From: Hyalangium minutum
Lineage (GTDB): Bacteria > Myxococcota > Myxococcia > Myxococcales > Myxococcaceae
NCBI RefSeq assembly: GCF_000737315.1
Contig: NZ_JMCB01000001.1
Location: 496,001-560,000 of the forward strand
Direction: 5' to 3'
Length of the DNA stretch: 64,000 nt
This document shows, one piece after another, positions 1 to 64,000 of the stretch; the stretch's first letter is position 1, and each line of letters begins with the position of its first letter. The translations under genes and the position numbers were made by a program. The notes under the pieces are model-generated. The model searched no databases, had not been told where the DNA came from, and saw only the letters and a program-made list of their open reading frames with translations.

Positions 1-183
1 GCGCGCTCCCTGCCAGCGCGAGAAGAGCGAACACCCACCGAGCAGACCGTCGCAGCACGTTTCCTCCCAGTTCCGAGATGGACCCGGTGATTACCACAGC
101 CGCGCTCCCGGGTCGGGCCCCAAGCTCCACCCAGGAGGTCCCCCCTTTCTCGGCCTCATGGGGATGCAGTACGTTCCCCGCCC

Positions 184-1158
184 ATGCGCCATTGGTGGTG
201 GTTGTGCCTCCTGCCTGCGCTGTGCTGGGCCGAGCCCTTGAAGCTCGCCGTCCCGGGTCTGTCCGTCGTCGACGTGGACTCCCAGCGCACCACCTTCCTG
301 GCCGAGCACCTCGCCCAGGAGCTCTCCGACGAGGGCGCGCAGGTGGTGAGCTCCCAGGACCTCGCGGTGATGCTGGGCCTGGACCGCCAGCGCCAGCTGA
401 TGGGCTGCTCCGGGGGCAAGTGCATCACCGAGCTGACCAGCACCTTGGGCGTGGATGCGCTGGTGACCGGAGAAGTGGCCCGCCTGTCAGGCGAGCGCTT
501 CCAGCTCAACCTGCGCATGCTCGACGCCACCACGGGCCAGCGCGTGAAGACGTACACGAAGCGCGTGGTCGGCTTCGAGAAGATCCTCGACGAGATGTCC
601 AAGGCGGCGCGGATCTTTGTCATCGCGGGCAACAAGAAGTTTGGCCGGAACTCGTCGCGCCAGAATCCCGTCACAAGCCCCCGTGTGGAGCCTCGCACGC
701 CCTCGCCCACCCAGGCGCCCGTGGCGGAAGCATCCCCTCTCGAGACATCTCCTGAACCACAGCCGGACGCCACCGAGCCCCCGCCCGCCCCCGCGCCCAC
801 GGCCACTGTGCCCCGCCAGCCGGTTCAGCCCACCAGCTCGGTGCGCCAGTGGGCCTGGTTGCCCATGGCCGCGGGCGGCGTCGCCCTGGGCACGGGGGTC
901 TTCTTCTTCCTCGGCGCCGATGCCAAATACAAGGAGCTGACGGACGGAGAGGATCGCTCCATTCAAGCCGCCCGTGCCATCAAGGACTCCGGAAAGAACC
1001 AGCAGAACCTGGCGCGGATCGGCCTCAGCGTGGGCGTCACGCTGCTCGTCACAGGCGGGGCCATGGCGCTGGTCGGCGGGCCGACCTCGCTGGAGCCACA
1101 GGTGTCGGTGGGGCAGAACCGGGTCTCTCTGGGCTTCGCGGGGGAACTGCCATGGTGA
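184..1158 (+). CDS. Exported hypothetical protein (signal peptide, alpha/beta N-terminal domain, Pro-rich linker, hydrophobic/Gly-rich C-terminus)
   Basis: 324-aa ORF with signal-like N-terminus MRHWWWLCLLPALCWA, a PEPQPDATEPPPAPAP linker and Gly-rich hydrophobic C-terminal segments; overlaps the next start (ATG 1152). Confidence 0.75.
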   Translation: MRHWWWLCLLPALCWAEPLKLAVPGLSVVDVDSQRTTFLAEHLAQELSDEGAQVVSSQDLAVMLGLDRQRQLMGCSGGKCITELTSTLGVDALVTGEVARLSGERFQLNLRMLDATTGQRVKTYTKRVVGFEKILDEMSKAARIFVIAGNKKFGRNSSRQNPVTSPRVEPRTPSPTQAPVAEASPLETSPEPQPDATEPPPAPAPTATVPRQPVQPTSSVRQWAWLPMAAGGVALGTGVFFFLGADAKYKELTDGEDRSIQAARAIKDSGKNQQNLARIGLSVGVTLLVTGGAMALVGGPTSLEPQVSVGQNRVSLGFAGELPW

Positions 1159-2645
1159 ATTCGAGACTCCTGAGGTGGGGAGGACTGCTCGCCTTCGTGG
1201 GCTGTCTTGTGGCGGTCACCAATTGTCATGACTTCGAGGAGGCCTTCGAGGCCTGCAAGGCCAACGGCGACTGCTTCCCCGATGAAGACAATGACGGCGT
1301 GGCCGATGCGTTCGACGGCTGCCCCAGCGACAAGAAAGCGCCCCTCGCGGGAGATCTGCGGGCGGGCAAGTGCGACCCGTCTTCCCAGCTGTGTCTGAGG
1401 CACGAGTGCCCCATCGAAGGGGATTACGAGTTCTCCGGGCTCTGGGGGAGCAGTGCCACGGACGTGATCCTGGCGGCACGCTCGCTGTCCTTGAGCCCGG
1501 CTTGGTTCGTCCGCTTCGGCGGCACCACCTTCACCTCGGAGGAGGTCGCGGACACGGGCTTCCAGCCGTGGCGGCTCCACGGCTCCAGCGCCACCAACCT
1601 GTGGGCCATCAATGAGTCCGCCGGCGCCTGCAGCGTCCGCAAGCTCGCCGTGGCACTCCCAGACGGGGGGCCAGACGATGGCGGCGTGGTCACAGCCCCG
1701 GATCCAGAGGATGGCGGCGTGGTCACAGCCCCAGATGTCGATGCAGGCACCGATGCAGGCACGGGTGGCTCCCCGGATTCGGGGACGGGTGGACCGGCAG
1801 ACTCGGGGACCGTGGTGACTCCAGATGCAGGCCCCATCGACAACACGGACGCGGGCCCCATCGACAACACGGACGCGGGCCCCATCGACAACACGGACGC
1901 GGGCGTGGACGGAGGAACGGGGAGCCCAGATGCTGGCACTGGCACGGTGAATTGCCCGTCGCCCGTCTACCGCTTCACGGACGGCACTTGGACGCAGGTC
2001 GCTTACGGAGACGGCACCTCCCAGCTCCAGCCTCCGGCGATCTTCGCGGCGGAGCCCTCAAAGGCTTGGGCGGCGGCAAAAACTGGTGATGTCGTGCGGT
2101 GGGACAATGGCTCCTGGAGCGCCGAGCCTCTGAACCTGGGCACAGGCGCCGCTCCCAAGGCCTTCTGGGGAGATGTGGCGGCACCTCGGTTCGCCGTGGG
2201 CGCGGACAGCCGCCAGAGCGCCGCCACCTGGCAGCGCACGAGCAACACCTGGAGCGGCCCTGCGACGCTCTCCTCGGGTCCCTTCATCGCCATCTCAGGA
2301 CCGAGCGAGGACCACCTCTACGCGGCCACGGCCTCCTCCGTGTTCAAGTGGAACCGGACCACCTCCCAGTGGGACCTCGACACCCCCGCCTCCGGACAGG
2401 CCACGATCCAGGACCTGTGGGTGAGCGGGGATGGAAGCGAGGTGTGGGTCGCCCTCAACAGCGCAACCGTCCTGCGAAAGCAGGGCCCGGACTGGCAGAT
2501 GCTCACCCTGCCCGTGGCGCCCACCTTCATGGCGTACCGCATCATCGGCTTCGATACCCCGGACAAGGACTTGTGGATCACCGGCACGCATGACTCTCAG
2601 GCCTTCAAGGGCACCATCGCGTACCACTTCTCGCGCCAGCCATAG
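1152..2645 (+). CDS. Putative lipoprotein with TSP3-like acidic motif, DAG-rich linker and beta-propeller-like Trp repeats
   Basis: ATG 1152 overlaps the upstream stop; hydrophobic signal ending VAVTNC; DEDNDGVADAFDGCP acidic motif; WGSSATDV-type Trp repeats; internal tandem repeats. Confidence 0.75.
   Translation: MVNSRLLRWGGLLAFVGCLVAVTNCHDFEEAFEACKANGDCFPDEDNDGVADAFDGCPSDKKAPLAGDLRAGKCDPSSQLCLRHECPIEGDYEFSGLWGSSATDVILAARSLSLSPAWFVRFGGTTFTSEEVADTGFQPWRLHGSSATNLWAINESAGACSVRKLAVALPDGGPDDGGVVTAPDPEDGGVVTAPDVDAGTDAGTGGSPDSGTGGPADSGTVVTPDAGPIDNTDAGPIDNTDAGPIDNTDAGVDGGTGSPDAGTGTVNCPSPVYRFTDGTWTQVAYGDGTSQLQPPAIFAAEPSKAWAAAKTGDVVRWDNGSWSAEPLNLGTGAAPKAFWGDVAAPRFAVGADSRQSAATWQRTSNTWSGPATLSSGPFIAISGPSEDHLYAATASSVFKWNRTTSQWDLDTPASGQATIQDLWVSGDGSEVWVALNSATVLRKQGPDWQMLTLPVAPTFMAYRIIGFDTPDKDLWITGTHDSQAFKGTIAYHFSRQP
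1823..1903 (+). repeat. 24-bp coding tandem repeat (DAGPIDNT x3)
   Basis: ga(t/c)gc(a/g)ggccccatcgacaacacg occurs three times, followed by gacgcgggc; a DGGVVTAP duplication lies just upstream (~1678-1735). Confidence 0.9.
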
Positions 2646-2750
2646 CCGCGCGAGAGCAGCCCCTCCGTCCCGGCATCTCCGGTAGCATGCGCTCCACCAC
2701 CGCGGCGGCTCACCCGCCTCGGCCACACCTATGCCTGGGGGACTGCGCTG

Positions 2751-4391
<1,641 letters not shown>

Positions 4392-4392
4392 A

Positions 4393-4779
4393 ATGGGCGC
4401 CATGCTCACCCTGAAAGACCGCGCGGGGCTCGACTCGGAGCGTCTGGCTGCGCTGAAGACCGAGCTGGACGGCCTGACGATCCTGCAGGACGTCATCCGG
4501 TGGGGCTTCGCGCAGACGCCCCCGAGCGACGTGGCGGACGTCGTCATCCAGGACGAGTTCACCCACGATGTGGTGCTCCCGTGGCGGGACGTCTTCCTGG
4601 TGTTCGACACCACCTGACTGGGTGGAGTGAACGCGGTCTCCGTGTGGGACCACAAGCCAACGGCGGATGAGCTGCTGGACGCCCGGCTCGCTTCGGGCTG
4701 GGCGCCCACCCCCACCTCCACGCAAGAGGGCGAACAGATCCTTGGGCACGCCGCCTGCCGCGTGCCTGCGGTTCGCTGA
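4393..4779 (+). CDS. Small hypothetical protein; candidate selenoprotein by readthrough of in-frame TGA 4615-4617 (128 aa with readthrough, 74 aa without)
   Basis: ATG 4393 (or 4402) directly after the ligase stop; ...VFDTT-TGA-LGGVNAVSVWDHKPTADELLDARL...CRVPAVR-TGA(4777-4779). The 4393-4617 portion is clearly gene-like; readthrough is inferred. Confidence 0.6.
4635..4651 (+). promoter_or_regulatory. Candidate bacterial SECIS hairpin
   Basis: GGTCTC-cgtgt-GGGACC (6-bp stem with one G-U pair); loop starts 24 nt after the TGA and has G at its second position. Confidence 0.45.
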
Positions 4780-4787
4780 GGCGCCGC

Positions 4788-6119
4788 TCAGTTGTTGAGC
4801 GCGCCCCCGAGGATCCACGAACGGATGCGCGTGATCAGCCCCGGGTTGTCCACGAAGTAGCTCGGGTTGTTCTGGGGCATCCGCGTGCCGCAGGTTCCCT
4901 CGATCTTCCTCACCAGGAGCGAGTTGGCCGGCTGGCCCACCCGGACTCGCTGGATGGCCGTGGTCCCGCTGCACCGGTTGGTGCCGCTCACCCCCACGAG
5001 GTTGCTGTAGGAGCTCCCCGCCAGCAGATTCATCCCGCCGCTGGGGGACGTGTTGTCGTGGCAGCTCGTCGTGCACTGGGCCCAGATGGGCTGAATGTCC
5101 GCGGTGTACTTGGGCACCGTGGTCTTCACGGAGACGGAGCGCGTCACGGAGGCCACCCCATCGGACACGGTGACCTGGATGCTGTAGGTGGTGTCCGCGG
5201 AGATATCCCCCGAGCGCCAGCTCGCCGCCGCGCTGCTCGCGTTCGTGAAGGTGCCCGAGCCCGACGGGTTGGTGCGCCACGAGTACGTCAGCGGGTCCCC
5301 ATCCGGATCCGTGGCTCCAATGGAGAGCGCCGCGGTGTCTCCGGCCAGCACCGTCCCGGGCGCGGTGATGGCCGCATCCACCACGGGCGGCCGGTTCGCG
5401 GACGCGACGTTCGCCACCTGCACGTCCACCGTGCTCTGCGTCGTCCCGCCCTTGCTGTCCGAGACCACCACCCGCAGCGTGAAGGGGGTGTTCGCCGAGA
5501 GCAGGGGCGCCTTCCACGCGGGCGTCGCCGTGTTCCCATTCGTGAACGTCCCGGCTGGAGCCGGCGGCGACACCTGGGACCACGTGTACGTGAGCGCGTC
5601 CCCCTTGGGATCGCTCGCCGTCACCGAGAGGTTCGTGCTCTGGCCCTCGTTGACCGTGACGGGGCTCGCCGTCACCGCGGAGATGACCGGCGGGAGATCC
5701 ATGCCGATCGAGAAGGCGATGGGCGCCGAAGAGCTGGTGTTGCCCGCCGCATCCTGGGCCACGGCGATGATCCGATAATCCCCCTCGGGCCGGGTGCTCG
5801 TGTCCCAGACACACGAGAACGTGGACCCCGAGCTCTTCTCGACCGTATCCGCGCATGCCAGCGTGGGCCCCACGAAGAACTGCACCCGGGCCACGCGCCC
5901 CGAGTCGTCCTCCGCCACGGCCTCCAGCGTGACCTGTCCAGAGAGGGACGCCCCCGCGGTGATGCCTCCTGTGAGCTCCACCCGGCTCGGCGCCACCTCA
6001 TCCACCGTCGGCAGCGGCTCTTCCTCCGAGCCACAGCTCAGCGCGCCCCACCCCACGAGCACCACGGCACAGGACGCGATCCGCCAGCTCCGATAGGACC
6101 CCCGGCGTAACTCCCGCAT
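4788..6119 (-). CDS. Lipoprotein with Ig-like/PKD-like domains and C-terminal cytochrome c-like (CxxxCH) module
   Basis: Lipobox GALSC after MRELRRGSYRSW; Ig-like repeats (ATDPDGDPLTYSW, ASDPKGDALTYTW); C-terminal QCTTSCH. Confidence 0.75.
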   Translation of the reverse strand: MRELRRGSYRSWRIASCAVVLVGWGALSCGSEEEPLPTVDEVAPSRVELTGGITAGASLSGQVTLEAVAEDDSGRVARVQFFVGPTLACADTVEKSSGSTFSCVWDTSTRPEGDYRIIAVAQDAAGNTSSSAPIAFSIGMDLPPVISAVTASPVTVNEGQSTNLSVTASDPKGDALTYTWSQVSPPAPAGTFTNGNTATPAWKAPLLSANTPFTLRVVVSDSKGGTTQSTVDVQVANVASANRPPVVDAAITAPGTVLAGDTAALSIGATDPDGDPLTYSWRTNPSGSGTFTNASSAAASWRSGDISADTTYSIQVTVSDGVASVTRSVSVKTTVPKYTADIQPIWAQCTTSCHDNTSPSGGMNLLAGSSYSNLVGVSGTNRCSGTTAIQRVRVGQPANSLLVRKIEGTCGTRMPQNNPSYFVDNPGLITRIRSWILGGALNN

Positions 6120-6300
6120 TGTGTTTCCTCCCTGAAAACTCGGGCGGGCTCTAACACACCCTGTTCGCCACCTCCTAAACGGGCCCAGGCCCCCTCCTAG
6201 ACGTGGCGCGTCAAACGGGGAGGCAGCCAGCGGAGCGGCTGATCTTTGGAGCAGCAAGAGGGGTCTTGCATTGGGGCGGGGTACGTAGTGGATAAGGCGC

Positions 6301-7728
<1,428 letters not shown>

Positions 7729-7743
7729 ATGTGAAGCGAAGGC

Positions 7744-7765
7744 GCCGCCCCGATCCTGGGGCGGC
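7744..7765. terminator. GC-rich hairpin between convergent genes
   Basis: gccgcccc-gatcct-ggggcggc perfect 8-bp stem between stops at 7728 and 7783; no U-tract. Confidence 0.5.
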
Positions 7766-7782
7766 CCCTGAAGGCCAGGGCC

Positions 7783-8349
7783 TCACTGCGTGGGAGGACC
7801 TGCCTGTGCCGGGGCCAGCTCGAGCCGCTGCTGACGCATCCGCTCCATGCGCTCCCGGTAGGAGTCGAGGAGCCCGTCCAGGCGATTGACCTCCGCCACA
7901 TCTCCCCGGGCGTGGGCCTCCTCGCGCTGCCGCTCCAGTTCCTTGGCGCCTCGCTCCGCCAGCTCGGCGGCACGCAGGCCCGCGGACAAGAGGCTGTTCT
8001 TGAGCTGGCCCCGCTGCTGGTCGGTCAGGTTCGTGAGCTGGGAGTACACGGGAACCGCCGGCGCCGTGGGTGACGGCTCCGTGGGCTTCGCCACGGGTGT
8101 GGGCGCTGAGGCCACGGGAATCGCCACGGGGCTGGGCGGAGGCGGCGCGACAGGCTGTGCCGGGCGGCTCAGCGGCACCTGAGGCAGCGTGGGCGGCGGT
8201 GACTCCACGGCCACCGGAGCCAGGGCCTCTGAAGCAGGTCCGCTCGGAATGGACACGGACGGCGCGGGCCACAGCCAGGTGCCCAGCACGGCTGCGAGGA
8301 GCAGCACAGCACCACCGATGGGCAGGAGGAGGTAGGCAGGAAGTCTCAT
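7783..8349 (-). CDS. Hypothetical membrane-anchored Pro-rich protein with C-terminal helical region
   Basis: N-terminal hydrophobic helix, Pro-rich linker, charged helical tail; start may be 8349 or 8385. Confidence 0.6.
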   Translation of the reverse strand: MRLPAYLLLPIGGAVLLLAAVLGTWLWPAPSVSIPSGPASEALAPVAVESPPPTLPQVPLSRPAQPVAPPPPSPVAIPVASAPTPVAKPTEPSPTAPAVPVYSQLTNLTDQQRGQLKNSLLSAGLRAAELAERGAKELERQREEAHARGDVAEVNRLDGLLDSYRERMERMRQQRLELAPAQAGPPTQ

Positions 8350-8440
8350 GGCGGAGGCGACCTGGAAGTCTACCCTCCTATTCAATGAAGTGGTTCACAT
8401 TGAACTGAGCAGGCGAGCAGGAGGCCCTTCGCGCCCTTAC

Positions 8441-10552
8441 CTAAGAGCCTTCTCGTTGGCCCCGCCTCGAAAGGGGCCGTAGCCGGGTCAGCGCCAGCAG
8501 CACGAGCAGCGCGCCCCATGCGGAGGTCCCTCCAGGAAGTGACTTGCAGGAGCAGCCGGAGTCTTCGCCCGGCTCGCTCCCCTCGGGCAGCTCCACCGTT
8601 ACCCCGAAGCGGCAGGTGCGGGTGTTGCCCGCAGCGTCCTTGATCGTGACCACCACCGGAGTGCTCTCTCCTGGCGTGAACAGAGTGCCAGGAGGCGGAT
8701 CGAACTCGATCGTCACCGGCGGCGAGACCGCTTCCACCGCCTGGACTTCGGGATACGGAACCTCGACAGGCTCCGGCCCCGTCGCCTCGATAAAGATGTT
8801 CCGGGGGCACGTCACCCTCGGCGGCACCGTGTCTCGCACCGTCACCTGGAAGGTGCAGCTACCCGTGTTGCCCACTTCATCCTGCGTGGACACCGTCACC
8901 GGCGTCACGCCCAGCGGGAAGATGCTCCCAGGTGCATGGCTGTACACCAGCTCGAGTTCCTCGGTGATGTCATCCACCGCCGTGGCCGCGAACGGCACCG
9001 CCACTCCTGTGCCCGCATCCGCTTCGAACGCAAAGTTGGGCGGACACGTCACCTCCGGAGGAGAACGATCGCAGAGATCCAGCGACCACAGCTCCTCCCC
9101 GTGCACCGGATCCCTCGCCGCGAAGTAGAGCTTCAGCCCCACCCGGGTGAACCCTCGCGGAATGGAGCTCTCGGCGCCCGGAGCGATGTCCATCACCTGG
9201 ACAGTACCTCCCGGCGTCCCGTCGCTCTTCCACAGCTCGATACCGTTCACTCCATCATTCCCGGCGAAGTAGAGCGTGTCGCCCACGCCCTTTCGCTCCA
9301 GGACGAACCCACCCTCGGGTGCAGGGCGGATGCGCTTGAGCATGAAGGTGCCCGCATCCGTTCCATCGCTCGTCCAGAGCTCGTCGGCGCCCCCGTCTTC
9401 TTCCCCTCGCTGGAAGAAGACCCGGTTGCCCGCCGTCACCAGCCCCACAGGGCCCGGGATGTTCGGCCCCGGATACAGCTCCTTCACCATCCTCGTCCCG
9501 CCTGACGTCCCATCGCTCGCCCACACCTCGCGGCCTCGCACCCCGTCGTCCGCCGTGAAGAAGAGCCGGTTGCCCGCCACCTGGAGCTCCGACGGCAGCG
9601 AGTCCGCCAGCCCATCCCAGATGTCCTTCACTTGGTGGGTGCCCCCTTCCGTCCCGTCACTCGTCCACAGCTCACGCCCTGATGGCTCGCCCTTGTCCGC
9701 GTTGAAGTAGAGCCTGCCGCCGAGGGTGACCAGCTCGGCGGGAATGGCGTCGAACTCGCCGATGTCCTTCACCAACACCGCGCCCCCATCCCTCCCCCCA
9801 TCCGTCGCCTCTGCCTTCCACAGCTCCTGCCCGTGGACGACGTCGTTGGCCGAGAAGAACACCGTGTTGCCCAGCGCCTTGAAGTTGCTCAACACGCTCC
9901 CGTTCGGGCCCACGTTGATGTCCCTCAGCAGCACCGGACCCGCGTCCGGCCCCGAAAGCCGCCACGGCTCCTGGCCGTGGACGCCGTCATTCGCCGCGAA
10001 GAACAACTGGCCCCCCGCGACCGTCAACTGGCTCGGTTCGGAGCCGGAACTCCCCGGCCACAAGTCACGCACCTGCACGGTGCCATTCTCGGTCCCATCG
10101 CTCCGCCACAGCTCCTCGCCACTGCCCGTGCGGGCGACGAAGTAGATCCCGCCGCCGGGCGCGGCCGTCAGCGAGCCCGTGAGCGGCGTGGCCATGGAGC
10201 CAGCTGGCCCCGGGACGATGTCCTTCACCCGCCGCGGGCCCGCGTCCGTCCCATCGCTCATCCACAGCTCGGGACCGGTGGAGTCCTCACTCGCGACGAA
10301 GTAGAGCTGCCGCTTGGACGCGACCAGGGAGCCCGGCGCCCAGAGCGTGCCCCCGTCCGGAAACGCATCCGAAGGTCCCGGGTTCAGATCCGCCACCAGC
10401 GTAGGCGGCGAGCACTGGTTGTCGAGCCTCACGCGCCGTGAGGAGAGGTCTGCGGAGGGCTCGCTCTCTTGCAGCGGCCCGCAGCCCACCGCCACGCCAT
10501 AGGCCACACCGAGAACGAGGAGGCCATAACGCCACAGCTTTGTCAGGGTCAT
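8441..10552 (-). CDS. ELWxxDGT-repeat protein with two HYR domains and MYXO-CTERM tail
   Basis: Five exact ELWxSDGT repeats plus degenerate copies; two PPxVTCP HYR-type domains; C-terminal SGCSC + hydrophobic helix + Arg cluster. Confidence 0.9.
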   Translation of the reverse strand: MTLTKLWRYGLLVLGVAYGVAVGCGPLQESEPSADLSSRRVRLDNQCSPPTLVADLNPGPSDAFPDGGTLWAPGSLVASKRQLYFVASEDSTGPELWMSDGTDAGPRRVKDIVPGPAGSMATPLTGSLTAAPGGGIYFVARTGSGEELWRSDGTENGTVQVRDLWPGSSGSEPSQLTVAGGQLFFAANDGVHGQEPWRLSGPDAGPVLLRDINVGPNGSVLSNFKALGNTVFFSANDVVHGQELWKAEATDGGRDGGAVLVKDIGEFDAIPAELVTLGGRLYFNADKGEPSGRELWTSDGTEGGTHQVKDIWDGLADSLPSELQVAGNRLFFTADDGVRGREVWASDGTSGGTRMVKELYPGPNIPGPVGLVTAGNRVFFQRGEEDGGADELWTSDGTDAGTFMLKRIRPAPEGGFVLERKGVGDTLYFAGNDGVNGIELWKSDGTPGGTVQVMDIAPGAESSIPRGFTRVGLKLYFAARDPVHGEELWSLDLCDRSPPEVTCPPNFAFEADAGTGVAVPFAATAVDDITEELELVYSHAPGSIFPLGVTPVTVSTQDEVGNTGSCTFQVTVRDTVPPRVTCPRNIFIEATGPEPVEVPYPEVQAVEAVSPPVTIEFDPPPGTLFTPGESTPVVVTIKDAAGNTRTCRFGVTVELPEGSEPGEDSGCSCKSLPGGTSAWGALLVLLALTRLRPLSRRGQREGS

Positions 10553-10623
10553 GAGGGAGAGCCTCGGAGCCGTGTCGATGCCAGCGAGACCCCGCCAGCA
10601 TAGCCGCGCCCAGACTCACTCCG

Positions 10624-12990
10624 TCACGTCTCCTCTTCCAGCGATGGCTTCCAGTAAAGCTCGAAGAGTCCTCCCAGGAAGAACTTCCCGAAGCGGGCCA
10701 CCGCCGACACCTGATCCTGCACGCTCAGCGCATGGGTCACCCGGAAGGTGGAGACCTGACGCGCGAAGTCATCCACCGAGATGCGCACGATGCCCTTGTA
10801 GGCCACCGGCGCGTCCGGCGAGTCGCCACGCCGCAGCGTGATGAACAGGGTGGTGGTGTCCTCCCAGAAGTCGATGCCCGGATCGTCCGTGAGCTGCTTG
10901 TAGCCCTCGAAGAGGAAGCGCTCGCCGGACTCGGATCGCAGGTGGAGCGTGTAGCGCAGCTGCTTGTACCCGGGCCGATTCGGGTCCTCCACCAGCACAT
11001 TGAGCGTGCCGTGCGTCACCATCAGCGGCTTGGCAGACAGCCCCGGCGCCTCGATGCAGCCCGTCACCGCCATGGGGTGGCGCGAGTCCGCCAGCATGGC
11101 GTTCAAGTCCTCCACCAGCACGGTGATGACGAAGCGCAGCGAAGAGGCCCCCGGGCGATCCGGATTCGCCGCCGCCTGGTACGGCTCGTCCACAGCGGTC
11201 GAGATGGTACCGCGCAGGGTCTCCGTGAAGCGCAGGCCCAGAGGCTCCTGAGGCGGCAATTGCTGCGGCGCCTGCATCGGCGCGTAGTCGATGTGCCACC
11301 CGTGGCGCCGGGCCAGCCGCGCCACGAAGCGCTCGGACACCGCGGAGATGGTCAGCAGCGGGTTGGCGCCGATGGAGCGGGGAATGACCGCGCCGTCGCA
11401 GACGTAGAGCCCCTCGTGGATCTCGGTGCCCTTCTCTCCCGAGAAGACGCGGCCCTCGTGGTCCACCACGCCACCCTCGGCGTCATCCGCCATCACACAG
11501 CCACCCAGCGGGTGGGTAACGAGCAGGGCGTTGTCCAGCAGCCGGGCACTCACCGGGTTGCGCACGAAGGTGCCCCCGAGCGCCTCCACGGCCTTGTAGA
11601 TCTTCTGCTCCGCGCGCAGGTAGCCCTCCTGGCGCCCCGCGCCGGGCCACACCGCGCGCAGCCCGTCTCCCTCCAGCCGCAGCTCCCCTCCCCCATCGTC
11701 GTGCGTCATGGCGAAGAGCGTCTGCGTGTTGCGAACGGCTCCGTGGTAGGGCCCGCGGACCAGGCTCTCCGCCACACGGGCGTTCTCCTGAAGTCCGTCG
11801 ATGAAGCCCTCATCCGTGTCCTGGCCGAGCACGGGGGCCACGGCCGCGAAGAGCGCGGGCAGGGAGCCGCCCAGCGCCGCGGGCACCGCCCCCTCTTCGA
11901 TGACCATGCCCTCATCGACGTGCTCAGTGCCACGCATGTCGATGATGCCGGTGATGGAGGGGCCCACGGGCTCGGCGTTCTTCACCTCGTGGTCCCCGTA
12001 GCTCACCGCGTTCACCGGCACGTCCAGGTTGTACCCGAACGCCATCACGTCCCCGTTGCCGGAGAAGTGCTTGCCCACCTCGTTCGACACGGACAGCCCC
12101 GCCGCCCGCGAGCGCAGGAGGATCTCCGTGGAGCCCAGCGTGCCCGCCGCCAGCACCACATGGTCCGCGGTGAGGAACTGGAGCGGCGCGTCGAACAGCT
12201 CGCGCCCCATGCCCACCAGCCGGTAGTAGACGCGCCAGTGGCCCTGCCCCCGCTCCACATGGTGCACGGCCACCTGGGAGAACAGCTCCGCGCCGTGGTG
12301 CTGCGCGTCCGGCAGGTAGTTCATCTGCAGCGTGTTCTTCGCCCCGACGTTGCAGCCCGTGGCGCAGTCGCCGCACAGGGTGCAGCCCTTCAGCCGGACT
12401 CCAGCGGCGTTGACGCTCTCCTTCCAGCTCACCGCCAGCGGCAGGCGGTAGAACTTGCCGCCCGTCTTCTCCGCCGAGCGCTCCAGCGCCTCCAGCTTGC
12501 GCAGCGGCGGGTGCGTCTCCGGGTAGGGCTGGGGGTTCAGCGTCCGCTCCACGTGGGTGAAGCAGTCCTCCAACATCCCCGCGCGCAGATCCTCGCGGAA
12601 CCCGGTGGGCCAGCTGTCCTCATCCAGCACGCGTGGATCCGGCCGCAGCACCACGCCCGCGTTGATGAGAGAGGTGCCGCCCAGGCCACAGCCGGTGACG
12701 ACGGCCAGGTCACCCAGCAGGTGCAGCGAGAGCATCCCCGTGGGAGAGCCGACCTTCAGCTTCCCGAGCAGCGAGCCGCCAGGGCCCAGGAGCTGGGTCT
12801 CTCGCAGCAGCTGGGCGTTGGTGCGCGGAAACTCACCGGGCAGCCGCTCCTTCCCGCGCTCCAGCACACAGACCTTCTGGCCTGCGCGGGCCAGCCGGGA
12901 CGCGGTGATCGCGCCCCCATAGCCCGAGCCCACCACGACCACGGGCCAGTGCCCACCCAACCTCTCCACAGGAGACGACAGTCGCCGCAT
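10624..12990 (-). CDS. GMC family FAD oxidoreductase, cholesterol-oxidase-like, with C-terminal extension
   Basis: VVVGSGYGG FAD motif, GCGLGGTSLINA, CTLCGDCATGC, THPLGGC and GANPLLTI. Confidence 0.88.
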   Translation of the reverse strand: MRRLSSPVERLGGHWPVVVVGSGYGGAITASRLARAGQKVCVLERGKERLPGEFPRTNAQLLRETQLLGPGGSLLGKLKVGSPTGMLSLHLLGDLAVVTGCGLGGTSLINAGVVLRPDPRVLDEDSWPTGFREDLRAGMLEDCFTHVERTLNPQPYPETHPPLRKLEALERSAEKTGGKFYRLPLAVSWKESVNAAGVRLKGCTLCGDCATGCNVGAKNTLQMNYLPDAQHHGAELFSQVAVHHVERGQGHWRVYYRLVGMGRELFDAPLQFLTADHVVLAAGTLGSTEILLRSRAAGLSVSNEVGKHFSGNGDVMAFGYNLDVPVNAVSYGDHEVKNAEPVGPSITGIIDMRGTEHVDEGMVIEEGAVPAALGGSLPALFAAVAPVLGQDTDEGFIDGLQENARVAESLVRGPYHGAVRNTQTLFAMTHDDGGGELRLEGDGLRAVWPGAGRQEGYLRAEQKIYKAVEALGGTFVRNPVSARLLDNALLVTHPLGGCVMADDAEGGVVDHEGRVFSGEKGTEIHEGLYVCDGAVIPRSIGANPLLTISAVSERFVARLARRHGWHIDYAPMQAPQQLPPQEPLGLRFTETLRGTISTAVDEPYQAAANPDRPGASSLRFVITVLVEDLNAMLADSRHPMAVTGCIEAPGLSAKPLMVTHGTLNVLVEDPNRPGYKQLRYTLHLRSESGERFLFEGYKQLTDDPGIDFWEDTTTLFITLRRGDSPDAPVAYKGIVRISVDDFARQVSTFRVTHALSVQDQVSAVARFGKFFLGGLFELYWKPSLEEET

Positions 12991-13010
12991 TGTGTGTCTT
13001 CACGAGCCGC

Positions 13011-13679
13011 TTATCGGCTCGTCCACCAGTTCTTGAACTGCTTCCAGGAGATCTTCCCGGTGCGATCGGTATCGATGATATCGAAAGCAATCGCCAGTTC
13101 CTCGTCGGTGATGTTCTGGCCCAGGGCCTCGAGCAGGCGAGCAAACTCGGCCTGTTCGATGGAGCCGGTCCGGTTGCGGTCGTACTTCTGGAAGATGTCG
13201 AGCAGCTCGTTGCCGGAGCTGGTCAGGTCATCCACAGCCGCGTGCTCGGGAGCCAGCGGCTGAATGCCCGCCGAGGTCGTCTCGACGGTCTCCTCCTCGT
13301 CGGGGCGCTCGGTCTCCACGGTGGTGCGGGTGGGCTCGGTGGCCGTGACGATCGGGAGCTCCGCTTGCTGAGGAGCCTTGACCTTGGCCGCCGCCTTGGC
13401 CGCCGCCTTCTTGGCAGCGCCCTTCCGGACGGCCGCCTTCTTGGCTGCCTGGGGTGCTGCCTTCGGGGCCGCCTTCTTGGCCGCCGCCTTCTTCGGGGCT
13501 GCCTTCTTGGCCGCCGCCTTCTTGGCCGCCGCCTTCTTCGGAGCCTTCCCGGCGGCCTTCCGCGCGGGCTTGGCCGCCTTGCGGGCCGACTTCGCGGCCG
13601 CCTTCTTGGTAGTGGTCGTGCGCTTCGCGGTCTTCTTCTTCGCCGCAGCTGCCTTCTTGGCTGGCTTCTTCTTCGCCAT
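13011..13679 (-). CDS. Histone H1-like Lys/Ala-rich N-terminus fused to an EF-hand pair
   Basis: MAKKKPAKKAAAAKKK... with AAKK/AAPK repeats; EF-hands DRNRTGSIEQAE and DTDRTGKISWKQ. Confidence 0.85.
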   Translation of the reverse strand: MAKKKPAKKAAAAKKKTAKRTTTTKKAAAKSARKAAKPARKAAGKAPKKAAAKKAAAKKAAPKKAAAKKAAPKAAPQAAKKAAVRKGAAKKAAAKAAAKVKAPQQAELPIVTATEPTRTTVETERPDEEETVETTSAGIQPLAPEHAAVDDLTSSGNELLDIFQKYDRNRTGSIEQAEFARLLEALGQNITDEELAIAFDIIDTDRTGKISWKQFKNWWTSR

Positions 13680-13921
13680 CGTGACTCCCCTCCCGGAGTT
13701 GGCGCCGCATCGTAGCTGTCTGACGCCAGGAGCGTCAGGGATTCGATGCAGTGGCTGCTTCCCCTCGCGCGTCCCTGCTTCCCATCCGAAAGCACCCGCG
13801 TTCGGCTCAAACGCGAACTGTCTGGACAGGGACCTCCGCGCGGAGGCGGCTACCCCCTTGAGAGCCCGTATCCCCTTGGAAACTCTAGGGAGTTTGGGTG
13901 CACAGCGGCGCGATGCGGGCG

Positions 13922-13937
13922 TGGCAATGCCCTTGCA
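13922..13937 (+). promoter_or_regulatory. Sigma-54 (-24/-12) promoter
   Basis: TGGCAATGCCCTTGCA matches TGGCAC-N5-TTGCW with GG-N10-GC spacing; followed by RBS-like aggaaggag and ATG 13967. Confidence 0.65.
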
Positions 13938-13966
13938 CAAGGGGCCCGGCAGGAAGGAGCCCGCCC

Positions 13967-15472
13967 ATGTCCCGCATCGCGAACACCGAGGTCATCACCC
14001 CGAAGTCCCTGAGCGCCGAGGCACGCAGCCAGCTCATCGATGCCCTCTACGCCGTGCACTGCCAGATCTTCGATGGCGTGGAGCGGGAGTCCTTCGCCAG
14101 GTACGTGGTGGAGTCCAAGGCGGAGCACACATGGATTCAGCTCCATAAGAGCGTGGCCGGGGAGCTCGTGGGCTACTTCGCCCTGCACATCTTCGAGCGG
14201 CAGCTGAGCGGGGTGCCCACGGCGGTGTTCCGCGCGGAGGCGGGCACGCTGCGCGAGTACCGGGGCGGCAACGTGAACGCGCGCTTCGGGCTGGCGCTGG
14301 CGGTGCGCTACCTGCTGAAGAACCCGGGCCGGCGGGCCTACTACCTGGGCTCGCTGGTGCACCCGTCCAGCTACACGCAGTTCGCCAAGTACTGCGGCGA
14401 GGTGTGGCCGCGGCAGGACGCGCGGACGCCCCCGGAGCTGCAGACCTTCATGGAGGAGCTGGCCGCCGAGTTCGGCTTGGAGCAGGTGGACGTGACACGC
14501 CCCCTGGTGCGCAAGGTGGGCTGGAAGACGCGCGAGACGGAGGCGGAGCGCGAGTACTGGCAGCACTGCGACAAGCCCGCCGCTCGCTTCTTCATCGAGG
14601 CCAACCCGGGCTACGTGGAGGGCTCGGGCCTGGTGACGGTGGTGCCGGTGACGGCGGCCACGCTCCTGAGCATGCTGCGCACCCTGGCCGAGCGGAAGCT
14701 GCGCGCACCGGTGGACGCCGCCCTGTCGCTGGCGCGCAGGCTGCCGCTGAGTTCTCGGCTGTCCCGCGCGGAGCTCGTCCGCCAGTTGAAGGCCGCGGCG
14801 CTTTTCTCCTCGTTCGACGAGGCCACGCTCCGGGCAGTGGCGGCGCGCGCGCAGATCGTCCAGCTGCCCGCGGGGCGCTGCATCTTCCGCCAGGGCGACG
14901 CGAGCAACGAGCTGTACCTGCTGGCCCAGGGCGCCGCATACGTGATGGAGGGACGCGAGGAGCAGGTGGTGAACGAGCTGGGTAGCGGGGCCGTGTTCGG
15001 GGAGATCGCCATGCTGGCAGGTGAGCCGCGCTCGGCCACGCTGCGCACGGCCACCGCGTCCACGTTGGTGCGCATCCCTCGCGAAGTGCTACTGCCCCTC
15101 ATCGAGGCCGACACGGGCCTGCGCCAGGGTGTGTGGAGCACGTTCGCCGAGCGCCGCTTCGAGTCCCTGGTACGGGGCTCGGAGCGCTACGGGAAGCTGG
15201 GCCGCCAGGGGCGGCGATCGTGGCTACGGCAGGGAGAGCACCGCGAGCTGGCGCCGCAACAGGCACTCACCGTGGAGGCTGGCACGCACCTGCTGGTCCT
15301 GTCGGGCACGGTGGAGTTTGCCCACCCGGCACCGCAGGTGGCCGCCCCAGGCGCGTTGCTGCTCGAGGCGCAGCACTTCCTGCGGGTGGTGGCCCTGGAG
15401 ACGGCGCGCATCGTCCTCCTGCCTCGGGGCGTCGTGCCGGTGCACGAGGCCACCCTGGCGCAGGCCGCATGA
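13967..15472 (+). CDS. Cyclic nucleotide-binding domain protein with N-terminal GNAT-like domain
   Basis: cNMP motifs IFRQGD, LGSGAVFGEIAML and PRSATLR; N-terminal AEAGTLREYRGG resembles GNAT motif A. Confidence 0.8.
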   Translation: MSRIANTEVITPKSLSAEARSQLIDALYAVHCQIFDGVERESFARYVVESKAEHTWIQLHKSVAGELVGYFALHIFERQLSGVPTAVFRAEAGTLREYRGGNVNARFGLALAVRYLLKNPGRRAYYLGSLVHPSSYTQFAKYCGEVWPRQDARTPPELQTFMEELAAEFGLEQVDVTRPLVRKVGWKTRETEAEREYWQHCDKPAARFFIEANPGYVEGSGLVTVVPVTAATLLSMLRTLAERKLRAPVDAALSLARRLPLSSRLSRAELVRQLKAAALFSSFDEATLRAVAARAQIVQLPAGRCIFRQGDASNELYLLAQGAAYVMEGREEQVVNELGSGAVFGEIAMLAGEPRSATLRTATASTLVRIPREVLLPLIEADTGLRQGVWSTFAERRFESLVRGSERYGKLGRQGRRSWLRQGEHRELAPQQALTVEAGTHLLVLSGTVEFAHPAPQVAAPGALLLEAQHFLRVVALETARIVLLPRGVVPVHEATLAQAA

Positions 15473-15588
15473 AAAAGCCTCCGGTGGGGAGGTCCAGCCG
15501 CTGACGCCGTCAGGGCTCGCCTGGACCATGGGGCACACCTCGGCCCGGGTGTGCCCCCCTCACCGGAGCGCTCGCAGACTCCCGCCGA

Positions 15589-16140
15589 TCAGCTCAGAAG
15601 ACCGCCCAGCACTCCGCCCAGGCCGCCGCCACCGCTCGGCGTGCCCGAGCCTCCCCCGCCACCGCCCGCGAGCATCGGGACGACCGCGAGGACCTTGCTC
15701 ACCAGCCCGGGATCGAGCCGGGACTTGAGGAAGTTGAGGACGATCGGAGCAATCAACGTCGCCTTACTCGCGTCGATGTTGAAGCGCTGCGCCAGCGACA
15801 CCAGCGCCGCAACTTCCCCGGCTTGGGAAGCCGCTCCGCCCAGCGCGCCCATCAGCCCGCCCAGGCCGCCACCCGCGCCGCCCTGAGAAGGTGCTCCGCC
15901 CATCAGCCCGCCGAGCGCGCCCATCAGCCCGCCGCCCGCATCGCCCGCAGGAGCCTGAGCCTGGGCCGCCTGCTGCCAGCCGCTCAGCTCGGGAACGGCC
16001 TGGGCCACCTGCCCGGCGGCGTCATCCCCCAGCTTCTCCTTCACGGCGCCCTGCACGAGCCCGAGCACGGAGCCCGCCAGCCCCTGCGCCTGCTGCGGAT
16101 TCACTCCGAGCTGCTGCGTCAGCTGTCCGATCAGATCCAT
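15589..16140 (-). CDS. Gly-rich hypothetical protein (DUF2780/DUF937-like)
   Basis: MDLIGQLTQQLGVNPQQAQGLAG N-terminus and GGLMGALGG repeats. Confidence 0.7.
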   Translation of the reverse strand: MDLIGQLTQQLGVNPQQAQGLAGSVLGLVQGAVKEKLGDDAAGQVAQAVPELSGWQQAAQAQAPAGDAGGGLMGALGGLMGGAPSQGGAGGGLGGLMGALGGAASQAGEVAALVSLAQRFNIDASKATLIAPIVLNFLKSRLDPGLVSKVLAVVPMLAGGGGGGSGTPSGGGGLGGVLGGLLS

Positions 16141-16154
16141 GGTGTCCCCTCGGG

Positions 16155-17639
16155 TTACTGCTGCGTCGCCACCGGGTTCGGCCCCACCCAGCGGGCCTCG
16201 CGGCTGAAGGCCTGGTCCTTTGCCTCCTCGGGGCTGACCGTTCCCTTATCGTTCACCGTGTTCTTCGTCATGGTGATCATGAACACCGTGGAGCTGCCCT
16301 GCCCCGCGATGATCACCGACCAGCCCAGGAACACCATCCACATCCGGAACCAACGCTGGCCGTACTTCGCCACGATCGCCGCCTCGTTCCGCTTCCAGTT
16401 CTCGTACCACTTGCGGATCGTCAGGCCGTAGTGCACCCCACAGTTCTCCACCCGGTGCACCTCGAACTCAGCGCGCTCCGCCTGGTTGATGACGAAGCCC
16501 AGCGGGCAGCTCGCGTCCGCTCCCGGGAAGATGTACTTGCCCATGAAGAGGCCCCACACCAGGTCCTCGAACTGCCACGGGCGCCGCAGGCCGGCGATCT
16601 GCAGATAGAAGATGCCGTCGTCCTTCAGCATCCCCTTCACCTGCAGCAGGAACTTCTGGAAGTTCTTGATGCCGACGTGCTCGGCCATCTCCAGACAGGT
16701 GATCTTGTCGTACTTCTCCACCGGCAGGTTGCGGTAGTCGTCCACCAGCACCCGCACCCGATCCGCCACCCCGTTGTCCGCGGCGCGCTTGTTCGCCCAG
16801 TCTGCCTGCTCCTGGGCCAGCGTGATGCCCGTGCTGTGCGTGCCGAAGTTCTTCGCCGCGTGCACGATGAGCGGGCCCCAGCCACAGCCAATGTCCAGGT
16901 GCTTCTCGCCCGGCTTCATCTGCACGTACTTGCAGACCGTCTCCAGCTTGCGCTCCTGCGCCACCTCGAGCGACTCGTCCGGGCTCCGGAACATGCCGCT
17001 GGTGTACGTCATCGTCGGCCCGAGGAACCAATTGTAGAAGTCGTTGCCGCGGTTGTAGACGTGGGCGATGTCGCCGCGATCCGACTCGATGCTGTGCGTG
17101 ACGTTCTGCCCGAGGAACTCGCGGAAGTAGAACTTCACATCCCCCCACGTGAAGCAGAAGCGGAACAACTGGTTACGGCGCAGCAGCGTCTCGTGGACGT
17201 CCTGCTTGAAGTCCAGCTTCTCGGCCATGTAGGCCTCGTAGAGGATCTCCATGGGGATCTTCTTCCCCGTCCACTTCGCCGCCTCCTGCGGATCGCGCCA
17301 GCTGACGTACTGCTCCCACTTCGCCGTGCCATCGCTGGTCTGGTACGAGCGGTAGACCAGGTACAGCAGAGGCACCACCACGCCCAGCAGCGGCACCGCC
17401 AGCCAGCTGATGACGAACACGGGCCAGCCGCGGTTGAGGATGAGCGTCATCACCGTGGCAAAGAGGGTCGGGATGAGGAGCAGGGTGAACCGGCTCTGCT
17501 CCATCAGCCACAGGATGAAGGAGAGGCCATGTCCCCGGCCCTTCTCGGCAGGGCGAACGAGGGAGAGAGGGGCCGCCTGATGTGTCGAGGGGCGGGGCTG
17601 GTCCGGCGTGGGCGTTGCAGTCGCGAGGGGCTGGGTCAT
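16155..17639 (-). CDS. CMAS/Cfa-family SAM methyltransferase with N-terminal membrane anchor, resembling fungal sphingolipid C9-methyltransferase
   Basis: LDIGCGWG, YTSG, ITCLEMAEHVG, FYLQIAGLR, EDLVWGLFMGKYIFPGADAS; two N-terminal hydrophobic segments. Confidence 0.85.
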   Translation of the reverse strand: MTQPLATATPTPDQPRPSTHQAAPLSLVRPAEKGRGHGLSFILWLMEQSRFTLLLIPTLFATVMTLILNRGWPVFVISWLAVPLLGVVVPLLYLVYRSYQTSDGTAKWEQYVSWRDPQEAAKWTGKKIPMEILYEAYMAEKLDFKQDVHETLLRRNQLFRFCFTWGDVKFYFREFLGQNVTHSIESDRGDIAHVYNRGNDFYNWFLGPTMTYTSGMFRSPDESLEVAQERKLETVCKYVQMKPGEKHLDIGCGWGPLIVHAAKNFGTHSTGITLAQEQADWANKRAADNGVADRVRVLVDDYRNLPVEKYDKITCLEMAEHVGIKNFQKFLLQVKGMLKDDGIFYLQIAGLRRPWQFEDLVWGLFMGKYIFPGADASCPLGFVINQAERAEFEVHRVENCGVHYGLTIRKWYENWKRNEAAIVAKYGQRWFRMWMVFLGWSVIIAGQGSSTVFMITMTKNTVNDKGTVSPEEAKDQAFSREARWVGPNPVATQQ

Positions 17640-17807
17640 GGGCCCGCCTCTTAGCCGCCCAGGGCGAGAAAGCAACAAGGAGGGCCTTCAAAACCCAGAA
17701 GTTGCCGAGGCCTGCCCCTACTCCAGCGCCCCATCTCCAGGTAGAAGCCAGGAACGTTCCTGGGCCCCTCCCTCTCCCCGGCACAACTGAATATGCACAC
17801 TCAATGC

Positions 17808-20800
17808 ATGCCTTGGCGTCTGCTCTCCGTGCTCGTCTGGGCTCTGGGGCTCTTGCCAGCCGCGTCCGCCCAGGCCGCCCAGGTCCCCGTGGCCAATCCG
17901 GGCTTCGAGGCGCTTGCAGGCTCGGGGCTGCCCACCGGCTGGTCCGTGACAGGACCCGGCCAGGTGAGCGCCACCCCCTCTGTGCACGCCGAGGGAAGCC
18001 GGAGCCTCTCCATCCAGAACCCTCCCGGCGGCGCGGAGACCACCGTCGAGTCCGAGCCCCTGAAGCTCCAGGTCGGCCGCCTCTACCGCCTCAGCGCCTG
18101 GGCCCGCGCCCGCGGCGTGCAGGCCGACCCCACCGCGCGCTACCCCACCGCCGTGGGCGCCTGCCTGGCCATGAAGAGCTTCCCCTTCACCAACTGCACC
18201 CCCATTCCCAGCACCGAGCAGGGCGGCCGCGTCTCCGCGTTCTTCTTCGCCCCCCAGAGCACGGACCGTGTGCAGGTGAACCTGGGCCGCAACGGCAAGG
18301 CCACGGGCACCCTCTGGGTGGATGACGTGCGGCTCGAGGAGGTGGACGACATCACCGCGTATCTCCCCCTGGAGTCCGTGCGCTGGGCCGGCAAGGGCTT
18401 CCGCTATGACGAGGGCGGGTGGATCTTCGTCCACATCGAGGGCGAGCCCTACGAGCGCGGCCGCCAGTACGGCGAGCTCGTCGCCCCGGAGCTCGCCCGC
18501 TACATCGACAAGCTCGGGGTGCAGATGGACAAGGAGGATCCGGCCAGCGGCTGGGCCCGAGTCCGGCTGATGGCGGACTCGCTCTTCCTGCGCAAGTTCG
18601 ACACCGAATTCCTCGAGGAGATGCGCGGCATCGCGGACGGCGCCACCAAAGGCGGCGCCAAGGTCAAGGAACGCGCTTCGGACTCCGCCAGTGAGGAACG
18701 GAGCGGGCTCAAGGAGCGTGCGGTGGATCTGCTGGACATCGTCGCCCTCAACTCGGCGGTGGACCTGAGCTCGCTGGAGTCCGCCAACCAAGTGACGGCC
18801 ACACCGCTGTCCGGCCGCATCTTCACCTCCGGCGAGGAGGAGGCCGAGCGCGCCGGCAAGGGGGACCACTGCTCCTCCTTCGTCGCCACCAGGTCCGCCA
18901 CCCCGGATGGCCGCGTCATCATGGGCCACATCTTCATGTGGAACAGCTACACCGGCGTGCACTGGGACGTGGCGCTGGACGTGCAGCCCAGCCGCGGCCA
19001 CCGCTTCGTCATGCAGACGTTCCCCGGCGGCATCCACAGCGGCGCCGACTGGTACATCAACGACGCGGGGCTCGTCGTCGCGGAGACGACCGTGGGCCAG
19101 ACGCCCTTCAACCCCAACGGCACGCCCCAGAGCAACCGCATCCGCAAGGCCGTCCAGTACGCCTCCTCCATCGAGGAGGCGGCCCGCATCATGAAGGACA
19201 AGAACAACGGGCTCTACAGCAACGACTGGGTGATGGCGGACACCAAGACGGACGAGGGGGCCTGCCTCCTGCTCGGCACCGAGAAGGCGAAGCTGTGGCG
19301 CACCGGCGGTAAGGGCATCGCCTCGGACACGCCCGGCAACCTCAAGGACTTCATCTGGGCCAACAACAACAACCGGGACCTCGAGGTCCGCAAGGAGTAC
19401 GTGCCCAACCCTAACAACGCCCCGGTGGACCTCGCCTTCAACACCTGGAACCGGGACATCGCCTTCTCGCGCTTCTATGAGAAGTACGGCCACGGCGGCA
19501 TCACCCTGGACTCCGCCATCCGGCTGCTGGCCTCCAGCCCCATCAACCGCCCCCACGCCTCGGATGGGAAGGTCACCACCAGCGAGATGAGCGAGAAGCT
19601 CATGTTCCTGGCGCACTATGGCAAGACGACGCTGCGCGAGAAGATGGTGGGCAGCCGCTTCATTCCTCCGCTCCCGGGCGCCACGCCCCACCTCTCCCTC
19701 GGCTACACCGCCTTCAGCCCTCTCTATGTGGCGGACCGGCTCAAGGCCGCCCGCACGTCCTTCAAGCCCGAGCCCGAGCTGAAGGAGCCTCCGCGCGAGC
19801 TGGGCAAGCTCAAGGATGCGCTCTCCTTCGATAAGGCGCTGCTGTGGTCCAACACCGTGTTCCCCTCGACGGAGGGGGAGAACTGGCTGGTGAGTGGCTC
19901 GGCCGCCTACTGGAGCCTCCTGAAAGCCCTGCCCGAGGGCCCGGAGAAGGCTGAGAAGGCCTTCGAGCAACAGCGCGACACCCTGGCGGAGCTCAACACC
20001 CGCTTCCTCATCATCACCGGACGCGAAGGGGACCTGCCCGCCGTGGCCGCTCGCACCACCTATGATCGCTATGGCACCTACCTGGTGCCGCGCATGAAGG
20101 GCACCTTCCTGCTGCACCAGCTCCGGCTGCTGCTGGGCAACAAGGCCTTCTCCCAGCTCATGCAGACCGCCCACGCGCGCTATGCCAGCCGGCCCATCAC
20201 CACCGCGGACTTCGTCAAGACCGCCTCCGCCTCGGCGGGGCGCGACTTGAAGCCCTTCATCTCCCAGTGGCTGGAGCGCGGCGGGCTGCCCCAGCCTCGC
20301 ATCCAGTCCCGATTCACCCCGGCCAAGGACGGCTACGACGTGACGCTCAAGGTGGAGCAAGCGGACACGCCCTACCACTTCGTCACCACCGTGGAGTTAT
20401 GGACCGAGAAGGCCCGCCTCCTCGAGCGCGTCGAGGTGAAGGGCTCCAGCGACACCTTCACCTTCCACACCGCGGACAAGCCCGTGCGCGTGGTGTTCAA
20501 CCCCTCCTATGACATCCCCGTGCCCCGCGAGCGCTACTACACGCTGGGCCAGCAGCTGGAGGAGTTCGACCGCCTCACGTTCGTCCACGGCACCGCCCGG
20601 CAGGTGGAGTCCATGCGGACACTGGTCCTGAACTACCGCGAGGCCATGGCGGATGCCTCCGTAGAGGTGCTCCCGCCCCTCAAGCCGGACGCCGAGGTCA
20701 CCGATCAAGAGCTGGCCGAGAGAGACCTCGTCCTCTTCGGCGGGGCCGAGGACAACACGTTGGTGGCGCGGCTGGCAGCCGAGAAGAAGCTGCCGGTGGA

Positions 20801-21089
20801 GCTGGGCCGGCGATACTTCCGCTGGCAGGGCAAGACGTATGGCCGCCCGGAGGATGGGCTGGCCCTGGCGATGCCCAATCCGTGGAACCCCCAGCGCGTG
20901 CTGTACCTCTACCTGTCCAACAGCGCACTCGAGCTGTGGCACATGACGCGGACCTTCCGGCGGGGGCTCCAGAGCTGGGCGCTCTTCCGTGGCCCCGAGG
21001 TCAGCGAGCGAGGCTTCCATGCGCCCGAGGCGCTGACGCAGGAGTTCACAGAGCGTTCACCCGTTCCCATCAGCCTGCCACCGCGCTGA
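17808..21089 (+). CDS. Secreted C45/phospholipase-B-like Ntn hydrolase with N-terminal CBM-like domain and M1-peptidase-like C-terminal region
   Basis: Signal peptide; VANPGFE...LWVDDVRLE CBM4/9-like module; DHCSSFVAT nucleophile site; KGTFLLHQLRLLLG...DLKPFISQWL. Start 17793 or 17808. Confidence 0.78.
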   Translation: MPWRLLSVLVWALGLLPAASAQAAQVPVANPGFEALAGSGLPTGWSVTGPGQVSATPSVHAEGSRSLSIQNPPGGAETTVESEPLKLQVGRLYRLSAWARARGVQADPTARYPTAVGACLAMKSFPFTNCTPIPSTEQGGRVSAFFFAPQSTDRVQVNLGRNGKATGTLWVDDVRLEEVDDITAYLPLESVRWAGKGFRYDEGGWIFVHIEGEPYERGRQYGELVAPELARYIDKLGVQMDKEDPASGWARVRLMADSLFLRKFDTEFLEEMRGIADGATKGGAKVKERASDSASEERSGLKERAVDLLDIVALNSAVDLSSLESANQVTATPLSGRIFTSGEEEAERAGKGDHCSSFVATRSATPDGRVIMGHIFMWNSYTGVHWDVALDVQPSRGHRFVMQTFPGGIHSGADWYINDAGLVVAETTVGQTPFNPNGTPQSNRIRKAVQYASSIEEAARIMKDKNNGLYSNDWVMADTKTDEGACLLLGTEKAKLWRTGGKGIASDTPGNLKDFIWANNNNRDLEVRKEYVPNPNNAPVDLAFNTWNRDIAFSRFYEKYGHGGITLDSAIRLLASSPINRPHASDGKVTTSEMSEKLMFLAHYGKTTLREKMVGSRFIPPLPGATPHLSLGYTAFSPLYVADRLKAARTSFKPEPELKEPPRELGKLKDALSFDKALLWSNTVFPSTEGENWLVSGSAAYWSLLKALPEGPEKAEKAFEQQRDTLAELNTRFLIITGREGDLPAVAARTTYDRYGTYLVPRMKGTFLLHQLRLLLGNKAFSQLMQTAHARYASRPITTADFVKTASASAGRDLKPFISQWLERGGLPQPRIQSRFTPAKDGYDVTLKVEQADTPYHFVTTVELWTEKARLLERVEVKGSSDTFTFHTADKPVRVVFNPSYDIPVPRERYYTLGQQLEEFDRLTFVHGTARQVESMRTLVLNYREAMADASVEVLPPLKPDAEVTDQELAERDLVLFGGAEDNTLVARLAAEKKLPVELGRRYFRWQGKTYGRPEDGLALAMPNPWNPQRVLYLYLSNSALELWHMTRTFRRGLQSWALFRGPEVSERGFHAPEALTQEFTERSPVPISLPPR

Positions 21090-21123
21090 GCACCCGGGAG
21101 GGGCTTGGGCTATCTTCCCGCGC

Positions 21124-22368
21124 ATGACGCAGCGAATTGCAGCCCGAGTAGCGTTTCTCCTGTGCCTCACCGTGGGGTTCGGAGCCAGTGCCAGTGGCCC
21201 GGCTGCCCTGGCCAAGGGCCTGAACACCGCCGTCACCTTCGACGTCGCCGTGCCGCTCGAGACCGCCTCCAACGCCGAGGTGTGGGTCTCCGGCAACGAC
21301 GAGGCGCTGGGCAAGTGGAACGGCGCGGGCGTGAAGCTCTCGCGCGGACCGGACGGGCGCTATACCGGCTCCGTCTCGCTCCCGGTCGACACCTCCGTCG
21401 AGTTCAAGGTCACCCGCGGCTCCTGGGAGACGGTGGAGAAGGCTCGCGACGGCAAGGAGATCCCCAACCGCACCTTCAAGGTGGGCACCAAGAAGCAGAC
21501 CGTGGCCATCACCGTGTTCCGCTGGGCCGACCAGTCCGCCCCGCCCACCATGCGCACGCTCGTGGGCAACATCCGCTACCTGCGCCAGGTGCCGTCGCGC
21601 TTCCTGCCGAAGAAGCGCGATGTCATCGTCTGGCTGCCTCCGGACTACGAGGACAGCCCGAGGAAGCGCTACCCCGTGCTCTACATGCACGACGGACAGA
21701 ACCTCATGGACAAGGCCACCGCCTACTCCGGCGAGGAGTGGCGTGTGGACGAGGCCGCCCAGCAGGCCATCCAGGCCGGTGACGTGGAGCCGCTCATCAT
21801 CGTCGGCATCTACAACACCGAGGATCGCTTCGCCGAGTACACCCCGGTGAAGGACCCGGGTGAGTTCTCCAAGTACGGCGGAGGCAACGCGGACGCGTAC
21901 GGGCGCTTCATCGTCGAGGAGCTCAAGCCAGCGATCGATCGGACGTTCCGCACCAAGCAGGATCCGGAGAGCACGGGGCTCGGGGGCTCGTCGCTCGGAG
22001 GCCTGGTGACGATGTACCTGGGAGTGAAGTACCCCCACGTGTTCCGGCGGCTGGCGGTGGTGTCGCCCTCGGTGTTCTGGGCGAACAAGGACATCGTCAC
22101 CCGGGTGAAGGCGCTGAAGAAGAAGCAGCCCTTGAAGATCTGGATGGACATCGGCACCGACGAGTCCAAGGGCAGCCAGGAGACGGTGGAGGATACGCGG
22201 CAGCTGCGCGATGCCCTGGTGGAGGAGGGCTGGGTGCTCGGCAAGGACTTGAAGTACGTGGAGGTGGCGGGCGCCGTCCACTCCGAGGCGGCCTGGTCCG
22301 AGCGCATCGACGAGGTGCTCCGGTACCTCTATCCCACGCCCTGGTACAAGCCGCCTCCCTCTCCCTGA
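21124..22368 (+). CDS. Secreted alpha/beta hydrolase (putative esterase family) with CBM20-like domain
   Basis: VWVSGNDEALGKW and VEFKVTRGSWETVE (CBM20-like); YPVLYMHDGQN; GGSSLGG nucleophile; AVHSE. Confidence 0.85.
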   Translation: MTQRIAARVAFLLCLTVGFGASASGPAALAKGLNTAVTFDVAVPLETASNAEVWVSGNDEALGKWNGAGVKLSRGPDGRYTGSVSLPVDTSVEFKVTRGSWETVEKARDGKEIPNRTFKVGTKKQTVAITVFRWADQSAPPTMRTLVGNIRYLRQVPSRFLPKKRDVIVWLPPDYEDSPRKRYPVLYMHDGQNLMDKATAYSGEEWRVDEAAQQAIQAGDVEPLIIVGIYNTEDRFAEYTPVKDPGEFSKYGGGNADAYGRFIVEELKPAIDRTFRTKQDPESTGLGGSSLGGLVTMYLGVKYPHVFRRLAVVSPSVFWANKDIVTRVKALKKKQPLKIWMDIGTDESKGSQETVEDTRQLRDALVEEGWVLGKDLKYVEVAGAVHSEAAWSERIDEVLRYLYPTPWYKPPPSP

Positions 22369-22372
22369 GGCC

Positions 22373-22744
22373 TCAGGCAGGCTCGATGAAGTTGAGCCGG
22401 TAGCCGTCGGGATCGGTGATGAGGATCTCTCGGGTGTGCCAGGGCTGGAGGGTGGGCCCATCCACCTCCACTCCGAGCTTGAGGGCGCGGGCAATCACGG
22501 CATCGAGCCCCCCGGGGCCGGCCCGGAAACCCACCAGGACGCCGAGCCCCCGCCGGCCTTGCAGCGCCGAGCCTGTGGGCGTGGCAACCAAGTAGACGTC
22601 CGCGCTGTCACCCCACTTCAGGTGGATGAAGGGGGGCTCGGACTGCGTCCGCTCGAAGCCCAGCGCCTCATAGAACCGTGCCGAGCGCTCGCCGTCCGCC
22701 ACGAGCATCTTCACGAAGCCCACTGTCCCCGTTTCGCTTCCCAT
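22373..22744 (-). CDS. VOC/glyoxalase family protein
   Basis: RFYEALGF and PWHTREILITDPDGYRL motifs; 123 aa. Confidence 0.85.
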   Translation of the reverse strand: MGSETGTVGFVKMLVADGERSARFYEALGFERTQSEPPFIHLKWGDSADVYLVATPTGSALQGRRGLGVLVGFRAGPGGLDAVIARALKLGVEVDGPTLQPWHTREILITDPDGYRLNFIEPA

Positions 22745-22925
22745 GAGCGGTGTCTAGCGAAGAGCGCGGGGGATGGCCACAGGCGAAGCCTCGCGGGGCA
22801 CTTCCTTGCCTCTTGGCGGCTCACCTGGAGGGTGTGCCGGGTTGAGAGACAAGCACCACTTGGTGAGCCCTCCTCTGCCACGTGACGGACCTCTAGCCTG
22901 CTCTCCTACGACACGAGGGGGGCTC

Positions 22926-24284
22926 ATGAACTTCTGGCAGTGTCTGTTGAGGCTCGAAGCGGTGCTGATGACCATCATGGTGGCGGGGTGCGGCACTGCG
23001 GCGCCAACGATCCGGGTGGAGAATGGCTCGCGGGGAGAAACCGTCCTCTTCATTCCGCGCTCCGCCACGGTGGATCCCATCGAGGTTTCACCGGAGGAAG
23101 TCACCCAGGCGCTCCAGCGCATGGCGCGGCAGGTGCGATTGAGCGGTTCACCGCGCGAGACGGTGGAGCGCTTGTTTCAGCTCGACGCGCTTTACGGTGA
23201 CTACCTGTACCTGCTGCGGGAGCGGAAGGTCGTCCCATTGGAGGGAGGCACTCCCCTGGAAGGGGCACTGACGCTACAGGAGCAGCAGTGGGTCACCTGG
23301 TACGCGGACTGGTGCCGCAGCGAGCACCGGTTCAACGGAGATTGTCTGGGGGGAGCGCTGGTGGCTGGCAAGTACATGGACCTGCGAGGCCGCTACATGT
23401 GGGCCATGGCCCTGAGCAAGAGCCCTGTGCTGGAGGAGTTCGAGAAGGCACTGGGGCACATGGTCACCATGCGGGCTGTCCTCCAGGCAGCGATGTGCAC
23501 CGTCGTCACCTTGCTGGTGCTGCTGGCCATGCCCGATCCGGTGACCAAGTTCATCGCCGCCTGGGCCACCGTGGCGCTCATTTATTGGGTGGGCGCCAAG
23601 ACGCTCTACCGGCTGGTGGAGGGTTGGTTTCAGTTGATGAAGGAGGTGCAGGAGGCCACCACGTTCGAGGAGCTGCGCGAGGCGGGTGAGCGGTTCGGCA
23701 AATTGTTCTCACGCGAGGCGGCCCAGGCGTTCGCGCTGGTGGCCATGGCGCTGCTGACGCACACGGCGAAGGACTTCGCGCAGCAGGTGAGCACACTGCC
23801 CGGCTCGGCGCAGGTGTCCATGCAGGCGGAGGCGCAAGGAGGACTGTTGCTGTCCGAAGTGGCCACCGTGGAGTCGGTGGCAGTAACGGCCGATGGCTTC
23901 ACCGTAGCGCTGGGCCCTGGCGCGGTGGCGATGGCGGCGAACGGAGGGCGCGGGGGCCGCACGCAGAAGCACCACATCGGAACCATCGCCAACAAGAAGT
24001 CCTCCCTGCGGGGGGGGCCGTGGACTCCCTTGTTCGAGAAGCTCTTCGCCAGAGCCGGAATGCGCCTGAAGGACGCCGAAAACGTCGTGCCCATCCAGGG
24101 GCACAGAGGACCTCACCCGCAGCGCTACCATGAACTCATCTACAAACGGCTTCAGGGTGCACTGGGAGACTGTCGCAGCATCTCGGAGTGCCGAGAGTAC
24201 TTGACCCGGGAACTCCGAGATCTCGCGGAAGAGATTTCCACTCCCGGAACGGAGTTGAATCAGCTCGTCACCCTAGGCCACTGA
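22926..24284 (+). CDS. Lipoprotein polymorphic toxin (SitA5-like) with C-terminal AHH-type nuclease domain
   Basis: Lipobox VAGC; central hydrophobic helices; QKHHI...GHRGPHPQRYH AHH/HNH-type motifs; immunity-like gene immediately downstream. SitA subfamily assignment is from recall. Confidence 0.8.
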   Translation: MNFWQCLLRLEAVLMTIMVAGCGTAAPTIRVENGSRGETVLFIPRSATVDPIEVSPEEVTQALQRMARQVRLSGSPRETVERLFQLDALYGDYLYLLRERKVVPLEGGTPLEGALTLQEQQWVTWYADWCRSEHRFNGDCLGGALVAGKYMDLRGRYMWAMALSKSPVLEEFEKALGHMVTMRAVLQAAMCTVVTLLVLLAMPDPVTKFIAAWATVALIYWVGAKTLYRLVEGWFQLMKEVQEATTFEELREAGERFGKLFSREAAQAFALVAMALLTHTAKDFAQQVSTLPGSAQVSMQAEAQGGLLLSEVATVESVAVTADGFTVALGPGAVAMAANGGRGGRTQKHHIGTIANKKSSLRGGPWTPLFEKLFARAGMRLKDAENVVPIQGHRGPHPQRYHELIYKRLQGALGDCRSISECREYLTRELRDLAEEISTPGTELNQLVTLGH

Positions 24285-24299
24285 CGCTAGAACGTCCCT

Positions 24300-24863
24300 A
24301 TGGCTCAGCGCTTCTTCGAGCTCGCCGACGACCGCTATTTCCCTCGACGCTGGCACCTGGATACCCCCACCACCAGCGAGGGCCGAAAGGTGCACGACTG
24401 GGACTTCACGAAGGGTGCGCCCGTGCACGTCGAGGGCCGGTTGAATATCCCGATCGAAATCGCGGGTAGGCCCTTGGACTATTGTTGGGCAGGTCTGAGC
24501 ATCCCCGTCGTTCACATTAGAGTGGCGACCGTCCTGGCGGAATTGGCCTCCCACGACATTCAGCTCATCCCCGCCGACATTGATGGGCGACCAGATCAGT
24601 ACCTCGTCATGGTGGCCACGCGCCTCATCCGCTGCATTGATGAGAAGTCCTCCCGGATCAGGCTCTGGACCGTGGAGGACAGCGTGCCCAAGAAGGTGGG
24701 CCAGTACCGGGACGTCCGGGACCTGCGCATCGACAAGACGAAGGTGGGCAACGCCCAGGTGTTCCGTCCAGAGGGGTGGGAAGTCGTCTTGATCGTCTCC
24801 GAGGAGATCAAGAACGCCATGGAGCACCTCGGCACCACGGGCACAAGATTCACCGAGGTCTAA
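24300..24863 (+). CDS. Imm11/DUF1629-like immunity protein
   Basis: 15 nt after the toxin stop; DLRIDKTKVGNAQVFRPEGW...IVSEEIK motif typical of myxobacterial Imm11-like proteins. Confidence 0.8.
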   Translation: MAQRFFELADDRYFPRRWHLDTPTTSEGRKVHDWDFTKGAPVHVEGRLNIPIEIAGRPLDYCWAGLSIPVVHIRVATVLAELASHDIQLIPADIDGRPDQYLVMVATRLIRCIDEKSSRIRLWTVEDSVPKKVGQYRDVRDLRIDKTKVGNAQVFRPEGWEVVLIVSEEIKNAMEHLGTTGTRFTEV

Positions 24864-24880
24864 CCCGCGAGGGCAGGAAC

Positions 24881-25585
24881 ATGTCAGCCGAGACCGTGGT
24901 GCAGGAACTGGCGCGGGCTGCCAACCCCGAGAAGGCAGCCTTCTTTCCCCGGTTCTTCAAGACGAGCCCGGGGGAGTACGCCGAAGGCGACCAGTTCCTC
25001 GGTGTGACGGTGCCGGAGCAGCGCCGTATCGCCAAGAAGCACCGGGAGTTGCCGTTGCCAGAGATCTCGAAGCTGGTGAGCAGCCCAATCCACGAGCACC
25101 GCCTCACGGGGTTCCTGGTGCTCACCGAGAAGTTCCGCAAGGCGGACGAAGACACCCGGGCGCGGCTCTTCACGTTCTGCCGCAAGCACTTGGCGGGGAT
25201 CAACAACTGGGACCTGGTGGACACGGTGGCGCCGAAGATCTTCGGGGAGCACCTGATTGCTCACCCGGAGCTGCGGAAGATGCTTCACACCTTTGCGGGG
25301 GACACGTCGCTGTGGAAGCGGCGCATCGCCATCATCTCCACGCAAGCGTTCATCCGGCGCGGAGATTTCGAGGACACGCTGACGCTCGCGGAGCGCCTGC
25401 TCCGCGACCCGCACGATCTGATTCACAAGGCCGTGGGGTGGATGCTTCGCGAGGTGGGTGACCGAGATCGAGCGCGGCTGGAGGAGTTCCTCGAACGCCA
25501 CGCCGCGGAGATGCCACGCACGATGCTCCGCTACGCCATCGAGAAGTTCTCGCCCGAGCGCCGCCGCCACTTTATGGAGCGGTGA
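24881..25585 (+). CDS. DNA alkylation repair protein (AlkD-like HEAT repeat)
   Basis: FFKTSPGEYAEGDQFLGVTVP, INNWDLVD, DLIHKAVGWMLREVG and MPRTMLRYAIEK. Confidence 0.88.
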   Translation: MSAETVVQELARAANPEKAAFFPRFFKTSPGEYAEGDQFLGVTVPEQRRIAKKHRELPLPEISKLVSSPIHEHRLTGFLVLTEKFRKADEDTRARLFTFCRKHLAGINNWDLVDTVAPKIFGEHLIAHPELRKMLHTFAGDTSLWKRRIAIISTQAFIRRGDFEDTLTLAERLLRDPHDLIHKAVGWMLREVGDRDRARLEEFLERHAAEMPRTMLRYAIEKFSPERRRHFMER

Positions 25586-25591
25586 GAGCCA

Positions 25592-25789
25592 TCAGGAACG
25601 CTGCGCGTACTTCTTCCAGAGCTGGGGGACCGTGGCAACTTCTCCAGCGACGTAGATCGGGTGCGCGACCTGATCCGGTCCGTTCCGCAGGATGACGCTC
25701 CGAATCTGCGGCTCGCGGTCCTTGGCACTCGCAATGGAGGCCACAAGGAACGCTCCCCAGAGTGCCCCACCTGACACGAGGTTTCGCAT
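25592..25789 (-). pseudogene. Probable truncated remnant of a DUF2381-like secreted protein
   Basis: Signal peptide then AKDREPQIRSVIL...PIYVAGEVATV, resembling the N-terminus of myxobacterial DUF2381 proteins, then a stop after 65 aa. Confidence 0.5.
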
Positions 25790-25843
25790 GAGGCATGGGA
25801 ACCTATCAGATTGGGAGCACCGTGCCCAACCCACAGGAAAGGT

Positions 25844-27124
25844 TCACTTCCGGCCGTACTTCTTCATCGCCTCCATCAGCCGGTCGTGAGGCAGGGCGTA
25901 GACGCGGATGCCATCCGCTCCCGTCATAGTGTCCGCCGCCAGCATCGCGTTGAGGATGGCCTCTTGCGTTGCCTGCACCGTGGCCTCGAAGAGTGGGTTC
26001 ATTCGCTCGTTGTCCAGCGTGGACACCGTTGCCACAGGGCCCGGCGTGGCTGGCTGCGTCGCCTGGGTCGAGAACGCCACGAAGAGATCCCCCGACCCGT
26101 CCTCCCCCAACCCTCCCATCTTCCCGATGCCCAGCGGCACCCTCCGCGCGATCCGCTGCAGTTGGTGCGGCAGCAGTGGCGCGTCCGTCCCCACCACCAC
26201 GATGATCGACCCCATCCCCTCCGGGTACGACGGCAGCGACGCTCCCTGCTTCGTGCACTGAGGCATCTTGTGGATCAGTGGGTTCGAGGGCGGCTGGTCA
26301 CTCACCGTGCACGCCTGCAGATCCGGGATCTCCTCCCCCACCGGAACCCCCGCCACCGTCAGGTTTCGGCGCTTGCCGTAGTTGCACTGCACCAGCACCC
26401 CCACTGTGTAGCCCCCCTGTGCCTCCGGCAGCTTGCGCGAGGCCGTGCCGATCCCTCCCTTGAAGCCGTTGCAGATCATCCCCGTCCCGCCTCCCACCGA
26501 GCCCTCCGCCACCGGGCCGCCGCTCGCCCCATCCAGCGCCTTGAACACGTGCTCCTGCCTCACGTGGAACCCGTCCACGTCGTTCAGGATGCCGTCGTAC
26601 GTCTCCGCCACCACCGGCAGGCTCAGCTCGAACGACCGGCCCCGCTTCAGCGCCCACGCGATGATCGCGTCGCGCACCGTTCCCACGCTGCTCGTCGTCG
26701 TCAGCAGCACCGGGCCGTAGAGCAGCCCGGACTCGTTCAGCCAGTGCGTCCCCGTCATCTCCCCGTTGCCGTTCAGCACGTACGTCCCCCCGAACACCGG
26801 CGCCTCCCCTGCCTTGCCCCTCGGCCACACCGCCGTCACCCCCGAGCGCACAGGCCCCTTCCCCACCACCAGCCGTCCCTCCCCCGAGATGATCGTCGCG
26901 TGCCCCACCTCCACTCCCGGCACATCCGTGATGGCGTCCAGCGGCCCCGGCTGGCCTCCAAACGGAATCCCCAAGTCCCTCGAGCGCGCCTTCGCCGGAG
27001 CCGCCGGCACGGGCTTCTTCGATGCGGTGGGCACCTTCACCGGCGCGGATTGGGCCGCGGCACTCAGGGGCCACGCCAGGAGGAACACAGCCAGCGGAAC
27101 AGAGACAAGCGGATGAGAACCCAT
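25844..27124 (-). CDS. DmpA/P1 family aminopeptidase (peptidase S58), secreted
   Basis: DAITDVPGVEVGH, NGNGEMTG, EGSVGGGTGM, VQCNYG and GMGSIIVV autoprocessing site; signal peptide. Confidence 0.9.
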   Translation of the reverse strand: MGSHPLVSVPLAVFLLAWPLSAAAQSAPVKVPTASKKPVPAAPAKARSRDLGIPFGGQPGPLDAITDVPGVEVGHATIISGEGRLVVGKGPVRSGVTAVWPRGKAGEAPVFGGTYVLNGNGEMTGTHWLNESGLLYGPVLLTTTSSVGTVRDAIIAWALKRGRSFELSLPVVAETYDGILNDVDGFHVRQEHVFKALDGASGGPVAEGSVGGGTGMICNGFKGGIGTASRKLPEAQGGYTVGVLVQCNYGKRRNLTVAGVPVGEEIPDLQACTVSDQPPSNPLIHKMPQCTKQGASLPSYPEGMGSIIVVVGTDAPLLPHQLQRIARRVPLGIGKMGGLGEDGSGDLFVAFSTQATQPATPGPVATVSTLDNERMNPLFEATVQATQEAILNAMLAADTMTGADGIRVYALPHDRLMEAMKKYGRK

Positions 27125-27164
27125 GGCCGCCCCTCCTATCAGCGGTGTAGCGTGCGCGCCACGC

Positions 27165-28526
27165 ATGCTCCCCGAGCCCCTCCGCCGTGCCATCCTCTGG
27201 GCCAGTGACTTCGTCTGGGGCCCGTGGACACTCGTTATGCTCCTCGGAGCCGGACTCTTCCTCACCGTCCGCTACCGCTTCGCCCAGGTCCGTCTCTTCC
27301 CCGAGGCCGCGCGCACCCTCGTCCCCGCCCAGCAGGAAGGCGCTCGCGGCGCGCTCTCCCCCTTCCAGGCCTTCATGACCGCCCTGGGCGCCTCCATCGG
27401 CACCGGCAACATCGCCGGTGTCGCCACCGCCGTCGTCTCCGGCGGCCCCGGCGCCGTCTTCTGGATCTGGGTCTACGGATTCTTCGCCACCGTCATCAAG
27501 CTTACCGAGGCCATCCTCGGCATCCGCTACCGCTCGCTCAAGGACGGCCACCTCTCCGCTGGGCCCATGCACTACCTCCGCGAGGGCCTCCGCTCCCCCA
27601 CCCTCGCCTGGATCTATGCCCTCGTGGCCGGCATCGCCGCCCTCACCACCACTCCCTTCACCCAACCCAACTCCATGGCTGTCGTCCTGGAGAGCCAGTT
27701 CCACATCCCCACCTGGGCGTCGGGGCTCGGCATTGCCGTGCTCGCCTGGCTCGTCATCATCGGCGGCGTGCGCTCCATCGGCCGCGCCGCCGAGGCGCTC
27801 GCGCCCCTCAAGGTCGGCCTCTATCTGGTCGGCGGACTCTGGGTCATTCTCTTCCACGCGGGCCAGATTCCCGACGTCTTCGCCCTCATCTTCCGCGAGG
27901 CCTTCTCTCTCGAAGGCGCCCGGGGCGGCACCGCTGGCGTCAGCGTCATGATCGCCATGCGCTACGGGCTCGCGCGCGGCATCTACGCCAACGAGGCCGG
28001 CTATGGCACCGCCGCCGTGGCCTACGGCACCGCTCGCAGCGAGCAGCCCCTCCAGCAGGGGCTCAACGCCGTGATGGAGGTCTTCATCGTCTCCTTCGTC
28101 ACCTCCACCATCAGCGCCCTCACCATCCTCGTGAGCGGCGTGTGGCAGTCCGGCAAGACGAGCACCGCGCTGGTGGCCTCGGCCTTCGACACCGCCATCC
28201 CCGTGGGCGGCTGGGTCGTCGCCTTCTGCGCCTTCCTGTTCGGCTACACCACCCTCACCGGCTGGGCCTACTACGGTGAGCAGTTCCTCGAGTACATCGG
28301 CGGCCCGAAGATCACCAAGCCGTACCGGTGGATCTACTGCGGCCTCATCTACTTCGGCGCCGTCAGCAAACCCGAGCTCGTCTGGGCCTGGGGTGACCTG
28401 ATGAACGGCCTCCAGATCTTCCCCAACATGGTCGGCATCATCGGCCTGTCCGGCGTGGTCGCCGCCATTTTGCGCGAGCGGAGCCAGGCTCAGGCGCTGG
28501 GCACCAGCGCCACCGGGCCCTCGTAG
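27165..28526 (+). CDS. Alanine/glycine:cation symporter (AGCS, AlsT-like)
   Basis: ASIGTGNIAGVATA, GGPGAVFW, AGPMHYL and ANEAGYG; multiple TM helices. Confidence 0.92.
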   Translation: MLPEPLRRAILWASDFVWGPWTLVMLLGAGLFLTVRYRFAQVRLFPEAARTLVPAQQEGARGALSPFQAFMTALGASIGTGNIAGVATAVVSGGPGAVFWIWVYGFFATVIKLTEAILGIRYRSLKDGHLSAGPMHYLREGLRSPTLAWIYALVAGIAALTTTPFTQPNSMAVVLESQFHIPTWASGLGIAVLAWLVIIGGVRSIGRAAEALAPLKVGLYLVGGLWVILFHAGQIPDVFALIFREAFSLEGARGGTAGVSVMIAMRYGLARGIYANEAGYGTAAVAYGTARSEQPLQQGLNAVMEVFIVSFVTSTISALTILVSGVWQSGKTSTALVASAFDTAIPVGGWVVAFCAFLFGYTTLTGWAYYGEQFLEYIGGPKITKPYRWIYCGLIYFGAVSKPELVWAWGDLMNGLQIFPNMVGIIGLSGVVAAILRERSQAQALGTSATGPS

Positions 28527-29824
28527 CGCAGCGGGACGCCGTCCTCGGGCGCGAGGGTGATGTGGCGGCGCACAGGCCGGATGGGCCGGTTGTGTCCCAG
28601 CGAGAAGCGGTGCCCCGACAGCAGCGTGCCCAGCGCCACCTTCATCTCATACAGCGCGAAGGCCGCTCCCAGGCAGCGCCGAGCCCCTCCGCCGAAGGGC
28701 ATGTACTCGAAGGGCGAGAACTTCCGCTCCAGGAAGCGCTCGGGCCGGAAGCGCTCGGGCTCGGGGAACACCGCGGGGTTGGAGTGCGCCTGGGTGATCG
28801 ACACCATCACCCCCATCCCCGCTGGCAGTGTGTGGCCTCGCAGCGTGAAGGGCACCCGGAGCCTCCGGTTCACCAGCGTCACCACCGGGAACAGCCGCAG
28901 CGTCTCGTCGCACACCGCGCTCAGGTACGGCAGCTTCGCCAGCGCCTCCGGCTCCGGCCGAGGCCCCAGCCCCCGCAGCTCCGCGTCCACCTTCTGCTTC
29001 GCCTCGGGCGTGCGGTGCAGCCAGTACAGCGCCCACGCCATGCCGATCGCCGTCGTCTCGTGCCCCGCGAACAACAGCGTGCGCAGCTCGTCCTTCAGCT
29101 CCGCGTCCGACATGGGCTGGCCCGCCTCGTCCCTCGCCGCCAAGAGCAGCGAGAGGATGTCCTCCCGGGAGTGGCCGTCCGCGCGCCGGAGCTCGAGCTG
29201 CTCCGTCAGCAGCCGGTCCAGGTGCCGCACCGTCTCCTGGAACCGCGCCCACGGGCCCCGGCCCCCGAACGAGCGGCGCAGCACCGGGAACATGGAGATG
29301 GGCACCGTATACGCCTGCGCGTACGCGCTGATGGCCTCCCGGAAGCGCCGCGCCCGCTCCGGCTCCTCCACGCCGAACACCACGCGAATGATGATGTCCA
29401 AGGAGATGCCCTGCGCCAGTTCCAGCGCCACCAGCGAGGCGCCCGGCCGCAGCCCCTCCACCGCCCGCGTGGTGATCTCCTGCATCTGGGTGCCGTAGGC
29501 CCGCATGCGCTCGCCATGGAAGGGCGGCATCAGCAGCTTGCGCTCCCGCTTGTGGCGCTCCCCGCCCAGCAGCAGCACAGAGTTCAGGCCTACGATCGGC
29601 TCCAGCGGCACGCGCGCGATCGGCTCGAAGATGTCCGGGTCCGCGGTGAAGATCTCCCGCAGGCCGCTCTCCTCGCCCGTGACCGCGACAGTGCCCATGG
29701 GCAGCTGCGCCACGAAGGGATCGCCATACTTCGCGACGCTCTCACGGACGAAACCCGCCGTGTCCTTCAGGAACCGCAGCGACTGGACGAGCCGGAACGG
29801 AGGCCCTTTGAGGGTGTGGGACAT
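28490..29824 (-). CDS. Cytochrome P450
   Basis: AGHETT I-helix, ETLR ExxR, PERFRPERF, PFGGGARRCLG heme-Cys motif; 3' end overlaps the AGCS gene by 37 bp. Confidence 0.95.
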   Translation of the reverse strand: MSHTLKGPPFRLVQSLRFLKDTAGFVRESVAKYGDPFVAQLPMGTVAVTGEESGLREIFTADPDIFEPIARVPLEPIVGLNSVLLLGGERHKRERKLLMPPFHGERMRAYGTQMQEITTRAVEGLRPGASLVALELAQGISLDIIIRVVFGVEEPERARRFREAISAYAQAYTVPISMFPVLRRSFGGRGPWARFQETVRHLDRLLTEQLELRRADGHSREDILSLLLAARDEAGQPMSDAELKDELRTLLFAGHETTAIGMAWALYWLHRTPEAKQKVDAELRGLGPRPEPEALAKLPYLSAVCDETLRLFPVVTLVNRRLRVPFTLRGHTLPAGMGVMVSITQAHSNPAVFPEPERFRPERFLERKFSPFEYMPFGGGARRCLGAAFALYEMKVALGTLLSGHRFSLGHNRPIRPVRRHITLAPEDGVPLRYEGPVALVPSA

Positions 29825-29838
29825 GGGTCAACCTCGGC

Positions 29839-31521
29839 TTACCCTGCGCGCCGCCGCACCGAGCGCCGCAGCCCGTCCAGCCAGCGGCCGTGCACCCGCG
29901 CCGACCGGGCTCGCTCCTGGATGCGTGCCCCAGGGCCCAAGGCCTCGGAGGCCGCCAGGCCGAGATCCTCCGCCACCTCGTCCGCCGCCATCGCCCCCGT
30001 GAGCGCCGCACCCTCCATGAAGCCCTGCGCGTCCAGGCTGGTGTGCTCGCCACAGAAGTGAACGTTGCCCACCCGCTCGATCTCCGCTCCGGCGATCGTC
30101 GTGAACTGGCCCACCGCATAGGCGGAGTAGCTGCCCAGCGTCAGCGGGTGAGTCGGCCACTGCATCCGCGCCACCGCGCCGTTCGCCAGGTCCTTCACGC
30201 CCGGGAAGACCTGGTTCAGCCCTGCAAGGAATTCCGCCGCCTGCTGCTCCGGTGTGCCCTCGCCCAGCGTCAGCCCCTTCCGGCCTCCCGTGTACTGCGT
30301 GAGGATGGCCGAGGAACCGGGCTGCAGGCGCGTGCTCTCCCACGATTGCTGGTAGCCCACGTCCGACAAGGTGCTCCCGTCCGAACGATGCGCCGCCGCT
30401 CGCCACAGCCGCGAGGAGACGCCCACCATCAGCTTCGCGTTCGTGCCGTACCCCAGCTCCTGGATGGCCTTGCGCTTCACCGCGGGCAGCTCCACTTGGA
30501 GCTCCATCTTCCGCAGCTGTGTGAACGGCAGAGCCAGCACGACATGCTCCGCCTTCACCTCCCGGGTGCCGCCGGGGGTGGAGAAGGTCAGCCGGTAGCG
30601 CCCGTCCGACAGCGCCTTGAGCTCCTGCAGCCGATGCTCCAGCTCGAGCTGCTCCGGCCCCAGGCGCTCGGCCAGCCGGCTGGGGAACGAATCATTGCCC
30701 CCCTTCGCGTGGAACCGCTCGTCGGACTCGCCGAAGAGCTCCAGCCGCGTGCGCTCTGTAGAGATGTACGTCAGCAGGTTGAGGCAGTTGCAGGCGTCCG
30801 GCTCCAGGCCAAACTCGCCGACATAGGCCGCCTCGATGAGCCGCCGCACGGGATCGCTCGCCGGGATGCCCACGCTCTCCATCCACGCGCTCAGCGAGAG
30901 CTGATCCAGCGCCTCGGCGCCATTGGGCGTCCGGTAGGTGATGTATTCCTCCGGATCCTCCAGTACCCCGAGCGCCTCCTCGATGCGCTCCGCGATGGGC
31001 GCGAAGCGCTGGAGAATCTCCGCCTCGGACAGCCGCCGCCCATCGAAGAAGGCCACCAGCCTGACCAGCTCGTTGTCGTCCTTCGAGTAGTCCAGCAGCT
31101 CGATCTCCAGCTCCTCGGCCAGGTCGTGCATTGTCTGGTGGCCGGTGTCGATGAACTCCCCGCCCAGCTCGCAGTGCTGGCCGTTGGGGAAGAGGTTGCG
31201 CTCGGAGAACATGCGCCCTCCCACGCGCGACGAGGCCTCGTACACCCGCGCCAGGACGCCGCGCCGCTGGAGCCGGTAGGCACAGTGCAGCCCGGCCATC
31301 CCTCCTCCCACGATGGCCACCTGCTCCTCCTCGCCTCCCCCGCAGGCCGAGAGCAGCGCCGCCCCCGCGGTCATCGCCCCCCCGTGGAGCAATGTCCGGC
31401 GGTTGAAACGCGCAGGCGCTTGGGGCCGAGCCGCCGCAGGGTCAGCAGGCAGGCTTGCGTCCGCCCTGCGAGCGGTGCGCAGCGCTCGCAGGACGACGTT
31501 CATGAGCTGGGTACGTGCCAT
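29839..31521 (-). CDS. Flavin monoamine oxidase family FAD oxidoreductase, with Tat-like/lipobox N-terminus
   Basis: VAIVGGGMAGL, RVGGR, ELGGEFID, FCGEHTS and GFMEGA; NRRTLL and LSAC precede the FAD domain. Confidence 0.88.
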   Translation of the reverse strand: MARTQLMNVVLRALRTARRADASLPADPAAARPQAPARFNRRTLLHGGAMTAGAALLSACGGGEEEQVAIVGGGMAGLHCAYRLQRRGVLARVYEASSRVGGRMFSERNLFPNGQHCELGGEFIDTGHQTMHDLAEELEIELLDYSKDDNELVRLVAFFDGRRLSEAEILQRFAPIAERIEEALGVLEDPEEYITYRTPNGAEALDQLSLSAWMESVGIPASDPVRRLIEAAYVGEFGLEPDACNCLNLLTYISTERTRLELFGESDERFHAKGGNDSFPSRLAERLGPEQLELEHRLQELKALSDGRYRLTFSTPGGTREVKAEHVVLALPFTQLRKMELQVELPAVKRKAIQELGYGTNAKLMVGVSSRLWRAAAHRSDGSTLSDVGYQQSWESTRLQPGSSAILTQYTGGRKGLTLGEGTPEQQAAEFLAGLNQVFPGVKDLANGAVARMQWPTHPLTLGSYSAYAVGQFTTIAGAEIERVGNVHFCGEHTSLDAQGFMEGAALTGAMAADEVAEDLGLAASEALGPGARIQERARSARVHGRWLDGLRRSVRRRAG

Positions 31522-31762
31522 GACTTCCTCGTGACTGGGGGGCCCCGGAGTCTGTTTTTCATCCCACGGGGAGCACATCGATCCCTAGGGCAGAGTGTCC
31601 TGCGCTTATCGCGCCGGGGAGCAGACGGGGAAGGACTGTAACCCGCAGCGGGGTTTCTTCGTAGAGCCCCCCGAGGGAGACAGTAGGCTGGCCGTGGACG
31701 CGTTGCGGCATCGGCAGCTCACCCGGGCGGCCCTGGCGCACCGCCGCCGGTGAGGATTCAGG

Positions 31763-32629
31763 TCAGGGCGTCTTCGGGGTGCTGGGGACTTTCCGGAGCG
31801 CGGCGCAGGCTGGCGCGAGTCCCAGCTCACAGCCTCGGGTGAAGAGGGACTTCGCGCGCTCCGGGTTCTTCTCCACCCCGTTGCCCTGAAGGTGGGCATA
31901 GCCGAGGTTGAGGCAGCCGCCCGGCATGGCCGCATTGCAGGACTTCTCGAAGAGGCCCACGGCCTTCTTCGGATCCTGCTTCACGCCGCTGCCCGTCATG
32001 TACGCCACGCCCAACGCGCTGCAGGCGGACATGTTCCCCTTCTCGCACCCCTTGTCGAGGTACGTGGCGGAGCGCTCCGGGTTCTTCTCCACCCCATTGC
32101 CCTTCGCGTACGCCATCCCCAGGCTGAGGCAGCCATCCGCGTGGCCCCCGTTGCAGGCCTTCTCATAAAACGTGGCGGCCTTGGCGAGATCCTGCGTCCC
32201 TTGGAGCCCCATGGTGTGGGCCAGCCCCAGGTTGAAGCAGCCCTTCGGATCGTTGCCATTGCAGGCCTTGTCGAAGAACTCCACGGCCTTCCGCGAATCC
32301 CTCGGCACGCCCTGCCCCTCTGCGTAGGAGATGCCGAGGTTGGTGCACGCGTCCATGTGTCCCTTGTCGCAGGCCTTCTGGAAGAAGGTGGCGGCACGAG
32401 CGTCGTCCTTCGTCACGCCACCGAGCCCCTGCTGGAAGACCAGGGCCAGGTTGAAGCACTCGCCCGCATCTCCCTTCTTGCAGCCCTTCTCGTGGGCCTT
32501 CGCCTGACGGGACAGCTCTTCCTTTCCAAAGAACTCCTCGGCCTTCGAGGCCCCTTGTGCGAGGCCCCGCGTTGCCAGCAGGACGAGGGCCAGACAGATC
32601 CCGGCTCCAGAACGGCACATGAGAAACAC
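31763..32629 (-). CDS. Sel1-like repeat protein, secreted and Cys-rich
   Basis: Six repeats of C-x2-LG-x2-Y-x2-G-x-GV-x2-D...A-x2-FF-x-KAC; signal peptide. Confidence 0.88.
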   Translation of the reverse strand: MFLMCRSGAGICLALVLLATRGLAQGASKAEEFFGKEELSRQAKAHEKGCKKGDAGECFNLALVFQQGLGGVTKDDARAATFFQKACDKGHMDACTNLGISYAEGQGVPRDSRKAVEFFDKACNGNDPKGCFNLGLAHTMGLQGTQDLAKAATFYEKACNGGHADGCLSLGMAYAKGNGVEKNPERSATYLDKGCEKGNMSACSALGVAYMTGSGVKQDPKKAVGLFEKSCNAAMPGGCLNLGYAHLQGNGVEKNPERAKSLFTRGCELGLAPACAALRKVPSTPKTP

Positions 32630-32663
32630 CTCCCGGGCCCAAGGCCCGCTGCGGAAGAAGGCG

Positions 32664-33845
32664 CTACGAGTCGCGGCGGTAGAGCGTCATCACGCAAGCG
32701 CCGCCCAGCCCCAGGTTGTGCTGGAGGGCGACGCGCGCGTTCTCCACCTGGCGCTGCTCGGCCTGGCCGCGGAGCTGCCATACCAGCTCCGTGCACTGCG
32801 CCAGGCCCGTGGCACCCAGCGGGTGGCCCTTGGAGAGCAGGCCGCCCGACGGGTTGGTGACGAACTTGCCGCCGTAGGTGTTGTCGCCGTCCCAGATGAA
32901 CTTCTCGGCCTCGCCCTCCTTGCACAGGCCGATGGCCTCGTACGTGAGCAGCTCGTTGGCCGTGAAGCAGTCGTGCAGCTCCACCACATCCACGTCCTCG
33001 GGGCCCACGCCAGCGCGCTCGTAGATCTGCTTGGCCGCCTTCGCCGCCATGTCGAAGCCCACCATCTTGATCATGCTGTTCTCGAAGCTCGAGGGCAGAT
33101 CCGTGGTCATCGTCTGCGCGGCGATGTACACCGGCTTGGTGATGCCGTGCTTCCGGGCGAACTCGTCCGAGCACAGCACCGCCGCCGCCGCACCGCACGT
33201 GGGCGGGCAGCACTGGTAGCGCGTGAGCGGATCGAACACCTCCTCCGAAGCCAGCACCTCCTCCACCGTGAGCGGCTGGCTAAACAACGCGTACGGGTTC
33301 TTCGCGGCGTGCTTGCGCGCCTTCTCGGAGATCTTCGCGAACGTCTCGCGCTTGGTGCCGTACTTCCAGCGGTACTCGCGGCCCGCGCCGCCGAACATCT
33401 GCGCCGTCAGCGGCCCGCTGGCGAAGCCCTGGGTGCGGTTCAGCACGTCCACGTGCCGCTCCACCGGATTCACCCGGTCGTCATACTTGGCGCCCAGCGC
33501 GCCCTTCTCCATCTTCTCGAAGCCGAGCGCCAGCACGCACTCGGCCATCCCACCCTCGATGGCCTGCCGCGCCAGGTAGAGCGCGGTGGAGCCCGTGGAG
33601 CAGTTGTTGTTCACGTTGATGACGGGGATGCCCGTCAGCCCCAGCCCGTAGACGGCGCGCTGGCCGCAGGTGCTGTCGCCGTAGACGTACCCCACGAAGG
33701 CCTGCTCGATGTCCTCGTAGCGCACGCCCGCGTCCTGCAACGCCGCGCGCCCGGCCTTCGCCGCCATCACGTCATACTCTTCGCTCGCGCCGGGCTTGGC
33801 GAACTTGATCATGCCCACACCGGCGACATTGACTCGACGACCCAT
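32664..33845 (-). CDS. SCPx-type thiolase (lipid-transfer protein)
   Basis: [10 protein letters not shown] catalytic Cys, VELHDCF and [14 protein letters not shown]. Confidence 0.92.
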
Positions 33846-33871
33846 GACTCGTCTCTCCTTCGTGATGCGCG

Positions 33872-36493
33872 TCAGACCAGATTCTTGAGGAACCCCAGCC
33901 GGTGGGCGACTCGCACTTCGCCGTCCACCCGCAACTTACTCCGCTGGTAGAGCTCCTGAGCAGCGGTGCCCTTGGCCAGCGCCAGCAGCTCCTCGTCGGC
34001 CAGCGTCAGCGTCGCGGCGGCGCCTGCCTGAGTGCCCTGCGTCACGCTGCCGGGAGCCGAGCGCAGATCCACCACCCAGGTGCTCTCGGGCGCGGTGATC
34101 TTGAACTGGATCAGGGCGTTGACCTCGGCGGCCAGCTCGGGGCTCTTCGCCAGCCGCTCCTGCAACGCCTTGAAGATGGCGGGAGCAGAGCCGGCGCCGC
34201 TGCTCTTCGCGGTGTCCGCCGCATGGGGGGCCTCCGCCTTCGGCGCCTCCGCCACTTCCTTCTGATCGATCTTCGTGAGGAAGTTCAGCTTCTGCGACGC
34301 CATCACGTTGCCGGAGACCTTGAGCTTGCCGCCGAAGTACAGCTTCTGCGGGTCGGCCTTGCCGGACGTCATCGCCAGGAAGTCCGCGTCGGTCAGGTCC
34401 AGCGTGCAGTCGGCCTTGCCCACCGCGCCCTGCGTCACACTGCCCTGCCCGTTCTTCAAGTCCAACGTCCAGGAGCTGTCCGGCTGGCTGAGCTTGAAGT
34501 GGTAGACGTTGGCCACTTTGCCCACCAGCTCCGAGTGCTTCTGCACGTAGCGGCCGATGGCGGCGAACACCTCCGCACTGCCGGGGCCGCCCTGCTGCGC
34601 GGCAGCCGGAACGACGGGGGCGGCGGACGCCTGAGCGGCCTCGGCCTTGGGAGCCGGGGCGGCCTTGGGAGCCGGGGCGGCCTTGGGAAGCTCGGTGTGC
34701 AGCTCGATGGCGGCGTTGCTGATCACCACCTTCTCGCGCTCCAGCACCTTGCAGCGGACGATGATGCGCGAGTCGGACTCCTTCCACATCTCGGTCTGCA
34801 GCGTCTCGCCCGGGAAGACGGACTCGGCGAAGCGGACCTTGATGCTCTTGAAGAAGCGCCCATCACTGTCCCGGAAGGTCTTGAGCACGTGCCGCACCAC
34901 GTGGCCGTAGGTACACAGGCCGTGGAGGATGGGCTTGGGGAACCCGAATGCCCCGGCGAACTCGGGGTCCGCGTGCAGCGGGTTCCAGTCTCCGGACAAC
35001 CGGTAGAGCAGCGCCTGGTTCTCCTGCGTCTTCTCCGTCACCACCGCGTCCGGAGCGCGCTCCGGCGGCACGTTGATGTCGCTCGCGGGCCCGCGCTCGC
35101 CACCCCAGCCGCCCGCGCCGCGCACGAAGAGGGTCATCTCGTTGCGCGCCAGTTCCTCGCCCGTCTCTGCGTTGAAGGTGCGGATGTCCGTGACGACCAA
35201 GGCATTCTTGCCTTTGTCGAAGATGTCCTTGACCTTCCCCTGGTGGCGCAGCTTGGCGTGCGGCGGCAGCGGCCGGAGCAGCTCGGTGTACTGCTCGCCG
35301 TGTAGCACGCGATCCAGTCCGTAGTTGAGCCCGGGGGCCTGCTTGCCCTCGGCCACCAGCTTGAGCACGGCGTTCACCGCGGGGACCACGGCGTAGCTCG
35401 GCAGGGCCTGGAAGCCATCCCCGTGGTTCTCGTAGACGAAGCGCAGCTCCTTCGGGTTCAGCGGATCTCTCGCGGCGCCCACGCCCAGTGCGTAGAGCGA
35501 CAAGTCCTTCTCGTCATACGACGTGGTGATGGGCGGGAACTCGAAGCCCAGGGCCTCGTCCACATCGATGAGTTCGTTGCCGCCCCGGCTCTTCGTGCCC
35601 AGGTTCTCCATCACCGGCTGCGTCGCCCCGGTGATGTCCTCGGGGAAGGTGGCCTTGCCGAAGTCGGTGATGCGCTCCCAGTTCCGCTGGACGAGCTCGG
35701 GGGTGATGTTGCGCCCCAGCTTGAAGCGGGCGCCCTCGGTGCGCTGCCAGCGCAGCTTCGACATGAAGCCGCCGCCCACCTCGAAGATGCCGCCGTTCTC
35801 CTGGCTCTCCTCGTGGCAGAGCACGGCGACCAGCGGGCTCACGTACTCGGGCTTGAGCGCGTCCGTCACCTCCTTGGGGAGGATCGTCTCCGTGAGGCGC
35901 GAGCCTGCAATGGGCGCAATCACGTTGGCGAACACGTTCTTCTTGGCGCCCTCGATCGCCAGCGTGCGGGCCAGACCCACCAGCCCCAGCTTCGCCGTGC
36001 TGTAGTTGGCTTGGCCGAAGTTGCCGTAGAGGCCCGCGGCGGACGAGGTGAAGATGATGCGGCCGAACCCCGCGTCCCGCATGTGGGGCCAGGCGGCGTG
36101 GGTGACGCGGAACGCACCGAGCACGTGGACGCGGTAGATCAGCTCCCAGTCCTGCTCCGTCATCTTCTGAAACGAGGAGTCGCGCAGGATGCCGGCGTTG
36201 TTGATGATGATGTCCACGCGCTTGAAGTGATCGAGCGCCGCCTGGACGATCTTCCCGCCCTCCTCCACCGAGTCGTAGTTGGCCACGGCCTCGCCGCCCG
36301 CGGCCTTGATGTCGGCCACCACCTTGTCGGCGGCCTCCGAGGACTTGCCGCCCCCCGTGGCAGAGCCCCCCAGATCATTGACGACGACCTTGGCGCCGCG
36401 GCTGGCCAGCAGCAGCGCGTGTGCGCGGCCAAGGCCCTGACCAGCGCCGGTGACGATTGCAACCCGTCCGTCGAAGCGAAGCTCGTTGCCCAT
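33872..36493 (-). CDS. Peroxisomal multifunctional enzyme type 2-like: SDR dehydrogenase + hydratase-2 + two SCP2 domains
   Basis: [17 protein letters not shown]; hydratase-2 motif [14 protein letters not shown]; two SCP2-like domains; RBS aggag before ATG 36493. Confidence 0.93.
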
Positions 36494-36685
36494 TGATTCT
36501 CCTGTCAACGCGTCGGAAGCTTTCTGACAGTCGGCCGGAGAGGCGTCAACCGCTCGCCGACCCGGATTTTTTCACGCAGAGCGTCAGAGCTGACGGGTCG
36601 TGCTTGTTCCCCCACCAGGAGTGCAGCGGAGCCGCTGTATGATTGAGAAGGAAGACTTCGAACCTGTCGGGAGGTTCCGAGCGTC

Positions 36686-37492
36686 ATGATCAAGGTACGT
36701 CCTCCAGCCGTGGCGGGGGCGTTCTACCCGGGAGATCGGGACCGACTCGCCGCCACCCTCGATCGGCTGCTGGCCGATGCACCTCCGAGCCCCCGCAAGG
36801 TGCCTCAGGCGCTGGTCGTTCCCCACGCGGGCTACATCTACTCGGGGCCCATTGCCGCCTCTGCGTATGCGCGGCTGCGCGGCGCGGCGTCTCAGCTCCG
36901 CCGCGTGGTGCTGCTCGGCCCCTCACACCGCGTCCGCCTCCGAGGCCTGGCGCTCCCGGACACTGACGGGCTGGCGACGCCGCTGGGAGTGCTGCCCGTG
37001 GACTCGGAGGGAGCGGCTGCGGTGGCACGGCTTCCCCAGGTCTCCTCCTCGGCCCTGGCGCACGCTCAGGAGCACTCTCTGGAGGTGCAGTTCCCCTTCC
37101 TCCAGCGCGTCCTCCCGGGCGTACCGGTGGTGCCGCTCGTGGTGGGTGCGGCCAGCGCGGAGCAGGTGGCGGAGGTCCTCGAGCAGCTCTGGGCGCAAGA
37201 GGGCACGCTCGTCCTGATCAGCTCGGATCTCTCGCACTACCTCACCTATGAGGAAGCGCGCGAGGTGGACCGCGAGACGGCGGACCGCATCCTCGCGCTC
37301 GGCGCAGAGCAGGTGGACACGGATCAGGCCTGCGGGGCCATTCCACTGAGCGGCCTGCTGCTCGCGGCCCTGCGCCGAGGCCTGCGCGCCGAGGAGCTGG
37401 ATCTGCGCAACTCGGGAGATACGGCGGGCGACCGCTCCCGGGTGGTGGGTTACGGAGCCTTCGCCTTTGATTTGCCCCAGGAGACTGTATGA
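36686..37492 (+). CDS. amrB: AmmeMemoRadiSam system protein B (MEMO1-like)
   Basis: RPPAVAGAFYP, PHAGYIYSG, LGPSH, EHSLEVQFPF, SSDLSHY and ACG. Confidence 0.92.
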   Translation: MIKVRPPAVAGAFYPGDRDRLAATLDRLLADAPPSPRKVPQALVVPHAGYIYSGPIAASAYARLRGAASQLRRVVLLGPSHRVRLRGLALPDTDGLATPLGVLPVDSEGAAAVARLPQVSSSALAHAQEHSLEVQFPFLQRVLPGVPVVPLVVGAASAEQVAEVLEQLWAQEGTLVLISSDLSHYLTYEEAREVDRETADRILALGAEQVDTDQACGAIPLSGLLLAALRRGLRAEELDLRNSGDTAGDRSRVVGYGAFAFDLPQETV

Positions 37493-38040
37493 GCCGAGGC
37501 CTCACCTTGCTTGCTCTTGCCCGTGCCGCGGTGGATGAGTCACTCGAAGGTCCGCAGGTCCAGGTGCCTCAGGATCCCTGGCTGAACGAGCCCGGGGCCT
37601 GCTTCGTGACGCTGCGCAAGGACGGCGAGCTGCGCGGCTGTATTGGCAGCCTGGAGGCTCACCGGCCGCTGGCGGAGGATCTGATCCACAACGCGAGGGG
37701 AGCGGCCCATCGGGATCCACGCTTCGAGCCGCTGCAGCGCAACGAGCTGAACCGGGTGCGCTTCGAGGTGAGTCTGCTGTCGCCGCTGGAGCCCCTGGAG
37801 GTGAAGACGGAGCAGGAAGCCATCGCGGCGCTGCGCCCAGGGATGGATGGGGCGCTGCTGCAGTGGGGGCCCTACCGTGGGGTCTTCATCCCGAAGATGT
37901 GGAAGCAGCTGCCGAATCCGCTGGAGTTTCTTGCGTTTCTGCGACGCAAGGCGGGCCTGTCGTCGCAGGACTGGTATCCTGGCACACAGTTGTGGCGCTT
38001 CACCGCCGAGGACTGGGCCGAGCCAGAGTTGCGCAACTGA
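37489..38040 (+). CDS. amrA: AmmeMemoRadiSam system protein A (AMMECR1-like)
   Basis: ACFVTL, LRGCIG, DPRFEP and EVSLL motifs; ATGA overlap with amrB. Confidence 0.92.
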   Translation: MSRGLTLLALARAAVDESLEGPQVQVPQDPWLNEPGACFVTLRKDGELRGCIGSLEAHRPLAEDLIHNARGAAHRDPRFEPLQRNELNRVRFEVSLLSPLEPLEVKTEQEAIAALRPGMDGALLQWGPYRGVFIPKMWKQLPNPLEFLAFLRRKAGLSSQDWYPGTQLWRFTAEDWAEPELRN

Positions 38041-38061
38041 TCGGTGGTAGGGTCTCCGAGC

Positions 38062-38601
38062 ATGACCCTGTCCGATGATCTGCGCGCCCGCCGCGAGGCG
38101 CTCATTCGCGAGCACTTCGAGTCGGAGAACCGGCTCGACTTCGACGCGACACTGGCGACGTTCCTCCACCCGCGCTACGAGCTGGTGGCCACGGGGGATG
38201 TGTACGACGGCCCCGAAGAGGTGATGCGGTATTTCCGGGAGTCGCGCGGAGCGTTCCCGGATCAGCGCAACCGCTTGCTGGCGCTGCACCACGCGGACAA
38301 CGCGATCATCACCGAGTTCGAGCTGTACGGGACGCACCTGGGCAACTACCGGGGGCTGCCACCCACGGGGCGCGCGTTCACGGCGCGGATGAGCGCCGTC
38401 TTCATCTTCGAGGGGGAGCTGTTGGTGTGCGAGCGTGTGTACTTCGACGCGGCCACCATCCTCCGGCAGCTCGGCATTGCCCACGATCCGCTGACCCTCA
38501 AGGGGCGGCTGGCTACGGCCCTGAACCACCCGCTCACGGTGGGAGGCGCCTTCCTACGACAGGCGCTGCGCCGCGTGAGCGGAGAGAAGGCCCAACCCTA
38601 A
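38062..38601 (+). CDS. SnoaL-like ester cyclase / NTF2-fold protein
   Basis: FPDQ, GTHLG, PPTGRAF and ERVYFD motifs. Confidence 0.82.
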   Translation: MTLSDDLRARREALIREHFESENRLDFDATLATFLHPRYELVATGDVYDGPEEVMRYFRESRGAFPDQRNRLLALHHADNAIITEFELYGTHLGNYRGLPPTGRAFTARMSAVFIFEGELLVCERVYFDAATILRQLGIAHDPLTLKGRLATALNHPLTVGGAFLRQALRRVSGEKAQP

Positions 38602-38647
38602 CGGTGTCATGCGGGCCTCACCCGTCTTGGAAAGGAAAGGCAGACCC

Positions 38648-39646
38648 ATGAACTCCCTTCTTCGCAAGCCGTGGTGGTTGAGCCTCGTGGCGCTGGGCCT
38701 GTGGCAGGGCTGCGGCGAGCCCCAGGCCCCCGTCGCCAAGAGCTCCAACTTGATCGTCAACGGCTCCTTCGAGGGCAAGCTGGACCCGTGGTGGACGGCC
38801 AATGACTCGGAGGGCGGCACCGGCGGCACGAGCCCCGCAGCCGCGGACATTGGCTCCTCCGGGATGGCGCTCCACAAGGGCAAGGGCGGCTGGGGCTTCA
38901 TGGTGGGCCAGGAGACGTCGGGCCACAGCGCCATGCAGACCTTCCAGTTCAAGGCCCGCATCCGAGGCGCCCAGGGTGGCGAGCGCGTCAACGTCAGCTT
39001 TCACGGCCAGAGCTTCGACGTCATCGCCGAGCCTCTCTGGCGAACGGTGGACCGGCTGGTGCTCATCCCCGATGGCGGCGGCGGAACCACGGCGATGATC
39101 ACCGCCACCTCGGACGACTCCACCGTCCATGTGGATGATGTGTCCGCCTTCTGGGTTGAGGTGGCTCGAGGCGACGCCGACAACGAGGACGGCAACCTGC
39201 TCCGCAATGCCTCCTTCGAGAGCGATCTCGGGCTGTGGACCTTCTGGGCGGACGTGCCCGAGGAAGGCCGCGCGTGGACCACGCCGGACGGGCGGAGCTC
39301 CGGCTATGCGGGCCTGGCGCTGACCCGAGGGCCCTCGGGAGCCCTCACCACCCTCAAGCAGATGCTGCAGGAGCCCGTCTTCCAGGGCGAGAAGTACCGT
39401 ATCGAGGCTCGCGTCCGCGGCGAGCACGGGGGTGAGCAGGTGAACCTGTGCTTGCAGATGAAAGACGAGCCATGGACCGGGCCCTGCATCCAGGTGACGG
39501 CTTCCACTCAGTGGCAGCACGCCTCCCAGACGGTGAGCATCGAGGAGGACCTGAACGACAAGCGCGTGGGCCTGCTGGTGTCGCTGTCCACCGAGGGCAC
39601 CGCCTACGTGGATGACGTGATCGTCGTGCGCACCCAGAAGCGCTAG
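38648..39646 (+). CDS. Lipoprotein with two CBM4/9-like carbohydrate-binding domains
   Basis: Lipobox WQGC; NLIVNGSFE...HVDDV and NLLRNASFE...YVDDV paired modules. Confidence 0.8.
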   Translation: MNSLLRKPWWLSLVALGLWQGCGEPQAPVAKSSNLIVNGSFEGKLDPWWTANDSEGGTGGTSPAAADIGSSGMALHKGKGGWGFMVGQETSGHSAMQTFQFKARIRGAQGGERVNVSFHGQSFDVIAEPLWRTVDRLVLIPDGGGGTTAMITATSDDSTVHVDDVSAFWVEVARGDADNEDGNLLRNASFESDLGLWTFWADVPEEGRAWTTPDGRSSGYAGLALTRGPSGALTTLKQMLQEPVFQGEKYRIEARVRGEHGGEQVNLCLQMKDEPWTGPCIQVTASTQWQHASQTVSIEEDLNDKRVGLLVSLSTEGTAYVDDVIVVRTQKR

Positions 39647-40833
39647 CCGCGCCCCAGGTTTTCCAGGCTGCGGTAGTACTCCCGCTGGGACTCGAAGATC
39701 CGCAGGATGTTGGTGACCACCAGGAACGACACCAGCATGACGATGCAGATCACCATCAGCACCTGCAGGGTCCGCAGCCCGGACTCGGCCTGAGACTTCG
39801 CCTGCTGCTGGAGGAGCGGCGGGAGGTGGCCCGTGCGCTCCGCCGTGGCGACCTGCCGCAGGCCCTCGCCGTCGAGCACGTCCAGCCACTCCACCACGTC
39901 CGTGAGCGAGGCACCGCTCCGCAGCCGGTGCACCGCCGCCCCCGCGCGCGACTGGAGCTTCGCGCTCCCCGTGGCCTCCAATGCCAGTTGCAGGCTGCGC
40001 GCCGCGTCCAACCCTGCCCCCAGGCACGAGCCCAGCACCTGGCAGAAGCGGCTGGCCTCGGTCTTCCGGTAGAAGCCCCCGAGCAACGGGAGGCGCAGGC
40101 GGAGCTCGGCCCAGCGATCCTCGACGCCCAGCGCGGCCAGCAGCAGCGGGAACGAGAGGGCCGTCAGCGCGATCCCCGTCACCTTCAGCAGCCGGGCGAA
40201 CAGCGAGCCGGTGAGCGCCAACGGGAGCACATCCAGGGACTTCGCCTCCTGGACGCTCCCAGCCCCATCCAGGAGCGCGCCGCCGATGAGGAAGGCCACC
40301 AGCAGGTACGCGGGATAGAGGCACATCGAGAGCGTGCGCCAGCGCAGCTTGTGCAGTTCCTGCATGCGCTCGATGACACCGGCCAGCGCAGACTCGAGCG
40401 TCCCGGACACCTCCGCTGCCTCCATGGCCGCCACCACCTGCGGCTCGAACCAAACGGGATGCCGACGCATCGCCTCGGCGAGGCCCGCTCCCTGGGAGAT
40501 GGCGGCGCCCACCTGGGCAATGGCGCGCCGGAACGGATCCTTGTCGGCGCCCCTCGACAGTTCAGTGAAGGCGATCGACAGGGGCACGCCCGCCTTCAAC
40601 ATGCTGTGCAGCCCGGTGAAGAAGGTCAGCCGCCGCCGGTGCCGGGCCATGGCCACCAGCGGGTGCCGCGCCCACGCCCGGGCCACCCGCTCCTTCACAT
40701 CGCTGGAGGCCGGAGGACGCTGCGCCGTGCGAACTCCCGGCGGCCGCGCTTGCACGCTGTTCGGACTCCGCTCCCGGCCCCGCTCCTCCTGCTGTGCCGG
40801 AGGCTTCGTCCGCGCTGGCTGCCGCTCATTCAT
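39643..40833 (-). CDS. Type II secretion system F family (PilC-like) protein
   Basis: MLKAGVPL, GAGLAEAM, AAEVSGTLE, YPAYL and AERTGHL duplicated T2SSF domains with TM helices. Confidence 0.88.
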   Translation of the reverse strand: MNERQPARTKPPAQQEERGRERSPNSVQARPPGVRTAQRPPASSDVKERVARAWARHPLVAMARHRRRLTFFTGLHSMLKAGVPLSIAFTELSRGADKDPFRRAIAQVGAAISQGAGLAEAMRRHPVWFEPQVVAAMEAAEVSGTLESALAGVIERMQELHKLRWRTLSMCLYPAYLLVAFLIGGALLDGAGSVQEAKSLDVLPLALTGSLFARLLKVTGIALTALSFPLLLAALGVEDRWAELRLRLPLLGGFYRKTEASRFCQVLGSCLGAGLDAARSLQLALEATGSAKLQSRAGAAVHRLRSGASLTDVVEWLDVLDGEGLRQVATAERTGHLPPLLQQQAKSQAESGLRTLQVLMVICIVMLVSFLVVTNILRIFESQREYYRSLENLGRG

Positions 40834-40854
40834 GGCGTGCTCTCGGGGTCCAGC

Positions 40855-41541
40855 TCAGAGCCCGTTCCGGCCCTTCGAATTGAAGGGAAGAAACAGGAAC
40901 ACGAGGATGATTCCCAGCCCCGCGGCCAGGCGCCGCCCGTCCCTGCCGCCCGTGAGTGCAATAACGAAGGGCACGAGGCAGAGCGCCCCGGCGATGGCCC
41001 ACCGCACCCACCTGATGGGGATGAACCCCAACAGCCACATGCCCGGAGTGCTCTCCAGTTCGTGTCCCCCTCTCCCCCACGGCTCATTGCGCAGCTTCTC
41101 CTTCAGCGCCGCCCGCTCGGCTTCCTCCTGCTTCTGCTGAGCCTCCTGCTGCTGGCGCCACTCCGCGTGAGCCTGCGCCTGAGCCTGCGCCTCGGACTGC
41201 CGCGACTGTCTCAGCCGCTCGTTGTACTCGCGCTGCTGGGGAGTGTTCAGGTCCGCGCCGCAGACCGTGCACGTGTCGTCATAGCGGCCGTTCTCGGACT
41301 CGCACCGGCCACAACGCGGGAAATGCTCTTCTCCCGAGGCCTCGGGCGCCAACGCCAGCGGCGCCTCGCCCCGGAAGCGCTCCAGGTGGGTCTCGGGCAC
41401 CTCGGACGCCTGGGGAGCCTCGCCCCGCCGCGCCAGCGCCTCGAAGCGGCTGCCGCTCTGAAGCTGGGAAGGCTCCTCCGGCTTCGGACGCTCTCCGCGC
41501 GAGCGCTCCAGGTGCAGGAAGCGGGAGAACTTGGACGTCAT
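40855..41541 (-). CDS. Hypothetical protein with zinc ribbon, coiled coil and C-terminal TM helices
   Basis: CGRC...CTVC, Gln/Glu-rich coil, two TM segments; ATGA overlap with the AAA gene. Confidence 0.72.
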   Translation of the reverse strand: MTSKFSRFLHLERSRGERPKPEEPSQLQSGSRFEALARRGEAPQASEVPETHLERFRGEAPLALAPEASGEEHFPRCGRCESENGRYDDTCTVCGADLNTPQQREYNERLRQSRQSEAQAQAQAHAEWRQQQEAQQKQEEAERAALKEKLRNEPWGRGGHELESTPGMWLLGFIPIRWVRWAIAGALCLVPFVIALTGGRDGRRLAAGLGIILVFLFLPFNSKGRNGL

Positions 41542-43106
41542 CGCCCGACCTCCGGCGCGCCGCCGTGCACCGATGCCGGCCGGGTCCGCCCCTTGGCCCA
41601 CACGCGCAGCCGGGAGATCTCATCTCGCATGGTGACGGACAGCGGGAACGTCTCCCGGATGGCGCGCACCAAGTGCGGCTGCGCGAGCTCCACGCTCTCG
41701 GCGAAAGCCTCGTACAGCCCGGCGATCACCGCCTGCTCGATCTCCGCGCCGCTGAAGCCGTCCGACAGCGTGGCCAGCGCCTCCAGATCATAGTTCGCGG
41801 GCGGCCGGCGCCGCCGGTGAAGGTGGATGCGGAAGATCTCCCGGCGCTCGGCCTGCTCGGGCAGATCGATGAAGAAGATCTCATCGAAGCGCCCCTTGCG
41901 CAGCACCTCGGGAGGCAGGCCTTCAATCCGGTTGGCGGTGGCCACCACGAACACGGGCGCCGTCTTCTCCTGCAGCCACGTGAGCAGCGTACCGAAGACG
42001 CGGGCGGAGACGCCGCTGTCCCCCGTGCTGGAGGAGGCCACGCCCGACAGGCCCTTCTCAATCTCGTCCACCCAGAGCACCACGGGGGCCACGCTCTCGG
42101 CGGCGCGGATGGCCTTGCGCAGGTTCTCCTCGGACGAGCCGATGAGCCCGCTGAAGATGCGGCCCATGTCCAGCCGCAGCAGCGGCAGGTTCCAGTGCGC
42201 GGAGATGGCCTTCGCGGTGAGGCTCTTGCCGCAGCCCTGCACACCCAGCAGCAGCACGCCGCGAGGCTCGGGCAGCCCGAACTGGCGGGCGCGCTCTCCA
42301 AAGGCGGCAGTGCGCTGTCCCAGCCATGCCTTGAGGTTCTGCAGGCCGCCCACGTTTCCCAGCGTCTCGTCCGGAGGGTAGTACTCGAGCAGGCCGTTCT
42401 TGCGGATCACCTGCCGCTTCTCGTCCTGGATGCGCTTGATGTCATCCACACCCAGCTTGCCGTCGTGGGCAATGGCCTTGGCGAAGGCGTTCTCCGCCTC
42501 GGAGAGCGTCAGCCCGAGCGCCGCCTTGATGATCTGATCGGCGTGCTCGCGCGACAGCTCCACGGTGGCCTTGTTGCCCTTGCGGACGACGGCGACGATC
42601 TCCTTCAGGAGATTCATCAAGTCGTTGTACCCGGGCAGGGGCACGTCGATGACGGAGACCTCCTTCTCCAGCTCGACGGGAATGCTGAGCGTGGGGCCCA
42701 GGATGATGACGGTGGTGAAGGTGCTCTTGAGGAAGTGGGCCAGCTCGCGCACGGCCCGCACCACACCCTTGTCCTCGAGGTACGGGTGGAAGTCCTTGAG
42801 CACCACCAGGGACGGCTCGTTCAGCTTCTCGATGGCCGCCAGCGCATCAATGGGGTTGCGCGTGTCGTCGGGATTGATCTGGGTCCGAGAGCCGCCCACG
42901 TTGCGCAGCCCTCGGGTGATGGACCAATGGAAGAGCGCCTTGCTGTGCGAGCGGGCCAGCTCGGACAGGATGGTGTCCACCCGGTGCTCTTCCCAGGACA
43001 CCAGATAGAGCAACGGGTAGCGAGCCCGGATCAGGATGTCGAGTTCCTCCAGCCACGGCACGGAGGGAGCGCGGGAGGAGGATGAACCGGGAGCCGCGAG
43101 CGTCAT
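41538..43106 (-). CDS. AAA ATPase, Ycf46-like
   Basis: Walker A GVQGCGKS, Walker [25 protein letters not shown], plus a degenerate N-terminal AAA module. Confidence 0.9.
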
Positions 43107-43125
43107 ACCCCCAGAATACCAAGGT

Positions 43126-43740
43126 TCAGGGAGTCGCGGGCGCGGCCACCGGAGCCGCAACAGCAGTCCCCTCCTGCTCCGCCTGAACCGCCGCTGCCGC
43201 ACCCTTGCGCTGCTCGGCGGCGGCCTTGAGCTTCGTCAGGCCCGTCTGGAAGTTGTTGGCCAGCATGTTCTCGATGAAGCCCACGAAGTACCCACCGATG
43301 ACGGGGGGCAGCGTGCCTTCATCCACCCACGTGATCTGGGTGCCCCCGCCCTGGGTCGTCCAGGTGAGCGAGCCCTTCGCGTTCACTTCCTTGTCGGTCT
43401 CGATCATCTCGTCCACCCAGACGCCGGAGCCGGGCTCGCTCTTGGTGATCGTCATCTTCCCGCGCCCCATCTTCGGACCGTTCCAGGACCACCACGCACC
43501 CGGCCCGGACGCGGGGCCGCCGTACTCCCACTTCACCTCGGGATCCATGTCCTTGTTCCAGGCGGCCCAGGACGGCCATTCCTTGAGATCGCTCACGAGC
43601 GGGTAGATGTGCTCGGGCCCGGCGTTGACGAGCACCACCTGCTCGACGTGCCATTTGCGAGGCAGGAAGAACCCCACCACCACGAGCACCGCCACCAGGG
43701 CCGCGAGGCCCAGCCCGGCGATCTTCACAACGCGCTTCAT
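43126..43740 (-). CDS. SRPBCC/START-like polyketide cyclase family protein
   Basis: N-terminal TM helix; WPSW, GPGAWWSW and FQTGLTKLK. Confidence 0.85.
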   Translation of the reverse strand: MKRVVKIAGLGLAALVAVLVVVGFFLPRKWHVEQVVLVNAGPEHIYPLVSDLKEWPSWAAWNKDMDPEVKWEYGGPASGPGAWWSWNGPKMGRGKMTITKSEPGSGVWVDEMIETDKEVNAKGSLTWTTQGGGTQITWVDEGTLPPVIGGYFVGFIENMLANNFQTGLTKLKAAAEQRKGAAAAVQAEQEGTAVAAPVAAPATP

Positions 43741-43810
43741 GCTTCTTCTCCAGTGCCTAGAAGGAATACGGCGAAGGCGCGGCACCATACACCGAGCCGG
43801 CCCGACTCCA

Positions 43811-44911
43811 TCAGTAGGCCCAGGAGCCGATGGAGAAGGCGTGCGTCACCTTGTGGTTGAGCCAGAGGGCGAGCAGCGCGACAGACCACCGCAGCCAGGT
43901 CGGTCTCCGAGCGAGCCAGTCGCCCACCTGAAACAGCACGGGGAACATCACCGCGCCGAAGCGGAACGCATTGCCCAGATCTCCTTGGGGCAGCATGACG
44001 AGCAGTCCGAGCAACCCATACAGCGCGAGCACCTTGCTCCGGCGGATCAGCGCAATGGAGCCGGCGAGCCACACCGCGCCGAAGAGGTTGCGCAGGCCCA
44101 GCCACCACCCCGGCTGGTGCCACTCGTTGCCGAACCAGAGCCCCCGGAGGGCGCCCCACAGCGAGTCCACGTGGTGCCAGTTCTGTTGGGCGTGCAGCTG
44201 CGCGAGCGGATCTCCGGTCTCTCGCCACAAGAAGACAAGGAACCCACCAAAGGACAGGAGCGCGGCGCCACCCACCACCGAGAACCGAGCGAGCCGACCC
44301 AGCCACGGCCCTGGAGTGCGGGCCACCAGGAGCGCGGCGGTGATGGCGACGAAGACCCCCTGATTGCGCGTCCACACACAGAGCGCGACAAAGGCCACCG
44401 TGCGCCAGAGCTGCCTCTCCCAGGCACAAGCCAGGGCACCGAAGGACAAGAGCAGGAAGAGGCCCTCGGTGTGGTGCGAATGCAGGGCAAAGCTGGCCGG
44501 GCTGTAGAGGAAGAAGAACCAGCCCCACATCGTGCGCGGCTCGAGCGGAGAAGGCTCCACCGCACGGGCCCCCCGCGCAGACACCCACGTGACGAACGCC
44601 AGCAAGCAGAGCGAGGACAGCACGCAGCCCATCACCTGGGGCGGCAGCGTGCCTCCCAGCAGCGTGCGCAGCGCCCCCACCACGCCCGGGTAGAGGGGAA
44701 GGAAGGCGCGCAGCGCCGGGTCATACCCCTCGGTGATGATGCGGGTGTAGAGGTGCGAGTCCCAGCGGTCGATGGCCTCCAGGAACGGGAACCCGCGGCG
44801 GAACGCCGTCCAGGCCCACAGGCCGAAGTGGTGCACCAGCATCAACGCGGTGAGCCCCAGCGCCACGGGAGCGCGGGGGACCAGGGAGACTCTCGCGTCG
44901 CCAGGCTTCAC
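43811..44911 (-). CDS. GT-C fold membrane glycosyltransferase (PIG-V/mannosyltransferase-like)
   Basis: RWDSHLYTRIITEGY...AFLPLYP and HTEGLFLLL; many TM helices. Start uncertain (GTG 44911 chosen). Confidence 0.72.
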   Translation of the reverse strand: MKPGDARVSLVPRAPVALGLTALMLVHHFGLWAWTAFRRGFPFLEAIDRWDSHLYTRIITEGYDPALRAFLPLYPGVVGALRTLLGGTLPPQVMGCVLSSLCLLAFVTWVSARGARAVEPSPLEPRTMWGWFFFLYSPASFALHSHHTEGLFLLLSFGALACAWERQLWRTVAFVALCVWTRNQGVFVAITAALLVARTPGPWLGRLARFSVVGGAALLSFGGFLVFLWRETGDPLAQLHAQQNWHHVDSLWGALRGLWFGNEWHQPGWWLGLRNLFGAVWLAGSIALIRRSKVLALYGLLGLLVMLPQGDLGNAFRFGAVMFPVLFQVGDWLARRPTWLRWSVALLALWLNHKVTHAFSIGSWAY

Positions 44912-45075
44912 GCGCGTGAGTCTCGGGTGGGAGCTGGCTGGCGGCAAGTGTCTCCTCGCCCCGCCTGGAGCGCTGGGCCTCCGTTTTCCCGCTCGGGTGC
45001 TCCTGGTAGATTCGCGCGAGGTGCCTCGCACCCGCCCCGCCCAGGGGCTTGTCCCTCCTCCCTCCCCCGAGAGCC

Positions 45076-46167
45076 ATGAACTCCTCCCCGCGTCGCAGGC
45101 CGCACCTGCTGCTTCCCCTGTTCACCTGCTCCGCCTTGCTCGTCTCCGCCTGTGGCAAGGACGACTCGAAGCCCACAGGCCCGGTCGACGTCACGGTGAT
45201 GACGCGCAACGTCTACCTGGGGGCCAACATCTTCCTGCTCTCCCAGGCCAAGACGCGGCAGGAAGTGCCGAGCGTTGCCGCGCAGCTCTACGCCACGGTG
45301 CAGGCGACGAACTTCCCGGAGCGGGCCGGAGCGCTCGCGGCGGAAATCGAGGCGAAGAAGCCAGCGCTGGTGGGCCTCCAGGAGGTGTCGCTCTACCGGA
45401 CGCAGCACCCGAGCGACTTCTTCTCCAACGGGGCGGTGAACGCGCTGGTGGACTCGTACGACTTCCTCGGGCTGCTGCAGGCGAAGCTCCGCGAGCGAGG
45501 GCTGGACTACCGCGTCGCCGCGCGGGTGAAGAACGGGGACGCCGAGCTGCCGGCGGCGCTCTCGGGAAACCCGAGCGACCTCACCGACATCCGCCTGACG
45601 GACTACGACGTCATCCTCGCGCGCGGCGATGTCCAGACGTCGGAGGCGGTAGAGCAGAACTACGTGCACAACGCGCAGGTGGCCGTGGGCGGCAGCACCG
45701 TCACCTTCACGCGCGGCTTCACGAAGGTGGACGCCGAGGTGGACGGCGCGAAGTTCACCTTCGTCAACTCGCACCTCGAAGGCCTCATGCCCGCCAACGA
45801 GGAGCAGGCCCACGAGCTCGTCGGCATTCTCGAGGGCTTCCGCCAGCCGCTCATCCTGGTGGGCGATCTGAACACCGGCCCCGGCAGCTCCACCCCCGCC
45901 TACGGCATCTTCTCCGAGGCGGGCTACACCGATGCCTGGACAGTGGCGGGCTCTGGCTCCGGCTTCACGTGCTGCGTCGGAGAGAAGCTGCTGGACACCA
46001 ACACCTCCGGATTCGACGAGCGCATTGATCTGATGTTCTACGCCGGAGACGGCCTCCAGCCGGTCTCGGCCGAAGTCGTGGGTGACGAGCTGGGCGACCG
46101 GACTCCCTCGGGCCTCTGGCCCTCGGACCACGCGGGCACCGTCGTCACGTTCCGCATCAACCGCTGA
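45076..46167 (+). CDS. Endonuclease/exonuclease/phosphatase family lipoprotein
   Basis: Lipobox VSAC; MTRNVY, GLQEV, NSHLE, GDLN, RID and PSDH. Confidence 0.88.
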   Translation: MNSSPRRRPHLLLPLFTCSALLVSACGKDDSKPTGPVDVTVMTRNVYLGANIFLLSQAKTRQEVPSVAAQLYATVQATNFPERAGALAAEIEAKKPALVGLQEVSLYRTQHPSDFFSNGAVNALVDSYDFLGLLQAKLRERGLDYRVAARVKNGDAELPAALSGNPSDLTDIRLTDYDVILARGDVQTSEAVEQNYVHNAQVAVGGSTVTFTRGFTKVDAEVDGAKFTFVNSHLEGLMPANEEQAHELVGILEGFRQPLILVGDLNTGPGSSTPAYGIFSEAGYTDAWTVAGSGSGFTCCVGEKLLDTNTSGFDERIDLMFYAGDGLQPVSAEVVGDELGDRTPSGLWPSDHAGTVVTFRINR

Positions 46168-46196
46168 TCTCTCCTTCCCAACACGGGCCCATCGCC

Positions 46197-47231
46197 ATGT
46201 CCCTTCGCTCCTTCATCGAGAGCCTCTGTTCCAGTCAGTGTGCCGGCCGCGCCCCCGGCAGTGCAGGAGGAAAGGCCGCGCGGGCGCTCGTGGCACAGGC
46301 CTTCCGGGACGCGGGGCTGGAGCCCGAGGAGCAGCCGGTGCCGGGCTGCGGCGGTGCGAACATCCTCGCGCCGCTCCGGGGCGAGCAAGACCGGTGGGTG
46401 CTCGTCGCGGCCCACTATGATCACTTGGGCCACCACGACGGCCACACGTATCACGGCGCGGATGACAACGCGGCGGCGGTGGCCATCCTGCTGGAGGTGG
46501 CGCGGGCCCTGCGAAAGAACCCTCCGAAGGGCCGAGGTGTCTTGTTCGCCGCGTTCGACAGCGAGGAGATGCCCCACTTCCTCTCGGAGGAGATGGGCTC
46601 GGAGTACTACGCGCGTCACCCCACCGTACCGCTGGACCGCATCGACTTGATGGTCTGCATGGACCTGGTGGGCCATGCGGTGGGCCCTGAGGGCGTGCCC
46701 GCGGAGGTGAGCCAGTGGGTGTTCGCGCTCGGGGCGGAGCGGAGTGAAGGCACCGGAGCGCTGGTGGATCGCCTCTCTCGGGCGGAGCAAGGCGTCGTCG
46801 TCCGGCGGTTCGATGCGGAGACGGTGCCTCCGCTCTCGGACTACTGGGGCTTCTGGCGCCGCAATGTGCCGTTCCTCTTCCTGACCAACGGGCGCTGGCG
46901 TCACTACCACACGCCCGAGGACACGCCGGACAAGCTGGACTATCCCAAGATCGAGGCGACAGCCCGCTGGCTGGAGCGGCTCGTGCGGGAGACGTGCGCG
47001 CGGCCCGAGGAGAAGATCCGCTTCCTGGAGAACGTGCGGGACGATGCCTCCACGCTGCGTTCGCTCATCGAGCTCACCGGAAAGCTGGAGGCGGTGTCAC
47101 CGCTGGCCGCCATGGCACGCGAGACGGCCGGACAGCTCCTCACCCACTGTGACGACAAGGGCCGCCTCGCCGAGGCACAGCGGGCGGCCCTGCAGATGCT
47201 GGTGTCCCGCATCGAGAGCGGGCTGGCCTGA
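46197..47231 (+). CDS. M28 family peptidase
   Basis: AAHYDH, GADDNAAAVA, FDSEE, DLVG, SDY and HYHTPED. Confidence 0.88.
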   Translation: MSLRSFIESLCSSQCAGRAPGSAGGKAARALVAQAFRDAGLEPEEQPVPGCGGANILAPLRGEQDRWVLVAAHYDHLGHHDGHTYHGADDNAAAVAILLEVARALRKNPPKGRGVLFAAFDSEEMPHFLSEEMGSEYYARHPTVPLDRIDLMVCMDLVGHAVGPEGVPAEVSQWVFALGAERSEGTGALVDRLSRAEQGVVVRRFDAETVPPLSDYWGFWRRNVPFLFLTNGRWRHYHTPEDTPDKLDYPKIEATARWLERLVRETCARPEEKIRFLENVRDDASTLRSLIELTGKLEAVSPLAAMARETAGQLLTHCDDKGRLAEAQRAALQMLVSRIESGLA

Positions 47232-47232
47232 G

Positions 47233-47754
47233 CTACCGGGTGATGTTGAAGAAGCTCTTGAGGACGTGGCCGCTCCTCACGTCCCAGAGGATGACCTGGT
47301 TCTGGCGGATGAAGTAGCTGTCGCCCGCCTTGAAGGTCTGGCTCTGGCCCGTCTCATCGGTGAGGGTGACTTCACCCTCGAGGATGGTGGCGTGCTCGGT
47401 GAACGGGAAGGTGACGCGGATCCGTCCGGAGGTGGCCATGAAGATGCCGGAGGCCACGTTGCCCTCGCGGAAGTCGAAGCGGCCATAGAGCTCCGGCGAG
47501 CCGGAGATCACCTCGCCCCCCAGCACCGCGGGAGGACCGAGCCACATCAAGGTGGACCGATCCACGGGAGACCTCGGCGAGTACATGCGCATCTCCTCCA
47601 CGGCAAGGGTCACGGCCTCGGTGTCGGTCTCGCTCACGAGCGAGCCCGGTGTCAGTTCCTCGAAGCGGCTTGTCGCCACGGCGTTGTTGCCGCGAGGCAG
47701 GAGAACGCCCGGGTGGAAGCGCGTGCCGCTGCTGGGAGTGTGCTGTTCGGACAT
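47233..47754 (-). CDS. Cupin domain protein (DUF861/EutQ-like)
   Basis: SGIFMAT...FPFTEHATILEGEVTLTDETG...FKAGDSYFI. Confidence 0.8.
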   Translation of the reverse strand: MSEQHTPSSGTRFHPGVLLPRGNNAVATSRFEELTPGSLVSETDTEAVTLAVEEMRMYSPRSPVDRSTLMWLGPPAVLGGEVISGSPELYGRFDFREGNVASGIFMATSGRIRVTFPFTEHATILEGEVTLTDETGQSQTFKAGDSYFIRQNQVILWDVRSGHVLKSFFNITR

Positions 47755-48174
47755 GAGATTCTCCGGATCGGTCTAGGGTGAGGGTCGAGCTGCGCCCAGT
47801 ACTAACGGGCACGGCCCATTAAGCCGTAGCGAACCATTCGTGGGGACTCGTATACGCAGAGGCGGGGAGGATGCGAGCGCTTGTACGCGCGCTCGGCAGC
47901 TCTCGATTTCTCAGCTGGAAAGAAAACCCAGCTGTGTCTCCATCACCTCAGAGGTCTCCTGATGAACACTCGCGCGCGAGTATGTATCACGAGGTTGCAC
48001 GCGGTGTGACGGGCCCACGGGTCGGAGTGTTGGTACGCCCATGAGTCAGAGCCTGGGGACACAACATCGCCACTTATCAGCGAGGTGAAGGAGCAGACCA
48101 GGACTCGAAGGTGCATGCACGAGTGCGCAAGAAGCTCCCGGAGCCCGCCCCGCCGCCTCCTTAGGCTGATATGC

Positions 48175-49719
48175 ATGTCCACGATGGCCGGCCGCCTTGT
48201 GGACATCTCCCCTGCTCTCTCCGTGAGCCCTCGTCGCTGGGGACTCGTGGTGGGATGGCTCCTGCTGGTGGGGCTGCTGCTGCCCGGTCTCGCTACCGCC
48301 GAGGCGTCAAACAGCCCCTCAGGCCAGCCGGGCGCCTCCCCAGGTGGAGCCCTGGCCCGAATCCAGACTGCAGGCGTGCTGCGGGTGGCCATTGACGCCA
48401 CCTACCCGCCCATGGAGTTCCTGGAGAAGGGCCAGCCCGTGGGCTTCGACGTCGATCTCGCCCGGGAGATTGCTCGCCGGCTCGGCGTCACCGCCGAGTT
48501 CGTCGTCATGGACTGGGACGGCATCCTCGCCGGGCTCACCTCGGGCCGATACGACATCATCCTGTCGTCCATGAACATCACCCCCGCGCGCGAGCAGCAG
48601 GTGGACTTCGTCGAGTACGCGCGCATGTCCCAGGTCTTTGTCACAACTCGGAACCGCAACATCCGCACCGAGGAGGAGCTCGCGGGCCAGCGCGTCGCCG
48701 TCCAGACGAACACCACCTCACAGCGGTGGGTGCAGCAGCTTCAGCAGCGCGGCGTGGCTGTCCAGGCGATCCGCCCCTTCCCCGGCGCCACCGAGTGCTT
48801 CGCCGCCGTGAAGTCCGGCCAGGCGGACGTCATCGTCATCGACGAGCCCGTGGGCCGCTTCTTCGCGCGACGGGATGACACCTTCGTCATCACCGGCCAG
48901 GCGCTCGAGCCCGAACCGATCGGCATCGCCATCAACAAGCAGGACGCCGATCTCACCGCCGCCATCGCCCGGGCCTTCGAGGACATCCGAAACAGTGGAA
49001 CCCTGAAGCGCCTCTCCGAGCACTGGTTTGGCGGCGAGCTGGGGCAGGCGGTGAAGCCCCAGGGCTTCTGGGTCTTCTCCCGCGAGACGGTGCTGCCCCG
49101 TGTGCTCCAGGGGCTCGGGGTGACGCTGCAGCTCACGCTGGGCTCTGGGGCGCTCGGCATCACGCTGGGGCTGCTCCTGTCGCTGGCGCGCATCTCCCGC
49201 CGCCGTCCCATCCGAGGCGTGGCTCTGGCCTACATCACCCTGTTCCGGGGCACGCCGCTGCTGCTCCAGCTCCTCTTCATCTTCTTCGCGCTGCCGCTGA
49301 TGTTGGGCGTGCGGCTGGGCCCCATGGCTGCTGGGCTCACGGCGCTGTCGCTCAACGCCGCCGCCTACATCGCGGAGATCTTCCGCGCCGCCATCGAGTC
49401 CATCGACAAGGGACAGATGGAGGCGGCGCGGGCGCTCGGCATGAGCCACGAGCTGGCCATGCGCCGGGTCATCCTTCCGCAGACATTCCGCCGCATCATC
49501 CCTCCGCTCGTCAATGAGCTGGCCGCGCTGTCCAAGGACACCTCGCTCGTCATGGTCATCGCGCTGCCGGAGATGCTCTACGAGACGAAGCAGCTCGCGG
49601 GCACGTACCTGCGCCCCGAGGTGTACGCGTGGGCGGCCATCGGCTACCTGATCATCGTCGTCGCGCTGTCCGCGCTGGCCCAGCGGCTGGAGCGGCGGCT
49701 GGAGGCGCGAGGCACATGA
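48175..49719 (+). CDS. Polar amino acid ABC transporter, fused substrate-binding domain + permease
   Basis: YPPMEF...[11 protein letters not shown] (SBP family 3); FRGTPLL and [11 protein letters not shown]...[10 protein letters not shown] (permease). Start uncertain. Confidence 0.9.
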
Positions 49720-50495
49720 GCGGGCCCATCATCCGAGTCGAGGGCCTGCGCAAGTCCTTCGGCGAGCGCGAGGTGCTCCGGGGCATCGACCTGGAGGTGG
49801 CCAAGGGCGAGGTCGTCGTCGTCATCGGGCCCAGCGGCTGTGGCAAGTCCACGCTCCTGCGCTGCCTCAACTACCTGGAGGAGCCCACGCAGGGGCGCAT
49901 CTGGCTCCGGGGCGAGCTGCTCGGACGACAGGACCGGGACGGCCGGCTCGTGCCCCGCCCCGAGGCCGAAGTGGATCGGCAACGGACGCACATCGGCATG
50001 GTCTTCCAGCGCTTCAACCTGTTCCCGCACATGACGGCGCTGGGCAACGTCATCGAGGCCCCTCTGCGAGTGAAGCGGATACCCCGGGACAAGGCCGAGG
50101 CGCTCGGGCTGCGGCTGCTGGAGCGCGTGGGGCTGTTGGATCGGAAGGACGAGTACCCAGCCCGGCTCTCGGGAGGCCAGCAACAGCGCGTGGCCATTGC
50201 GCGCGCCCTGGCCATGGAGCCGGAGGTGATGCTCTTCGACGAGGCCACCTCGGCGCTGGACCCGGAGCTGGCGGACGAGGTGCTCCAGGTGATGCAGGGC
50301 CTGGCGCGCGAGGGCATGACGATGCTCGTCGTCACGCACGAGATGGGCTTTGCCCGGGAGGTGGCTCACCGCGTCGTCGTCCTGGACGCGGGCACGGTGC
50401 TGGAGCAAGGCCCACCGTCGGTCATCTTCTCCCAGCCGTCCCAGCCGAGGACCCGCGAGTTCCTCCACAAGGTGCTTCACCTCCGTCCAGAATAG
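49716..50495 (+). CDS. Amino acid ABC transporter ATP-binding protein (GlnQ-like)
   Basis: [34 protein letters not shown] and VTHEM; ATGA overlap. Confidence 0.94.
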
Positions 50496-50541
50496 AGTCC
50501 CCGCGCCATTCCCCAGGGGCCCTCATTCCCGCGTGCTGCGA

Positions 50542-50991
50542 TCAGGTCGAGCGCCGCCACACCGCGAGCGTCTGAAGGACCACCGTATAAAGGATGAACA
50601 GCGCCCCCACGGGCGCCAGGAAGACGCCGATGGACGGATCTCCCTCGAGGTGGCCAATGCCCCCGAGCAGGAACCCCAGCGGCATCACGACGCTGCCCGC
50701 CCTCAACATCCGCGAGGAACTCGAGCGGCGGCCCTCGCTGAGCGCCGGAGCGTCCGCCCACGGCACATAGATGAGGTTCAGCAATCCGAACGCCGCGCCG
50801 TGAAAGTGGGCCAGGGACCAGAGCCGCTGCATCCACGCGTCCCGCACGAGCGGAGCCCAGCGGAAGGCCTCGAGCGCCTCCATCACCGTCCCGAACACCA
50901 GCGAGACGAGCAGCAGCGTCCACCCGAACCGGGCATGCACGCGGGCGCGGCCCTGAGCCGCGGGAGCCTCCGTCTTGTTCTGGGTCGTCAC
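50542..50991 (-). CDS. Small integral membrane protein with a His-containing motif
   Basis: Four hydrophobic segments; SLAHFHG; start abuts the cytochrome stop. Confidence 0.75.
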   Translation of the reverse strand: MTTQNKTEAPAAQGRARVHARFGWTLLLVSLVFGTVMEALEAFRWAPLVRDAWMQRLWSLAHFHGAAFGLLNLIYVPWADAPALSEGRRSSSSRMLRAGSVVMPLGFLLGGIGHLEGDPSIGVFLAPVGALFILYTVVLQTLAVWRRST

Positions 50992-50992
50992 G

Positions 50993-52846
50993 TCACTCGC
51001 CTATCTGGATGGGAGGTTGCGCCGCGCGCTTCCGCAAGAGCTGCTCGACCGTAGCGGGCAGAGGCTCGAGCGCGGCATCCAGCGGCACCGCCGGGTCCGG
51101 GCGGGGAATATCACCCTTGTCCAGCGCCGCCCACCACTGCCGCCAGCTGCGCACCACCTGCTGGCGCTCCTCGGGCGTGGCCTGGGGCGCGAAGCGCGGC
51201 AGCTGCGCCGCCGAGGTGGCCACCGCGGGCTTCACCTCTCCCGCCCGTCCCACCAGCGTCTCCAGCGAGAGCCACGACATCCGCCGGATGGACGCATAGT
51301 CATCCTCCATCCCCTGCAAGAGGAAGGGCACGGCCCACAGCCGGGCCAGCGGCGAGCCCGTGGCGCTGCGCTTCTCGCCCAACGCCGTCGCCGCCACCGC
51401 GCGCTGCACCACGTCCCCAGACAGGAGCGTCCTCACGCTCTCGGCCACCTCGAACGAAGAGTCCGTGGGCAGCTCCGGAGCCGGCTGCCCCTGCTGCTGC
51501 TTCAGGTTCTGCGCCGCCCACTTCACGCTCCGGTCCGTGTGGCAGAGCGTGCACGCTTCCGGCATCTCGTGGCGCCAAGCCCGCGAGGGATCCGGCACCT
51601 GGATCCGGTGCGTGGGGTGGATGCGCATGATGCCGTACGCCATCTTCGGCATGTGGCAGGCGTAGCAGTCCGTGCCGGTGGAGCCCTCGCGGTGCCGGCT
51701 GTGCTCGGCAGCCTTGGCCACGATGGACGGGTGGCACTCCTGGCACGCCGCGGGCCCGCGCTTCTCCTCGGTGATCATCCCCTTCGGGTCTCCACCGTGC
51801 ATGCTGTGGCAGTGCTGGCACGTCAGCCCGCCCTTCTGGAAGTCCTTGGACATCAGCAGGCCCTGGTACTCGTAGGCCGTGAGGCGCGGCGTCCCATCGC
51901 CCCAGAAGCGCAGCGCCACGTCCACGCCCTCCAGGTGGCTCTCCTTATAGAGAGGGCGCGTGTAGCTCGAGAGGTTGTCCCCCGCCGTGTACGGGTCTCC
52001 CTGGGAGAGGAACTCGCGGATGCGCTCCACCGGAGACGGCATGCGCTGGCCGTGGCAGTGGCCGCAGACCTGGATGCGCTGCAGCGGCTCCAGCCGCGCC
52101 GGGTTGACGATCGACGGATCCACCTTGCCCGAGTAGTGCAGGTAGTAGCGCCGCACCGGAAACGCGTTGCGGGACACATGTGTCTCGCCCGGTCCGTGGC
52201 AGGCCTCGCAGGCAATACCGAGCTCCGCCACGTGGCTGTCGAACTGCTTGCGCTGCCAGTCGTAGCCTGGGCGCGCCTTCACGTTGTGACAGAAAATGCA
52301 GTTGGCGTTCCACAGCGCCCGGTGCGCGTTGAAGTCCGTGCCATCCGGATCCAGAAAACCGCCCGCCAGGTGGAACCAGCGCCGTGCCTCGATGTCCCAC
52401 GCCACCGGCAGGCGCATGTAGCGGTCCGCCTCGCGCACCAGGTACTGCTGCACACGCCGCGAGCCCACCGTGCGCGCCACCTCCTGGCGGCGCAGGCGGC
52501 CCTCGCCGTCCAGCGTCTCGATGACGTAGCGCTCCCCGTCTCGGAAGAACCGGGACGTCACCCCCGCGTACGTGAAGCTCACCCCGCTGAAGTCGCCCTG
52601 CACCGCCTCGGACGTGGCCTCTTGTGTCATCGTCCGGTGGAACGTGCGGCGCCAGCTCTCGTAGTGGTCCGGATGGCACGGCCGGCACGACGCGGAGCCC
52701 GAGTACGGCACGGGGCTCAGCTCCACCGGCGTGCGCACCTCTGCGGCGGTGGCGAGCAGCGCGAGGCCGGCCACCAGGGCCACGACCCCGAGCCCAACGC
52801 CCCACACCACGTAGGGGCTGCGCAGGCGCTCGCCAACGGACTTCAT
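50993..52846 (-). CDS. Octaheme c-type cytochrome with N-terminal anchor and HEAT-like C-terminus
   Basis: Eight CxxCH motifs: CRPCH, CIFCH, CEACH, CGHCH, CQHCH, CQECH, CYACH, CTLCH. Confidence 0.9.
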   Translation of the reverse strand: MKSVGERLRSPYVVWGVGLGVVALVAGLALLATAAEVRTPVELSPVPYSGSASCRPCHPDHYESWRRTFHRTMTQEATSEAVQGDFSGVSFTYAGVTSRFFRDGERYVIETLDGEGRLRRQEVARTVGSRRVQQYLVREADRYMRLPVAWDIEARRWFHLAGGFLDPDGTDFNAHRALWNANCIFCHNVKARPGYDWQRKQFDSHVAELGIACEACHGPGETHVSRNAFPVRRYYLHYSGKVDPSIVNPARLEPLQRIQVCGHCHGQRMPSPVERIREFLSQGDPYTAGDNLSSYTRPLYKESHLEGVDVALRFWGDGTPRLTAYEYQGLLMSKDFQKGGLTCQHCHSMHGGDPKGMITEEKRGPAACQECHPSIVAKAAEHSRHREGSTGTDCYACHMPKMAYGIMRIHPTHRIQVPDPSRAWRHEMPEACTLCHTDRSVKWAAQNLKQQQGQPAPELPTDSSFEVAESVRTLLSGDVVQRAVAATALGEKRSATGSPLARLWAVPFLLQGMEDDYASIRRMSWLSLETLVGRAGEVKPAVATSAAQLPRFAPQATPEERQQVVRSWRQWWAALDKGDIPRPDPAVPLDAALEPLPATVEQLLRKRAAQPPIQIGE

Positions 52847-52991
52847 GCGCCGATGATTAGGCGCTCCACCCGGGCCGAGTCGATCTCTCTGTGCTCCACC
52901 CTGCCCGCCCGGCTGCTGCCCTGCCCGTGAAAAACCCTGTGACAAGCGGTTTTTCCCCAAATTCTCATGAGCTCAAAGAATTGTTGACGGT

Positions 52992-53019
52992 TTGAAATTT
53001 CCTTTCTCACGGTGATAAT
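52992..53019 (+). promoter_or_regulatory. Possible sigma-70-type promoter in an AT-rich divergent intergenic region
   Basis: TTGAAA-N16-GATAAT, about 88 nt upstream of ATG 53107. Confidence 0.35.
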
Positions 53020-53106
53020 TGCGCAACATTGCAGTGGGACCGGATCCGCATCGAGCGCGTGCGGAAACCGCGGATCGCAGCGCTCGCGAGTCGGGGCCAA
53101 GACCAT

Positions 53107-56100
53107 ATGAACCATCCAGTAAGCCGGCTGCCCGGAACAGGGCTGCGAGCCAGGAGCACCCGCGTGCTCGGGCTGGTCGGAATGCTTTCGCTGTTGGGCT
53201 GTGAGGGCTCGGGGAACACGTCCGAGCCGCAGTCCGAGAGCGTCAGTGCGGAGCAGCTCACGCACAAGGTGCAGCTCACCGCGAAGCAGGCGCAGGAGCT
53301 GCGGGAGCGCGGCGCCGCCGTTCACGAGATCGCTGACTACGGTGCATTCAAGCTGGTGCAGGTGGATGACAAGGCGCTGGCCTCGCTGCCCGAGGGCGCC
53401 GAGCTCCGCGACGACTACAACGACATCCTGCTGAACGCGGGCACCATCGACACCGCGTCCGAGCACGGTCAGGGGCTGCGCGGCGTCAAGCAGCAGGCCG
53501 CCACGGGCAAGCGCTTCCACCTGGTGCAGTTTGCCGGCCCCATCCAGCCCGAGTGGTACCAGCAGCTGGAGGCCACGGGCGCGCGGATCGTCTCGTACAT
53601 CCCGAACAACGCCTACCTCGTGTACGGCAGCGCCCCCTCGCTCAACTCCCTGCAGGGTCTGTCCGACAAGGCGAAGATCGTCCAGTGGAACGGCGAGTAC
53701 CTGAACGACTACAAGCTCCACCGCAACGTCCAGACGTCCACCTCGGAGACGTTCGAGGTGCAGCTCATCAAGGATGAGGAGGCCAACGAGGAGACGCTGG
53801 AGCTCATCCGCCGCCTGCAGTCCCAGAGCGGGACGATCCAGGAGGCCCTCGGCTACGTGAACGTGCACACGTACCTGAAGGTGAACGATCTCTACCAGAT
53901 CGCCACTCGCCCGGACGTGCTGTCCATTCAGCCGCGCCCCATGCCGCGCAAGTTCGACGAGCGGCAGAACATGATCATCTCCGGCAACCTCACCGGCACG
54001 CAGCCCAACGGGCCGACGTGGCTGGCGTGGTTGGCCTCCAAGGGCTTCACCCAGGCGCAGTTCACCGCATCCGGCTTTGGCGTGGACGTGACGGACAGCG
54101 GCGTGGACAACGCCAACCCGGCGGCGCCCAACCACTTCGGGCTCTACACGAGCGGCATCGTCACCAGCCCAAGCCGCCTGATGTACGCGCGCCTCGAGGG
54201 CACGGCCAACACGGGCAGCACCATCCAGGGCTGCGACGGCCACGGCAACCTGAACACGCACATCATCGGCGGCTACTCCAACCTCACGGGTGCGCCGTTC
54301 GAGGACTCGGCGGGCTTCAACTACGGCGTGGGCGTGGCACCCTTCGTGAAGTTCGGCTCGTCCGTCATCTTCGACCCGGGCACCTTCACCAACCCCAACT
54401 ACGAGAACCTGCAGTCCCGCGCGTACCGCGACGGCATGCGCATCAGCTCCAACAGCTGGGGCGCCAGCACCAGCGCTTACACCACGGACGCGCAGCGCTA
54501 TGACGCGCTGGTGCGTGACGCGCAGCCGGCCACCTCGGCCGTGCCTGCCGCGGGCAACCAGGAGATGGTCATCGTCTTCGCGGCCGGTAACGACGGCTCC
54601 ACCGCGGGCTCGGTGGGCAGCCCCGGCACCGCGAAGAACGTCATCACCGCGGGCGCTTCCGAGAACGTGCAGGCCTTTGGCGGCGCGGACCAGTGCGGCA
54701 CGACGGATGCCGAGGCCAACAGCGCCATGGACATCGTCGCCTTCTCCAGCCGCGGTCCCACGGCGGATGGCCGCAAGAAGCCGGACCTGATGGCGCCGGG
54801 CACGCACGTGTCTGGTGGCGTGGCCCAGGCGGCGCTCTCCGCCAACCCGCCAACGGGCAACGGTGGCGCGCTCAGCTGCTTCAACGCCACGGGCGTGTGC
54901 GCGGGCCCCAACTCCAGCAACTTCTTCCCGGTGGGCCAACAGTGGTACACGGCCTCCTCGGGTACCTCGCACTCCACGCCGGCCATCGCTGGCGGCGCGG
55001 CCTTGGTGCGCCAGTACTTCATCAACCAGGGAATGGCCCCGCCGAGCGCGGCGATGACGAAGGCCTTCCTGATGAACTCGGCCCGCTACATGACGGGCAC
55101 CAGCGCCAATGACACCCTGTGGTCCAACAACCAGGGCATGGGCCTGATGGACCTGGGCATGGGGTTCGACGGCGTGCCCCGCCTGCTGGACGACCAGAGC
55201 GCGGCCAACCTCTTCACCGCCACGGGCCAGACGCGCACCTTTAATGGCGTCATCGCGGACACCACCAAGCCGTTCCGCGTCACCCTGGCGTGGACGGACG
55301 CGCCGGGCTCCACCACCGGCAGCGCGTGGAAGAACAACCTGGACCTGGTGGTGACGCTGGGCAGCAACACCTATAAGGGCAACGTCTTCACCGGGGCCAA
55401 CTCGGTGACGGGCGGCTCGGCGGACGCCTCCAACAACGTGGAGAGTGTGTTCCTGCCCGCGGGCACCTCCGGTCCCTTCACCGTGACGGTGACGGCGACG
55501 AACATCAACTCGGACGGCGTGCCGAACAACGCCTCCTCGCTGGACCAGGACTTCGCCCTCATTGCCTACAACACGTGCCAGACCGCGCCTCCGTCGCTCT
55601 CGGACGTGGCGGCCACGGCCACGGCGGACAACAGCGTCACCGTGACGTGGACGGGCAACGGCGCGGACTCCTACAACGTCTATCGCGCCACCACGGCGGG
55701 CGGCCCGTACACGCGCCTGAACACCGCGCCGGTGACGGGCACCAGCTTCGTGGACAACAACGTCTCGGGCACCATCACCTACTATTACGTGGTGCGCGGC
55801 GTGCTGTGCGCCGAGGCCCCCAACTCCAACGAGGCCTCCGTCACGGCGACGGGCACGTGCGCCCTGCCGCCCACCTTCACGGGCGCCACCAACGCGACGA
55901 GCGCCGGCACTTCGACGTGCGCCAACACCGTGGCCTGGGCCGCGGCCACGCCCACCTGCGGCGGCTCGCTGACCTACTCGGTCTACCGCAGCACCACCTC
56001 GGGCTTCACTCCGTCCGGCGCCAACCGTATCGCCACGGGCGTCACGGGCAGCAGCTACGCGGACGACCAGGGCGTCGTCGCCGGGACGCGGTACTACTAC

Positions 56101-59100
56101 GTGGTCCGCGCCACGGAGACAGGCGGGGCCACCGTGGAGGAGACGAACACCGTGGAGCGCTCGGCCCTGGGCTCGGGCTCGGCGTCGGTGGGCGTCCGCT
56201 TCTTCGACGACTTCGACGGCAACCGCCCGGCCAACGCAGCCGCCTACTACCTCACCTCGGGAACGGCGGGCACGTTCAACCTCACCACGGGCTGCCACTG
56301 GCAGTCTTCCAACAAGTCGTACCGCTTCGGCGCGGCAGCCACCACGTGCGGCGGCACCTATGGCACCAGCGTCCAGTCGGTGCTGTCGCTGGGCGGCAAC
56401 GGCTCCACGGCCGGCATCAACGGCTTCGCCATCCCGTCCACGGCGACCGGCGCGCAGATGACGTTCAACGTCTGGTACCAGCTCGAGGCGAGCTACGACG
56501 GCGTCTGGCTGGCCTACAGCACCACGGGTGCGACCGGTCCCTGGACCGCCGTGGGTGAGACGTCGAGCACCACGGCGCCGTACATCACCGCCACCAGCTA
56601 CGACGGCACGATCGGCGGAGTGACCAACCGGGTCTGGACGACCCAGACCGCGGGCGCGGCTGCCAATGGGGCGCTGAAGGCCGTCACCGTGAACCTGAAC
56701 CCGCTGGCGGGACGGACGGTGTGGTTCGCGTTCCAGACCTACACGGACACCTCCGTCGTCTACGAGGGCTTCTACGTGGACGACATCCGCATCAACGCGG
56801 AAGGGTACACCGCCTGCACCACCAACACGCCTCCCGCAGGTCCGGCCGCGTCGTACACGGTGACGGGTCTGCCGACCACGGTGGCGGCGGGTACGCAGAC
56901 CACATTCACCCTCACGGCCAAGGACTCGCTGGGCCAGACGGCCACCGGCTACACCGGCTCGGCGATCTTCACCAGCTCGGACACGCAGGCGGTGCTGCCG
57001 GCCTCGGTGAGCTTCACCGCAGGCGTGGCCACCAACGTCCCCGTCACCTTCAAGACGGCGGGCACCCGGACCCTCACCGCGAAGGACTCGGCCGCCCCGG
57101 CCATCACCGGCAGCGGGAGCACCTCGGTCACCGCAGGCACGGCGGCGAGCCTGGCCTTCACGGCCCAGCCCTCCAACACCGTGGCGGGCGCCTCCATCAC
57201 CCCGGCGGTGAAGGTGAGCCTGGCGGATGCGTACGGCAACCCGATCACCTCGGGCACCAACAGCGTGACGATCGCGCTGGGCAACAACCCGGGCGGTGGC
57301 ACGCTGAGCGGCACCACCACCGCGACGATGGCGGCGGGTGTGGCCACCTTCAGCAACCTGTCCATCAACAAGGCAGGCGTGGGCTACACGCTGACGGCCA
57401 GCTCGGGGACGCTCACCAGCGCCACCAGCGCCGCCTTCAACATCACCGGGGGCCCGGCGGCCAGCCTCACGTTCCTGACGCAGCCGTCCAACGGCACGGC
57501 GGGCGTACCGCTCACCCCGGCGGTGCAGGTCGCCCTGCTGGACGCGTTCGGCAACCGCGCCTCCGGCAACAACAACGTCACCGTCGCGCTGGGCACCAAC
57601 CCGACCAGCAGCCCGCTCACCGGCACCACCACGGTGGCGGCCGTCGACGGCGTGGCGACGTTCAGCGACGTGGCGCTCACCAAGGCGGGCTCGGGCTACA
57701 AGCTGGATGCCAGCTCGGGGACGCTCACAGGCGTGACGAGCACCGCGTTCGACATCGCCGCGGCGGCGCCGTACCGGGTGCTCATCACCCAGCAGCCGAG
57801 TGACATCGTCGCGGGCGGCACCCTCACCCCGGCCGTCAAGGTGGCGCTGTACGACCGCTACGGCAACGCGGCGACGCTGGCCACGACGGCGGTGTCAGTG
57901 TCGCTGGGAACCAACCCCTCGGGCGGGACGCTGAGCGGCAGCACGACGATCCCCGCGGCGGGCGGCGTGGCCACCTTCAGCAACCTGTCGGTGGACCGCG
58001 TGGGCTCCAACTACACCCTGGTGGCGGGCGCCAGCGGCCTGGTGGCGGACATGAGCGTGGGCTTCAACGTCCTCGCCGGTCCTCCGGCGGCGCTGGCCTT
58101 CACGGCCTCACCCTCGGGCAACGTCACCGCGGGCTCGGCCTTCACGGCCCGGGTGGCGGTGCGTGACGCGGGCGGCAACCTGGTAACGGGCACGCCGGTG
58201 CAGGTGACGCTGGCTCTGGGCAACGCCTCGGGCGCCACCCTGAGCGGCACCACCACGGCGACCACCGTCAACGGCGTGGCCACCTTCACGGGCCTCTCCG
58301 TCAACCAGGCGGGCGCGGGCTACTCACTGCTGGCGAACGCCTCGGGCCTGGTGTCCGCGACGTCTCCGGACTTCAACGTGGTGCCGGGTCTGGTCTCCGC
58401 GCTGGCCTTCCAGGTCCAGCCGGGCAACGCCTCGGCGGGTGCGGCCATTGCTCCCGCGGTCGAGGTGGCGCTCAAGGATGCCCAGGGCAACACGGTGACG
58501 TCGTCCAGCGCCAGCATCACGGTGTCGCTGGGCGCCAACCCGGCCGGCGGCACGTTGAGCGGCACGAGGACGATCAACGCCCTCAACGGCGTGGCCACCT
58601 TCGAGGGCCTGAGCGTAAACAAGGCCGGTACGGGCTACACGCTGAAGGCCTCTGCGGGCGCCATCAACACCCCGAGCAGCAGCTTCGACGTGGCGGCGGG
58701 TCCGGCGGCGCGGCTGAGCTTCCGCGCGGCTCCGGCCAGCGGCACGGCGGGTGCGGTGCTCGGCTCCGTCCAAGTGGAGCTGCAGGATGCGCAAGGCAAC
58801 CTGCTCACCGGCTCCACGTCGCAGGTGTCCCTGAGCCTGGGCGGTGCGACGGGCGGTACGCTGAACGGCACCACCACGGTGGCGGCGGTGGGCGGTGTGG
58901 CCACCTTCGACACGCTGGCCATCGAGCACGCGGCCACGGGCTACACGCTGACAGCCAGCACGGCGGGCGTGCCGAACCTCACCAGCGGCGCGTTCGACAT
59001 CGCTCCGGCGGCGGCGGCGCGGCTGGTCTTCACCACGCAGCCGAGCAACAGCGCGGCAGGCGCCCCCATCACCCCGGCGGTGAAGGTGGCCCTGCAGGAT

Positions 59101-60939
59101 GCCTACGGGAACCCCGTGACGAGCGTGCCCCAGAGCGTCACGCTGGACCTGGTGTCCAACGCCGCGGGCGGCACGCTGAGCGGCACCACCACGGTGGCGA
59201 CCGTCAACGGCGTGGCCACCTTCGGTGACCTGTCCATCGCTCGGGCGGGCACGGGCTACACGCTGACGGCCTCGGCGGGCACGCTCACGGGCGCGACCAG
59301 CTCGGCCTTCGACGTGGCGACGGGTGGCGTGGCGCGGCTGGTGTTCAAGCTGGCGCCAGCGAACACGACGGCGGGCACGCCGCTGTCCACCACCTCCGTG
59401 GAGCTGCAGGACGCGCAGGGCAACCGCGTGGACTCGTCGGCCAGCATCACCCTGTCGCTCACGGGCGGCCAGGGTGGCACGCTGGGCGGCACCACCACGG
59501 TGGCGGCCATCAACGGCGTGGCCACCTTCGGTGCTCTGTCCATCCATCAGGCCGGCGTGGGCTACCAGCTGGTGGCGCACGGGGCCGGGGCGCCGGACGC
59601 CACGAGCACGGCGTTCGACGTGGCCCACGGTCCGGTGGCGGCCCTGGTGCTCACGGTGCAGCCGGGCAACACGGCGGCGGGCACGTCCATTGCTCCCGCG
59701 GTCCGGGTGACGCTGAAGGACGCCTTCGGCAACGTGGCCACCAGCGCCACGGACGCCGTCACGGTGGCCCTGGGCAGCAACCCGCGCAACGGCACGCTGT
59801 CGGGCACGAAGACGGTCAACGCCACCAGCGGCGTGGCCACCTTCGCCAACCTGTCCATCGACAAGAAGGGCACGGGCTACACGCTCACGGCGAGCTCCGG
59901 CGCGCTGCCCACGGTGACGAGCACGGCGTTCGACATCACCAACGGCCACGGTCCGAAGCTGGTCTTCCGCACCGTGACGTCGCAGGTGACGGCGGGCGAG
60001 GCGCTGCCCGCCATCGAGGTGGAGCTGCAGGACGCGCTGGGCAACCCGTTCGACGATGCCTCGTTCAACGTGACGCTGAGCCTGGGTGAGAACACGGTGG
60101 CGGGCCAGCTCTACGGCCGCGCGACGGTGGCCTCGGCGGGCGGCGTGGCGAAGTTCGAGGGTATGAACCTGCGCAAGGCGGGCAATGGCTACACGCTGGT
60201 GGCCACGGCCCAGGGTTTCGAGGGTGCGACGAGCACGGCCTTCACGGTGGATCCGGCGGTGGCGGCCAGCTTCGCGCTGACGTTCCCGGCCAGCGTGACG
60301 GCGGGCCATGAGGCGACGCTCTCCGCGATCGCCTACGACGCCTACGGCAACTTGGCTTCCAACTACTCGGGCACAGTGATGGTGACGAGTTCCGACCCAG
60401 CGGCCCCCGCCGGCTTCAACGAGAGGTGGATCCACGGCGTTCTCAGGAGTCTCCAACTCATCCTCAAGACCTCGGGGCCGCAGCGCATCACGTTGACGGA
60501 CACCGAGAATACGGCGCTCACGGCGACGGCGCAGTTGAACGTGACGCCGTTCGCTCAGCCCACGGTGACGGTAACGGATCCGGCGGGTGGCACGAACGTC
60601 TCCGGCTCGGTCAACATCAATGCCACGGCGGCGGTGGCGCCGGGCACCACGGTGGCCAAGCTGCAGCTCTTCGTGGACGGCAAGGAGATCGCCAGCGGCA
60701 CCGAGGCGACGCTCGCCGGCACGTGGAACAGCTCGGACGCCGAGGGTGGCTCGCACGTCATCACCGCAGTCGTCACGGATGGGGCGGGCAACATGGTGAC
60801 GTCCGCTCCGGTGGTGGTCTTCACCGAGTCGGGCTGCGGCTGCGGCGCCACCTCGAGCACCGACGCCGCGGTGTACCTGGGCCTGCTGCTCCTGGCGCAC
60901 TACGCCTTCGGGCGGCGCCGCAAGCAGAGCGCGGTGTAA
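53107..60939 (+). CDS. Giant S8 (subtilisin-like) serine peptidase with FN3/Ig-like repeats and MYXO-CTERM
   Basis: DVTDSG, DGHG, AAGN, SRGP...KPDLMAPG and SGTSHSTP; lipobox LLGC; C-terminal SGCGC-hydrophobic helix-RRRK; 2610 aa. Confidence 0.92.
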   Translation: MNHPVSRLPGTGLRARSTRVLGLVGMLSLLGCEGSGNTSEPQSESVSAEQLTHKVQLTAKQAQELRERGAAVHEIADYGAFKLVQVDDKALASLPEGAELRDDYNDILLNAGTIDTASEHGQGLRGVKQQAATGKRFHLVQFAGPIQPEWYQQLEATGARIVSYIPNNAYLVYGSAPSLNSLQGLSDKAKIVQWNGEYLNDYKLHRNVQTSTSETFEVQLIKDEEANEETLELIRRLQSQSGTIQEALGYVNVHTYLKVNDLYQIATRPDVLSIQPRPMPRKFDERQNMIISGNLTGTQPNGPTWLAWLASKGFTQAQFTASGFGVDVTDSGVDNANPAAPNHFGLYTSGIVTSPSRLMYARLEGTANTGSTIQGCDGHGNLNTHIIGGYSNLTGAPFEDSAGFNYGVGVAPFVKFGSSVIFDPGTFTNPNYENLQSRAYRDGMRISSNSWGASTSAYTTDAQRYDALVRDAQPATSAVPAAGNQEMVIVFAAGNDGSTAGSVGSPGTAKNVITAGASENVQAFGGADQCGTTDAEANSAMDIVAFSSRGPTADGRKKPDLMAPGTHVSGGVAQAALSANPPTGNGGALSCFNATGVCAGPNSSNFFPVGQQWYTASSGTSHSTPAIAGGAALVRQYFINQGMAPPSAAMTKAFLMNSARYMTGTSANDTLWSNNQGMGLMDLGMGFDGVPRLLDDQSAANLFTATGQTRTFNGVIADTTKPFRVTLAWTDAPGSTTGSAWKNNLDLVVTLGSNTYKGNVFTGANSVTGGSADASNNVESVFLPAGTSGPFTVTVTATNINSDGVPNNASSLDQDFALIAYNTCQTAPPSLSDVAATATADNSVTVTWTGNGADSYNVYRATTAGGPYTRLNTAPVTGTSFVDNNVSGTITYYYVVRGVLCAEAPNSNEASVTATGTCALPPTFTGATNATSAGTSTCANTVAWAAATPTCGGSLTYSVYRSTTSGFTPSGANRIATGVTGSSYADDQGVVAGTRYYYVVRATETGGATVEETNTVERSALGSGSASVGVRFFDDFDGNRPANAAAYYLTSGTAGTFNLTTGCHWQSSNKSYRFGAAATTCGGTYGTSVQSVLSLGGNGSTAGINGFAIPSTATGAQMTFNVWYQLEASYDGVWLAYSTTGATGPWTAVGETSSTTAPYITATSYDGTIGGVTNRVWTTQTAGAAANGALKAVTVNLNPLAGRTVWFAFQTYTDTSVVYEGFYVDDIRINAEGYTACTTNTPPAGPAASYTVTGLPTTVAAGTQTTFTLTAKDSLGQTATGYTGSAIFTSSDTQAVLPASVSFTAGVATNVPVTFKTAGTRTLTAKDSAAPAITGSGSTSVTAGTAASLAFTAQPSNTVAGASITPAVKVSLADAYGNPITSGTNSVTIALGNNPGGGTLSGTTTATMAAGVATFSNLSINKAGVGYTLTASSGTLTSATSAAFNITGGPAASLTFLTQPSNGTAGVPLTPAVQVALLDAFGNRASGNNNVTVALGTNPTSSPLTGTTTVAAVDGVATFSDVALTKAGSGYKLDASSGTLTGVTSTAFDIAAAAPYRVLITQQPSDIVAGGTLTPAVKVALYDRYGNAATLATTAVSVSLGTNPSGGTLSGSTTIPAAGGVATFSNLSVDRVGSNYTLVAGASGLVADMSVGFNVLAGPPAALAFTASPSGNVTAGSAFTARVAVRDAGGNLVTGTPVQVTLALGNASGATLSGTTTATTVNGVATFTGLSVNQAGAGYSLLANASGLVSATSPDFNVVPGLVSALAFQVQPGNASAGAAIAPAVEVALKDAQGNTVTSSSASITVSLGANPAGGTLSGTRTINALNGVATFEGLSVNKAGTGYTLKASAGAINTPSSSFDVAAGPAARLSFRAAPASGTAGAVLGSVQVELQDAQGNLLTGSTSQVSLSLGGATGGTLNGTTTVAAVGGVATFDTLAIEHAATGYTLTASTAGVPNLTSGAFDIAPAAAARLVFTTQPSNSAAGAPITPAVKVALQDAYGNPVTSVPQSVTLDLVSNAAGGTLSGTTTVATVNGVATFGDLSIARAGTGYTLTASAGTLTGATSSAFDVATGGVARLVFKLAPANTTAGTPLSTTSVELQDAQGNRVDSSASITLSLTGGQGGTLGGTTTVAAINGVATFGALSIHQAGVGYQLVAHGAGAPDATSTAFDVAHGPVAALVLTVQPGNTAAGTSIAPAVRVTLKDAFGNVATSATDAVTVALGSNPRNGTLSGTKTVNATSGVATFANLSIDKKGTGYTLTASSGALPTVTSTAFDITNGHGPKLVFRTVTSQVTAGEALPAIEVELQDALGNPFDDASFNVTLSLGENTVAGQLYGRATVASAGGVAKFEGMNLRKAGNGYTLVATAQGFEGATSTAFTVDPAVAASFALTFPASVTAGHEATLSAIAYDAYGNLASNYSGTVMVTSSDPAAPAGFNERWIHGVLRSLQLILKTSGPQRITLTDTENTALTATAQLNVTPFAQPTVTVTDPAGGTNVSGSVNINATAAVAPGTTVAKLQLFVDGKEIASGTEATLAGTWNSSDAEGGSHVITAVVTDGAGNMVTSAPVVVFTESGCGCGATSSTDAAVYLGLLLLAHYAFGRRRKQSAV
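57139..60258 (+). repeat. Ten tandem ~104-aa Ig-like repeats in the S8 protein
   Basis: Recurrent LxFxxQP...AG...V...DAxGN...GTLSGTTT...GVATF..L....AG.GYTL.A...S..F. Confidence 0.88.
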
Positions 60940-60950
60940 CTCGGAGCAAA

Positions 60951-60980
60951 GCCCTGGGCGCCTGAGCGGGCGTCCGGGGC
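60951..60980 (+). terminator. Hairpin after the S8 gene
   Basis: gccctgggcgcc-tgagcg-ggcgtccggggc, a 12-bp stem with two G-U pairs, 11 nt after the stop. Confidence 0.5.
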
Positions 60981-61104
60981 GGGCCGGGCGGAGAAGGGAG
61001 TTCCGCCTGGCTGCCTCACCCCTCAGCAACTGACAGAGAATGCGCCGGCGTGGACCTTTCCACCCGGCGCATTTGTTTTACTGGGGTACAGGAGGAAGCA
61101 CCTC

Positions 61105-61488
61105 ATGGCACTGCTGGCAGGCACGATGGGCGCGTGGGCGGTGGCGCTGGTTCTCTCGACGGGCCCGGCGAAGCCGGAACAGGCGCAGGTCCTCAAGCAA
61201 CAGGCGGAGAAGCTCGCGTCCGAGGCGAAGGCGCTGGCCAAGCCGGACGGGTGCGCCCAGGTGGAGGAGTGCGAGGTGGCGGGGTTCGGCCACAAGGCAT
61301 GCGGCGGGCCGCGCGAGTTCATCGCCTACTGCGCGAAGACAACGGACGTGAAGGCGCTGCAGAGCAAGCTGGCCGAGCTCGAGAAGGCAGAGCAGGCGTG
61401 GCAGAAGGCGACAGGAGAGATGTCCAACTGCGGCCTGCAGCGCAGGCCGCCTCCCCGTTTCGTGGATGGGCAGTGCCGGACTCGGTGA
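61105..61488 (+). CDS. Small secreted hypothetical protein with paired cysteines
   Basis: RBS aggagg; hydrophobic N-terminus; six Cys (CAQVEEC, KACGG, YC, NC, QC). Confidence 0.72.
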   Translation: MALLAGTMGAWAVALVLSTGPAKPEQAQVLKQQAEKLASEAKALAKPDGCAQVEECEVAGFGHKACGGPREFIAYCAKTTDVKALQSKLAELEKAEQAWQKATGEMSNCGLQRRPPPRFVDGQCRTR

Positions 61489-61495
61489 GGCCGGA

Positions 61496-62677
61496 TCAGC
61501 CCTTCATCTTCGAGCAGGCTTCGCGGTCCGTCGCGACGCGCTTCTGCGCGCGGCTCAGCTCTTCCTGGGAGTTCGTCACCGCCTGCTGAACACTGGCCTC
61601 GGCGGCGGTCCAGGCGGCGGCGTCCTTGACCTTGAGCTCCTGGGCGATAACCAGGGACTGCTGGTCCGCCTTGTGCTGGGCCTCGACGGCCGCGGCCCAC
61701 TTCGCGTCCGCCTCGACCACCTGGTCGCACTTGGCGATCAGCTCCGGCATCAGCTTCTTGTCCTTGGACTTCTGGAACTTCATCACCGCCGCGTCATAGG
61801 CCTCGGAGGCGCTGTCGCGGGCGCCGAACCACAGCGTGCTGTCCGCCGCGCGCTGCTGGCGCACCAGCTCGTTCTGGAGGAAGCGCTGCTCGGTCAGCGG
61901 GTCCGTGGAGGGCTCGGTGGCCAGCGAGTTGAAGTGGATGAAGCGCCGGGAGAACCGCATCTCCTCCGTGGGCGCCTTCACCGGCAGGGCCGCCATCTTC
62001 TGCTGGAGGCACGTGGCCAGCGCGGTGCCCTCAGGCGTGGTGACCGGATCGAACGTCACCGTGGGAGTGGTCTGCCCCTGAGCCACCTGGACGTGAGCCA
62101 TGAGCGTGGGCGGAACCTGGGTGGTGAAGCTCGCATAGCAGTCACACCACTGCGGCTGGCCCAGGCGCACCGCGCCCGAGTAGTCCGAGCCCGCGTCCCC
62201 ACCGAGCGTAACAGCGAGGCTGCGGCCCTGCTCATGGGAGAACTCGGCCTCGGCAGTCACTGCGGCGGCGCCCTTGGGCGAGACGGTGAGCGGCACCCGA
62301 GCCTCCACGGCCTTCTGCACACAGGCCTGGCCCTCGGGGGAGAGGTTCTCACCCGAGACGGTGTATTGGCCGCCCTGGTCGGAGACCCGGGCCTTCACCA
62401 CGACGCGGGTGCTCTTGGCCTCGCCACGCGAGGTGGGCGGCACCAGGCACTCCATGACCTGCGGCCGCAGCGCCGACAGCGCGCCCAGGAGGATGTCCGG
62501 GTTCACGGGCTGGGGCAGCTGCACGGGCTGGGCGCTCTGGCAGACGGCCGTGTCGAACGGGTGCTGGTTGGAGACGCGGACCGTGTCCTGGACAGCGGCG
62601 GCCCCGTCCTTCTTCTGCACGGGAGCGCAGGAGGCGGTGAGAGCGAGGGAAGCCACGACGGCTCGACGCAACATCAT
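61496..62677 (-). CDS. Hypothetical lipoprotein (possible AgmX/PglI-type TonB-C-like domains)
   Basis: Lipobox LTASC; two domains with QACVQKAV/ATCLQQKM helices; helical C-terminus. Confidence 0.7.
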   Translation of the reverse strand: MMLRRAVVASLALTASCAPVQKKDGAAAVQDTVRVSNQHPFDTAVCQSAQPVQLPQPVNPDILLGALSALRPQVMECLVPPTSRGEAKSTRVVVKARVSDQGGQYTVSGENLSPEGQACVQKAVEARVPLTVSPKGAAAVTAEAEFSHEQGRSLAVTLGGDAGSDYSGAVRLGQPQWCDCYASFTTQVPPTLMAHVQVAQGQTTPTVTFDPVTTPEGTALATCLQQKMAALPVKAPTEEMRFSRRFIHFNSLATEPSTDPLTEQRFLQNELVRQQRAADSTLWFGARDSASEAYDAAVMKFQKSKDKKLMPELIAKCDQVVEADAKWAAAVEAQHKADQQSLVIAQELKVKDAAAWTAAEASVQQAVTNSQEELSRAQKRVATDREACSKMKG

Positions 62678-62709
62678 GAGGAGGTTCTCCCGGGTTGAGA
62701 CTGCGGGGC

Positions 62710-64000
62710 TCACTTACCAGTTTCTTCGACGACCATGGCGCTCCCTCCACCGCGGCGCCGGGGCTCGGCCACGGCGGTGACGGTGCCGTCGTCGTTGAAG
62801 CGGATGGCGGTGGTGGCGCCAATCTGGCCGCCCATGGGAGTCACATCGCGGAACACGTAGCCCTTTGCCTGGAGCGCGGCGCCCTCGGGCGAGGCGATGA
62901 ACTCGGGCTCGGCCTGGCTGGAGCCATCAGGCACGTTGCGCTGGGAGACGCGGGGAGCGCCCACGGCCTCCAGCAGCGGCATACCGAGGTCCAGGTGGTT
63001 CACGAGCGTCTGCAGCACGGTGGTGATGATGGTACTGCCCCCGGGGCTGCCGAGCGTCAGCAGAGGCTTGCCGTCCTTGAACACGAGCGTGGGAGCCATG
63101 CTGCTGCGAGGGCGCTTGCCGGGCTCGGGGATGTTGGCGTGCGGGGCGGCCGGGTTCGGGGGCACGTCGAAGTCCGTCACCTCGTTGTTGAGCATGAACC
63201 CATAGCCCGGAACGGCGATGCCACTGCCGCCCTCAGACTCGATGGTGCACGTATAGGAGACGATGTTGCCTGCCTTGTCCGAGGTGGAGATGTGCGTGGT
63301 CTCCCGGTTGGGCACATCCAGCACCGACACGAGCGAGGGAGAAGCCCCCACCTCCGCGCGAGGAACGAAGCTCGGATCCTCCTGGAAGGCGAAGGGGTTG
63401 CCCGGAGGCACCTCGCGCGTGGCCGCCTTCGTCAGGTCCATCGCCTTGCGCCGCTCGGCCGCATAGGCCTTCGAGAGCAGCCCGGACACGGGCACGTCCA
63501 CGAACTCCGGGTCAGCGACGTAAGCGCTCCGGTCCGCGAAGGCCAGCCGCGAGGCTTCGATATAGCGCTGGAGGAAATCCACCCGGCTCATGGAGGCGGG
63601 CTCATCCGCCTCGAGCAGGTTCAGGGCCAGCTCCACGGCAATACTTCCACTGGTGGGCGCGCCCATGCCGTAGAGGGTGTAGCCACGGTAAGTGCTCTTC
63701 ACGGGCTCGCGAATGCGCGCCTCGTAGTCCGCCAGATCCGACAGCTGCATCACGCCCGGGCGTACCTTCTTCGGGGCGCCGGGCACCACCGGCGGATGCG
63801 CCAGCGTCTCCACGATGGCCTTGGCGATCTCACCTCGATAGAAGGCGCGACTGCCGCCCTCGGCCACCAGCCGGTACGTCTTCGCCAGGTCCGGGTTCTT
63901 GAACACCGAGCCCACGGGGTACGGCTTTCCCTCGGGCGTCAGCAGGAGCTGGGCAGTGCTGGAGAACATCTTGAAGCGGTCCAGGTTGCGCGAGGTCTGC
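62710..64000 (-). CDS. ggt: Gamma-glutamyltransferase (5' part lies outside the window)
   Basis: ETTHIS nucleophile Thr, FMLNNE, PGKRPRSSMAPT and GSPGGSTI; frame open to the window end. Confidence 0.93.
   Translation of the reverse strand, partial: QTSRNLDRFKMFSSTAQLLLTPEGKPYPVGSVFKNPDLAKTYRLVAEGGSRAFYRGEIAKAIVETLAHPPVVPGAPKKVRPGVMQLSDLADYEARIREPVKSTYRGYTLYGMGAPTSGSIAVELALNLLEADEPASMSRVDFLQRYIEASRLAFADRSAYVADPEFVDVPVSGLLSKAYAAERRKAMDLTKAATREVPPGNPFAFQEDPSFVPRAEVGASPSLVSVLDVPNRETTHISTSDKAGNIVSYTCTIESEGGSGIAVPGYGFMLNNEVTDFDVPPNPAAPHANIPEPGKRPRSSMAPTLVFKDGKPLLTLGSPGGSTIITTVLQTLVNHLDLGMPLLEAVGAPRVSQRNVPDGSSQAEPEFIASPEGAALQAKGYVFRDVTPMGGQIGATTAIRFNDDGTVTAVAEPRRRGGGSAMVVEETGK

Follow-up and report, generated by a model that had tools for sequence, protein, structure and literature searches.

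The small gene at 4393–4779 of the window (the whole stretch of 64,000 nucleotides analyzed here) very probably encodes a selenoprotein of 125–128 aa, which would be made by SelB-dependent insertion of selenocysteine (Sec) at UGA 4615, directed by a hairpin at 4635–4651. A first-pass annotation had proposed a 128-aa selenoprotein with a DTT-U-LGG site, and this proposal is supported by the conservation of the TGA, by constraint on both sides of it, by homologues with Cys at the site, and by covariation of the hairpin. In the proposed mechanism, translation would start at ATG 4393 or 4402, right behind the stop codon of an acyl-CoA ligase gene. The mRNA hairpin, 20 nt 3′ of the UGA, would recruit SelB-GTP-Sec-tRNA(Sec), Sec would be inserted at UGA 4615–4617, and translation would go on to UGA 4777. 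The predicted product is cytoplasmic and has 125–128 aa; it would form a compact alpha+beta domain unlike thioredoxin, in which Sec occupies the tip of a beta-hairpin. The features of the locus are listed below.

2751–4391, plus strand: upstream gene of an AMP-binding acyl-CoA ligase (Pfam AMP-binding, E = 3.8e-79)
4393–4779, plus strand: complete predicted selenoprotein CDS, 128 aa from ATG 4393, with the in-frame UGA and a terminal TGA
4615–4617, plus strand: UGA predicted to be read as Sec, residue 75, in the motif FDTT-U-LGG; TGA in 85 of 85 stop-containing loci
4618–4776, plus strand: C-terminal half (LGGVNAVSVWDH...ILGHAACRVPAVR), dropped by current gene calls
4635–4651, plus strand: SECIS-like hairpin with the stem GGUCUC/GGGACC and the loop CGUGU, conserved and covarying in the window's lineage
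4756–4758, plus strand: conserved C-terminal Cys codon of the GHAAC motif, a candidate resolving or partner Cys; Cys in 84 of 85 Sec-type sequences
4777–4779, plus strand: true gene stop, TGA; TGA, TAG or TAA in homologues
4788–6338, minus strand: convergent gene of an Ig/PKD-repeat protein, whose stop begins 8 nt beyond 4779

When translated, the ORF from ATG 4393 ends in ...LVFDTT at TGA 4615–4617, and 53 sense codons follow in the same frame up to TGA 4777–4779. The ORF end, the 53-codon extension, the second TGA, and the 8-nt gap to the convergent stop had all been described in the first-pass annotation, and we reproduced each of them. The alternative ATG 4402 yields a protein of 125 aa and matches the start in most homologues. 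As the ligase gene stops at TAG 4389–4391, only 1 nt ahead of ATG 4393, the two genes are likely co-transcribed in the window.

In the surrounding DNA, the listed 516-aa ORF of the Ig/PKD-repeat gene (4788–6338, minus strand) overlaps the start of an M20 peptidase gene (6301–7728, plus strand) at 6301–6338. The minus-strand gene probably begins at an ATG inside this ORF (MRELRRGSY...), and therefore the overlap is likely an artefact of ORF listing. On the plus strand, ORF 849–2645 encodes a large protein without a Pfam match, and its neighbours are genes for HYR-domain and Ig/PKD-repeat proteins. In a Pro/Gly/Asp-rich linker of this large protein, at 1824–1895, the octapeptide DAGPIDNT occurs three times in tandem without a mismatch.

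The window sequence on its own is not conclusive. The third position is G or C in 43 of the 53 codons past the UGA, a count that had been claimed before and that we obtained again. This amounts to 81% in frame; the two alternative frames reach 75% and 58%, and the G+C content of the window is 68% overall and ranges from 66 to 72%. A comparable hairpin follows ∼10% of all 1,490 TGA triplets in the window, and the folding energy is no better than that of shuffled sequence (z = −0.62). More generally, single-sequence folding had no discriminating power, with z-scores from −0.6 to +1.7, and no Rfam family matched in 4350–4850. These single-sequence features are real, but they do not go beyond chance. 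The weight of the argument therefore comes from comparative data.

A first search with the read-through protein yielded 46 relatives, mostly of 71–74 aa and ending in ...FDTT, and few of full length. When one genome per species was scanned, 175 genomes proved to have a relative, and the best 80 loci were taken from them; in these 80 genome loci, tblastn matches extend along the whole 128 aa. The best 80 loci comprise about 61 from Myxococcota (Hyalangium, Myxococcus, Corallococcus, Pyxidicoccus, Archangium, Kofleriaceae, Haliangium, and Polyangia), 18 from Acidobacteriota (Pyrinomonadaceae, Blastocatellia, and Thermoanaerobaculia), and one from a Gemmatimonadaceae MAG. The internal stop is TGA in all 85 distinct stop-containing loci, at the same position and in the same frame across three phyla. 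The first-pass annotation had allowed for homologues that simply end after DTT with mixed stop codons; it is the terminal stops of the same genes that are mixed (TGA in 59, TAG in 16, and TAA in 11).

The peptide past the UGA, LGGxxAVSVWDHxPxADELLxARLxxGWxPTPxxxxxGxxxLGHAAC, is conserved as strongly as the upstream peptide. At the same time, synonymous sites are free to vary, and one invariant Gly is encoded by all four codons. In-frame conservation of the peptide together with synonymous variation indicates purifying selection on the protein in this frame. Hence the conservation on either side of the TGA, which the first-pass annotation had named as possible support, is strong and in frame. 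TGA orthologues are present in Myxococcus xanthus (L020) and Corallococcus coralloides (L019), and the C-terminal half in M. xanthus reads PSADELLDAR...GWTPTPTSTVDGD...GHAACR.

Some of the loci have peculiarities of their own. A copy in a record of 'Comamonas sp. KCTC 72670' (L033, BNCN01000010.1) groups with Myxococcus, with the same hairpin and a near-identical protein (TEVIVQDEFTHDVVMPW...); this record is probably mislabelled or contaminated. In the Gemmatimonadaceae MAG (JBJMNJ010000435.1, L058, approximately 1897–2650), the frame runs past GYAAC to 252 aa in all, adding a C-terminal region (…DPIFDSKGRARGWMYNDVIFDQAGRPRAF…) through either fusion to a domain further downstream or loss of a stop codon. 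Three contigs of the MAG MFD04935.bin.2.27 carry near-identical copies of the gene (L057, L060, and L063) that differ by a few substitutions, one of them WDR to WGW in L063. Paralogy, strain variation, or duplication in the assembly may account for these copies.

A profile search run exhaustively against 1.84 billion representatives gave 669 hits at E ≤ 0.001. We classified 196 proteins of the family. N-terminal halves account for 123 of the 196, and 112 of these end exactly one residue before the site. Another 41 are orphan C-terminal halves called as separate ORFs. This bears out the expectation that gene callers would truncate or split the gene; NCBI records list it as a 71-aa hypothetical protein. 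The remaining 32 proteins span the site. They have Cys there in 13 cases, 'W' in seven, Ser in four, Arg in two, and Gly and Pro in one case each, and in four the site is affected by an internal deletion. The Cys codon was confirmed in DNA for P0001 (TGC), P0050 (TGT), and P0052 (TGC). The standard mark of a selenoprotein is a conserved TGA for which homologues have Cys, and both kinds of homologue that the first-pass annotation had looked for at the site were found, Cys in 13 of the 32 spanning proteins and TGA in 85 of 85 loci. The Sec form is in the majority in the family, and the Cys form is less frequent. The fold does not depend on this residue in all cases, given that Ser, Arg, Gly or Pro takes its place in divergent relatives.

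The 'W' entries were a potential objection, since the first-pass annotation had held that Trp in homologues would argue against Sec. We checked three of the seven in DNA (P0022, P0030, and P0036) and rejected Trp for them: their DNA reads TGA and had been translated under code 4. The fallback of gene callers to code 4 on short metagenomic contigs produces false Trp at Sec codons, and can thereby make a homology check wrongly seem to refute a selenoprotein. In the metagenomic proteins P0042, P0044, and P0104, an internal deletion removes the region of the Sec hairpin and joins the QDEFxHDV strand directly to the PxADELL helix. Such proteins may reflect decay of the gene or a shorter form that does without Sec.

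The hairpin described in the first-pass annotation is present, and it consists of GGTCTC (4635–4640), CGTGT (4641–4645), and GGGACC (4646–4651). The loop CGUGU starts 24 nt after the A of the UGA and has G at its second position, as had been claimed. This placement agrees with what bacterial Sec insertion requires, namely a stem-loop directly 3′ of the UGA whose apical loop is some 16–37 nt downstream and carries an early G. With one U-G pair, the hairpin scores −8.1 kcal/mol, while a competitor at UGA+17..+31 scores −7.0. In what follows, positions are numbered with the U of the UGA as 1. The window's hairpin is shared by a group of 50 distinct sequences from Myxococcaceae, Archangiaceae, and Kofleriaceae, with compensatory double changes from G-C to C-G at 21-37 and from G-C to A-U at 22-36. 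Inside the window-type hairpin, 52 of 54 sequences use TCC for Ser, and the Val before this Ser is encoded by GTY, with the otherwise preferred GTG seen only once.

A second group of 29 sequences, from Acidobacteriota, Polyangia, Haliangium, and Gemmatimonadaceae, has the hairpin (G)ACGGC-[GGUC or AGUU]-GCCGU(C) at positions 15–30. It is shifted 6 nt upstream, with the loop at UGA+21..24 and double changes at 15-30 and 17-28. The paired fraction, 99% of cells for positions 21–26 with 32–37 in the window's group (36–65% in slid controls) and 94% of cells in the second group, is partly circular because the groups were split by which hairpin pairs; the compensatory changes are not circular. Both hairpins are absent in two of the three Cys homologues examined. 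The conserved downstream hairpin anticipated in the first-pass annotation is kept with compensatory changes in the window's lineage, and in other lineages it appears in a shifted register.

We also searched for the Sec machinery. Neither the 64 kb window nor ∼0.9 Mb of homologous loci contain selA, selB, selD, or a tRNA-Sec. Neither the window nor 60 of the loci yielded a tRNA prediction by ARAGORN. When E. coli SelA, SelB, and SelD served as tblastn queries on the window and on every locus, the only hit was a weak one, in L069, to the N-terminal third of SelB. Hence, in the loci examined, no Sec gene is close to the window gene or its homologues. Sec-utilizing organisms, with counts of known selenoproteins, are given in Table S2 of Peng et al. 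(PMC5029168). In that table, the 2016 counts are two for M. xanthus DK1622, three for M. fulvus, two for M. stipitatus, three for C. coralloides, one for Cystobacter fuscus, one for Stigmatella aurantiaca, and three for Haliangium ochraceum, and several Acidobacteria are also among the Sec users. M. xanthus and C. coralloides, which carry a TGA orthologue of the window gene, are thus Sec users by this published table.

Exclusive use of TGA is expected if the codon specifies Sec, and equally under read-through of the Trp type. In the latter case, termination would be leaky, with UGA-C occasionally read by a near-cognate tRNA, for instance that for Trp, without Sec, and one would expect a short major and a long minor product. 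UGA-C is a weak termination context in bacteria, and C follows the UGA in 83 of 87 sequences; Leu directly after the UGA is never encoded by TTR, though TTR occurs at other Leu columns. In addition, the hairpin alone is statistically ordinary. Still, leaky termination is improbable, as the real residues at the site are mainly Cys, the 'W' entries checked in DNA all have TGA, the hairpin covaries, and the host species are published Sec users.

It is very improbable that the TGA is a true stop and that the N-terminal and C-terminal halves are made separately, the latter from an internal start, and assemble as a split protein. The 41 C-terminal fragments found in databases as separate ORFs would fit this explanation, as would the presence in the window of GTG 4627, from which the first-pass annotation had considered a separate ORF. 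However, this codon is GTC, ATC, ATT, CTG, TTA and others in homologues, so there is no conserved start; each Cys homologue is one continuous chain; and neither frame nor spacing changes in any of the 85 loci. Moreover, the break would land in the beta-hairpin turn of one predicted domain, and a split gene offers no reason for TGA alone. As for a nonsense mutation, a sequencing error or a decaying pseudogene, nothing speaks for it beyond the presence of the stop codon, and it is next to impossible, since 85 independent assemblies, drawn from three phyla, share the TGA and purifying selection acts on either side of it.

An AlphaFold2 model of the protein, built for P0022 with a 28-row alignment of database proteins, forms one compact domain (pLDDT 90, pTM 0.84). 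Its elements are a strand at 2–5, helices at 11–20 and 27–36, and strands at 49–52, 57–64, and 67–74, followed, after the Sec turn, by a strand at 78–85, a helix at 91–100, two short strands, and a helix at 119–122. The predicted order is beta-alpha-alpha-beta4-alpha-beta2-alpha, and the Sec site lies at the turn, or tip, of a beta-hairpin. A Foldseek search against PDB gave no match at E ≤ 0.001, and there were no thioredoxin-like structures among the listed best matches. We rejected a RelE-like fold, as the best match, archaeal RelE 1wmi_A, is insignificant (E = 0.09, TM 0.29–0.38, rmsd 8.5 Å).

Invariant or nearly invariant residues are Q53, D54, E55, H58, D59, D72, T74, U75, G77, W85, R98, W103, G118, and C122. 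The conserved QDEFTHD strand and the C-terminal GHAAC motif occur alongside the Sec site. The protein has no CxxU or UxxC motif, as FDTT-U-LGG has no Cys within three residues, and no obvious signal peptide. Of the 85 Sec forms, 84 have the C-terminal Cys, as do about half of the Cys forms, and this pattern plausibly fits a protective or resolving partner of Sec. Our best guess for the function is that the selenol is redox-active and may pair with the C-terminal Cys in a selenenylsulfide. Alternatively, Sec, His, Asp, and Cys might form a metal- or metalloid-binding site.

The neighbourhood of the gene is not conserved. Clustering of flanking ORFs, a noisy method in high-G+C DNA, found no conserved neighbour, and the neighbourhoods differ between loci, one example being an ABC transporter operon. 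The acyl-CoA ligase gene noted beside the small gene in the first-pass annotation does adjoin it in the window; however, among 86 loci searched by tblastn it is upstream only in L007 (Hyalangium versicolor) and L008, the two closest relatives. The link to fatty-acid activation is therefore incidental, and we rejected it as a functional one.

The suggestion that the family is uncharacterized holds. NCBIfam 20.0, which holds selenoprotein family models, gave no hit at E ≤ 1, and the best Pfam-A hits do not rise above noise (E = 0.055; 14 bits, where the cut-off is 26 bits). In the literature, we found no myxobacterial selenoprotein of the DTT-U-LGG kind. An inventory of May 2026 comprises 119 prokaryotic selenoprotein families with a domain model for each (PMC13188914), and in its review table, which cites Haft and Tolstoy (2025), both the family and the DTT-U-LGG motif are absent.

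If our reading is true, it adds a selenoprotein family missing from the 119-family inventory, as far as covered by that table, and from the NCBI family models. It also points to an annotation error on a considerable scale, with at least 175 genomes that have a relative and 669 cluster representatives, and with a current annotation that amounts to a 71-aa fragment, at times accompanied by an orphan C-terminal ORF. The family lives in aerobic soil bacteria (Myxococcota, Acidobacteriota, and Gemmatimonadota), and most Sec-rich lineages are anaerobes. It occurs in the genetically tractable M. xanthus, and therefore the proposal is directly testable. SECIS hairpins in two registers within one family would be a useful case for the movement of such elements within a coding sequence, and for improving selenoprotein predictors. 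It is rather likely that this is a selenoprotein family described here for the first time, Sec-dominant and with no solved fold relative and no CxxU or UxxC motif. As most members have Sec and few have Cys, it may perform strongly selenium-dependent chemistry; candidates are metal or metalloid handling and a specialized redox step.

Among known systems, the window gene resembles E. coli fdhF in having an in-frame UGA-C and a short G+C-rich hairpin within the coding sequence. The SECIS loop of E. coli fdhF is GGUC at +22..25, with G23 and U24. The acidobacterial and Polyangia homologues are similar to fdhF in having a GGUC loop at UGA+21..24, at a similar distance, and the window loop CGUGU also contains G-U. 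Unlike fdhF, the gene encodes a protein unrelated to formate dehydrogenase, and the family has two hairpin registers 6 nt apart across lineages.

With thioredoxin-fold selenoproteins (SelW-like, Prx-like, and Grx/Trx-like), the protein may share the chemistry of Sec with a resolving Cys, but it differs from them in lacking CxxU and UxxC and in its predicted fold. The RelE/ParE (BECR) fold has an order similar to that of the model, namely a beta strand, two helices, and an antiparallel sheet. Unlike RelE/ParE systems, the window family has no conserved antitoxin-like neighbour in the loci searched, and we regard this as resemblance rather than membership.

The closest parallels in Table 1 of PMC13188914 are small predicted selenoproteins, that is, the hypothetical proteins DG, DW, and DF, as well as GOS_B, GOS_C, UXX-star, and KCU-star. 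Like the window protein, these table entries are small, have no assigned function, were found by TGA/Cys alignment together with a hairpin, and are routinely cut by annotation pipelines. The window protein has no match at E ≤ 1 to their defining models. Its Sec lies in the middle of the protein, in DTT-U-LGG, and not in CxxU, UxxC, or a C-terminal 'star' arrangement, and, in contrast to the small families as tabulated there, most members of its family have Sec rather than Cys. Relative to that table, it is best described as a new family within a known kind, the bacterial selenoproteins, and the family may already stand in some unpublished or unindexed list of candidates.
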